Source: Stegostoma tigrinum (Eukaryota). From it: DNA of 64,000 nt. This document shows, in pieces, positions 1-64,000 of the stretch. Location of the stretch: assembly GCF_030684315.1 (NCBI RefSeq), contig NC_081361.1, positions 18,217,861 through 18,281,860 on the forward strand, written 5' to 3'. Position 1 is the stretch's first letter, and each line of letters starts with the position of its first letter. Below the pieces are notes generated by a model. The model was not told the origin of the DNA and ran no database searches. It saw nothing but the letters and a program-made list of their open reading frames with translations. Made by a program: the position numbers and the translations under genes.

Positions 1-130
1 CACAGACTCTACCTGCAAGTTAAGTTTTAGAGAGTCCTGGACCAACACTCCCAGATCCCTTTGTACTTCTGCTTTACGAATTTTCTCACCGTTTAGAAAG
101 TAGCCCATGCCTGTATTCTTTTTTCCAATG
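1..130 (-). mobile_element. CR1-like LINE ORF2 C-terminal fragment
   Basis: Reverse complement resembles the CR1 '...QRDLGVLVQDSLK...' region. Confidence 0.55.
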
Positions 131-695
131 GGAGAGTTTTGGCCCTAACATGATTGAACTCGATGTTGACTCTGGAGGGCTACAGGGTCTCCAAGCGGAA
201 AATGGGATGTTGTTCTTCCAGCTTGCGTTGAGCTTCGCTGGAACACTGCAGCAAGCCAGCAAACAGGGTGGTATGTTAAAGTGGCAGAGAATTGGAAGCT
301 CAGGGTCTTTTTTCTAAGCAGTATGTAGATGTTCTGTGAAGCAGTCACCCAGTCTACACTTTGTTTTCCCCAATGTAGAGGAGACCACATCGTGAGCAGC
401 TAATCACCCTCCTCACCAGATTATTATCAACTCCTTTGTCTATCTAGCTGCTCTTCTCTCTGGGTTCTATCCTTTATCCTATTGTTTACTCTCTACCCCA
501 CCCCCCTCCCTATTTTCTGCAGTTAAATTGATGTTTTCCCAGCTACCATCAGTTCGGAGGAAGGTTCACTGGACCCAAAACATTAACTCTGATGTTTTCT
601 CTTCAGTGATGTTGCCAGATCTGCTGAGCATTTCCAGCAACTTCTGTTTTTGTTCCTGATTTACAGCATTTGCAGTTCTTTCCATTTTTATTTTC
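130..695. mobile_element. Penelope-like element relics: GIY-YIG end on - (about 130-400) abutting a + strand 3' tail with a decayed hammerhead core (about 555-590)
   Basis: GAACAACATCCCATTTTCCGCTTGG-type PLE coding end on -; the tail ...cactggacccaaaacattaactct...ctgctgagcatttccagcaacttctgtttttgttcctgatttacagcat matches other PLE tails in the window. Confidence 0.65.
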
Positions 696-2427
696 AATTG
701 CAGTCTGAATCTCTGAGCTATTATCTAACATGTGTTCAGTTTTAATACTAGAACAGTTCGGCAACTAGATAAAAGCCAAAACCAAATGTGATATCATTGC
801 TCCATCTGAGGATAAAACCATTTTTTGTTTGCGATCTTATGACATCTGTGTGTTGATCAGGAAATTTTGTACAGATTTACCAGTTTCCCCCAGTAATGGC
901 ACTTGTGACCTCAGATAGTAGCTCCTCAGTTGTAATAACTTAATAACGTGCCTGATGTACAATATATTCAGTGGACAAAACATGACATGAGCTTTACATT
1001 CACCAGATGTGAGAAAGTGGCAATTATTTTCCAATGTCTAGTATACAGTGCTGTCTCTGTTGACAGTGTTGGACAAAGCATCCATCGCCACACACTTTAA
1101 AAATTAATGGACTGTAAATATCACATTTCACAGTTAAATCACAGGTTTTGGCACCTAGACTAGACTAACCACCATTGATCTCAAGTATAGATGTCACGGA
1201 ATTTGTCGTGGAAACCACAAGCTGTTTCGCAAAGAAGATAGCGCCACCTATGCAGAGATCAAGGAACTGCTTATAGCTCACAGGAATCTTTGGTTAGAAT
1301 TTTAAATTTGATCTGGACAAAGGTGAATTTCTCCGATGGAAAGCAATCACATATTCATCTATGTTTGAACCACGTTACAGTTGACAGATACTACTTCAGT
1401 TGTTTAATTCAGAAATTAAGCATCAAACACTCTCCAGATTGAAATGTTCTAGCTTTAGTAAATATGCTGGTCAGTTTACAGATGATTTTCATCTCAACTT
1501 ACTTGTATCTTCAATCCAAGGCCTTCTGCCCTTGCCATCACATACTTAACTGCAGAGTCCTGCATGTTAATAATCTGCCCATCACCGAACCAATCGATCT
1601 GCAAACCCAGTACGCACAGGTGCACAAACACAGAAGTACATGCACACGTGCGCAGACATCCATGACCCGAGCTCCCATCTGAGCAATACCACCCCTCTCT
1701 TCCAACAGGTAGGTAATTTCAAAGGGCTAGCTATGTCTATTCCAACCCATACCTGGCCTTATTCAATGACCTCCTTCACCCACCGGCAGTGTGCCTTCCT
1801 TTATGCTGTTCCCCCTCATTGACCCTGTTTCTTCATCCAACTTTAATTTGCAGGATCACACTGGACACTTTTAAGCCAAGATCTCTGAGCAGCTGTCCAA
1901 CATCACTGGAGTCAAACGGGTGCTGTGGTCAATCCAAACTCTGTTCAGGAGTATACACTGACTAAACTGGAAGCTGAGTTGAAAGAATTCTGCCCAGCCA
2001 GTGACAAAGGCTACTGCTTAATTCTGTGATCATGCACTAACTAACTAAATAAATAAGCTTTCATTCATCCACCACGTTTCTGTAATTCTTACTACTGTTG
2101 TCGAGCTAAAATCTATCAGTCGTAATTTTGAATTTTTCACTTGACCTTCAGCATAAGTAGCTTTCTGTGACAAAGTTCCAAATTTCCATAACTTTTAGTG
2201 TAAAGTAGAACTTCCTGATTTCATCGCTGAGTAGCCGAGCATCAATTTTCGGGTTATGCTCATTGTCTTAGATTCTCTGACCAAAGGAAATATTTGATCT
2301 CTATGTATGCAAATCAAATAAATATCTTAAACACTTAACTCACTCTGTTGTTAGTTCTCTATACATGAACATCACAGGCTTAGTCTGTGCAACAGAATGG
2401 TTTTAATGTTCTGTCCTTATCACACAG

Positions 2428-2555
2428 GTCATTGACAGACGGTTGCAAAAGGTTCTTGTCTTGGAGGATGATAATAGGTTTCAGCCACATTTTCGAAGAA
2501 GGATAACAAAGCTAATGGAAGATATCGAGGAGAACCAGCTGGACTGGGACCTGAT
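2428..2555 (+). CDS. COLGALT2: Procollagen galactosyltransferase 2, antepenultimate coding exon ([43 protein letters not shown])
   Basis: 128-nt exon bounded by cacacag|GTC and CTGAT|gtgagt. Translation resembles COLGALT VIDRELEKTLVIEDDVRF...LDWELI with the EDD motif. Phase 2 joins the exon at 10080. Not in the ORF track. Confidence 0.93.
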
Positions 2556-3944
2556 GTGAGTCTGAACATGTGACAAATGATTAAAAACTCAGGGCAGAAT
2601 CCTGTCCGTCTAAGATGTGGTGGGGAAGATGGGAGAGAGGGAAGAGAATGTGGTGCGATGGCATGGGAGAGATACCTGCCACCTTCAACAGGAATTACGG
2701 GAGTTGTTAGGAAGGCCCAGATTTTGCCACTGGCCCACTGTCAATTGAGGATTTTAAGTGGTTCAGTTTTGACCACTGCATTGCGTTGCTATGCATAATT
2801 CCCTTCCCTGAGCAAGAACGGTGGCAGCGTGCCCACATGGTAAACAGTTTGGAGTGTGGGAGCAATCCCTCAATCTGGCCTTATCCAGAAATATTCAGGG
2901 GTCATGGATGGGGAACAGAGGTGTGGCCAGTGCAAAACATCACACTGCCCTTGCCTCTGACCCCTCCTGTCTTTGACCTTATTTGCAGCCCACGCTGCAC
3001 AATGCCCTGCTCTCACCCCCACCCCACCATTTCCTGTTTGCAATGTGGTGGGGGTGGTGAGGACGTAGGTGAAGGGGGTTTGGTTGGTGTGTCCCACGTA
3101 TAATGGTGCCTGTCACCACAAAAAAAAATACATTTCCAGCCTTAAAATTGCAGAATCCTTCTGTCTTGCCTGTGTTTTTTGAACTAGATTTCCACAAGAA
3201 TCTGCAAAGAGAGATCTCGGACTTTTAACCAACTTGCTGACTTGTACAGTGGAGAGAACAATTTCCATCTGCAACTTATCCAGTTGTTCCATTGCAACAA
3301 GCTAGGCATTTGTCTTTCAGTCCTTAAAGTGCTGATCCCAATTTAACCTTGACTGATGAGATTCTCTGGTGTCTGTAATGATCTGGAAGGAAGTTGATGT
3401 GGACTGTTTCAGTTTAACTCAGAGGGAGTGGGCTTACAATGGAAAATTTCATAATTCTTGGCTAATTTCAGGAATGGCATATGGTGAGACTATGGGATTG
3501 TGCAGTAGATGTTGCTTTTCTGATTTGGAGCTGAAGGTCTGTGGGTCATTATTTTGCATCCAGCCATGTTCCTGTGTACAGTTGATAACACAGGCCTTGA
3601 GTAAGGTTAAATTAAGTTACCCACTATTTCAAAGTGCTTGATCAGAGCTACTATCTGTGTCACTTCTGAGTGTAAGTAACAAGGATTATGAGTGGAAACT
3701 GAAAGTTTTTGCTGAGCAGTGCAATATTAGCAATCAATAGACCGTCTTGTACAGCATGAAAATAATAGCACTATTTGGAAATCAAAACAAGGGAATATGG
3801 TGAACACTCAATATTAGAGTTGGACTTTGAGTATCCTTTTAAATTCAAATTGCTGCTATTAATTTGTGTTGTACCGATCAGGTGAATGATTTTGACCACT
3901 TGGATCTTGGTATTGTTTTCTTACTTTCCTCTTGTTTGGTTGTC

Positions 3945-4140
3945 TAAGCATGACACTAAAATAGGTGGAAAGGCAGATTGTGAGATGGATACAAACAGTT
4001 TGCAGGGATTTTGATAAGCTGAGTAAGTGAGCAATAGATTGTCCAATGGGGTATAATGTGGGAAAATGTGAAGTCGCTCATTTTGGAAAAAAGAACAAAT
4101 GAACAGAATGTTATTTAACCGTAGAAAAATCACAGAAAGT
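3945..4140 (+). mobile_element. CR1-like LINE RT fragment
   Basis: gacactaaaataggtggaaaggc (DTKIGGKA) followed by decayed post-RT sequence. Confidence 0.55.
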
Positions 4141-7100
4141 TGTATCTACTTTTCAATACTCTTAAGGGTTCTATCATTCACTGTTTAGTTTCCAACTGTC
4201 TCGACCTTCCAAAATGCATCATCCTACATTTTTCCAGATATAACTCTTTTTCTGTCATTTTTCTGCCCATGCCTGCAATTGATCTATATCCTGCTTTATC
4301 CACTGACAGTCCTTGTTACTATCCACAACTCTAGCAAGTTTGTGGATGTTACAAAGATTGATAATTAGAGCAGCCACGTTTTCCTCCAAATCATTTATGT
4401 AGACCACAAATGGCAGAGGGCCCAGCACTGATCCCTGTGGAACACCACTAGTCACAACCCTCCAGTCTGAAAAACATCCTTCCATCGCTACACTCTGTCT
4501 TCTAAGCCTAAGCTAGTTCTGCATCCATCTTGCCAGCTCACCCTGATATCATGTGACTTCACCTGTTATACCAATCTGTCATGAGGGACCTTGCCAAAAG
4601 CTTTACTGAAGTGCATGGAGACAATATCATCCACTTTTCTGTCCTCAATCATCTTCGTCACCTCCTCAAAACACTTGATCAAGATGGTGAGGCGTGACCT
4701 CTTCACATAAAGTCTTGCTGTCTGTCATGAATAAGTCCATTTGCTTCTTACTCCTTATAGATTTTGTTCCTTAGAATCTTTTCCAAAAGTTTACCTATCA
4801 TTAGCATGAGTCCACAGGCCTGTAATTTGCTGGATTATCTCTTCTACCCTTCTTAGTGCAACAACATTTGGTTATTCCCCAGTCCTGTGGGACCTCACCT
4901 GTGGACAAAGAGGATACAGAGATGACTCTCAATGTTCCAGAAATTTGTTCTCTTGCCTCCCTCACTATTCTGGAATGGATCCCATCAGGACCTGGGCACT
5001 TCGCTACCTTAATATTTTTTAAGATGCATAACCCTCTTCCTTTTTATGTCAACTTAGTTTAGAAATTCGACACGCCCTTCCCTGAGATTATCCTCCTCCA
5101 ATTCCTTCTCTTTGATGAATACAGACACAAAGCATTTTTTTAGGAACCCCCCCCCCCCCTCTTCTGGCTCCACACATAGATTCCATTCTTTGTCCTTGAG
5201 TGGGCTAACCTTTTCCCTCACTACCCTCTTGCTCTTTATGTATGTAGAAAAAGCCTTGGGATTCTCCTTAATCCTGTTTGGTAACAACTTTTCATGACCT
5301 CTTCTCAGTCCTTGTTTAAATTCTTTCCTACTTTGCTTGTATACTTTTAAGGGCTTTGTCTGTTCCCATACTCCTAGTCCCTGCATATGCTTCCTTTTGA
5401 CCAAGGTCGTAATATCTCTGGTCATCGAAGGTTCTTGTAACTTGTCATACCTATCTTTCATTCTCACTGGAACATGCTGTCCCTGATCTTTTATCTCTTG
5501 CCTTTTCAAAAATCCCACACAGCCAATGTGGATTTACCCTCAAACAACCGCCTCCAATTAAAATTCTCCAGTTCCTGTCTAATATTGTTGTAGTTCGCCT
5601 TCCCATTTAACACCTTCACCTGAGGACTGCTGTTGTCCATGTCTGTGTGTATCTTAATATTGTGAGTTATATGGATACTATCCCAAAATGCTTCCCATTG
5701 AAACTTCACTAATCTGGCTGGGGTCATTTTTCAAAGCCAGGTCCAGTATAACCCCTTCTCTGATGGGATTGTTTACATACTGTGTCAAGAATCCCTCTTG
5801 ATTGGTCTTTAGAAATTCTGCCCCATCCAAGCCCCTAGTACAAAATGAGTCCTAATCAAGATAGGAGAAGTTAAGATCACTCACCTCAACAACCCTGCTG
5901 TTTAGAAATCTTTCCAAAATTTGTCATAATCTTTTCTGCATCACATGCTGGCTGGTGGGAGGCCGGTAGCATACCCCCAGCATTGTGATTTCACCTTTCC
6001 TCTTCCCGAGTTCTCCCCAAATTGGTTCTCTGTACCAGTTGTCTCATGTGTCCTCCCTCAGAACGGCAGTGAGAAGGTCCTTTCCCAGTACTGCAACTTC
6101 CACATCCCTTTAACACCCCATTCTATCACACCTGAAACTTTGAAGTGCTGGGACATTGAGCTGCCAGTCCAGTCCCTCTTTCAGTCAAGTCTCCATAATC
6201 ATAATAATATCATAGTTCCAAGTACTAACCAAAGTTCTACATTCATCTATCCCACCTCTCCCAGAACTGGTCCAAATACACTACAAATCTGAAACCCCCC
6301 CCGCCCCCCCACACCATCTTTTTCCATCACATGTTCATCCCATGTATCTAGCTGTTTCTACTCTGACGAGCTTGTGGGACTGGTAGTAATCCTGAGATAA
6401 CAACCTTATTGAGGTCCTACATTTCAACTTTCTTCCTAGTTCTCTATGTTATGCTTTTAGGACCTCATCCCTTTTTTTTTAACAGCCCTGTGTTGTTAGT
6501 CTGAACATGTACCACAACCACTGGCTGTTTGCCCTCCCCCTCCAGACTGGAATCCAAGGTAGAAAAACCGGAGGCTTAACAGATTATCCTTCTTCTAGAC
6601 TGAAGAAGGCTCATACCCAAAATGTTGACTTCTGCTTTCCTCCAGTTGCTGCCTGGTTTGCTGTGTTTTTCCAGTCTCCTGTTTGGCAACACACCATCCT
6701 GGGCTCTGCTTTGCAGCCACAGAAACACCTGTCTGTTCCCCATATGATTGAATCCCCACTGAATGTGTGGCATTTCTGTGCTGATTTCTTTCTCCCTCTG
6801 CAGCAGACCCAACCATGCTGCCATGAATTTGGTTGCTGCTGTAATCCCTTGAGAAGCTATTCCCCTCCATAGTATCCAAAATGTTCTATCTGTTTTGCAG
6901 AGGAACTGCCACAGGAGATTCTGTGCTGCCTGCTTAGCACCCCCTGCTCTACCTGGTGGTCACTCATTCCCTTCCTGCCTGTGTGACCACCTCTCTTGAA
7001 GTGCTGTCCATGATACTCTCCACCTCGTGAATGGTCCACAGTGTCCCCAGATGCAGCTCCAATTTCAAAATGCGAGCTTCCAGGACTGCAGCTGGAGTCA

Positions 7101-7210
7101 CTGCTTGCGCGCATGCAAGTCCCACGCACTAGAATTGTGCCTGTCTTCCACATTGAGCAAGAGGAGCAGACTAAGATTTGAAGCTCTCCTGCCATGTCTT
7201 ACCTCTTGAA
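4140..7210 (-). mobile_element. Long decayed CR1 LINE (ORF1 zinc-finger/esterase and ORF2 endonuclease-RT), multiple frameshifts
   Basis: Fragments MAGELQILVCSSCSMW (ORF1 start at 7195), KVVISGLLPVP (esterase), RIKENPKAFSTYIKSKR and FSDWRVVTSGVPQGSVLGPL.FVVYINDL (RT). Confidence 0.9.
6590..6690 (+). mobile_element. Short PLE-type tail inserted in CR1 ORF1, with decayed hammerhead core
   Basis: ctgaagaaggctcatacccaaaatgttgacttc...gctgcctggtttgctgtgttttttccagtctcctgttt. Confidence 0.5.
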
Positions 7211-7667
7211 CTTAATTAATTCATCCCTTGTGGAATACTTTTGATACTAAATTGAAGCATCTCATGCTCTCTGTTCTAACAACAATTTCTCAAAACTTGC
7301 CTCTTGCTTAGCAACAACCACTTTCAGAAGCTATTTAGGCTTGGCTCCTTTAGCCACTGAACTTTCACTGCCGACCTTCCTCTCATGTTATTATGTCTCC
7401 TCTCCCCTGAACCTTGTCTTTTACTTTGTTTAGAGGAGGAAGGTAACACTACAATTATGTTTTGTTTGGAGCTGACTCTTCCTTGATACCAGGTTATTTC
7501 ACATTGCCCTTCACACTCAATTGAAGTAGAATACCATTCCCAGAATGCAAACAAGCGATGCCTCAGTACCCTCTGGTTGGATGCTGTTCCTCCTTCTTGT
7601 CACCAGGGATGGATTTCCAAGATGTCCTTCACACTCATGCTGACTGCAAACACCATGCGCAGAATGC

Positions 7668-9345
7668 TTGTTTCTTAAATTTCAAAAATGTACTTTATTC
7701 CTAAAAAATGGCTTTGTATCTATACGCTGTCACAAAGCAGTTTCGTTCTTTACAGTTGAATATCAAATAGGCAAAGCATTGGACTTTGACTTTATCCAAA
7801 AAAAATCAAAGACCTATTTTGCACATAACAATACTAATATTTACATATACTTAAGACACTGGGAGAGTCTGATAGCTGACCAGCTCCCCATTTACCTTCA
7901 GCAGCGAGACCTCAGACAGTGATCTTAATCCTCTGTGCCTTGGCAGCAGCTGCCCCAAGCTTCAGTGCATCCCTCAGCATGTAGTCCTGGATCTTCTCTA
8001 GACCAAAGACTTCTCTTATGCAGACAATACTAATATTTATATTTGAGGCACTCGGAGGGTCCAAAAACTGAATGGACCCCTATTTAGCTTCAGCAGAATG
8101 ACCTCAGACAGTGGTCTTTTCCCCAGTGAACCTTGGTGGCAGCTGCCCCAACCTCTTTTTTAATTATTTCAAAAATATTCTTCATTCATAAAAGTCTGAA
8201 AGTGTACATACGCTGTCACAAATGTAGTTCAGTTCTGTGCAGTTGCATATCAAAAAAAACAATAAAACGTTGGCCTTTGGAAGCCTAAGATAGATCAGGT
8301 CTGAAGGGACTTCATGTTCAGAACTCTGGATAAATTGGGGGGGGTGAACATACCCAACATCCTGATTGCCACCTTTGTGTGTGGCTGCATCAAGTTGTGT
8401 GTAGACCCTCAGTACACAAACACCAAGTCTCACTACGTGCTGAAGTTCCACCTGGGGCTGGCCTCACTACTGTGGAACACTCTAAGTAATTGGACTGTTT
8501 GGTACCATCTGACCTTCGTAGAGAAATTTGCAAAACCAAACATCTTTGACCATCAAAGTTCTCGACTAGGAAGTGTTCAGCATGTAGCATCCTTGAGACC
8601 CTGAGGGAAAAGGAGAGGGTGGATACTGTCACGAGATTCCTTGAGCAGACTGTCAAAAGTTATTTGGCAGAATATCTCATCACCAGAACTTTCCAACAAG
8701 CACCAAGGCATCACTTGGCTAAAGGTGAGAGGAGCACCACCTGTGAGATCCTTTAAGTACCTTCAGTCGGTCTGCGCCACTGCACGCTGCCCTCGTAGCA
8801 GCTGTCGGGGGTGAGACTGTTACACATCTCCTTCTGGAATGTGCCTTTCCAAAGGAAGTCAGGAGAAAGATGAAGTGGTTTTTGTCAAGGTTCGTTCCCA
8901 GTTGCTCCATGACGCAGGACTCTGTTCTGTACGGTCTGTGCCCCGGGGCGCACGCCAAGATGAGGTTTGTCTGGAGGATTATCAGTTTGATGAAAGGTGT
9001 CCTTTGGTCTCCCCAAAACTTGTTGGTCTTCCGAAACAAGGATTTGACCCCAACCGAGTGTTGCAAATTGGCACGTTGCAAGGTCCAGGGCTATGTGCTG
9101 AGGGATGCAATGAGGGACACGGTAAAGTTTGGGGCAGCTGTCGCCACGGTGCATTGGGAAAAGACCACTGACTGATGTCTTACTGCTGAACGTAAATGGG
9201 GTCGGTTCAATTGTTGGACTCACCTAGTGTCTCAAACATATGTAAATCTTAGTATTGTATGCATAATGGAGGCCATTGGTTTTGTTTTCAGGTTGAGTCA
9301 AAATCCAATGTTTTGTTAGTTGATTTGATATGCAACTGTACAGAA
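7668..9345. mobile_element. Cluster of Tx1/L1-clade LINE 3' pieces: - strand tails (7668-8285) and a + strand ORF2 C-terminal fragment (8310-9345)
   Basis: KLGGVNIPNILIATFVCGCIKLCVDPQY.NTK.HYVL, a cysteine-rich C..ETVTHLLLEC motif and AAVATVHWEKTT; the same tail sequence recurs in both orientations. Confidence 0.8.
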
Positions 9346-9469
9346 CATAAGCAAGCAATATCTTGGCACCCTCTGGTTGGATGCCCTTCCCCCTCCTAGT
9401 CACCATGATGTCCTTCACATCCATAGTGACTGCAAAGCCAACTCCCAGAATGCAAAGGAGTGACATCTA

Positions 9470-9990
9470 AGCACCCTTGGATGTGAGCAGTTTTGGACCC
9501 ATGATTTAAAGAAAGACATCATTTCATTAGAGCTGATTTCATAATGTTCAGTGTGATGATCCTGGATCTGGAGGAAAGGTTAAACATGTTGGTACTATTC
9601 ATTGGAGTTTAAAAGAATGAGTTATGTTGTCATCGCAACATATGGGTTTTTAAGGAGCTTGACAGGATAAATGATGAGAGGATGTTATCCCTCACAGGAC
9701 CTTCTAAGACCAGAGGGCATAGTCTCACAATGAAGGGTGCCATTTTATGTCTGAGATAAGGAGGAATTTGTTGCTGGATTTGAGAGTCTTTGGAACTCCT
9801 CATCAGAGATAGCTGTGGGAGCAACGTCCTTGTGTATATTTAAGGCTGAGATTCTTGGTCAGTCAGGGAATTGAGGAAATAGGGAAAATGCAGGAAAGTA
9901 ATTGGTAGAAATTTCGGATCAGCAATGATTCTATTATATGGTGGAGCAGGCTCGAGGGCCCAAATGACCTACTCCTGTTCTAATTTCTGA
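9470..9990 (+). mobile_element. CR1/L2-like LINE 3' end
   Basis: Decayed ORF2 end plus typical tail ggtggagcaggctcgagggcccaaatgacctactcctgttcta. Confidence 0.7.
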
Positions 9991-10079
9991 CGGTTTCGTA
10001 CCTAGAGCTATAATTAGCCTGTGTCAGTTTGCAGCTTTCCCACAAAGTCACACATTTTCCATTGTTGTTTTTATCTCAG

Positions 10080-10286
10080 CTACATTGGTCGAAAGCGGAT
10101 GCAAGTGGAACATCCGGAAAAATCTGTGCCTGGCATTAGGAATCTAGTAGAAGCAGATTATTCCTACTGGACTCTGGCCTACATCATATCTCAGCAGGGG
10201 GCTAAGAAGCTGGTGGCTGCTGAACCTTTTGGGAAGATGTTGCCAGTAGACGAATTTCTACCCATCATGTACAACAAACATCCGGT
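10080..10286 (+). CDS. COLGALT2: Procollagen galactosyltransferase 2, penultimate coding exon ([14 protein letters not shown]...[13 protein letters not shown])
   Basis: 207-nt exon, tctcag|C TAC ATT ... CCG GT|gtaagt. [20 protein letters not shown] and [20 protein letters not shown] are COLGALT motifs; PFGKM/MYNKHPV favour paralogue 2. Confidence 0.96.
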
Positions 10287-10589
10287 GTAAGTTACTCGTA
10301 TGTGTCTGGGCGCTGGAGGGGGTGGAGAGTTGGGGGAGGCGCCTAGTCCAACACTGAAAAGAATGGCAAGACGCATCCTAGCCTCTTTCCCATTAACTAG
10401 CAGCTGTCAATAAAAACAGTGCTAGAGATGGGTTTGTCTGGCAGTTCCCACAGTGGAGACGTTTCCTGATGGGTAGTTGTCTTGGTCTGACCCACAAAAG
10501 CAAAATGTAATGAGATTTTCATTGATGTGGTGTAAATCTTCAACATCAGACGTATCAGTTATCCTTGAATGCCTGTTTTGCTGTCAATC

Positions 10590-11960
10590 TCACTGCATTT
10601 CCCCACTCATCAAGTACTTAAGTTGGGTCCCAGCTATACCTGTCTCTTTGTGGGGTATATGGAACACTCCTTGTTGTAGCCCTACTCAAATCCCCACCTG
10701 TGACTGTTTCTCACAGTTCCCTCGACTATACCTGCTCGCACATTGATTCCTGTAGGGGTTCCAGCCTCATTCCCCCAATTTCTCCATCTCCATTATCTAT
10801 GTTCTGATGATAGCCACCTTCTACCAGACTGCCTCCAATATCACTTCCTTCTTTTCCTGAAGTGTGGCTTCACCCCTGCCATCGTTGGCAGGGTCCTCAG
10901 TCGTATCTGCCCTGATCTCCTGCACTTCCCCCGCCTCCTCAAACAGCAATAGCATTCCCATGTCCTTGCTTTCCACCCTGCCTTTTTCCACATGCAAAGG
11001 ATCATCCTCTGCCATTTCTGTCATCTCCAGCAGGAGTCCATCACTAAACACTTCTTCATATCCTCCATTGTCAAGTGTTGTGGAGTAACCATTCCCTCTG
11101 TGACGCCTTGGTCTGCTCCTCTATCACATCTTAACGTTTCCTCATTCCACCATGTTGCCTTTCCATACAATCACAGAGATTGTTCCACTTCCCATTCACC
11201 TCCTCCCTCCTGTCTGTGCAAAGCCCTATATCCACTTTACAGGTAAAAGAGTTTTTCATTTGTACTTCTTTCTGTCTACTGTACTGCATTTGCTGCTGAT
11301 AATGTGGTCTCCTTTACATTAGCAAGACCCCAAGGAGTTTGCGTCACCACGTTGTGGAAAACCTCTACTCTGTCCATAGCAATGAACTCCCTGGTTTTTG
11401 AGTTGCCTGACATTTTAGCTGTCATGTTAACATTTCTGTCCTGTGCCTATTGCAGTGTTTCAACAACGGACTACACAAGCTCAAGAAACAACACCTCATT
11501 TTTCCTTTCGGCATTTTACAGCCTCTAGGACTCAATATTGAATATAATAACATCATAAACTTGCTGAATGATGTCTGTTCACTATTTTTCTTACAACCCC
11601 TCTCTCCCCATGCACCCCCACAGCCTTGTCTCATTTACTTTGCTATCACTGGGATCACTCGCTCTCTTTCACACCTTGATGTATATCCAATTTTCATCTC
11701 TTTTTGTCTTTTGCTGCCATTGAGAGCAGCTTGACTTTTTGCACTAGGCCTGCACACCATCTGATACCCGCTTCCTCTCCTCCGCCTCTATTAATCTTAT
11801 AAAAGAACCCTTTGTACAACCTCTCTTAGTTCTGAAGAAGAGTCATACTGAACCTAAAACATTAACTCTTATTTCATTCTGCACAGATGCTGACCAGCCT
11901 GCTGAGTTTCTCCAGTAATTTCTGATTTTGTTTCCAGCTCCACTATTTTGCTCTATTTGA
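10590..11960 (+). mobile_element. Decayed Penelope-like element (RT remnant, GIY-YIG region, 3' tail with decayed hammerhead core at about 11832)
   Basis: Similar to the younger PLE at 62100-64000; KLKKQHLIFPFGILQPLGLNIEYN C-terminus; tail tctgaagaagagtcatactgaacctaaaacattaactc. Confidence 0.8.
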
Positions 11961-12269
11961 GGACATATGTTGAAGGATATACAAGATCTTGTACCTTGCC
12001 ATTACTGTACCAATTTGGCCTAGATTAAACTTCTGGTAGATTCTATCCAACTACCACTAGACTTCCAGAGGTTCCAAACACATAATCGAGTTTATATCAT
12101 AACCCTTGAAAAATAGGAGATGACATGCATTCAGGGTAAGAAGAAATTTGGAAGCCTGTCCGTCCAAATATTAACAAGGCTAAAGGAGAATTTAAATGTA
12201 CTTCTGTTGTCCGTTCAAGAGTGCCAACCCTAATGACTGTGTGAGTAAACATCTCTATATGACTGAAAT

Positions 12270-14105
12270 AATTCCACAGAGACCGGTATCCCATCACCAA
12301 GTCACCCCTTATTTACACAAGGAAAGCCCTTGACACTGCCAGCTCTCAGTGTGAACAGGACATATGATACTCCTGTTCTGATCTGTCAGCCAGCGCTCCC
12401 TGATTGAACCAAGTTAACAGTCCCAAACTCTGAGTTTCACCAGGCTGATCTAGTTACAGTCTCTAGATCCTTCTCCCACTGAGTCCAAGGACATAGGCTG
12501 TTTTGTTTTTTTTTGTAGCTCCTCCAGGGGTGTTTTAGTACTGGGTCAGGTTCCTCTAACTCTGCCTCTGATATGGGAGGTGTGTAACACACAGTAGATT
12601 GCCTGTTGTGCCTGGAGCATCTCGGAAGAAATTCATTCTCCTCTTCAGGTGGCAAAGGCACCGTGTCCTTCTTAGATCCTGAGGTATCTTCAATACTTGA
12701 CAGGGAAGGACAACCCACAGGTTCCGGAACAGTGGGAAAAGCATTCAAGAAACCGGGCACGTTTTGCTCCCGCACAGCTTGTGAGTTTGCCGCTTTCATG
12801 TGGTTCACGTGCTTGTTCAGAACAGTCACACACTATAATGTCAGAACAGTATGCTTCATTGGAGTGAATTTGCATCGACAGTGCCCCTTACCCATGTGGG
12901 GCCATTCCCATGGTTCCGATATCAAACTTCGTCCCCTGAAGTAAACCATCTCTCTCGCTCAGCGGAGTCTTTTGTATATAATGCCTCGTTAACATCATCA
13001 TTTTGGAAACCTCTGGATGACCCTGGTAGAATTCAACCAGTAATTGGTGGTGACCTTACTCAGGACAATCACACTTGCTCCCTATAATAATGTGAAACCC
13101 TCTACTGTGATCTGGTCTCCCCGAGCCCAAAAAGGTTTCTGTTCTGGTTGTGATAGCCCTTTGTTTTCCCCCATCACCATCAGCTGTTTCAATTTTTCCA
13201 GGACCAGATCTTCTGCGTCTAAAATCTGATAGTTACCTGTGACTTGAAGTGTGCCCGGAAAATGTAAAACCGTTATGGATTCTTCCAGCTCCTATTGCCA
13301 GCATATCTGTCAGTGGGATGTAGCTCAGTACATTTGCTACTTGGCTTCCCAGATGGTGTTCCAACTTTTAATTACGTGCACTTAGTATCAGAGCCCACTG
13401 CTGAATTTAGCCTGAAGCTACGGGTGGCACTGCCTTTTTAAATAGACCTAGCAGAGGTTTGTGCTCCATTATTATTACAGAGTTACATAGAACATAGAAA
13501 AGTACAGCACAGTACAGGCCCTTCAACCCACGATGTTGTGCCATGGAATAATCCTAATCCAAAAATAAAATAAAATAACCTACAATCCCCTCAATTCACT
13601 GCTGTCCATGTGCATGTGCGGCAGTCGCTTAAATGTCACTTTACATCCGTAAAGGTATTGGTGGAACTTCCTGACTCCAAATATGACCATTAAACCTCCC
13701 TTCTCCACCTGGGTGCATTTATACTTCACATTCACCAAAGTCCCAGATGCATATGCCAATAGGCTTTCTTCTCCATTGGGCTGCCTGTGAGCTAATATTA
13801 CCCTGATACCGTATGAGGTGGAATCACTTGTCAGTACCAAGTCTCGCTTGGGATTGTCATGTACCAACACCGAGAGGATGGTAACAATTTCTTTATTTCC
13901 CTGAAAGTTATGGTTTGACTACACAACCATTTCCAAGGCTGATCCATTTTTAAGAGATGATGCAAAGGAGCGAGGTTGGCAATCAGGATGCATAAGAACT
14001 TGCCATAATAGCTCACCAGCCCAAGAAAAAAGCCCTAAGCTCAGGTACAGATATGGGAATGGGAAATCATTGATCTCCGTCACCTTATCTTCCAACACCA
14101 CTTGC
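12270..14105 (-). mobile_element. Gypsy/Ty3 LTR retrotransposon fragment (RT end, RNase H, integrase tail, polypurine tract, 3' LTR about 12270-12467)
   Basis: SYYGKF...LAPLHHLLK; VHDNPKRDLVLTSDSTSYGIRVILAH...AYASGTL...QVEKGGLMVIFGVRKFHQYLYG; purine tract TGGGAGAAGGA on - at about 12467-12478. Confidence 0.88.
13483..13640 (-). mobile_element. Short CR1/L2-like LINE 3' tail inserted into the Gypsy RNase H region
   Basis: acatagaacatagaaaagtacagcacagtacaggcccttc tail interrupts ...HQYLYGCK / ..IIMEHKPLLGLF. Confidence 0.7.
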
Positions 14106-14149
14106 ATCGATAGCCATCTTGAATGGCTTTGTGTATTTGGGTGTGGCTA

Positions 14150-15200
14150 ATGCTGGGGCAGTGGTTAATACTGCCGTCAAGCTGTCAGATGCCATCTGAC
14201 AGTCCTCCATCCACTGAAAATTTCTTGCACTTCTTCCATAAGTTGGTCAATGTAGCAAGTGCACAGATAAAATTCCACGTAAAACTTCCAATAAAAAAAA
14301 ACACTCAATCTGAAGATTTGTAGAACGGGCCTCTTCATCCAGGGAATGGAACTCCCCAGTAAACTTTATTTTCACATCCCATGGGCTATCTGTCCATGTA
14401 CAATGACATGGCCCAGGAATGCGAGTTGGGCTTTTGCGAACTCACTCTTATCAAGCTTCAACATCAAGCCCGCCTCCCAAAATCGATTGAACAATTCCAA
14501 AAGACACTGCACATGTTCCTTTCATGTGTAATAATCATCAGGTCATCAATGTCCAGAAATGACTTTATTGTTTAGTCATTGAAATGTAGTTGGTCCACTT
14601 TTCATACCAAATTACATAACTTTAAACTGGTACAGCTCATTTGTTATCATGAAAGCTGAAATTGCCTTCACTGTTTTGGATAAAGGTAACTGCCAGTATC
14701 CTTTGAGTAAGTCCAACTTCAAAATATAAGTTGCTTGTCCTACCTTCTCACTATGGTCTTCCAAACATGTTATGGGATATGAATCAGATTGTATTACTGC
14801 ATGGACTTTGTGATCGTCTGCACAAAATCACTGGATACCGTCTGGTTTTGGTCATTTGCTGTGACTCACTTTGATTATATTGTTTTTGAACATGCGTTTA
14901 GTCTGTTTGTGAATGTGTGCCAACATTATAAGGTTAAGACAATGTTGCTTAATCAGAATAACATTTCCTGTATCTATATCATGTGTAATTAGATTAGCAA
15001 TTACCATCTTATTCCCACATATCATTTTGACTTTCCTCTGGAAAGTAGCGCAATGATTTCTCCCATTTTTTGAGAACTTCCTCATTGTTCACTTTAATCT
15101 GACAAATGTCGAACTCAGAATCATCTGAACTTGGGTCTTCACTCTGTGTTGTAACCAGTAACACATTCTCCTTTTCCTTTTATTCTTTTGGACAAAACAT
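14150..15200 (-). mobile_element. Second Gypsy-family fragment (reverse transcriptase core)
   Basis: Minus-strand translation SDSYPITCLEDHSEKVGQATYILKLDLLKGYWQLPL...LYQFKVM*FGMKSGPTTFQ, then IDDLMI (YxDD region) near 14540. Confidence 0.8.
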
Positions 15201-16119
15201 ACCTCTTAAAGCCACAGTTTAGTCACAAAAATGGATGCACAATTAAGCCATTCAGCCCCTTGTGTTTGCTGTACCTTTCAAAATTATTAAGTCTGATCAT
15301 CCAACTAGGTACCCTGTTCCCTCATTCTTTCCATACGCTTTGGTCCGATGAACTATAACTTTGACAGAGAATTCTAAAACGGTCAGCGCTCTCAATCCAA
15401 AATGCTCTAACTAGTATCCTTAGACCATGACCCCTGCTTCTGGACTCCCTGGCCATCGAGAACATCCTCCCTGGTTATCTAATTCTGGACTTCAGCACTG
15501 ACTTGTGCTGGCTTGTGATCTTCACCTGGGCCATATCAGGGTAGGGCTGGTTTCAGTATTGCCACACTTTGACAGTGCAAAATTAACCTGTTGCTGATAG
15601 CCAGCTGGCTACCTTGCCCTAGAGTAGTTGACAATGTTGGATAAGGAAGAAATAGGACTCAGAGCTCACTGTTCATGTTCAAAAGGGAAGGATGACCTGT
15701 TGAGCAGAGATATTAGAGGACTCTTTAATACTGGAACTAACATTGGCTCCCATAGAACAGACAGAAAATCAACAAAGGAGACCCAAAGTGCTGATTCAAT
15801 AAGTGTTGTTTCCAGGAAGCGAAGGGCTGGAAGTCTCCGTCAGTAATGGTGAGATGCAGACTGCACAGTTGTGCTAGTCACACTTTCCAAATTCAAACAG
15901 CCCATTGGATGAAGAAGTTTTTCTCTTTTTTTTAAATCAACCTGTTCAGACATGTTATGACACACCCCTGGAGCTGATGGGACTGGAACTTGGGTCTCCT
16001 GATCCACAGTTAGGGACATCAATACTGTACTGTAAGAACCTTGTTTTGCATATCATACAGAATTGATGTAGTTTATAGCCCTGGGGATGTAAATGCCAAG
16101 TCATTTGTCAGAGTATTAC

Positions 16120-16530
16120 TGCATCGTATGCTCAGCCTTGAGTTGGAAGATTGCGGGTTCAAGCCCTACCCTAGGGACTAAAATAGATAAATTGGTGTTG
16201 CCACAACAGGGTTATCCCAGTAGAGTTGTGCACATCAGACATGGATGAGGCACCAAACTAAAGCCACTTCTGCTCTCTCAAGTGTAGTAAATTTTGAATT
16301 AAAGTGAGGAAATTATGCCTGGTGTCCTAGCCAATATTTGTCGCTCAATCAATCTCAGAAGGGCAGATGATCTGGTCTCATTGCTTTGCTGCTTTTCTCA
16401 TGGTGCACAAATTAGATATCATATTTCCTCCATGTGACTACTTGTTAAAAAGCACTTTAGTTGTTGTACAGTGCATCTCTGATTGCAAATTCGCTTTGTC
16501 ACAACGTGCATGTATAATGTGGTATTATTT
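16120..16530 (+). mobile_element. Decayed DeuSINE-like (SacSINE1/AmnSINE-type) SINE
   Basis: tRNA-like head (gggttcaagccc) and Deu-domain-like ctggtgtcctagccaatattt...atctggtctcattgc...gtgcacaaatt. A related remnant lies at about 43600-43700. Confidence 0.5.
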
Positions 16531-17609
16531 CTCCACTTTGCTGTTCATTCTTCACTGTGCTCATTTTCTGCCTGAAAGGAAACACACCTTTCCAACTTCC
16601 ACCAAAGCAGAATGACAGAAGGTTAAGTGTTGTAATGTTTCACTTTATACTAACATCTGAATCAAACTGAAATAGCATTCAATGCAAATTTAAAATGAAT
16701 TGAACTAGTTTTCCAGTATAAAACGATTTGTGTTCTTCACCAAATGAATACATGCAAATATTTCAAAAGATTTCATTGTGTGAAGCACCAGCAAGCAGTA
16801 GAATTTGTTTTGATCTTTTTATCTTGTCTAAAGAATAGGCAGAGGAAAAGAGCAGTGCAAAAAGACCGCATTCAGTTAGAGAATGAGGAGAGGAGTACAA
16901 AGTGGATCATTGATGAACAGCAGGAAAATTAATCTCCAGGTTAGGATAGGCGTGTCGTAGAACATACTAAAACAATGGAACTGGAGAAGCTACTGTGGGA
17001 TATTGTCATCTGAATGTTTTATAAACTTGTTAAAGTCAGATCCGCCATGACCTTATCAAATGGTGGAGCAGGCTCAAAGGACTGAGTGGTCTGCTGTCAT
17101 TCTTTGTTCACACCTTTGTAAATGAATTAGTTAGTTACTTGAGCAGAGATATTTATACACATTTTAAACTTTAACATGTGCATATGCTAACATTTCTGTC
17201 TGTGATTCCCAGGCTTTGATAGTATGTGGTTGACAGTGGTCCCCAGGAGTCCTGCACCTATGTCAAAGATCTGGAAATGGATGTTTAGGATACTCTGAGA
17301 TTACACTAGGATGGTACATAAATGCACAACCTTTCTACTTGCCTTTCTGACAGGGTAGGGGGAGCTTTACCATCTATCAAACCTGTGTCTCACCATGTGA
17401 CTTCAGTTTGGTCTTCTTTGTTGCATTATTGTACGGAGTTTATTCTGTTAAGTCAGTAGCCTGGGCAGGTGCTTTACCCAAAGTTTAGGAGGGTTTTACT
17501 GACTTTGGTGAATTTCTGTGTCCGAGGAGATTGATTCATTGCAGTCAGTAATGGAAAATACAGCCGATTAAAGATAATTTTGTTAATTACTTATTGCATC
17601 TTTTAACAG

Positions 17610-17883
17610 GGAAGATTATATGATGTTCTATGAACCTCGGGATTTAAAAGCCTTTTCAGTGGAGCCCCTGCTGATTTATCCGACGCACTACACTGGGGAA
17701 CCAGGCTATCTGAGTGATACCGAAACCTCTATAATCTGGGACAATGATGAAATACAAACGGACTGGAACCGCAACTTATCCAGAAAAACTAGGGAGCAGG
17801 GAGAGATTGGGGCCGAAGCCCAGAATACAGAGGCACTACAACCTCAGACACCCATTGACACAACTTCTCGAGATGAACTATGA
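17610..17883 (+). CDS. COLGALT2: Procollagen galactosyltransferase 2, terminal coding exon ending in ER-retention signal RDEL
   Basis: Acceptor ttttaacag|G GAA GAT; RDLKAFSVEPLLIYPTHYTGEPGYLSDTETSIIWDN...TSRDEL, TGA at 17881-17883. RDLKAFS and PGYLSDTETS match COLGALT2 rather than COLGALT1. Confidence 0.96.
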
Positions 17884-18769
17884 TGTGGTTCTGCACTCTT
17901 TGGCTCTGATCTGTGATCAGAACCAATGCATCTCTGTCAAACCGATGTGGTTTGGGAAAAAAAATGTCTGCTGGAAGGCAACTATAAAAATCTCTTGGGA
18001 TAATGTGACGTAGAATCAAGTGAAAGCTATTGTATCTCTTCATTGGGCTTCTGGCATCCTTTCAAAAGGCTGCAACTGATTTTGGTGATCAGGTATCAGT
18101 TACTATTGGATTATTTGGAATCGTGAAAATGGTTCCATTATTTCCATTTCCGTATCTCTTATGTTGGCTTTCACGTGTTATATATATTCCCCCACTACTT
18201 TGTGAAAGAGCCAATGGGTGTGGGATCTCATTAGTGCTGTCCAACCCAGCTTCTGCCACTGTGCAACTTCATGCTCATATCTGCCTCTCAAAAGATCTGA
18301 ATCTATGGTCACATCCCAGTGTAGGAACTGAGCAGGGCTCATAATGGAATGACTAACTCTTTAATTGCTGCAAACTCAATGCGAGCTAGATTTTCAAACT
18401 GCTGTTATCACAAGGATGTTTTTGGTGCCACATTCAGTATTCAGAATAACACTAATATTTCTGCTAGTCCAGAATTTCTCTAAGTGGCACTACATTTCCC
18501 AATTTTGTTCTTTAAATAATAGTGTGTTGTGTGTATGTGCATAAGGTTTGTTTCTATTTATTTCAGTTCTTCACTGGCTTGCGATTCGTGCTGTATAGGA
18601 TCAAAAGCAAAGTTATGCCATTTTTCTCTCTCTACAAGGGCACTGTTGCTGGTTTTCCTCTGAGACCAGTGCAAAACTCTACAAGTTCATTGTAAGCCCT
18701 ACACTTTACTGTCAAGTTTCACCCCTGCAAGCTGGTACAACATACAAATCTGAAAATGAAGAAAAAATA

Positions 18770-19200
18770 TTTTTTTAAGACTTCAGTTGTGTACTCATCA
18801 GGACACTGTCAAGAATTCCAGTGTAAAGGGAGAAAACATTCACATTGTAGGTGCAATGAATGCTGATTGGAAAAAGGATGGAGAGTTAACCAGTTGATGA
18901 TTGGCAGTGAACTGCCAGACTTTGTTGTGGCTTGTCTTGAGTCAACAAAAATCTGGTAATTGCCATTCTCTGATTCATTTGGCAGGGCAATGCCTTGTCT
19001 AATCAGTTAACCTTCAAATTTAAAATTTATCAAAGTTTAGCAGTCAACTGTCCATCATCATCTAACTAGTCCATTTTGCATTGGTAACATGCCCATCAAT
19101 CATAATGCACCTTTCAACCCATCAGAACTCTTTTTCTGTGCATTATTCTTGCAACTGTCCTGATGAATGCCAGGCAAAAAAACTTCAAAAAACATGTCCT
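18770..19200. repeat. About 430-bp fold-back (MITE-like) element with hammerhead-like terminal motifs, in the presumed COLGALT2 3' UTR
   Basis: Left end (reverse complement) attcttgacagtgtcCTGATGAgtacacaactgaag versus right end attcttgcaactgtcCTGATGAatgccaggcaaaa; inner arms 18883-18925 and 19030-19070 are also complementary. Confidence 0.65.
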
Positions 19201-19596
19201 ATTTTAAAGCAATACCCAAGTTCTGTGTTTCCAAACAACTGTTTGAATATGGAAAGTCTTTGGTAATGAAGTATCCAACATGTTGCTGATAGGATTAAAA
19301 TGGAAGCTAATTTTAGAGCTTGGAATGGTTTAAGCCCCTGACACGTCCATTCTGTTCATGCAGATCTACTTTGAATATTGTATCAGTCTGGCTGTTGTAT
19401 GTTAACTTTGGAAAGTTGATCACTTCTATTACTGCTTTTGAATAAATTGCTTAAACTGTGGAGAACACATTCTATTCCATTCACAAAACTATGACATTTT
19501 GTGAAATCTGGAGATGCGCACAGTGCAAATAGAAATCCCATTTGATGCTGCCTGGATAAGACTAGTAAACTTAAATTTTTGAGAAATGACAGATCT

Positions 19597-19920
19597 CAGG
19601 GGCAGCACGGTGGCTCAGTGGTTAGCACTGCAGCCTCACAGCACCAGGGACCCGGGTTCAATTGCAGCCTCGGGTGACTGTCTGTGTGGAGTTTGCACAT
19701 TCTCCCCGTGTCTGCGTGGGTTTCCTCTGGGTGCTTCGGTTTCCTCCTACAATCCAAAGATGTGCAGGCTAGGTGGATTGGCCATGCTAAAATTGCCCAT
19801 AGCATTCAGGGGTGTGTGGGTTAAAGGGGGATGGATCTGAGTGGGATGCTTCAAGGGGTGGTGTGGACTTGTTGGGCCGAAGGGCCTGTTTCCACATGGT
19901 AGGGAATCTAATCTAATCTT
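19597..19920 (+). mobile_element. tRNA-derived V-SINE (HE1-like)
   Basis: A-box tggctcagtgg, B-box ggttcaattgc, core gtctgtgtggagtttgcacattctccccgtgtctgcgtgggtttcc, (AATCT)n tail. Confidence 0.9.
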
Positions 19921-20620
19921 AACTCTCTTACTGTTATCCAATGTTTTGACTTTCAACTTGCATCTACCTTCAAATTCTTCATGGCCTTGATCGATGCTCT
20001 GTCTTGTACCCTCCATATACGCATTTCGTGCGTTGGTTCCCTGATTGCTGTATGTCTTCCTTTCGTCCATGTTTATGACAGATTCCCCATGAATTGGCTG
20101 TACTTTTATGATAAACTTACTCAGATGCCCTCTGGCACACATTCTGTCTCTTTGTAAGCCTGCTTAAAAACTCCGTTTCACACTTTCTGGTGATCATTCC
20201 GAACTTTTCTCGTACATGACAGCAATTTTCTCCTGTTTGTCATTCGGTACATCCTTCTCCTGTTAATGTGCCTCATAAATGTGAATATTTAATGTTCACT
20301 TTAGCAGATTTAATTGATGCTAAGTGGAATGTATCTGCCAAACCTCGAGTAAAACTGAAGCAGGAAATAGCTTCAAACAGTGTGCACGTCTGACACCAAA
20401 CATTGCAGCTGTTTGTAGAAATTGCGGTAGTTTCTGTACATTTTTATTGAACTCAGTGCAAGTCATGGTTCTGAATTTCACAGTCAGGTCAAGAGTGTTT
20501 TTGTTGAACTTTATCAATCTTGAACAGTTTGCCTCCCCATGTTCTTGAATTTTGGAACCAAATTTACATGAATGGGTTTGGGTTCTATCAGCCCTGAAGG
20601 GAGAGGCTGAAAGGCGGTTA

Positions 20621-20686
20621 GGTAGGTAGTAGAGTGTAAATTGACAAGGGAAGGGTAGGTAGTAGAGTGTAAATTGACAAGGGAAG
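20621..20686. repeat. Perfect 33-bp tandem duplication
   Basis: ggtaggtagtagagtgtaaattgacaagggaag x2 (20621-20653, 20654-20686). Confidence 0.95.
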
Positions 20687-21259
20687 GAAGGTGTTGCAGT
20701 GCCTCTCCTACTTACATCTCCGTAGTTTTTTATTGATCTCAACATAAGGAATGGGTGGCCACTCAGGTGGCCAGTGTCAAGTCTGTTCTCACCAACACTG
20801 GCATTTTACCAGCAGTAGGTGGGCCCTCCATTGTGTGGGAGATCACGTCCTGAATCCTAGAGGCATGCCTGCAGACTCAGGATGTCCATCCTAAACAAGT
20901 ATTGTATGGCTCATGACAAGGTGTCCCATGTGCATCCTGGAATAGTCTTCTGCCCACAGTGGCAATCATTACTGGAACTGGAAACAAAGTGTTGCCAGGG
21001 CCAGGTTGGCAGGTCCTACTGAGGTCACTAATGAGTCACTAAGGTCTCCAATTGGCGCATGGACAGTGGGTTAATCCAGCTACCTCACAGGCTATTTTGT
21101 GAATACTGCCATTTCATTGCTATCAAGCAAATATTGAAGACTGGCCAATTGCTTAAATTGTTTAAATTCAGCGCTGTACACTTGAGATTTTTTTGTGAAA
21201 AACTTTATAGTTCTTCCAGATGTTGTTAATACTCCATTTGTGTCATATAATGGTGATTT

Positions 21260-22130
21260 TCTACATAGGATTACAGAGGATGGACAGAACAGAAACAGAC
21301 TATTTGAAACAATTAGCCCATGCCAATGGCTATGTTCCACTCAAGTTGTTTTGCATCTTCCCTCATCTGATTTGACCATTGTAATTCTCTGTTCCCTTCC
21401 CTTCCGTATGCTTGCCGAGTTACCTTAAAATACATCTCAGCTATTCACTTCAACCATTCCATGTAGTCACTTCAACCATTCCACTCTTTCAGTGAAGAGG
21501 ATTTTTCTGAATTCCTGTTTCAGTTTCTTGGGGATTGTCTTACATTGACAGCCTCTAGTGATGCTGTACCCCATTGTGGAAATGTGTCTGCTCTTATCAA
21601 AATCTTCCATAATTTTACAGCCCTCTGCATTCTTTTCAACAGAGCAGTGAACAGCATGTCAATTCTTCCCTAATATACACACCCGTAAATTTGTGTATCA
21701 TTCTTGAAAATCTTCTCTTCACCCTCTCCTGTGATTCTGTGTCCTTTCTACAACATGGCAACTGGAACTGCAGGCAATACTCTTCTTTATCATCCAAACA
21801 ATTTTTTATGGGAACTCAGCAAGACATCCCAGTTCCAAATCTGTCTGTTTCGAGATAAAGCTTAGAGCTTTTTTTGTGTTCTTCACAACTTGTGGTGAAA
21901 TTTTTAGTGACTGATGTAATTATCTGAGATTGCTTTGTTTGTCTCCGTCATTTAGACATTCATCTTCTAAGTAAGAAGCAACCTCCCCATTATTCCTATC
22001 ACCTTACGTTTATCTTGTGTTGAACTTCATTTGCCAATTATTTGCCCATTTCTGTAATGACCTCCTGTAACTTCTTGCAGTCCTCCTCAGAGTTGACTAT
22101 CTTACTACATTCCCCTTCCAATTTGATGTC
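21260..22130 (-). mobile_element. Old CR1/L2-like LINE 3' fragment
   Basis: cataggattacagaggatggacagaacagaaacagac tail followed by decayed ORF2-like sequence. Confidence 0.55.
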
Positions 22131-25100
22131 ATTGAATTGCTAAATATTTTTCATTTGTAATAATGAGAGAGTGTTTGATTTGCAGTTTTACTTTATTTTG
22201 TTTTGAATTTTTGGGTTGAATACTTGGAGAGGTGCAGTAATCCACATGGTAACTGTAACAGCTTAGCATAGAATGACAGATTGATGAAAATTATTCCAGA
22301 CACAGAGGACTAATTAATAGGCTGCATTGATTGCAAGATCAAAACAGGTAATTAATTTTTACATGAATCATATGGTGAGATTGTTCTTGAAGCAGTTATT
22401 CTTACCGTTTATTTACCCAAGTCTTTCTGTGCTACTGGTGTCAAATTGAAAATGCACCCATCCCCCATTTAAAGCCAACTGATATTTTAAAGAAAGACCG
22501 CATTTGTATAAAATTCAGCATGATTTATGAGTGCCTCCCTCTAGAATTACACATCTTCACAGCCACATGCTGTACGTAATGTGGAAATAACATTGCTTTC
22601 TGTGTGTATGTATTATTTATAAATTTAATAATTTATTCACCGTGCCAGAAATTATTTCATAGTTCAATACTTGAATAGTTTGCTGTTAAATACAGAAGTG
22701 CGGCCCATGGCAGGTCTCCAGTTAGGTGGCTTAACAACGGACAACAAACAATGAGCACAAACATCTTTTTTAGGTAATACACAATTCAAATAATAATGAG
22801 AAATATCATGAAAATGTCACAATTTGAGAAAGTTACACACTTGCATCATTTCAATAGAACATTGAAAACAGCAACTTCAGCCTACCTGAGTTAAATCATT
22901 CCTGATCTGTGACTCCATTTAACTGTCTGCAATCCACATCCTGTGATATCTTTCTAGACCCAAAATCAATCATCTTTAAGCTTTGAAAGTTTTGCTTGTC
23001 CCAACAGCTGCTGTATTTTCGGGGGAGAGGATTCCGATTTCCATTACTGTATGTGGAAAATGTTCATCCTGACTTCACCCCTGCCTTTCTTTGCATTTCA
23101 GATTGTGTCCCACCGTTCTAGATGTTGCCAGTCCAGGAGATAGATGAAAGACAGATATCAGATCCTTGTCTCTGATCATTTATATCTGAGCAATAATGAC
23201 AGCAACATCTGACTTATCCAGCATTCTCCCAACTTTTTCAAGAATTTTTGACTCTTTCTTTTAAATGCCACCAGTTTATCCAACCACAGACAGTAATTCT
23301 AATCCTAACCCTAATCAAACCACGAGCATCAATCCTGCTCAGAATCTTGTTTATTAGTTTTCCCATCATGGAAAAGTCCCATTACTCCCATCTGTGCCTA
23401 GACTGTACCAGATAATACACATCTCCCGTCCTATTTGCACTGCCAAACTACATATCATTTTGAAAGTGTAGCACGTACTTTCTCCCCTAAAGCATAATTC
23501 TACAAGAGAGAACTTTATTCCATTTGTGGCAGTAGGAAATGTGCCAACGTTTGATTATAATGTTACTTTGCACCTTCATTGTGAAACTCAGTGATGACAT
23601 GCTCTGGGCACCAAGGCTGACTTTCTGCCCTATCAGACCATTTACATTTAAATGATGCAGGTCTGTTGCGGAGATGAGATGTGAAGTTCATCCGGCTGCT
23701 GGACTACATGCATCACAGCCCTAAACATCTCAAGTCAGTTACATAGCCTCTCAAACCCTTCCAGATTCCTCCAAAGAATTCTGTGCTGATTACTTTGTCA
23801 TTTGGGAATGTACACACTGCAGTGATACAATGAAAACAGGCAAATCTCTGTTTCAGATACAAGAAACCATCTTCATCAGGTCATTGCCATTGTCTGGTAT
23901 TTGCAAGATTGGAGTTGGTCATTGTGGGCACCAGATCCCTTATTGCAAATGATTTGTTATCCCAAAAGGTAATTGTGTTAATTGGGAAAAGGTCTTTCAG
24001 TTCATATTTTCATTTTGCTTTGGATAATAGTCCAATCCATTCAGGAGGGGTAATTGTTCTGCTGTGCTCCTGTAGATTTGATGGGGAAACTGGATGGTTA
24101 CATTCTATGAATGTTCTAACCGAAGGCAAGTTCTTGGTTTACTGTCTGCTGACCCTATACCATGCGTACTTTCCTTGTCAATGTTTGGTATTGGTTTTCC
24201 ATTATCTCCCACCCTCAGGTAGAGCAAGGAGGTAAGCCCGCTCCAGCTGGAGATAGGAATTAGACCTGCTCTGTGAGCACTGTTCTGAACCATGTACTAG
24301 CTGACTGAGGCACCCAGTCTCTCACCATATTTATATTAGTCTACCTGAAATATGAACATAACGTTTGTAAAGTGTCTTTGACCTGATAATGCAACAAAAT
24401 TTGACACTACACCACATAAAAAATGTTCCATAAAATAGAGCTCGTGGTAAGTTTAGCTCTGTAACTTAAGGATGCTGAAAGCACTGGCAGCTGTTTTACA
24501 TCTCTCCAGTTTCTGTTTTAGGTAAATATTAGGTGAGATGTTGGATAAACTGCCAACTCACCATTTTACTCTCACACACATATCCCCACACAGACTGCAA
24601 AGGACTTCTTAAGTGATGCTGAGGAGGGGGTGGACTTCTAATGGTTCCTGTACCAGTCACTTGTGTTTGGTGCTTTAAAAATAATAACGGATGGGAGTTT
24701 AATAGATTTTGCAGTATCTCTGCTAATTATAGTATTGTCTTTTCTAAAATGAAATAACTGCACAAAGAATACTTGATAATAGTGGCTTACCAGACCCTGA
24801 ATAGATTACAATGAATTGTGTATGAGCACAAAATGCTAAAATGTACTGAACTAATTTCCAGGGTTTTCATTATGTTTCACAGAAAACTGAGTTGATCATG
24901 CTACCCCTTAGGTGTGAAGTAAAAAAGGGTTATTGTAGAATACTGTTCGAGGGGGATGAAAATATCAGGTATGAAGAGAATCATATCAAATAATTTAAAG
25001 CATCTGGATATTGAACATTGAAACCTTTACGCTTTTTTAATTGTGACTCGTGAAAGTAAGAACATTCCAAAGGTGCAGGCATCAGAGTTTGTGAAATTAA

Positions 25101-25961
25101 ACAGTTTTAGTCATTATTTAGCATAAATGACATGATAATTTTACCATTTCTGTCTGCAGTTGGTAACATGTCCACCTGGGAAGATAACTGAATACAAGAG
25201 CAAACTTTCAAATGCTGTATTTTCAGGCAGCCCTGAGTAATTGCTGCTTTAGTTTTCTGTATTCAGTATATTAGCTGCGTTTTGTCTTTAAATTTTCAAA
25301 TGCTGTTTAAATGGGTGTTCTCAGAGTCTTTTTGTCGCGGAGAACATGTTATCTACCTCTTTCATTCCCAACTTGCAATTTCCTCATTCTTGCTTAAATT
25401 GTACACTGTAGAGCAGTCAAACTGATGCATTTTTAAATATTAAACTATTAATATATTGTGCTACATTTTCACTGATTAATTTATAAAAGCACATTTACCT
25501 GTATGAATGAAGCAATTTTAAGTTATTTTAGGTTAAGCTGTAAATACAAAAAATTGTCCATGTAAAGTCAATGAGTACTTAGTTCCATTGTTCTGAACAC
25601 TGGGATGCCCTTACTTTTGTGTGCCATCTTTTCACTGTTTCTGAAAGATAAACAGAGCTTTGGGTTTCTGTCTGATACGGTTAAGATATATATTAAGGAT
25701 AAATTTAAGAGCGACAATTATCCTCATGCTCAGCTAAGGTGCTATCTCAACTTTTCGAAATCTTGCTGCATGTTTTCTAAATCCTGTTTAACATTTTCTG
25801 TGGAAATGGAATGGTCATTGTTTTTGCAGTGCATTTTCTTTGTTATTTTATTTCACTGTATTAACTTTCTTTTTCAAATCTTGTGTTTCTTAAAATACAA
25901 ATGCACACACACAACACACTCAAACTGCAATCCTGCATCATGATTGTCACTGGATAAATTA

Positions 25962-26208
25962 AATAAAAGAGCAAGCCGTTTCACTTCTTTTTGAAGTATA
26001 TGAAATTTCTCAAAACTCGGGTCTCAGCTATAACATTGTTTCCAGTGAGTGACGGGGTCATTCAGACTGGTTCTGCTTCAAATCTGCAATTCATATATAA
26101 CATTGTTTCCAGTGAGTGACGGGGTCATTCAGACTGGTTCTGCTTCAAATCTGCAATTCTTTGTTTGTGATTGTTCCTAAAAGAAAAATAAAATTTATTC
26201 AGAATAAA
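25962..26208 (+). terminator. Cluster of AATAAA signals, candidate distal poly(A) site of COLGALT2
   Basis: AATAAA at 25962, 26187 and 26203 after an AT-rich, repeat-poor stretch, followed by GT-rich sequence. A proximal AATAAA lies at 19441. Confidence 0.35.
26029..26159. repeat. Tandem duplication, 64 identical bp with 67-bp period
   Basis: tataacattgtttccagtgagtgacggggtcattcagactggttctgcttcaaatctgcaattc at 26029-26092 and 26096-26159. Confidence 0.95.
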
Positions 26209-26859
26209 AGGCCTTGCTGTGTTATTGGATATGGGACATCACTGTCTTTGTCTGAATGATTTGATGCATGTTGAAAGCATTCTTCTCAATCTTGAGTCTC
26301 TAACACTCTACAGCCATTAGCTGTAGAATCTCTCAGTCCTTCAAAACTGTTTTAAAAGTGCCCATTTGATGGTATCTTTTGTTCCATTTCTCCTCAGACA
26401 TTTTCATCTTCAGGGCTATTTTTTTCCTGTAAACTGGTTTGTGGTCTGACTTCTGAATACAAGCTATTAATTTACTGTTCTTCAACAAATGGTTATGTCC
26501 ATCTTCTTAGTCATATTGTAAAATAGTTTATGGCATACATCATCCTATTTTCAAATATACAATTCTTGTTCCTTGAAATAGCACCTCTTATGTTACCTAT
26601 TCACATTAACAATGCAAAGACATACACACAATTGAACCATAATGTGTAAGGAGAAAACAGAAAATGCTTGAGACATGGAGGAAGTCAATCAGCACCTGAA
26701 AGAGATCTCGCGATTGTTTTGTAACCCATTTTAAAATAGACTCCTGTCACGTTCACAAATCTCAAAAGCTATTTCTGTTTCTATTCTATTGCTGATTTCC
26801 ATTCAGTTTTCTGTTTCTGCTTCCCATTTCTGAGGCTTGGCTTGCTCTTCCACAAAATG

Positions 26860-26990
26860 AAATAAAGAACGGCAGTTGCTGGAGTTCTGAAACAAAAACA
26901 ACATGCTGGCAAAACTCAGCAGATCTAGCAGCATCTTTGAAATGGAAACAGAGTTTATCTTTTGAGCTCAGTGACCCTTCATCAGAACTT
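26860..26990 (-). mobile_element. PLE 3' tail with partly decayed hammerhead core
   Basis: Minus strand reads gttCTGATGAAGGGTCACTGAGCTCAAAAGATAAACTC...gatgctgctagatctgctgagttttgccagc. Confidence 0.65.
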
Positions 26991-27540
26991 ATGTCAGTTC
27001 TTTCCCAGTCAGGTAAGATCGGCTCAGAGTGAATCAGCAGTTCCATACTCTGTTAGCTTTTTCAATGTAGTCAGTCTAAAATGGGTTGATGATTGAGGAT
27101 CCCGGTTTCACATAAATGGTGAAGTCCAATTTAGCCTCTTATCAGTATGGTATGTCCTTCTCCTTCCCCCTCACCCCACTGTTGTGACCATCCCCTAGGC
27201 AAGGTTCCCTCAGTGATATGACTCCAAACATGACGGTCAATACTGTGAAGCTCCCAGGTGAAGAGGAATGAAATGGCTGCAAATTATTCTCAAACCCCCT
27301 CAGGTGGTTACAGCACAGTTAATTTACAAAGGATTACTTCCCTTGTGGATACTTTTCTCCTGGATCCAAATATACCTATATTTTAAAAGGAGCTAATTTA
27401 ACCAAGCTTTCTTTCTTTAACAATATGAGTTAGTGTATGAATTGTTACACATGAGAAGAAATAGCAATGCAACACACATACACAGATGATCAAAGTGAGT
27501 TGTGAATCTACAAAGATGCAAGTTTAAAAAAGGTTGATAC

Positions 27541-27852
27541 AGGGGTGGCACAGTGGCTTCGCATTTCTGCCTCACAGCACTAGGGTCCAGGGTTCAATTC
27601 CACTCTTGGGCGATAGTCTGTGTGGAATTTGCACGTTCTCCCTGTGTCCGTGGGGTTTCCTTCCAGGTGCTCTGGTTTCCTCTCACAGTCCAAAGATTTG
27701 CAGGTTAGGGTGGATTGGCAATGCCAATTTGCCCATAGTGTTCAGGGATGTGTGGCTTAGGTGGGTTATGGAGGATGGGTCTTGGTGAGATGCAGCAAGG
27801 GTTGGTGTGGACTTGTTGGGCCAAAGGGCCGGTTTCCTCACTGTAGGGATTT
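27541..27852 (+). mobile_element. tRNA-derived V-SINE (HE1-like)
   Basis: Same head, core and tail as 19597-19920, more diverged. Confidence 0.85.
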
Positions 27853-29769
27853 TATTTAAAAAAAAGCAAAAGAACACAGATGACAGAAATAAGTTGTGAG
27901 CCCACAAAGATACAAGTTTTAAAAAGTTGATATCGGGATCAATCTCTGAATTGTGACTGCATCATTTTTTTAAGATTCGTGTTATGGTAGGCTGACTGAT
28001 GTTCCTCTGTCCCGATTCATTTTTTTCATGGTTTGTCCAATTCAGATTGAGACAGAGCCCTCTTTTATCTGCAACACAGTAATTTGTGCAAGATAGGATA
28101 TGATCTCTGCAGCACGCCAGTGCTCAAGCCCAGGACGACACAAATGGGTGCATTCAGTCCCACTGGCCCACTCCAGTAGAGTTGAAATTGCCATTTTAAC
28201 CCCTGTCCTTAGGTATTCTTAAAAGAGAAAAAATACAAAATATGTCTACAGTTTGGGACATTATCAAAAGAGGATGGTTTGCTGTTGAGCAGGGCTTCAT
28301 TAGCTTCTCATTATTTTTGTAGTCACATGAGATCACAGACCCGTGTGAAGATTTTTTTTTGACTCCTGCAGATGCTACATCACTCCCACACAGATTTTTT
28401 TCCCCACATGTACAGTTATTTTCTCACTACAGCAGAACTTCTTTCAGCCCTTAATTCCAAAACATCTATTTTTAAAAGCACACATGGTATTTTGGGGTTC
28501 CAATTCATCATCATCATGCGATCTCAATGCCAGGAAATCTGCACCTTATTTCTTTCATGTCTCCAGTATATCGCATTGGATGCAATAGATGTGAAGAACG
28601 AAAGAAAGAGCTACCTTGGTGAGAGTTGATGGAGTGACTCACAAGGAAACCTTATGAAGCCCCTGATGATTTTTGACATTTTTCTTAATGGTTAACTACA
28701 GTATATTCAATTTAAAGCAACCGCAGTGCTCTTCGATCAAAGAAGAAAAGGAATCTTCAAAAATTTCCTCACCTTCACAAAAAAAATTGCCAGTAATTTC
28801 ATTCATGCAAAAGTAAGTAGTGAGAACTTTTTGAGACATTGCTGCCATTCATTTAAAAAATACTAGTGGATCTTTTAGCTCAGCTACTTCTTTCTGCAAT
28901 GTCTCCATCTGGCCTGGTTTCCTGAATTTCCAAAAATCTTTTGACCACTGTTGTAAATAGTTAATAATTGAGACAAAAACTGAAATCACTTGAGAAAGCC
29001 TGCAGGTGTGGCAGCATCTGTGGTAAAAAAGCGGAGTTAATATTTCAAATCTAGTGGCTCTTCATTCGAATTGGTTCCTCCCTGCCTTCCATTTCCAGGT
29101 GTATAGTTTTTTGGGGAGTGTGATAGCTGATATTCCTGGTATCATTTACACCCTCAATCTGTTATCTCCTTATTTTCCATTATTAGTTACCAGACTCACC
29201 TTTTATTGGACCAATGGAAACTTTTTTAAAAAAAATTCGTTCCTTTTTGAAATTAATATCTGTTTTGTACTTACAGATAACTTTCATACTTTATTTTTCC
29301 CTCCTCATTATCTTAATCCATGTTTGCTATTTTATTAATATTGTACAATGGTCTGAGCTGCCATCCAATATGATACAATTTAATGCCCTTTCTCTGAGCT
29401 TATTTTCAACGGTGAGTCCTCCCCTTTTTGAAATGAATCTATTCTATGTAATCTGAAATATGCCGTTAAGTGTCTGACCCTGGACTTGCACCTATTACTC
29501 TGTCCCTCAAACTAAATGTCAAATTCACTCACACGATGATCGATGCTACCGAGAATTACTATGATTATTAATGAATCCCATCTCATTGCACAATACCAAG
29601 GTTAGAGCAGCCTGTAATCTGGTTAGCTCCAACAACATGTTTTAAGAAGTCATTTTTAAAAATGTACCATCAACCCCACCCTGGCCGCATCTACCCATCT
29701 GATTTTCCATTCTATATATATAACAAATCTCCCATGATTTAGCTTTTTGACAAGCTCTGATTATTTCCT

Positions 29770-29950
29770 AACTAAAACAAAAAATGGTGGATGGTGAAAA
29801 TCTTACACAAAAAAAACAGAAGTCACTGGTGAAACTCAGCTGGTCTGGTAGCATCAGTGGGGAGACTGGACTCAAAATGATAACTCTGCTTTCTTTCCAC
29901 TGATGCGAACAGACCTGCTGAATTTCTCCAGCAATTTCTGTTTTTGTTTC
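29770..29950. mobile_element. Fold-back PLE-tail insertion (older copy)
   Basis: aaacagaagtcactggtgaaactcagctggtctg is complementary to cagacctgctgaatttctccagcaatttctgttt; imperfect flanking repeats ctgattatttcct (29757) and ctaattatttctt (29950). Confidence 0.65.
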
Positions 29951-32900
29951 TAATTATTTCTTCCTTTATGTTTAAAACTATAGCGTAGAAGCTGGTATGT
30001 CACTCCCACAAGTGATTTCGTACCTGTATAATTATCCAGCTCTGCCAAACTGTTTCTTCATCTTCTTTACTGAACTTAGATCATCACCATCTACTGTGCT
30101 AATACCATCACAGACAGAGCCACTGCTCCACCTTTTCCCAGCTTCCTGTAATTCCTAAACTTCTCATACCCCTCAGTATTTACACACAGTTGTCTCTGGA
30201 GTCTTGGCAGACACAGCTTGCTCAAGAGCAATTTTAAGAAGTTTTTGCAATTTTTCAGAAGAACAAATAAGTTTCACTCTGAGCTCAGCTAGATAGCTAT
30301 TTTCAAAAATAGAAGTGATTAGTTGGACAGACCTTTGACATAGCTTCTCATTCCCCCAACTCCTTCCAAAGTACTAAGTACTCTACAGCCACTGTTTAAA
30401 CAGCAGAATCTACAGCAGAACAATTAGTTATCATTCATAGCATGACTTCTAAGAAGTCCTATTTTTTAAAATACTCAAATGTCCATAGCTACCTTTCAAT
30501 GGCCTCTTTTAAAAAATAACATTATGTATAGCCTCACAAGATTTGAAACAATTTTTTTTCCAAAGTTCTTCAAAATCTAATACCTCCAAGGAACATTAAA
30601 CATAAAGTTTCTTTGCAATGCCACATGTCAGGGAGCTGAGATTTTCCATTACAATAGTTAAAAGCCAATGTGAGACTTTAGAGAACCCAACAACATGATC
30701 GTTCAACGTTATCATATAAGCCTGCAATCTCATGGAATAATTAAATACCTGGGCCACCAGATGGTTTTGCATTTACTTTTCTTAACAGTACACCTTAGTG
30801 TAATCTGAACGTCTGCAGCTGAGGTGCATGTAGATTACTAATTGTAACAACTTAGCATGACGAATTAGCTTGACATAAAGCAAATCTGTCTCCCAGGACA
30901 GTGTTACATGTCTCCTGTTTGTCCTGTTCTTGTCATCTGATTGGAGACACACTTGCTGTAATACTGGCCTTACTGTTTGTAACTACATATTTCCCCTGCT
31001 GTCTGATCAGTTCAACCACATCCTTCTCTTCAAAGGTCGATATTAAGACAGTGCCAGTTATTTAATGAACTCAAAACTCATTGACTTCCACATAATGAAA
31101 ATTGGACCCTTAAAATCTGATTAATTTTAAGGGAGAAGATTTATTGCATTTTTTACTTGCATTAATAATGCACCAGACCACCACCAACCACACTCTCTCC
31201 ATCCCAAGCCCTTCAAAACTTCAAAATCAGAAACTGAAGCATTCAAGGTGAATTGGGGTCAAGATTAGATTCTTATTTTATTTTAGCCCATTGTGCCACC
31301 CTTCTATCCTCATAGATGGGGGATTGGGAGGTATCAAGAAATCCATTCCCACTGACATTAACTTTGATCCATTGCAAAGAATTCAGGTTAAGGAGAGCAA
31401 AGAGGCAATGTCTATTCACCTACATTGTTGTTGTTGCCTTTGATTCTTTTTGAAAAAATCATTTCAAACATGATCACCACTGGCAAAAACAGCAGTTCGT
31501 AGCCATATCTAATTGCTCTGAAGAAGATGGTGGTAATTTGCCTTCTTGAACTGCTACAGTTCATCTTGTGATAGTCTGCTCAAAATACTCATAACTAGGG
31601 AGTTCCAGGATTTGAAGCCAGCAACAATGAAGTTTGTACCACATGATACTCAATCTAACTCTATCCCTCATCTTTCTTTTCCTCTGGGAACACATTTCTT
31701 TTATAAAATGATTTATGCTTCACAAATCTTTCCTTACTTTATTTGATGACTTCCCTCAGGAGAAAAATCTTTCCTGCAGATGGATTCCCTGAAGTTTGCA
31801 CAGGAACTGTTTTGTATTTTCTCCCTCAGTAGGCCTGAAGAGTGAAGAAAGTGTTACATTGATTGATAAGTTCTCTCCTTATCCCATTGTGAATGAAAGA
31901 ATTTTTAGTGTCAACACACTATTCATTTGTCATATACAAAAATTAAAGTCCATAAAGTGCTGGATGAATAATATAACAGCATTCAGGGTCAAATTTGAAA
32001 TAAATTGGTATGTGAGGGTCATTGTGAGTAATAATTGACAGTTTGCTGGTCTAATTTTGTGTTTGGTTAATTACAAGAAATCTCATATAATTTCTACTTG
32101 TACATTGTAAAAATTAAGCAAAGCTGCACAAAATGTCAAGGTGTAGACCTTTACCCATCTATCTTCAGAATTCCTCATACAACTGCTCCTATATTAATGT
32201 TACATACCAACTTTTGGCCAATTTGGCAGTAATTTCACATTGCTAACCCATCAGAGGGGCAGCAGCTCCAGAACCCCAGCAGTGCCTCTGAGAGAGTTGG
32301 CCACGGCTGAGGTAGCAAGAAGTTCATGAGGGCCTAGCAGTCCAAACCCCAAGAACAGAGCCAGATGTGGTGGGAGAGAGGGTGTGGTGCCCTTGAGTTG
32401 CAGTGTTGGGCTGTCGAGGAAGTAATTTCCTGTTCACTACACTGCTCCCTGCACCAAGCAGCCTGAGAACAGCTCGAGGCCTCCCCACATGGCATGAGAG
32501 AGGGGTGGTATTTTTTCTCCTGCTTGCCAAATGGCAATGAGATGAGAAAATTGCCCTCAAATTGTCCATTATTCATTCAAATAGCAAGCTGCCACCATTT
32601 CCATTGATGGGAGACTTCCCCATTGGCAGGACTATGGTGGGGATCTGCCACAATGTGGCACCTGGCATTTACCTGGCAGTTTCTCTTCTTCACCCTCAAT
32701 CTTAATTCCTTGATGTTGAACCAATTTGAAGGTACAGTTGCCCTAGGATAGCAAAGCTGGAACGTTGCTGCCCAGTTGTGTCCCTAAGCCATTGAAGAAG
32801 CAGGCAGTGACTACGCAAGAACGGAAGAACCATGGAAAACCTTAGCTAGCCAATGCATCATTTATGAAGAGGGAGCCATTTCTGATCAGGTTAGGCCATC

Positions 32901-33338
32901 GCCCAGAGATGTTAACGTGGCTTCCCATCAGAAGGTTGAGGTTTTCCAGCTCCTTTTTATCTTTTTTCAACCTTCAGCATCCACAGTAATTGTGAGAAAA
33001 TGCTCCAGTTGCCTCCCTGTGTCTTCACAGAGAGCAATCAAGGAATGTGACATTAAAAAAGGAGAAAATATAATATGGAACAAAAGTGCCCACTGAAGGG
33101 ATGAGTTGCTCAGAGTGTGAAATTTAGACTGTAATCAAGGCTAATAAAGCCAAAAATACACAAACTTTCTGATTATCTGAAGTCACTGACAACAACCTAG
33201 ATAAGTCAATGATTCTAAGGTATTTCCACCCCCATTGTGATCATTTTTATGAGCACACGCAGCAAATTATTTCACTGCAATCATAAATCTATTAGATGTT
33301 TTATTCAATTTTCTCAAGCAGTGCTTAGTGAAGGAAAG

Positions 33339-34006
33339 ATAATAAAATGTGAGGCTGGATGAACACAGCAGGCCAAGCGGCATCTCAGGAGCACAAAAGC
33401 TGACGTTTCGGGCCTAGACCCTTCATCAGAGAGGGGGATGGGGAGATGGAACTGGAATAAATAGGGAGAGAGGGGGAGGCGGACCGAAGATGGAGAGTAA
33501 AGAAGATAGGTGGAGAGAGTATAGGTGGGGAGGTAGGGAGGGGATAGGTCGGTCCAGGGAAGACGGACAGGTCAAGGAGGTGGGATGAGGTTAGTAGGTA
33601 GCTGGGGGTGCGGCTTGGGAGGAAGGGATGGGTGAGAGGAAGAACCGGTTAGGGAGGCAGAGACAGGTTGGACTGGTTTTGGGATGCAGTGGGTGGGGGG
33701 GAAGAGCTGGGCTGGTTGTGTGGTGCAGTGGGGGGAGGGGACGAACTAGGCTGGTTTAGGGATGCAGTAGGGGAAGGGGAGATTTTGAAACTGGTGAAGT
33801 CCACATTGATACCATATGGCTGCAGGGTTCCCAGGCGGAATATGAGTTGCTGTTCCTGCAACCTTCGGGTGGCATCATTGTGGCAGTGCAGGAGGCCCAT
33901 GATGGACATGTCATCTAGAGAATGGGAGGGGGAGTGGAAATGGTTTGCGACTGGGAGGTGCAGTTGTTTGTTGTGAACTGAGTGGAGGTGTTCTGCAAGT
34001 TCTGCA
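33339..34006 (-). mobile_element. Young 5'-truncated Penelope-like element with intact hammerhead core and 12-bp TSD
   Basis: ORF end PVANHFHSPSHSLDDMSIMGLLHCHNDATRRLQEQQLIFRLGTLQPYGINVDF; core at 33402-33429; TSD agtgaaggaaag at 33327-33338 and 34007-34018. Confidence 0.92.
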
Positions 34007-34198
34007 AGTGAAGGAAAGTTGTTTTGTAGTTCATCTGTCAACAGAGTATGAATAACTAAAAGAATATTTGATGCCTTAAGTACAATTCAGCTGTTAATTT
34101 TAATAACGTAGTATTTTTACATTAGGATATAACTGATTAGTTTAAAAGTGCTCTTTGTTTCTCCAAGAACAAACGGCAATAATTTCAGGAGGATTAAT

Positions 34199-34202
<4 letters not shown>

Positions 34203-34231
<29 letters not shown>
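34203..34231. repeat. (TG)n microsatellite
   Basis: About 14 uninterrupted TG units. Confidence 0.95.
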
Positions 34232-35689
34232 CAGACTGAGACTGTATGGCAAGAATGTTACAGGAAAGTTGGACTTTGCACTGACTCTACCAGCTGAGGA
34301 TCTTTAATTGTTTGGAAGATTTGATCTGATTTCCAAGCATGAAAAGTTCAACTGACCATCGGTTAACAGAAGTCAATTGGACAGTTTTTCAGAGCATCAC
34401 TGTTTCTGTATGAATCATTTATAAACTAAGAAAGCAATATTCCCCTTGTCCCCCTGATTTGCTTGTTTATACAATGAAGGGTGTAGCATAGCTGGCTTCC
34501 AGATCATAGAATGAAATAGCAAACAATGCATCAGCAATGCTCGTGATGAATGGCAGAGCAGGCTCAAGGGGCTGAATGACCCATTTCTGTTCCGAGTTTG
34601 TTTGATCTGCGACTGTCTCAAAACATTGCACTGGATTAGAAATAGAACAGATTATGTGGAATTAGATTAATCAGACATGATTTGCTCTTAATAAAGCCTG
34701 ATGATTCTCTTCGATCAGCTCATTTGTCTGAATGCTCAGCCAATCTCTCCCCCGTGATGGATACAATTAGTTTTGCCTCCAAGGCAATGGAATAAGAATG
34801 GAAAAGTGGCATTAGGTTGGAGGGATTTTATTTACAGCTGGCACAAACACAATGGACCAAATGGTCTCCTTTTGTTCCTTAAATTTCTCATAATCAATGA
34901 TTCTAAATGGCATTAAATCGATGGGCCCACTGTTAATTGCATCTCTTTCCCTCTGTTAAAAAATGGAACAACATTAATAAACTTGCAGTCAAGTAGCACA
35001 ATTACTGAATCAAGAGCTTTGAAAGGTGTCATAGAAATCACATTTTTTTTGACCATTTGAAACAAAATCTTGGACTGAATCTTATGCTTTTTGTTTTGGC
35101 TGAGTCCACATATCATCAAGTTTTTAGCAGTTTTCTCTGCCATGAGGCCTGGCAGGTTTTCTTGCCATAACTAACTCAACTTTCTCCATCCCTCAGGCCC
35201 AACTCTGTGTGCATCTTACCATATGCCTTTACCAGAACAACTTGCCACTGGATAACCTGGAATTGACTGGCACCTGCACCATCTTTAAAGCCCCATTGAG
35301 CATCCAGACAAGTGCTGTCAATCTGAAGGTGCCTTGCTCAGTTCCTGGCATTTGCCCTGGACATGGCAGACCAGGGAAAATCAGTGCCCACTTTTCAGGC
35401 AAGAAGCTGGAGGTCCCATTGGATGAGATGGTGCAGAGGCAGGACTTCTTCCCCAGAGAATGTCATGCCAGTCTAGTACAAGTTTGCCTCCTGAGTTAAA
35501 GTTGACCCAACCTTGAGGGGAATGCTCAGCAAAGTAGGAAGAAGGTCAATGAAACCACATCCACCAGAGTAAGTGCTACCATCTTCTCTCTGATGTCTCA
35601 TAGAGCTGAATGCCAGAGGTGAGGTGAGAGTGACAGTCCTTGACATCAGGGTCACACTCAACAGTGAGGCAACAAAGTGCCCCAGCAAA

Positions 35690-36770
35690 GCTGGAGTCAA
35701 TAGGTATCATGGGCAAACTCTCCGCTGATTGGAGTCATACTTGGCACATAACAAGATGGTTGTGATTGTTGGAAGTCAATCATCTCAGGTCCAGGTCATT
35801 TCTGTTGGAGATCCTCAATGTAGTGTCCCAGGATAAAAAATCTTCAGCTACTTCATCAATGACTTTCCCTCCATCATAATTTCAGAAATGGGGATGTTTG
35901 GCAATGATTGCACAATGTTCAGCACCATTTGTGACTCCTCAGGTACTGGTAGTCCAAGTTGAAATAATCTAGACACTATCCAGGCTTGGGCTGACAAGTA
36001 ATAAGTAACATTTGCACCACACAAATGCCGGATGATGACTATCTAGAATAAAAGACAATTGAAATGTCACTATTGATAATTGCCAATTTAGTGGTGTTAC
36101 CATCACTGATTTTTCAACTGTAAACATCCTGCGGCTTTCCATTGACCAGAAACTCAACTGGATGCATCACATAGACACAGTGGCTACAAGAGCAGGTTAG
36201 AGGTGAGGAATACCACAATGAGTAACTCACCTCTTGATTTCCCAAAGCCTGTCCATCATCTAAAAGACACAAGTCAGGAGTGTAATGGAATATTCCCTGA
36301 TTGCCTTGATGGTTGCAACTCCAAAAACACTCAAGAAACTTGACACCATCCAGGACAAAGCAACCTGCTTGATTAGCACCACATCCACAAGAATCCACTC
36401 TCTCCACCATTAACGTTCAGTATCAGCAGTGTGTGCCATTTACAAGATGTGCTGCAGAAATTCACCAAAGATTCTTAGACAGCATCTTCCAAACTCACAG
36501 CCACCTGCTTCTTGAAGGACAAGGGCAGAGTCAGATGGGAACACCAAGATCTGCAAGTTCCCTTTCGGGCCACTCGTCATCATGCCTTGGAAATATACAG
36601 CCATTCCTTCACTGTCATTGGGTCAAACTCCTGAAAGTCCCTCCCTTTGGACATTGTGCGTCAACCGACTGCACATGAAACTGATGTGGTTTAAGTGTTA
36701 GCCCAGCACAACCTTCTCAAGGACAGGTGATAAATACTGGCCTGTCAGCAACATGCCACGAGTGAACCAG
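35690..36770 (+). mobile_element. CR1-clade LINE 3' fragment (RT domain to tail)
   Basis: Decayed 'GVPQGSVLGP.IFS.FIND...IISEMGMFGNDCT', 'IQAWADK', 'KKLDTIQDKATCLI' and a tail ending ...aaccttctcaaggacaggtgataaatactggcc. Confidence 0.82.
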
Positions 36771-37209
36771 AAAGAACAGTTTATCTCTGCTACTGAACCC
36801 AGCTCCCACCAAGGCTCGTGCTTCACGACTGTCACTATTGCCTGTCATATCATCTCCCACTTGCTGTCATCCCTCCCCACACAATCCCCAAGCATAAATC
36901 CTGCAATTCTCTCCGTGCTGCCTACTTATTTGCATTGGACACCTTTCTACCTTCACCAACAGGACCAGCCTTGCCACGCATTTTAATCTTCCTTTATATT
37001 TATCTGTTGTCACAAAGGAAAACAGCTCACAATATGGTAGAAAGGCTCAAGATGACCTGTAACTTGCCTGACATTCACTTCCTTACTTTTCGTGACTGAC
37101 AGTGAGTGCCCAAGTGCTAACTCACTATTTTCAAGCTCTTGGATTGGGATCAAAGGCTGTCCTTCGCTTACTGTGCTGGGTCTCATTACTGAAGGCTACA
37201 TACCAACAC

Positions 37210-38292
37210 TGACCTCGAGAATTTAAGTTACAAGGAGATGCTAGATAGGCTGGTACTTTTTTCATGGGAGCATAAAAAGTTGAGAGGTGACCTTATTAGA
37301 GGTTTATAAAATCATGAGGGATATGGATAAAGTGAATGGCAGGTGTCTTTTCTATAAGCTGGAGGATTTCAAGACTAGGGGTCATATTTTTAAGGTGAAA
37401 TGAGAAAGATTTAAAAAAGACGTGAAGAGCAATTTTCTTAAACAAAGAATGGGTTTTGTGAATGGAATGAACTTCCAGAGGATGGGGTGGATGGGGTACA
37501 GTTACAACAGATAAAAAGTGCTTAGCATGATCAGCAACAGTCTATCCTGGTCTTCCCGTGTCAAGATAATGGTCATGAAAGCACAACAAAGTCTCAACTT
37601 GCTACGATGCTAAGGAAATTTGGCATGTCCACAAGGATTCTTACCAGTTTTTACAGATGCACTATAGAAAGCATTTTATCCGAGTGCATCACAGCATAGT
37701 TTGGCAACTTCTCTTCCCAAGAATGCAAGAAGCTACAGAGAGTCATGAACATAGCCCAGCCCATCACGTAAACCAGCCTTCCATCCCTTGACTCCATCTG
37801 TACTTCCTGCTGCCTTGGGAAAGCAGGCAACATGATCGAACACCCTGCTTATATACTCTTCCAGGCATCTACTCTGTCAAGCAGATAACATAAAAGTCTG
37901 TAGGCAATGCATGAATGGATTCAAGAATAGCTTCGCCACTAGATTAGACTTCTGAATGGACGTCTCAAATTTTAAAATTAATGTTGGTCTCATTCTCTGT
38001 GCACTTTCTGTACAGCCATAACATTGTTTTCTTATTTCTGCTTTTTACCAGAATGCACTTTGTATGGTATGATACCCTACACTGCATGCAAAACAAAATT
38101 TTCACTGTATCTAAATTCATGTCCAATAACAAATCAAATCACGTTAAAGACATGCAGTTAAGTACATAAACAAGTAATCTCTGGAGGTTTTTTGGATCAA
38201 ATTTAAGCAGGTGAGACGAGTTTAGTTTGGGATGAGGGTTGGCCTGGACTGGTTGGATCGAAGGATCTGTTTCCATGCTGTTTGACTCTATC
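37210..38292 (+). mobile_element. CR1 3' end (37210-37510 and 38140-38292) interrupted by a Rex1/Babar-like LINE fragment (about 37520-38140)
   Basis: CR1: agaggtgacctt...gaggtttataaaatcatgagg ... gtttccatgctgtttgactcta. Insert: ctaaggaaatttggcatgtcc...ttacagatgcactatagaaagcatt (YRCTIESIL) with aaatcaaatc tail. Confidence 0.75.
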
Positions 38293-40289
38293 ACCCATGC
38301 GTTGACTGGGGACTGCGGACATCCATGATAAGCTAAATGGCAAGACAAGACAGAGTTAATCTAAGACTTGGATGTCCAGCAAAGGTGGCAAAGAACAAAG
38401 GGGAAGCTAAGTTGGGAATGCTGTCAGTTTCAAGGTAGCCTCAGAGTAAACGGGTGGTATGACAGTGAGTGAAGATCCCGGAGATTCAGCCTGGTCCAGT
38501 CCATGAGCTGGACGGGTGTTCCCATGCACACAGTTTCATCACTGCAGTATTACAGTGATAGTTACTTGTGAAACCCAAGGCATGCCAATAAAGTGCAAAG
38601 ACGTCCTGCAATTGAATCAAAGAAAAGTAATGAAGGCCTTTAGAGGCTGGCACATATTTGATACCGATATCTCTGGATGAGGGGCCCATGTGGCTGATGC
38701 CCATGGAGATTGCCTTGAGATGTTTGTGCCCAGTGGATACCATTTCAAGCAAGTGGTGAGCTGAAGTCGCCAGGTATCTGCTGTGATTTTCAAATCATAT
38801 TTTCTCAAAATTTGCCTTGACTGGCATGTTTGGTAAGATGGGAAATGAAATAATAATGAGGCGAGTTGTGGTATTAACAAGTTATTTCATAAATGATAAA
38901 CCATTTAAATGGCACCTCACTGCTGTTTAGTCAGAAAGTGACCCTACCACTTGTCAAAAGCACAGTCACGTCACTCAGATTCTGATGAGATCTGTGTTGT
39001 ATTGACACAGATCTTTCTGTGAAAATAACTCTGAAGGCGACATAAAATAAATTATTTTCAAGTGGAATGACTGTTACATCACTAGATTCAAAAGCTATTT
39101 TACAGCAGCTTCATCTTACAAACGTCAATGTGATGATGACCGTCTATTATTGCATGCTCACCCAGCCACTGGAAAATCCTCATGCTGTTCTCCAAATGGT
39201 GTTATTTTAACATCCAGCGGAGAGGTTTAACAGAACATTTAAATGAAGGTGCCTGCATCAAAGCAGTGTTCCTTCAGTTCGATCAGACACTTCTGGTGAA
39301 GAGTCACTGGATACTGGGTGCTAGCATTTGAACCAAATCAACATGGCAACTGCTGTACGATGAAATTATACCTTCTTGTAACTTCTCAGTGTAAAATGTA
39401 TTGCTATATCTCTGACAATACAGTGAGGGCACAGCAGATTTACAGTCTCTAACGAGTTCCTCACTCTCCTGAGAATTGCACAGTCAGAGTCCTGCGGTAT
39501 AAAAAGGATGTGAATAGTATGAGTGATTCCATCTCCTCAGGAATTGGACCAATGACAGGAAAGTATATAGGACAAGAAAAAATATGACTTTAAATGTTTG
39601 GAACACTCAGCAGGGGAGGCAACATCTGTACAAAGTGCAGGGTCGCCAATGCTCCAGGATTACCCTGAAATCTCCAAGAATTGAAGATTAATCTCTTAGA
39701 AGCGTAGCTGGTGAATGTATCACAGAGAATGAGGAGAAAGCAAAGACATTGAACAAATACCTTGTGTCTGTCTTTACAGTTGAAAATGCAAATTGTACAC
39801 CAAAAAGAGAGGACAACTTATTTGCCAAAAATAATGAAGAATGAAGAAAGAATATCAGGAGAGAAAAAGAACAGAAGCAGTTTCAGAGGTTAGAATCCAA
39901 CAAATCCCAAAGGTCTCATGTCTCTATCATTGGGTTGTAAAAAGTGATAGCAGGTGGAATTTTACCAGAAATCAACCCAGAGTCATTTTCACCAGTTTCT
40001 TGGAGGGTCTCATTCTGAGAGAGTTCTCTCACATGATCATCCCAAGACCACCTATCGAGCCCAGCCATGCGATGCTAGCTGTATTTCTCCCTCACCATAA
40101 ACGAGGTTTCCACTCAGGCCACTGCAGCCTCCATAGTCCAGAGAAAGACTAGCAGTGCCAAAAGAAGATCTATGACCATCAAACTACACAATACCCAGTT
40201 CAGCAAGGCCTGTTGTTGGTTTCTCAACATGTTGATTCAGAAAACCATACAGCACACACTTAATTGACAAGACAATGGCCTAAGATTGT

Positions 40290-40576
40290 TATTGCTGAAC
40301 TGTGAATCCAGAGACCCAGTTAGTGTTCCGGGGACTTGGGTTTGAATCCCGTTACAGCAGATGATGGAATTTGAATTCAATAAAAATCTGGAATTAAGAG
40401 TCTAATGATGAGCATGAATCCATTGTCCTTTAAAAGAAAGGACATTCTTGCTTACATGTAACGCCAGACCCAGAGCAATTTGGTTGACTCTTAACTGCCC
40501 TCTGAACATTTAGGAATGGGTAATAAATGCTAACCTAGGCAGAGATGCCCTCATCCCATGAATGAATTTAAAAAAT
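40290..40576 (+). mobile_element. tRNA-head SINE with CR1-like 3' tail (second, decayed copy at about 45100-45385)
   Basis: aatccagagacc...gggtttgaatccc...ggaatttgaattcaataaaaatctggaatt...tggttgactcttaactgccctctg...gggtaataaatgct...catcccatgaatgaatttaaaaaa. Confidence 0.7.
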
Positions 40577-41677
40577 ACTTCAGGAATTCCTCCTCTATGA
40601 AACGATAACTGATTTGCTTTGCCCAATTTTTATGCAAACTGATTTCACTTGACTCTTGAAGTAAGTGACTTTTCAATATATTTGGAGCTGTACCTTTCTG
40701 CTGGTGTCTTCAATTTCCTGATTGGTGCCTTTTGCTAAAGTTTCCACCAGAGTTTAGTGTAGTGTATATACATCAACCACTGTCAATTTCTGTCCCTTGG
40801 TGTTTCTAAACTCTACCCAGAATCTATTTCACCAGAACGAATATCCATTGTAACTCCATATTAATTCTACTCCATAACCAGCAACACTAACCCACCTCCT
40901 TCTTGTCTGTCCTTCCAAAAAACTGAATATCCCTGGAGCCCAGCTTCAGACATAGCGGATGTAATGGTTTCTAATTTACCAAAATACCCTGGATCCTAGA
41001 AAAGCCAGAGTGGAGTGGAAATGTAACACTGCTATTTAAGAAAGAAGGAGGAGCAAAAATGAGGAACTAAGGCCAGTTCGCATGGCATCAATCACTTGGG
41101 AAAGTGCTTACTAAAATTCCTTAATGAAGTATGTTTCAGCAAAGCACTTTAAAAAAAATGGAATCATCCAATTAAATCAACATGATCAAATGGAAGAAGA
41201 CTTTCCATAACGGAGGCAGGACACCTGCAAGTAAGTCCAAGATCAGCCTGGTTCCTGGCATATTTGACAAATATATTCTGTTTTGAGAGTCTAACTAGTG
41301 AGGTAGGTAAGAGGAACCCAACAGTTGCATTATACCTGGATTTCCAAGAGGCATTCTGCAAGGTGCCACACTAATGGCGAATAGATAAGATAAGGGCTCC
41401 GGAACTGAAGGTAATGTATGAGCATGAATACAGAGTTGGTTAACACGCAGGACGTAACAAGTAAGAATTGTTGCGACTGTGACTAGAGTAGTACATTGAT
41501 AATCGAGCCCTGCTATTTTATCAGTTTCATCACTGATAGAATATAAATTTGTTGATTCAGTTACCATGATGACCAATTGCTTTTCTATTGTCATATTATC
41601 CAGGATAAAAGAAATATTCACCAGGCTTCCTGAATGAAATCAAAGGAATCCATTTGTTGGGAACAAACTTATTTTTA

Positions 41678-41815
41678 AAGCTCTGAAGAAGGATCACTGG
41701 ACCTGAAGAATTAAATTGGCTTTTTCTCCAAAAATGCTGTCAGACGTGTTGAGTATCTCCAGTAATTTTTGTTTTTGCTTCAGATTTTCAGCAGCCATAG
41801 TCGTTTCTGATTTTA
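41678..41815 (+). mobile_element. PLE 3' tail with decayed hammerhead core
   Basis: ctctgaagaaggatcactggacctgaag...gctgtcagacgtgttgagtatctccagtaatttttgtttttgcttcagatttt. Confidence 0.6.
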
Positions 41816-42191
41816 ATTTTCAGGCAAGTGGCAAACATTGGCTCACACCAAAGGGTATGATTCGGAATTAAAACTGCATTTGTCAGATACATTCACACGC
41901 TATGGAAAGACAAGTCTTCGCAGAATTTCTTTTATAAAAAACAAACGAGTAAATACAATTGTTCAGAAATAAAGGACAGCATGAACCACACAAACTCGTT
42001 AGATATTCTAATTTAGATGTACTATTTTAATAGATTTTGGTTCCACTCACTCATTTCATCTGGCGTTTAGGATCGTATCAAAAATCTAAGGAGTATGGTA
42101 TATCATATCGAGTAAAACATGGAGCTAGATTGTAAGGGTGGGGTGAACAAAACCCCTCCTTAAGGGATAAGTTGTACCTATATTGGGGCAA

Positions 42192-42268
42192 GATAATGAA
42201 GTGTGAGGCTGGATGAACACAGCAGGCCCAGCAGCATCTCAGGAGCACAAGAGCTGACGTTTCGGGCA
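42192..42268 (-). mobile_element. 77-bp PLE tail insertion with 13-bp TSD
   Basis: Same family as 33339-33430; TSD tatattggggcaa at 42179-42191 and 42269-42281. Confidence 0.92.
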
Positions 42269-43010
42269 TATATTGGGGCAACTCACCCATCTACAACTCA
42301 ATATCTGTTAAACCATAAGACACTCTTCTGCACCATCAGGGATAAAAACTAGCCTTATGGATGTGCCAGTCAATGTAATAGCAAGCCACTATCTGGTGGC
42401 ATCAGCACTATCAGGAAAGGTGGCCACTCCTGGCACCGTGGTCAATCCCGAAGAAGACATTCCATTATGGAGGTAGGACAGCTGCAGGTAAGTCCAAGGT
42501 CACCCTGGGGCCAGGTCCCAGCAATGCAAGAGTGAGGGGAGATGGGGATGGACAGAATCCAGAATGGATGGGGAAGTACAAAGATGGGGAGATGTTTTGC
42601 TGGGGGGAGGGCAGGGAAATGATGGCAGGGGTTGGAATGGACATAAGGGGTGATAGCTGACCAGCCTGTCCAACCACAAAACAAATTACATAAACAGGGA
42701 AGATCTTTGTTGAGTAGAGTATATTTTGAGTGACATGAAATATCTGATGGCTATAGTCCTGGGCTGCTCAATGGCATTTAAAGTTTTAAGTTTTCTAAGG
42801 AAGCCCAAGTAGATATTGAAGGGGCAAATGAATAATGGATGGATGTAATTACTCTGAAGCCTGCAATTGAATCAAATTGCAGCATTAAATTTGACAACAG
42901 TCTGTCACTTTTCAAGTTTAAGTTCGACACAAATTTTTTTTTATTTATTTTTTAGATTCTATGGGTATATCATCTTAGTCAACTTGAGGAAACAATTCAA
43001 TTTTCATAAT

Positions 43011-43236
43011 AACAAAATGTGAAGCTGGATGAACACAGCAGGCCGAGCAGCATCTCAGGAGCACAAAAGCTGACGTTTCGGGCCTAGACCCTTCATCAGA
43101 GCTGAATCCTCTGATGAAGGGTCTAGGCCCGAAACGTCAGCTTTTGTGCTCCTGAGATGCTGCTCGCCTGCTGTGTTCATCCAGCCTCACATTTTGTTGC
43201 CTTGGATTCTCCAGCATCTGCAGTTCCCATTATCTC
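43011..43236. mobile_element. Fold-back (palindromic) PLE-tail insertion with a hammerhead core on each strand and 13-bp TSD
   Basis: Arms 43011-43101 and 43109-43198 are near-perfect reverse complements; TSD caattttcataat at 42998-43010 and 43237-43249. Confidence 0.95.
43111..43138 (+). ncRNA. Minimal hammerhead ribozyme core (PLE type); identical cores on - at 43072-43099 and 33402-33429
   Basis: CUGAUGA-A-GGGU(CUAG)GCCC-GAAA-C-GUC: both catalytic boxes, stem II hairpin, palindromic ACGU in place of stem III, GUC cleavage triplet. Stem I is only about 2 bp. Confidence 0.7.
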
Positions 43237-46200
43237 CAATTTTCATAATGCTGTTTTGAAACAGAAAGGTATGAGGAAACCTAAACTACTGGATGATAGC
43301 AGCACTGTTGCATTACAGCAGTGAAAAGTAGTCATTGTTAGCTTTGCAACAGTGGCAGCAGTCTCACCCGAATGTAAGACATTGATCAATTGTAATACTT
43401 CTGAGCACAAAGTCATGTTTGGAAATTACTGTCTGGTTCTGAGTAAGTTTTGTAGTGTCAGAGTTGTCAGCTTTTGGAGAAGATGTTTAACTGAGCCACT
43501 GGTTGCTTACTGTGCTCAAATGTTGTGGCCTTGTGTAAACAGGGATGGTGGATTTCTGCCTGGTTTCTTGCTAAAACATACAAGTCCAAAAATATTCATA
43601 AAAACAGTGAACAGTATCTGGTCATTACCATTTGGCAGTTTGTTGGAGTTTGCTGTGTGCAAATGGTCAGCCGTGTTTCCCACAACACAGCAAATGAAGT
43701 TTGGAAAGTATGAAGTTTTTGAGCCTGCTTCAAAGTTGTCTAAAGGCGCAAGTTGAATCAAAGCTTCCCCATGTTCCATTTGTGTGGCCTACTGAGGTAT
43801 CTGAAAGATTAGAACCCTGGCATGGTACGAGGTGGCTTGTTTTCCTTACCTGTGATATTTTAATCATGAATTCAATCACAAAGAAATGGCACAAGGGTAG
43901 GATAATCACACAGTATGTACTAAATGGTATTGGTTCATTGAGAAACTGCAAGGAAAGAGAAAGACGTTGTCTTATCTTAACACCAATGAAAAGACATAAG
44001 TACCAGATCTCCTTTTCAGAATCAATTACATTTCACTTATATCCACAAAGACCAGACACTATAGGATGAATAACAAAATTTGTGACCAGCAGTACCAGAA
44101 CCAGTAGTCCACTTTTATTCTTGGCCTATAAACCAAATGGTGCTGGTGGAGTCTTTAGAGGATTCAAAGGTCAATGTAAAGGTTGAATTAACCTCAGGAA
44201 TGTTTTGAAGGGACTTTGAGGACTGATGTGACCACCTACCCTCTTGACAGCTGACCAGCCCTCCCAACCAGCAATCAAATTAATGGACGTATTGGTCGCA
44301 TGTGGGCCGGCCTCATGGTGCCTTCACCCCTATGGCCATGCTTCCAGGAAGGCTGTGAAGGGAACTCGGTGGAGATGGGGAAGTGTATCCATGACATGGT
44401 GCCCACCTTTACGAACAAACCCTCCTCACAAGACACCCATGCAAACAGAGATGAATTGGAAAACAGCAGTTAATTGCTCAAACAGGTTTTGTGTTCTTTC
44501 TCAGAAGGTTTTTTTTTAACAAAACAACGAGTCCAGTGAGTTCACAATGGTTTGACTGTGATGTCATAAACCAACAAACAAGGAAACTTGTGACAACACA
44601 AACAACAATCAACAATAGCTGCTGGGTCCTTTTCAGGCAATGAAAAACATTGATAATTTGTGCATTCAACTCAAATCAAATCAGGTTTTTTTACACTATC
44701 ATGAAGCTTTCTGATTTATCAAATTAGTGTCATTCGATTGTCTTTGTTGCTGCAATAAGAGACTTTTACTAAATTAATATGGTTAGCTGAACTGTTTAGT
44801 TGAGAAGACAACGGGAGCTTTTGTGATCTGAATTGTTCATGACAAGCCACCAAACTGTTAAGAAGTCCGACATATCAACTTTCAATCTAAATGCTTGTTT
44901 AGGGAGCAACTGCCACCGCTACTTTGATGTTCGATCCAACTCTGGAGAAATTGGTTGTTTTTGTTTCTGCATTTCAAAAGCGAGGCGTTGTATGTTTGCC
45001 TGCTCCTGTCTCCTCAATAATTGTCAATGGGCTTCACTCTCAATCATGCTGTGTAAATAGGTGGCATTCTCCCAGCCTTTTTGCACAAGGGTACAGACGT
45101 GTGCTAGTGTAACTAGATGAGTAATCCAGACATGTGAGCCTGTTGTTTGAGACATGCAAATTCAAATCCCAGTACAGCAGCGAGAGGTATTTATGTTCAA
45201 TTAATTCGGAATTCGGAATAAAAAGCCAATAATGGTGACTGCAAAGCTCCTCGATTGCTGTGAAAATCTAGCGGTTGCACAAATGTCTTTCAAAGTAAGA
45301 AATATGCTGTTGTCATCCGGTCTAACGCGTAGTTGTCCAGAATGGCTGCAAGGTGGTTAACTCTTAACTGCCCACTGAAATTACCACAAATGCAGCAGTG
45401 TGGAATCAGAACAACAAAGACATGGGGGATTTTGGTTTTGAGGCACCAGTAATTAGCAGTCTTCGTCCTGCAGGAAATTGAATAAAAGACTGTAGGACTA
45501 GGACTAGAAAAACTTTAAAGTACAGCATTTTTGCCATTCTGTAGACTGTAGATGAACTCCTTTGTTATTGCATTTTCCCGACAACTTCAGCTTCTTATTT
45601 TCTGACCTGAGCTTTTCTTATGAACTGTGTGTGATGAATAGAATACCTGAACGCTGTAGTGTCTTGAGAATACATGACTGTTTTCCACTTGATGCGCATG
45701 TAACCAAAATCAGGTCCTTCAGTTCACTTGTTGTGAAGCCCAAATCAATTGTTTGCAAGCTGGTTTTTGAAACCCTTTGTATAGCTGTAGAAATGAGCTT
45801 TCAAAAAAAAATGTACTCTTTATTTCTTGTCTGGTATCTCTGTTGCAGCCCAGCTTTTAGATCCTCGAATCAAGGACGCAATGTTGTTTTTTTAATTTAA
45901 GAAATAGTTTCTGTTGTTTATTTGCCAATTTCCTCTGCTATCCCGGAAAGTAGTGTAGTGTTGGCCATGGGCCAAGATAGAACTTTTAATCATTTCCTCA
46001 AATGCATTCAAATGGCGTTATTTATATGTAGCTAGAAGAAAGACTAGCCGGAGCTGGGTTCAGCATCAGGGCAATGGGACCTGTAGAGAGGTTTGACTTG
46101 GGTGAGGGGAAGACGCCGGAGTAGCTGGAAGGCTCTCAAACCTTGAGGACTGTTTTATGTCAGTAAAAGCACATTAATGTCAGTTTTGTTTGTTCAGTGC

Positions 46201-47635
46201 ACAACATTCATATAAATGATATTAGTAGAGAAGATTTAATTCTAGTACTGATAATGATAATCAAGACCACAAAGAATTAGACATATAAAAAGCAATTTTT
46301 TAAATTCTGCCTGAGGATTAATCTTTAAACTACCTGCTCAGTAACCTCAGAGCTACAGTTCCTCAGATTAGCGCTGCTGCCCTGCATAGGTACAATACCA
46401 TCATTTCCAAATATCTCCTCTTGGTAGAGTGTGTACTTCTTGACTAATTGTCTCACTTGAGTCCACAGGACACAATGCAGTGGAAAAGATAGCAAAATGA
46501 TGAGTTATATTTGTGCAAGATAAGGACAGCTATAATTTTAACAGCAGAAACTATTGTAGTGTGTTTGGTGTGAGTTCAAACCTTTATAGATGTTCTCCTG
46601 AAAGCTGATCGTAAATTATAGAATTTTGTTGTATCAATGAAGGACACAGACCATCTTGCCCAGAATGTGTAAAATTTAAAACAAACAGTATAGGCAGCAA
46701 TGAAACAAGAAAAATGAAATCGGGGATGCGAAATGGATTTGTGCATGGAGTAAAGGTGTGTGCAATTGGAAAAAGGAACAGTAAACAACTTGTGATGATG
46801 ACAGGTGCCAAAAGAAAGTGATAACTCACCGCATCACCTCTAACCTTAATAGCTTTGGTAAAAGTTTATTGTTTTGACATTGTATCTCAATTATTGTCAG
46901 AAGCTCTGATGAACTATGCGTAGCTGGATGAGACTGAACAAATGGAATAAAAATTAGTCTTCCGTTATCTGTCTCCCAAATAGCTAAGTGCAGAAAGAGC
47001 CAAGACCTTGCAGCTTGAGTATTTGCTGACTTCATGAGTGGATTAGGGTTAGACTTGGCAAGAGTCCAATTTAAGGCTGCAATCTGGAGTTAGAGACAAT
47101 GGAATTGCATTTAAAATAAAATTGGCTTTTTCGTCATTGCCATGTTGATGTAATTGCAATTCCCTGTGCTATAAACAACATAATAATAGCCTCAGCATGA
47201 CCGTTCCAGTCAAAGCTGTGAAACGAAATCTATTATTTATTGGATTATTCTAGTTAATGGAAGAATCCATTGAAAGTCAGAATTATTTCCTTGGTTTTAA
47301 GATGGCTTTATATTCCTATTAAAAGCAGATGACATCTTTCTGTGAAATGAAGCTCAAATCTGCTCTGATCATTTTGAGCATGGCCAGTGCATGGAGACAC
47401 AGCTTTAAATTCAAATTCAAAAGAGCACCTTATTGTGTGAGGGCCTTAGCAACTTTGAGTGATCTTTCTATGATGTCACTGATCAACTTCCCACATAGTA
47501 TCAATAGCAAATTATGGGTGGAACTAAACAGACTATTTGAAGAGAGACAGACATACAGATGGCCGTCTCTCAACATTGTGACCATAAATTCAGAACCTGG
47601 TCAATCTCAGATTACTACATATAGTTTTATGTGAC

Positions 47636-48240
47636 AGAGTCATAGAGTCTTACAGCACAGAAACAGACCTTTCGATCCAAAAAGTCCTTGCTGAACATAA
47701 TGTCAAACTAAACTAGTCCCAACTGCCTGCTCCTGGCCAATATCCCTCCAAACTTTCCTATTCATATACCCATCCAAATGTCTTTTAAACATTGTAACTG
47801 TACACACATCCACCATTTCCTCAGGAAGTTCATTCCACATGTGAACCACCTTCTATGTAAAAAAATTGCCTCTTATATCTGTTTTACAATCTCTCTTCTC
47901 TCACCTTAAAAATGTGTCCCCAAGTCTTGAAATTCCCCATCTTTGGGAAAAATGAATGGCCTACATACTCTACTCTATCTATACCTCTCATTATTTTATA
48001 AACTTCTATCAGGTCACCTCTCAACTTCCTCCACTCTAGTGAAAAAAAAAATCCAAGCTGATCTAACCTTTCTTTATAACTCAAACCTTCCATACCTGGC
48101 AACATCCTGGTAAACCTCTTCTGTTCTCTCTCCAGCTTGATAATATCCTTCTTCTAAACTGGGTGACCATTACTAGACACATTATTCCAAAAGAGGCCTC
48201 ATCCAATCTCTGTAGAACCTCAACATAACATCCCAACAAG
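47636..48240 (-). mobile_element. CR1 LINE 3' end
   Basis: MLPGMEGLSYKERLDQLG..SLEWRKLRGDLIEVYKIMRGIDRV and a (gagtcata)n tail. Confidence 0.9.
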
Positions 48241-48512
48241 GCTGGTAATATATTGTTATTGTTTCAGAGTTTGTACTCTAAAGTGGAAGAACAATATTTC
48301 GCTTCATAAAGTGTCTTCCATAATTCACTGAATTTGTGCATAAAACCAGATTACTTGAAATCTGATGCTTGGGGACTTAAGGGTGGGGAGAGAAAAGGAA
48401 AGAAAATTGAGATGAAAAATTGAAACTGTCATGGTTAACAAACATAGTTGAACAGATTTAATTACATTTGTATTTCCTGCACAGAGCTTATGAGAAAGCA
48501 GTGACGGTGGAA

Positions 48513-48518
48513 TTTATT
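48513..48518 (-). terminator. Candidate polyadenylation signal (AATAAA) of APOBEC4
   Basis: tttatt on + about 90 nt past the APOBEC4 stop; a second ATTAAA on - at about 48457-48462. Confidence 0.55.
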
Positions 48519-48606
48519 GTAACAATTGGCGGGCCTCAGTCCTGTTTAAAAGAAATTTCATTTTCATTCAGAGATTTAACTCGATTGAAAGAGCTGTTTT
48601 TGACAG

Positions 48607-49719
48607 CTAATTCTTTCTTGTAGGTTTTTCTCTTTTTCCTGCCTTCCTCTGTTGCTTTGAATTGTTTGTTCTTTTCCTCATTGGAGATTCCAAAATTTCA
48701 ACTGTTTTAGTTACTTGAATGTTGCGTAGTGCTGAACTTGTTGGTATTTTCCATTTGGATATGTTTGGCATGTTGAGATGTCTCACAACATTCTTTGGTT
48801 TTGTGTTCTGTTGTTGAAGTGGCTGTACATAAAAAGGCAACGGTAGCTTGTTTGTAAGATTCATGCATGGTTGGAATAGTTGGTTTGGAGCTCTTAACAT
48901 CATTCGATTCATAACTGGAGGTGGTATTTGTGAAATAGGATTCGCAATCATCTCTGCTGGGTTAATATGTTGCATTCGATGTTGCTTTGCTTGGGGTACT
49001 ACATCTACGTAAAAAGGGTTAACGCCAGTAATGGCGGCTATCTGATGGGCATTGCTGAGGTCTGCAAAAGCTCTTTCAGGCAAAACTGAGTTGTAAAGAG
49101 TTAGCCGTGGCACACCATTCACAAACCTGTGAAGAATTGTCAGCCATATCCGACCGCTGATGGGATTGAGGGTCACTCTCGGCCAAAGTGAAGCCAAGTT
49201 ATGGAGAGCTTCTCTATTCCACCCAGATTCAGAAAAGTGATCATCCGTATGGTAGAGTGCAGAGAAATAAATGTCCAACCGTGTGCTGGGAAAACTTAAC
49301 AAGAAATCATATATTTTGGTTATACAGCAGTGGTTTTTTTCATTACATGGGGTGTAGTTGGAATAGATAGTGATGTAAGCAATATCTTCATAGTAGTACA
49401 AGAGTGCATCCAGATAGCCATCCATGTCAAAGAAGATAGATTCTGGATGCAGTTGATATAAAGTACAGTTGGTTACTTGTCCTTTCTGCACTAAAGTACC
49501 AGATGATAACTTCAGTTCATAAAAGACCAGATGCCTGTCAGATTGTGGTTGAGCGTAGGGAAATCCAAACGTTTCATAAAATTCAATGTAGGAAACTCGC
49601 GCCTCTTCCCCAGTTTTGATGTGATAGGGACAATGTGGACATCTTTCAGTGGAATACAGCCAGTAGTAAGGTTTCACTAGTGTCCCTTGAGGAGCAACAT
49701 ATTCTTCATAAGTCATCAT
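48607..49719 (-). CDS. APOBEC4: APOBEC4, putative zinc-dependent cytidine deaminase, 370 aa, single coding exon
   Basis: Intact ORF with GT.VKPYYW, CPHCPYHIKTGEEARV, HPE (49441-49449), PCNEKNHC (PCx6C to the second Cys of CC, 49324-49350), WNREAL..LASLWPRV, KPKNVVRHLNMP and a basic tail. Splice acceptor ccttctctttcag| opens the exon at 49781. Confidence 0.97.
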   Translation of the reverse strand: MMTYEEYVAPQGTLVKPYYWLYSTERCPHCPYHIKTGEEARVSYIEFYETFGFPYAQPQSDRHLVFYELKLSSGTLVQKGQVTNCTLYQLHPESIFFDMDGYLDALLYYYEDIAYITIYSNYTPCNEKNHCCITKIYDFLLSFPSTRLDIYFSALYHTDDHFSESGWNREALHNLASLWPRVTLNPISGRIWLTILHRFVNGVPRLTLYNSVLPERAFADLSNAHQIAAITGVNPFYVDVVPQAKQHRMQHINPAEMIANPISQIPPPVMNRMMLRAPNQLFQPCMNLTNKLPLPFYVQPLQQQNTKPKNVVRHLNMPNISKWKIPTSSALRNIQVTKTVEILESPMRKRTNNSKQQRKAGKREKPTRKN

Positions 49720-50693
49720 TATGATGGTTCCTTTACCTCAATTTTGTTGCAAACTCATATTCAATTAAGGATCATATATTCCTGAAAGAGAAGGTAAAAT
49801 GGGTGTTGACTATAAACAGAACAGAGAAGATCTGTAAGAGGCAAAACTATGAATTTTCCAGATTTGGGACATAAACAGACATAACAGATCAGATCTTCTG
49901 TCAGAATGTGTTTTTTCCATTTTCTCAGATGTAGTGGTTAGAATCTGGAATATATTTCCACAGGAAGTGAAAATGGCTTGAATGCTTTCAAAATGAAAGC
50001 AGCACATTGAAAAAGAATGCAAGGGCACACTGGTAGAAAGAGATGAGGGGATTGGAATTGGAGGGGGCACACCAGACAGAAATGGTACAACTGGCTGGGC
50101 TGACTGGCCCGCTTCAAAACTGTATCAGCGGACAAAGCAAAATTGCACCAGAAACGAACCTATAATTGCAGCAAATTTATGAGTAAAAGCAACACAAAAT
50201 GGCATGAGTATCCATTGTATCCTTTGCACTTTTTACATGATTAGATTGGGATGGTGGTGCTTGTGTCGTTCCTCAGTAATAACCTTTTCAGATATTTTCA
50301 GGGCGCTGAAGAGATTGAGAAGCTGTTTGAAAGTTAAAGTAGGCATTTCTGTGGTGAATTCTTCAGGAATTCATGCATACGGAGTTGGCAAACTTTTATG
50401 TTCATCACTATTGAGAAGAGAATTGAATGATCAGTGGCCATGCCATTTTTAAATGCAGACTTGAGCCCACAATTATGTGGATTCTGACATGCTGTCACAA
50501 AAGGAAATATTTAACTCAACTGGGATTTCTGATGCAAAGTTCCAACACTGAAATGCAAAATTCACTAAACAAACTATTGTAATTACCTACTACAATATTG
50601 CTAGAATTTGTAACAGTTGTGCTTGTCAAATATTGCTCAATGTGCTGAAATTCGTGCACTGTTATAAAGCATAGAGGCGTAAAAAGTACATAC

Positions 50694-51060
50694 CTGTGAA
50701 TCCATTGTGATCTGAATATAAAACTATTGGATACACCGTGAGAACAATAAGCTTAGGCTGTCAAGTGTAAATCTACATTCTCCAGGACATGTAGCATATA
50801 TTGTGAGTGTTTACCTGTAACCAGGAGACCCAGCTAAGGTTCATCATTGTTCTCCCAGCACTTGCATTTTGATTAATCCAAAATAAGGAATTTCTTCCAA
50901 ATGCTGGACTTCTGTTGATGCAAATCTACAATAGATCATACAAACATATTTTTCTTCTGCGTGTAATTATTTCCATTTGCTTCATAAGTTGTTTGTTATT
51001 AAGGGTGTGGCAGTTTTGTTTATAGGCAAAGTGAATGGATACAGACTCCATGGCAATAGG
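50694..51060 (-). promoter_or_regulatory. Candidate non-coding first exon/promoter of APOBEC4 with FOX and RFX X-box-like motifs
   Basis: Minus-strand donor CAG|gtatgt at 50694/50693; TGTTTAC 50808-50814; GTAACCAGGAGAC 50817-50829; TGTTTAT 51017-51023; GACTCCATGGCAAT 51044-51057. Confidence 0.4.
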
Positions 51061-53287
51061 TTTGTGACTTTGTGCTTGGTTACAGTTCTTCACGTAGAGT
51101 GTAGGTATTCCACAAACTTCTGGCAGATTTTCTGAATGCAATTTAATCATCATCATAAAATCACAGTGTTGCAGTTGCTAAAATCATTGAATTTGTCAGT
51201 CAGAATGACAAGCTGAACACTACATTGTATTCAACAAAGTTCAAAGAATAATTTCTGTTCTTAGATATTGTCAGGTTGACTCAGTTACAAAAGACTGACA
51301 GGCAAATGGAACGATACTCAGAAATAGTGAGGATGAAGGTTTGAGCTGGTTTCATCTATTTTTGAATGTGAAGATTTTGATTCATCCATTGTTTTTCTGC
51401 TTAAGCTATTGCCTTCTGCCTTAAAAGGTGGCAGCACTCACACTGAGTCAGAGGATTTGCTAAAGTGAAACAAGAAGTGAAGTACTTACAAGAACTATGT
51501 GCCATATGCAAAAATGTTATGTCAGATACATCACTTTCATTCCTGTTTATGCACAGGCTGCTGTTATGGTTGGAGCTTTTGAATTGCATTGTTCAATCAC
51601 TGGCAATTAGTGCAATGCTGAACCTGAATGCATGGTTTTGGCCAAAGATACTTCCAATAATCTTATTAAGCTTCTGTAAATTATCGGGTAATATTGGCAT
51701 AATATATGATATATAAATATTGCATTTATTTCAACTTACAATCCACATTGATACTTGAAAGTAGAGTTGTAGGAAATCTGATAGCGAAGTGTATGTGGTC
51801 CCATTAACAGAAATGAGTAGATAATCTTTGAGGGTGGGATAATTATTCACCTGGAGAATTACCCTCCTCTTTTCACTCAGAGACAGTGACTCTGTTTAAA
51901 GTATTGTTTGAAATATTGTACTTGCAACAGTGCAGTACAAGTTGGCACAGCAATGTCAGCTGAGACTATGTGGTAAAGTCTCTGAAGTAGGACTGAAAAT
52001 TTGTAAGTCTGGCAAGAAAGTTATCCACTAAGCCAAAACTTGAAACAGACAGATGCTTGCATGACTTATTAATGAATTCAGTATTGTGCATGTGTTTTAA
52101 AGGTTGCTAGTGGTAGAACATGAAAAGCAGCTTTGTCACTTTTCAGTCATAAAATTTGTATGCCTCTCTCCCAACACTAAGTGAATAAGCAAAATGTTTT
52201 GATGGGGGTGGTAAAGGTGTTTCAGCTTCTTTGCCTTCAGGAGTTCAATGCCCATTGGGTGCTGCACAGTTGTAAAGTGACTCAATTCATGTGCTAGCTT
52301 TTGGTCATTCGGAGATTCTGTTTGGAACACAGCAATGTAGTGTCCAGTACATCAGCCTGCTGCTTTGATAATCTATCCAAACTCAATCTTCATTTTAAAC
52401 CCCATCATTGATCTGTGCAAAATAGTGAGATACAAGTGGAACACAGTGACTTTTTTGCACAAATAAATGCTGGGAAGTTAGCCAACTGTTGTAAAAGAGA
52501 CTTGCTGATTTCCCCCATCAATAAGAGTAACCTTCCAATTGTTGTAAAAATTGTGTGTCATTCACATTTCATGTTCTAGGTGCTCACAAAAATTGAAAGT
52601 AAAAACCAGCTCACTTGATAATGGGTCTTACTGGCTGCTAAGGAACTAGTTCACCTTAGATCATGTGCTGAACATATTAGGTAAGATGCGCACAAAAGTG
52701 CCTCAGCTGGAGCAGCCCATTATGGATATAACAGAGAGCTAGGTGCTCCAACTGGCAGTTAGCAACAGAACCTATTGGAGCAATCTCAGAGATAATTAGA
52801 CTAGTATATAATTGTGAACAACAGAAGTAAAATGCACTTCTGTAATTTTATCCTGTCAGCAATATGTTACCTGTGGGATTAAACCATTCATAGGTATCAA
52901 AGCTAAGACACAATAGTAGGAATTCTTGAGAGTTATTGAGTTCAGTTTCAAATGATACAGCAGAAGAAAAATGTTCATGCCCAGAACAAACCTGAGACAA
53001 GATTTGTGACAAGCTAACTGCCATTTAGAAAATTAATGCATGTAAACATTTGTGGATGTCACATTTCACTGTGTGACTTTTAGTTAGTACAAATACAATC
53101 ATTTAGCCTTCTCTCTCTTCTTTCACATTGACTGGTGAAACTGCTGCCCTGTCAGAAGAAGAGGGGGATAATATTTGTTATTTGACAATCCAGGTTGATT
53201 GTGCATGATAGATTTGATGCTTCTTGGAAGCAATGTTAAGTGTTAGTGTTGCCTTACCAAATCTACTATTGGGTTATTCCCACTGCA

Positions 53288-53600
53288 ATGTGGTGGCTCA
53301 GTGGTTAGCACTGTAGCCTCACCGCGCCAGGGACTGGGTTCAATTCCAGCCTCAGGCAACTGTCTGTGTGGAGCTTGCACATTCTCCGTGTGTCTGCATG
53401 GGTTTCCTCCAGGTGCTACGGATTCCTCCCACAGTCCAAAGATGTGTAGGCTAGGTGGATTGGCCATGCTAAATTGCCCTTAGTGTTCAGGGTTGTATGG
53501 GTTATAGGGGGATGGGTCTGGGTGGGATGCTCCAGGGGGCGGTGTGGACTTGTTGGGCTGAAGGGCCTGTTCCCACACTGTGGGGAATCTAATCTAATCA
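53288..53600 (+). mobile_element. tRNA-derived V-SINE (HE1-like)
   Basis: Same head, core and (AATCT)n tail as 19597-19920. Confidence 0.9.
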
Positions 53601-53899
53601 TTTCTTGAGTGAAGTTGGGTTCAATGTGTTGCAGTTGTTCCTATCCCTTCCGCTCCTGTCCTTAACCATTTCCTTCTGTCACTAAGTGGCAATGTTGGAA
53701 GCCATGTACCTTTCCAAACGTTGCTTTGTTTTTGTAGAGGGTCTCTGCTGTCTCCTCTTGGCTCTGCCATGACTGTTTAGAGTCAATTTGACTGATATGA
53801 ATGTAATCAGTTAACCCATCCTGCTGCATCTTCACGTCAAACAGTCTTCCAAAAATAAGGGACACTGTGTGCGTCACTGCAGGTGATGATATTATCAAT

Positions 53900-54552
53900 C
53901 CCTGAAGATCATAGGGCAGTTGGATCAGGTAGGCATATGGAATACTTGTCTTGATTAGCAGAGGCGTAGAATACAAGAGGAAGGTAGTTATGCTGGAACT
54001 GTATAAGATGCTGGTTTGGCACTAACTGGTGTACTTAGTGCAGTTCAGGTCAACTCATTACACAAAGGATGTGTTTGCATGAGGGAGGGTGTGCAAGAGA
54101 TTTACAAGGATACAGCTTGGTCTGCGGGATCTGAGCAATGAAACCTTGGAGAGGCTGGATTTGTTTTCTGGAAGCAGTGAATTTAGGGAGGCATCACGTT
54201 AGAGGTGTATAAGGTTTTGAGAGACATAGGGTGAGTAGGAAGGAACCTTGTGTATTCATAGATGGATCAATTATGAGGGATATGGGTTTAATGTGAGAGG
54301 GAGAAAGCCAAGTGGAGGGTTGAAGAGAAATGCTTTCACTCAAGAGAGTAATACAAGTTTGGAACTCACTGCCTGAGAAGATGATTGACATAGAAAGTTT
54401 CATACCAGTTGAGCAGCATCTGTCTCTTCACTTGCGTTGCCTTAATTTACCAGGCTAAAACTAGAAAATAGGATTAGTGCAAACAGATCTTTGATGATGA
54501 GTGTGAGATAACTGGCATCCTTCTGTGCTGTAAATGTCTATGAGTCTATGAA
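53900..54552 (+). mobile_element. Old CR1-like LINE 3' fragment
   Basis: agaggcgtagaatacaagagg...gctggaactgtataag (GVEYKR..MLELYK) through tail cttctgtgctgtaaatgtctatgagtctatg. Confidence 0.7.
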
Positions 54553-55792
54553 TCAAAACAGTGGTGAAGGAATTGATGCAATTCTTCATTCTGAATGATC
54601 TGCCAACATAGATCCAGTCAGACTACGACACAAATTTCAAGTCCAGCATATTTCAGGAAGTGATTAGTAAGCTGGGTGTTGACAATATTCCCACTAAGTT
54701 CCTTTTTCTGGTGTGTGGACCTCTGAAGTTCATTCATGGGTGATGTCAACATTGAAACTTGGACTCCTTATTTGTTCACCTAGGTAAAGGAAGGTGAGCG
54801 AACTTAACATTCAGCAAATTAAAGGATTTATGCAGAAACAGGTCAGATTGCACCACTCTAGCACTATGTGATGTGGATGTCAGAAAGGTCCCTCTCAGAG
54901 GGCGACACCTTTAACAGCCCAAGTTCAGGAGGAGATGAACTACTTGCTGGAATGCCCATTGATTAGTTTGTTGCAACCAATCTCTGAGCAGATGAATGTG
55001 AAAGAGGAGCTAGGTTTATCCCTCTTTACCTAGAAATTTAGCAATGTGGGGTATTCCCTCTTTAATAAATTGGGGAACCGTACCAAGGATCTAGTTGTAA
55101 CAGTGTAAGTGCACTAGAAAAAGAGTTTTTGGCTGACTCAGGGTTTGTTGGATAATTATTAATTTACATTGAGCTTCAATGGAATTCAGCCAAAATCTGC
55201 AGATAGAGTTATCCAACATGGAACCAAAGATATTTCCAAGTATCCATTATATCAGCTGCACTTTCTCTCCAAGTATTGAAAATCCTTAAACTTAGTTATC
55301 ACATTTTGAAAATGACACCAACAAATCTTCTTAAAACTCGCTAAATGACACCAACCGTTCAGAATGTTTTCGTATTTTGAGATGGCTTTTTTTTCCACTC
55401 AAGATGTTGAGAATGCAAGTTTCACAATCCAAGAACTTAAGACATTTTTTTAATCTGCTGAATGTGGAGGTTTTGGCTGAATCCAAAAGAGTATTTGGAT
55501 GTCACAGACAAAGCAAGAACAACAAGAAGCACTTGTGACAATCTGTGGAGACTGTTCCAAATGAGAAGCCGTTTCTTGGCATTGCAGGTGCTTTTGCTCT
55601 CCTTCAGAGTTGGAATCGTGGAGTCTGGTTGGGAGCATGATGCAGATTAAAGCTGCTCAGCAGCTCACTTCTGTCAATTGTTTCTGAACATCTCCTAGCT
55701 AAGATCGGAAAGCGATATACATCTTGGTGGAACTTCATTGCTATATCAATTTCGTGGTCTAAACACAGTTCGCCTTAAATAGGAGAGAGTGA

Positions 55793-55993
55793 GTTTTGAG
55801 AAGATTTGTAGCTCAGGTTGAGGCTCTGAATGTAAGTTTGCTCGCTGAGCTGGAAGGTTAGTTTTCAGACGTTTCATCACCATTCTAGGTAACATCATCA
55901 GTGAGCCTCCGACGATGGCTGATGGTGTTACCTAGAATGGTGATGAAACATCTGAAAACTAAACTTCCAGCTCAGCGAGCAAACTCACATCCA
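55793..55993. mobile_element. Fold-back element of a second PLE-like family with hammerhead core
   Basis: Arms about 55827-55901 and 55919-55993 are reverse complements. Minus strand reads ucaCUGAUGA-U-GUUACC(UAGAAU)GGUGAU-GAAAC-GUCuga. Confidence 0.85.
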
Positions 55994-57045
55994 TAGGATG
56001 CATTCTCAACATCTTGAGTGGAACACCCCGATTGCCAAACTGCTCCGCTGTCTGTGGTATATCTGGTGAATGTCAACTGTAACTACAGAATGTTTTGTAC
56101 AAACTCCATTGTATTTGCTTCTCACTATGGTTTGCTTTGAGTCAAGTGCGAAATATGGTCCGAAAGAATGGCTTATTTGCCTTTGATGGTGAATGTATTT
56201 TGGTTTAATTTGAGAGGAGTGTGCAAAATGGAAAAGTGTGCGGGGGGCAGGGTGAAGGAATATACATTTTCTAAAGCCCATGCAATATCTCACTTAAAAT
56301 GGACAATACATTTTAAAATGGAAAACATTTAATGAGACTTTGTGTTACCAGAATTACTGATTTTTGGCGATATTTGTACACATACACGTAAATGAAAATT
56401 CTATTATTTAAACCTGGGGTTGCTTGTATAATGCAAACGAATGCGCTTTGCATTACAGTTCGGGGCTCTGTTCACATGGAATATGAAGTGTTAGTAAGAA
56501 TTGGTGCATGTCTTGGAGCAGTCATTGGTTTGATTTGACGTCAAGACTCAGTGAAATTCCCTGGAGGATTACGTTTACTGCTGATTTTGTGCTGTAGCCA
56601 GGTCGTCTGACTTCGCTGCCAGACTCGCAGGGTCATTGTAAATACGCTTCCCGCTGCCCATATGTTACACCGTGTGTAAATCCTGAAGGTGTGGGTGATT
56701 AGGAAGGGGGCATGCTTTTCCTTCCCTCTGTGCAATATTCTGTGGCAAATGCTCAGCTTTCTGTTATCCTTCACGCCGAGGTGTACCGTGCCTCCTGAAG
56801 CCAGCTGGTAAGCTCGGTGTTTTCCAGGCTGGCGGGGGCATGGGATCAAACCCACGTGCAGTCTTTCACAGGCTTGGCTGCATCCCAGAATCTGCATTCT
56901 TGAACAAGTCAGCTTGACATTTTACGAAGTTTTCCATGTCAGCACCAGGCTTCTGCATTTGGGGAAGTCCTGTCGAATGGTGTTGAGGAGTCAGTCAATT
57001 GTTCTTGCTTTTCAGAGATACCAGGAACTGCACATACTGGAGAAT

Positions 57046-57100
57046 CTGAGATGCTGCTTGGCCTGCTGTGTTCATCGTGCTCTACACCTTGTTGTCTCAT
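57046..57100 (+). mobile_element. Short fragment of the young PLE tail
   Basis: ctgagatgctgcttggcctgctgtgttcatc, as in 43152-43182 and 61708-61738. Confidence 0.75.
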
Positions 57101-57329
57101 TTTTGCTTTTTGTTTTGTTTCACTTGGGATTGCAAATGTGACACGAGCCAAGTAATGACTGCATCTCTTCGTAGGCGAAGAATCACTCTCTTGGTGTTTT
57201 ATAAACTGGGAAAAAGGGGTTAATTTACAGGACTTGCAAAACTCTTGTTGTCTGTGTCAATCATGTGTCATTTGTGTTCAATTCAAATGAGTGACCATTT
57301 CAAATTGTTACTCAAATTATAATTGTCCA

Positions 57330-57950
57330 CAGGAGTTACTTCTACCTTGTCGACCCATTCCGTGTGTGTACGTATGTGTGTGTGTGTGACAGGAAGATGC
57401 GGTGCCAGGAGCCGGCGCCTCTGGGTGCGGAATAGGAAAGGGAGGAAGGTGCTGGCGGCGAGTGGGAAGGATAAGCCAGCGGCTGAACAGACAGCGGAGC
57501 AGTTTGGCAATCGGGGTTGCCAGGCAAAGAGAGAGAATTTTTGATAATGAATGCGCTCGGTCATGATAAAGTCAATCTGATCGATGCTTTCTCTCCTGTA
57601 CCGCCCCCTCCCCGTTCCTTCAGATTTTGTCTCCTTTCCTCTTTCAGCAGTCTCTTTCTCCCCGCCGTTTCCTAGTGATTTCCCTGTCACCTGTACAAAT
57701 GCTGCAAGTCCCTGGATGGAGCCACGATGTTCGACCGCAGGCGCTTGATGGTGCGCACCGTTCAGTGGAGCCTGGTGCTGGAGCTGCTGGATAAGCCCAA
57801 TGCGGCCCTGCCGAGCTATCGAGCCCAGACTCCGGAAAAAAAAACAACTCTGGGTACGTGACAGAGAAGGAGGCAGGCTGGTTTGGGATGCACAGGGACA
57901 CCAACAGCATCGGTTCAATTCTCAAACCAGCTGAGGTTAGCAAGGCGCCA
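57330..57950 (+). promoter_or_regulatory. CpG-rich promoter/5' exon region of the putative RGL1 transcript
   Basis: Local rise in GC and CpG (cggtgccaggagccggcgcc, ccgccccctcccc GC-box at about 57601) in an otherwise CpG-poor window. Weaker CpG enrichment also at 56540-56900. Confidence 0.6.
57727..57853 (+). CDS. RGL1: Probable first coding exon of RalGDS-like 1 (MFDRRRLMVRTVQWSLVLELLDKPNAALPSYRAQTPEK...)
   Basis: Strong Kozak gccacgATG with an upstream in-frame TGA, donor TGG|gtacgt, GC/CpG-rich setting. The peptide resembles RalGDS-family alternative N-termini as recalled, and RGL1 neighbours APOBEC4 and COLGALT2 in human. No downstream exons in the window, so identity rests partly on synteny. 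Confidence 0.6.
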
Positions 57951-58777
57951 GTTTCTCAATCTTACCTCCTCATTTGAGAGTGCAAACCATCACAGCGAGT
58001 AGTTTGACTTCAAATCACGCATCCATACTTGGTAGCTAAAATAGCAGGAAACATTGCAACACATGGTCCTGTGTTCAGGCACTGGTCTGCTGGAATGGAC
58101 CGTTGTGTTGGTTGCAGTAATACGAATACAAGAAGTTTTGTAAAGAACTGGCTTTGTTTGAAACAAACCAGCATATTGTTTAAAAGAACAGTGAACAAGA
58201 AGTTAAGTAAAGGGCTGCCATTCTCGCATGAGTCCTGAAGGATGTACAGTTCATTCTGCAGGTATACTTAGAATGTTGCTGTAGTTCACTGTTTCTGTGA
58301 AGAAGAATGACAGCAATCGAAGGCTCGAAGAGATCTGTACATACTTTTGTCGTCAGTCACATTGGCCTTTTGAACATAATAGGCTCGATTTTATGGTCAG
58401 GGTAAACTAACCCTGTTGGCTGTGAATAAAGTCGTTCACACAGGTTGGGAAATTTTTTATGTTGTGACCCTCCCCTTTCCTGATGGCAGTTTAAATCTGG
58501 TACATAGTTGAGGGGATCTCCATGTCAGAAGGGCGATGCCAGCAAACAAGGCAAGCAACCAATCAGATTGAACTATTCTCAAAGAAAGCAAACCAGGAAG
58601 TTATAAATTCTGCAATTTGTTTTATTGAATTAAATTTTCAGAAAGCAATTAATGAAATTGATGAACTACAAAGTTAGCATAGACAGACTTGAAAAACATA
58701 CCTTATGTTTTTTAAAAAACAATTGAACTTTCCGAATGTAGAACTAACTTTTTCAGAGCCAGTAATAATTTAATATG

Positions 58778-58998
58778 GAACAAAAACAAAGTTGCTGGAA
58801 AAGCTCATCAGGTCTGGCAACATCTGTGAGGAAGAAAACAACGTTGATGTTTTGGGTCCAATTCTGATGAATGGTCACTGGACCCGAAACACTCACTCTG
58901 TTTTCTCCTTCACAGATGCTACCAGACCTGCTGAGCTTTTCCAGTAACTTTGTTTTCGTTCCTGATTCACGGCATCCACAGTTCTTTTGGTTTTTATT
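58778..58998. mobile_element. Fold-back PLE-tail insertion with 15-bp TSD and hammerhead-like core
   Basis: aacaaagttgctggaaaagctcatcaggtctgg is complementary to ccagacctgctgagcttttccagtaactttgtt; core CTGATGAATGGTCACTGGACCCGAAAC at 58864-58890; TSD taataatttaa(t/c)atg at 58763-58777 and 58999-59013. Confidence 0.88.
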
Positions 58999-61662
58999 TA
59001 ATAATTTAACATGCCAGCTGAAACCCAAATGTGCCTTAGTGAACATGCATTCTAGATTTTTTTGTGGTGATTAGTGCACTGATGACCTGCTGATTGTACT
59101 CTGAGATGGGAATGAATGGCTGTTCCTCAGCAAGAATGTTGAATTGCAAATAGCAACTTCTGGATTTCCAAGCCATTCTGCACTGAAGGATTTTCCTTCA
59201 TACCCCAGCAGTATCCCAGGTCTTGGGTCCAATCTTGCTTGGGTGAATTAATAGGTTAGCCTTCCACAGTGAGAAAATATGAAAGTCAGATGTTCACATT
59301 GGTTTTCAGGAATTTCACTCAGTTCTTTGAAACAACTTTCTCAAAAACTAATCTTGGTTGCATTTAATTCATTTACTCTTTTAAAAAAAGCTAAACACAT
59401 GGGTTACTATTTTGAAGAACAGACACACGGAAGTATTTTGCATTTCACAATAGTTCCTTTGATATTAGACAATCCACTTACAGGTGAATTTGACGAATTG
59501 TAATGTCGGTACGGAAGATGGGCGGAACGGGAGGGGATGCAGTTCTTGCACCTTTGCACCTTTAAAAAACTCCAATATTGGCTGTTGGGAAAAAAATATT
59601 CACTGCATCTTCTACTCAGCTAAAATTATTAATCCATTGAATGTTGGGATTTTTTTAGGAAATGTGATGACAACATTCTTTTTGATCACCTTGTGTTGAC
59701 TTGCAGGCTGCTTTGCTCGGATAAAGTGCATCTTTTTCGTGCAGTTCTAGTTGCCTGCTTGTCGAGATTTCATGTTTCAAGAGTCGAAATAGGTTAGCTG
59801 CAATGTCTTGGGTTTATAAATGTTTTTACTTCTGTTTATTGCAAAATATTGTTAAAATCTGAGTGATGTGTTGGTACTATCATTAGTCCGACTTTCCTGA
59901 AGAGAGAAAATTGTGACTGCCACATGGTCTTTTCATTTGAATAAACTTTACAAGGCTCTCCAGTATCGGATCATGTTTGAGCTCTCAGTGGATTTCAGTT
60001 CTGTGATGGAATAAAGGTTTTTATTAAGTTCATGCCAGAATTCTGAAGTGTAGACTAAAATCAATTTTAAAACCTCTAGTTGAGATTTGCTAACGTGACA
60101 CAGTTGAGGGTCTCGAAGTGAGGACTTCCTTGATGTTCCAGCTGCTGAGCTCATGCCACTTGCTACAAAGAGCAAGCTGTTTGCTTATTTAGGAAGAACT
60201 TTTTGGACAGAACTGTGATATTCCTCATGTCAATATAAGCTGGTTAGCCTATTATTCCCATTATTTTCATAAAACTGACAGATGCAAAACTCACTTTTTT
60301 GTTGAAATACCTAAATATGTAAATGAAGGGGAAGGTGTGGAGATATGGTAATCTGCATTAGGTTATCTCTAACTCGTGTTTGGAAGGCATCATCCGAACC
60401 AGCGGTGCATAGGACTGGGACACCACATCATTTCAGTTCTTAATTGTGAATGTTGGTGATGTACTGCACCAGTCAATCAATGACACTTTGGGAGTTGTTT
60501 TGTGTGTCTTCCTTGCAGTGCTGTTTTGCCTGATACCCAGAGAATTTCATCAAACCAGGCAGGATCAGTTTCTAGTGGAGATTAAGATTCTTAAAAAGCT
60601 GCAATTTAAATGAAATAGTCCATTAAGGTGATGTCAGGCGATGCAGCAAAATAACTGCCTGATTAAGAAGGAGATGGCAGGACTGACGCTTCAGTTTAAA
60701 ATCGTGGGCTATACATTTAGATTTATTCGATGGTTCTGTTAATGAAGCCCCTAATAATTAAGACTGGAATGGAGGAATAATTCTGAAACTGAATTCTTGC
60801 AGCACATTATGCTGACACTTGGCAGTATTTAGTTGAGGCCAAGCAAAGTGAGACTGTCTGCCCTCAAGTTAATGAAGACAGCAAGTGGCTTTGATTTGGT
60901 TGCTGTGAATCTCTTACCACCATCCACCTTACTCAGTGTACATGTGGATCAGAGATGCTGGGCGAGGGAGGGTGTACTGAACTTGATTGAAGATGTTGAA
61001 CCTTGTGCCTTCCCCTAAGACTCAGAAAATCTCTATTGGTAATTTGGGTGTGGTCATGTGTGAAAAGTAAGTTGCCCATCAGATGAACTCTTTTTTAAGT
61101 GAACATTTCACAGGCTTTATTAAATATAAATACATACAAGGAACTGTAAGAGAGGAGAATATCTTGTGCAACCTGATATATTCAGGCGCTAGCTCTGTCC
61201 AGTGTGACGTGGCTCTTTATGGAAATGCTCTGTAGCTCTTCTGACTGCACAATGATGGACATATTTCAAGCCCTGCTTCATCTTAAATAGCCCCAACAGG
61301 AGAGGAATGTCTTCGCGGAATAATGATCTAATTTGAAGACTAACAGGATATTATTGCAATTTCATCTTGCATCTTGATATCATCAGGTTCCTCAATGTCA
61401 TGATTCCCACATCCAGTTTATTTTGCCCTGAAGGTACATAAAGCAAACCCACATCAGGTAAAATATGGCAAAGTCACAACAGTTTTGGTAAAATAACTGC
61501 AGTAGCTTTCCTGAAGCAAGTTGTAATGTTCATGCCCTGAACCACCAGTTGATACAGCACAATGCTGGCAACAAAACTGGAATTGTCCAAATCTGTGTGA
61601 CTAACTCAACACTACTCATAATCTATCAAGAAAACCCTGCTTTTACAAAAAAAACAAAATAA

Positions 61663-61793
61663 CTCTCTGATGAAGAGTCTTGGCCCGAAACATCAGCTTT
61701 TGTGTTCCTGAGATGCTGCTTGGCCTGCTGTGTTCATCCAGCTTCACACTTTGTTACCTTGGATTCTCCAGCATCTGCAGTTCCCATTATCAT
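61663..61793 (+). mobile_element. PLE tail-only insertion starting at the hammerhead core
   Basis: ctctCTGATGAAGAGTCTTGGCCCGAAACATCagc...cagttcccattatc; possible 8-bp TSD caaaataa at 61655-61662 and 61794-61801. Confidence 0.85.
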
Positions 61794-62094
61794 CAAAATA
61801 AATATTGGTCTCTCTTTGTCTAAGTTTACTGGAATATTTGCAAGGAGACAGTGAAGTGTATGTAAATAACTGAAATTGAGAGTTCTTTTGTGCTTGTGTT
61901 TCTCTAGACATAATAGAATTGGCACCCAGGGATTTTTGATTATGCTGGCAATTTCAAAGAATAGTGATTTTAAGAACAATGATGGTCAATGTTGTTTAAC
62001 TTGTAGCTTTAAATAAACAATTTGGTTCCTGAAGGAGTGACTGTTTATATGTGGTGCATCCAACAGTGGAAATGAAACTAAAAAAGTACTGGAA

Positions 62095-64000
62095 AACATC
62101 ATCCCCCCCCAGACCTCCCCCTTACTGAGGACCAACGGTCAGTCCTCAGTAAGGGTCTCACATTTGTCTCCCTCCACCCACACATTGATGAATATAACAC
62201 GTTTGGACATTGAGCAGTTTTTCCGTCTCCGCGCTTGTTTCTTTAATCATAAGACTAACCGTCCCTCTACTGACCCCTTCTCCTTCCTCCAATGCAACCC
62301 CTCCTCCTGGACACCATCCCAAGGCCTCCTACCCTTCTTCGACCTCTTCATCTCTAATTGTTGTCGAGACATCGATCACCTCAACCTTTCCACCCCCTCA
62401 CCCACTCCAACCTCTCCCCCGCAGACCGTGCAGCCCTCTGCTCCCTCCACTCTAATCCTGACCTCATCATTAAACCAGCAGACAAGGGAGGTGCAGTTGT
62501 AGTATGGCGCACGGACCGCTACATCGCCGAGGCCAAACGCTAACTGGCCGACACCACCTCCTACTGTCCGCTGGATCATGAGTCCACCCCCAAGCACCAA
62601 ACCATTATCTCCAAAACCATCCACAACCTCATCACCTCAGGTGACCTCCCACCCACAGCCTCTAACCTCATTGTTGCCCAACTCTGCACCACCCACTTCT
62701 ATCTCCTTCCCAACTCCCTATCTACGTCCGTGACACCACCCACGCTCTCCTACTCCTCCAGAACTTCCAATTCCCCGGTCCCCAACACTTCATTTTCACT
62801 CTGGACATCCAGTCCCGATACACCTGCATTCCCCATTCCGATGGCCTAAAAGCTCTCTGCTTCTTCCTGTCCCGCAGACCCGACCAGTCCCCCTCCACTG
62901 ACACCCTCATTCGCATCTGAACTCATCCTCACCCTCAACAACTTCTCCTTCAATTCCTCCCACTTCCTACAGACAAAGGGGGTGGCCATGGGTACCCGCA
63001 TGGGCCTAGGCTATGCCTGGGTCTTTGTAGGGAACAATCCCTCTTCCAAAGCTACATTGGCCCTCACCCCATCTCTTCCTCTGTTACATTGATGATTGTT
63101 TTGGCGCCGCCTCGTGTTCCCACGAGGACCTCGAACAGTTCACCCACTTCACTAACACCTTCTACCCCAACCTTAAGTTTACCTGGACCATCTCTGATAC
63201 CTCTCTCTCCTTCCTGGATCTCTCTGTCTCCATCTCTGGCATCCACCTGGAAACCGATATCCATTTTAAACCTACTGACTCCCACAACTACCAAGAATAT
63301 TCCTCCTCTCACCCACCTTCCTGTAAAAATGCCATCCCCATTCCCAGTTCCTTCTCCTCCGCCGCATGCGCTCCCGAGATGACGCATTCAACTCCCAAAA
63401 ATCCCAGAAGTCCTCTTTTTTCAAAAACCGCAACATCCCCTCCACAGTGATCAAAAATGCCCTCGACCGTGTCTCCCGCATTTCCTGTAACTCATCTCTC
63501 ACACCTGCTATTCACAATAATAACCAAAACAGAATCTCCCTCGTCTTCACATACCACCGGACCAACCTCCGGATCCAACGCATCATCCTCCGACACATCC
63601 TCCATCTGCAATCTGACCCGACCACCAAAGACATTTTTCCCTCCCCACCCTTGTTTGCTTTCCGGAGAGACCACTCTCTCTGTGACTCCCTTGTCCACTT
63701 CACACTCGCATCCATCCCCACCACACCCGGCACCTTCCCCTGCAGCCAAAGCAAGTGCTACACCTGCCCCTATACCTCCCCCCTCACCCTGATCCCAGAC
63801 CATAGGAAGACTTTTCACATCAAACAGATGTTCACCTGCACATCTGTCAATGATATATACAGTATCTGCTGTTCCCGTCGTGACCTCCTCTACATTGGGG
63901 AAATCAAACAGAGGCTCGGGGACCGTTTTGCGAAACACTGACACTCTGTTCGCAACAGACAGCTACACCTCCCAGTAGCAAACCATTTGAATTCCAACCC
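62095..64000 (+). mobile_element. Penelope-like retroelement (RT and GIY-YIG endonuclease), frameshifted, runs off the window end
   Basis: IIKPADKGGAVVVW, LQTKGVAMGTRMG, YIDD, C..SKCYTC and DIYSICCSRRDLLYIGEIKQRLGDRFAKH. Confidence 0.93.

Follow-up and report, generated by a model that had tools for sequence, protein, structure and literature searches.

RESULTS

Anatomy of the insert

We analyzed a 64,000-nucleotide stretch of the Stegostoma tigrinum genome (the window), which contains a 226-bp insert at positions 43011-43236. All of this insert except 7 nt is Penelope sequence. Its features are given below. In the element numbering used throughout, the C of CUGAUGA is +1, and the predicted cut lies after +28. 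Papers are cited for the parts of their text that were available.

42998..43010, no strand: target-site duplication, left copy, 13 bp
43011..43101, minus strand: inverted, tail-less copy of the Penelope terminal repeat (-2 to +89)
43072..43099, minus strand: left-arm minimal hammerhead core; helix I is 4 bp, 2 of these from spacer letters
43102..43108, no strand: locus-specific 7-nt junction insert (spacer)
43109..43198, plus strand: terminal-repeat copy in direct orientation (-2 to +88)
43111..43138, plus strand: right-arm minimal hammerhead core, with the cut predicted after 43138
43199..43236, plus strand: 38-nt one-sided tail (assigned in part from PMC8557442 and PMC11167929)
43237..43249, no strand: target-site duplication, right copy, 13 bp

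The original prediction, made from the sequence alone, placed the insert between perfect 13-bp direct repeats, and the two copies (42998-43010 and 43237-43249) are indeed identical at 13 of 13 positions. Its division of the insert into two arms and a 7-nt spacer also stands, but it omitted the 38-nt extension (43199-43236), which is found on the right-arm side only and has no left counterpart. The left arm is 91 nt and the right arm is 90 nt. They are nested and differ by 1 substitution and one 1-nt indel. Both carry a C that is absent from all other loci among 439 motif matches; the 4 matches with this C are the window locus, fetched twice. An intact hammerhead core lies at the inner end of each arm, as had been claimed, and the two cores are on opposite strands, 11 nt apart. 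The spacer seems to resemble short scraps of the adjoining core and upstream sequence. The insert has a predicted folding energy of -185.1 kcal/mol (z -25), and none of 200 shuffles was equally stable.

High-depth contigs cover the flanks (window 42717-42896 and 43280-43400), so the insert seems to lie inside an older repeat, other copies of which are without it. Among the contigs of the DNA runs, none had the clean single-duplication join of an empty site. In each of two DNA runs, one high-depth contig has 20 other letters in place of the insert and is probably a paralogue of the flanking repeat.

The window holds more copies of the same Penelope family (33341-33431, 42199-42270, 57015-57097, and 61665-61791). 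In the copy at 57015-57097, a tail piece is joined in inverted orientation to part of an arm. Three further mirror-image inserts belong to other sequence families (55824-55996, 58777-58962, and 29809-29948) and have weak microRNA matches in Rfam. The first of them contains a hammerhead core whose stem II is longer, and the right arm of the second begins at CUGAUGA. About 5 kb from the insert, a 376-aa open frame on the minus strand (48607-49737) encodes an AID/APOBEC deaminase domain (Pfam NAD1, E 5e-23; APOBEC4, E 2e-20).

The arms are terminal repeats of a Penelope-like element

The arm is the terminal repeat of a Penelope-like element of about 3.5 kb, whose ORF contains reverse transcriptase (RT) and GIY-YIG domains. 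The family is abundant, with 138,814 exact genomic matches to its 15-nt core. We searched with the arm plus tail; 40 of 498 candidates were scored, and 30 loci were returned. Seventeen of the 29 non-window loci extend at least 260 nt upstream into one common sequence, and the others are 5 short head-to-head stubs, 4 single arms, and 3 intermediate forms. This common sequence closes an ORF in which RT motifs precede a GIY-YIG motif. In Pfam, the parent ORF matched RVT_1 (E 2.4e-6) and GIY-YIG (E 5e-4 and 1.2e-3), all under the curated cut-offs. Locus L032 has a 729-aa open frame with RVT_1 (E 2.4e-6) and then GIY-YIG (E 1.2e-3), both again under the Pfam cut-offs. A PDB sequence search with the parent ORF gave no match. 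A C-x4-C-x2-C stretch precedes the GIY-YIG motif; the Neptune clade is defined by a Zn-finger-like motif between RT and endonuclease (PMC8557442).

On the tail side, there are 1,737 tail-to-body junctions at which the tail runs on into a second common sequence that holds the ORF start, and 10 of 30 fetched copies reach at least 1.4 kb into the ORF. The terminal repeat is a partial tandem, running through the tail into the ORF start. Long versions of the mirror layout also occur, at L032 (arms of 2.4 and 2.7 kb) and L033. The Penelope origin proposed in the original prediction is supported. Three head-to-tail arrays of 166-329-bp units (G000:C1:165409215-165411429, C1:140329154-140330179, and C1:104860942-104862287) contain the tail-to-body junction and are retrozyme-like derivatives of the parent.

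Arm ends fall into two classes

The same layout, with 0 to 20 nt between the cores, is found at 4,114 genomic loci. We read 51 of these loci: the window locus plus the top 50 of the list, which all lie on contig C1. There are 28 different junctions in these 51 loci, the commonest of which (12 of 51) is a blunt perfect palindrome. The tail is one-sided in 50 of 51 sister loci. The tail-less arm ends between +81 and +102 in 49 of 51 loci, and the tailed arm ends between +123 and +146 in 50 of 51, giving two classes of 3' end at about +89 and +127. These match the two reverse-transcription start sites that bound the tail in a lizard Penelope element; the protein of that element both cuts and extends each of the two target strands (PMC11167929). 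Single copies without a tail also occur, and they abut their duplication (for example, L134, L224, and L236).

The insert consists of two head-to-head copies of the terminal repeat, only one of which has the 38-nt tail, and we consider it probable that they were generated in one insertion event via two primed cDNAs. In this scenario, the parent enzyme would cut both DNA strands about 13 bp apart, and each cut would prime one cDNA, at two nearby start points. Both cDNAs would run off the likely 5' end of the RNA, a few bases ahead of the ribozyme, and the two cDNA ends left would then be joined head to head. For the window locus, we infer two separate primings and end joining by host repair.

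The arms turn a few bases ahead of the ribozyme core

The arms turn 2 to 6 nt ahead of the ribozyme core, not at the cut. There were 4,114 junctions with 0-20 nt between the cores versus 197 with 21-41 nt, and just 226 around the cut, so a turn at the ribozyme cut was rejected for the palindromes. The asymmetric junctions had no pile-up at the cut among 100 listed (by eye). Six of 342 copies start at +29, and these include two self-complementary joins and one mismatch artefact. Copy starts numbered 1,983 at -4 versus 34 at a control site near -35. We also sampled 132 copies near 86 core matches, taken from the first 100 in the list (first 2.6 Mb of C1). Of these copies, 34 start between -6 and -1 and 4 between -50 and -13; starts inside the core are undercounted, since the copies were selected with a word that covers -2 to +13.

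We lean slightly toward the RNA 5' end as the cause of the pile-up at -6 to -1. When one arm ended at -7 to -1, its partner was also short in 13 of 15 pairs, as if both arms had run off one RNA end. The internal promoter in the terminal repeat of Drosophila virilis Penelope makes an RNA start here plausible (PMC2377424). The same two-primer route could also produce the pile-up if the enzyme paused or dropped off at the C-rich tract or at the ribozyme structure. The stop does border a C run. Of 10 long copies reaching back to an upstream terminal repeat, not one begins at -6 to -1, although a single fixed RNA start should place some there. In the other 2 of the 15 pairs, the partner of the arm at the pile-up is 395 or 1,224 nt longer. 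However, a pause should act at each pass, and none of about 12 independent upstream repeats crossed in tandem copies stops there (by eye). Together with the short partner arms and an excess of G before -4, this makes a pause the less likely cause, albeit one that deserves serious weight.

Of the first 100 copies in the list, 69 have a G just before -4 (by eye), against 37% expected; a copied RNA cap, as in LINE-1, would leave such an excess. However, the control site also favors G over A (12 G, 4 A, and 18 T of 34; G versus A, p 0.21; G versus the rest, p 0.001), and at 30 loci read, many of the Gs end short templated inserts or overlap the target. A literature search on cap copying found no matches. 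Our literature coverage, which left out most subscription papers, Repbase, and supplements, turned up no description of the -4 pile-up or of a genomic footprint of the cut.

Other candidates were set aside. A splice acceptor near -23 had no ends there. A TCT-type initiator at -4 matches the consensus at 7 of 8 letters, which is weak in a pyrimidine tract (PMC4102762). A link to ancient human hairpin repeats yielded nothing useful in the available text of PMC5753468.

Non-nested arms favor two separately primed cDNAs

The original prediction had offered a fold-back product of Penelope reverse transcription that turns around at the ribozyme. The reverse-transcription product and a turn adjoining the ribozyme both stand, but the non-nested arms of sister loci argue against a simple fold-back for the class. 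In such a mechanism, a tail-primed cDNA would stop, snap back, and copy itself to about +89; a variant, put forward for rotifer elements, invokes self-priming on an antisense template. Among 30 asymmetric short loci, drawn from 5,305 matches, each arm had sequence missing from the other in 18. Arms were also non-nested in 10 of 36 sampled pairs. In these 18 loci and 10 pairs alike, the tail-less arm runs further 5' than the tailed arm. The tail-less arm was longer by more than 600 nt in four pairs, and some arm differences exceeded 1 kb. These non-nested arms favor two separately primed cDNAs, since a fold-back copy could hold nothing extra. A junction deletion during or after fold-back could mimic non-nesting in the short loci, but hardly in the long ones.

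The junctions point the same way. Junction inserts reach 20 nt or more and look like scraps of nearby sequence. Two of them, in L019 (about 1480-1500, element orientation) and G000:C2:86955126-86955177, contain telomere-type repeats, which in both cases follow the same three letters on the strand with the free 3' end. Such scrap-like and telomere-type inserts would fit end joining, and they count against fold-back, as do the tail-less single copies. Three things speak for fold-back: the arms of the window locus are nested and have their private variant in common, the commonest junction is a perfect palindrome, and self-priming is the published reading of such junctions (PMC3846280). On balance, simple fold-back is disfavored for the class, and we regard it as improbable. 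Taken alone, the window locus, with its nested arms, would also be compatible with fold-back, and the case for two cDNAs there is carried over from the class.

The mirror image is probably made anew at each locus

The original prediction also considered a protein-free unit that spreads by itself, and it proposed checking whether the spacer CTGAATC recurs at many loci. The exact spacer junction of the window locus is present once in the genome, an outcome that the prediction itself had named as counting against independent propagation. Because this junction is single-copy and 28 junctions occur in 51 loci, the insert is not a self-spreading unit. All 42 duplication-bounded units (duplication of at least 9 bp) were unique in left length, junction, and right length combined, although the boundary calls add some noise to this comparison. 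Sister-locus duplications are 9-17 bp, with a median of 13.5 (42 loci). In 67 nt, the arms differ at 2.0 positions within a locus versus 3.4 between loci (50 loci, one short-armed locus having been dropped).

If whole retrozyme-, SINE-, or MITE-like non-autonomous units were transcribed and reinserted, this would account for the thousands of similarly sized loci (171-244 bp in the 42 measured units), and a small subfamily of this kind may have been missed, as 51 of 4,114 loci were read. One 13-nt junction is common to exactly two loci genome-wide, L214 (G000:C1:5341065) and L215 (C1:6846766), which lie 1.5 Mb apart with different flanks and outer ends; this is possibly one case of unit copying or conversion. 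Against such a unit are the unique spacer and the 42 distinct units. The insert is also without many copies that have common ends and a common internal junction, as a SINE- or MITE-like element would have. Furthermore, the arms track several parent subfamilies in matched pairs, the two arms of one locus usually being of the same subfamily type. Right ends often extend 1-6 nt into the ORF-side sequence of the parent, which indicates a parent-type template, and the ribozyme is predicted to be locked (see below). This reading is therefore very unlikely, and for the window locus it is already largely refuted.

Two independent insertions back to back, or an assembly artefact, can be dismissed almost entirely even in so dense a family, because a single duplication brackets both arms, the arms differ at two places, unlike an artefactual mirror, they have a private variant in common, and the same layout has duplications of at least 8 bp in 43 of 51 loci.

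The ribozymes of the insert are predicted to be locked

No Rfam hammerhead model matched the window at E of at most 1; the scan yielded only 5 unrelated weak hits, none of them over the insert. We recognized the hammerhead core by its conserved letters and stem II. The minimal hammerhead that had been claimed is supported by the core letters, the extra base after position 9, the G10.1-C11.1 pair, and the palindromic 15.2-16.2. Helix II is 4 bp, helix I is 2 bp (plus strand) or 4 bp (minus strand), and there is no helix III loop. The combination of a 4-5-bp helix I with a long helix II, which characterizes the Schistosoma type, is not found in the cores of the insert. A 2-bp helix I has been described for a D. 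virilis variant (PMC4209133). In that report, minimal hammerheads are weak in vitro and need a same-strand dimer, and pairs on opposite strands lie 100-700 bp apart in Schistosoma.

With the arms arranged head to head, a read-through transcript of either strand would contain the antisense arm before the ribozyme, which is predicted to be locked. Freeing the core in the hairpin would cost 52-55 kcal/mol, versus 3-6 kcal/mol for the arm alone. This agrees with the earlier proposal that the full hairpin sequesters the ribozyme. However, the escape by co-transcriptional folding suggested with it is unlikely, as the core was predicted to be paired, with a probability above 0.999, at each of five transcript prefixes. 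The folding model therefore predicts that the window ribozymes are inactive. The stub is likewise predicted to be a dead end, because it is without sequence downstream of the tail and its ribozymes are predicted to be locked. Each arm retains the cut site together with about 30 nt of upstream sequence, which indicates that both derive from uncut RNA.

The parent family presents a different picture. Head-to-tail junctions that run from the ORF start back into the arm gave 40 matches, 28 of which restart exactly at +29 (by eye). By script, 21 of 30 fetched tandem junctions restart at the predicted cut, and no other position has more than 1; four pairs of these 30 loci are neighbors in one array, some may descend from one source, and the search pattern is blind to most restarts near -4. 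There are at least eight tandem junction types. In loci L246-L275, the junctions that resume at the predicted cut leave the ORF start at one preferred place and often have 1-4 additional A residues, as would be expected had the cut end been joined to an oligo-adenylated RNA end. The restarts at +29 suggest, from genomic sequence, that the ribozyme of the parent cuts in vivo; this concerns the family and not the window locus. For the lizard element Poseidon, the available text of PMC11167929 reports no RNA reads ending at the ribozyme cut.

DISCUSSION

The window insert is an ordinary dead stub of an already described layout, one of thousands. It is the class that matters, for how inverted ends form and for whether minimal ribozymes cut in cells. 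The replication cycle of Penelope elements has been called undefined (PMC8557442). We tentatively suggest, at somewhat less than even confidence, that the stubs are a genomic record of this cycle, in which two-end priming at the tail-bounding sites would be combined with an RNA cap about 4 nt before the core and with germ-line cutting of a share of the RNA by the ribozyme, the cut RNA being rejoined to its own 3' end and seeding tandem retrozyme-like arrays. The thousands of junctions lead to base-level predictions: two primers, RNA initiation near -4, and cleavage after +28. As a record of mechanism, the stub class is moderately useful, at the level of the class. The stubs may also be a ready source of false microRNA or MITE calls, and in read-through transcripts they may give long double-stranded RNA.

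Both the layout and opposite-strand hammerhead pairs are already in print. An insert with an inverted truncated copy, a one-sided tail, and a duplication is the published layout of endonuclease-bearing Penelope-like insertions. Adineta Pen2a/Pen2 (PMC3846280), the elements in the overview of PMC8557442, and D. virilis Penelope (PMC2377424) have the head-to-head inverted repeat in common with the insert. Also alike are the 30-40-bp tail on one side only, the short duplication, and the palindromic junction (PMC3846280, PMC8557442). Unlike the published insertions, the insert here consists entirely of two repeat ends with no ORF; in addition, thousands of loci have their inner ends clustered within 6 nt.

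The hammerheads of metazoan Penelope elements (PMC4209133) have the same core, with the extra base after position 9, G10.1-C11.1, a self-complementary 15.2-16.2, and no helix III. However, the insert departs from that type in its helix II of only 4 bp, its helix I of 2 bp, and its cores only 11 nt apart. Anolis Poseidon, which belongs to a different clade as far as motifs show, resembles our scenario in vitro: both strands are cut and extended, two internal start sites bound the tail, and uncut RNA is the main template, as it would be here (PMC11167929). Its inverted products are left unexplained in the available text of that paper.

Non-LTR retrozymes also derive from Penelope terminal repeats and carry type I hammerheads, as far as the available text goes (bioRxiv 10.64898/2026.07.22.740005). 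They are arranged head to tail with ribozymes on one strand, whereas the arms of the window locus are head to head with ribozymes on opposite strands. The parent family described here also forms retrozyme-like tandem arrays. In LINE-1 twin priming, cDNA synthesis likewise starts from both target ends, and joining of the products creates an inversion. However, the second LINE-1 primer anneals far inside the RNA, so that the two parts barely overlap, whereas the two starts here are about 38 nt apart and the product is a mirror image.
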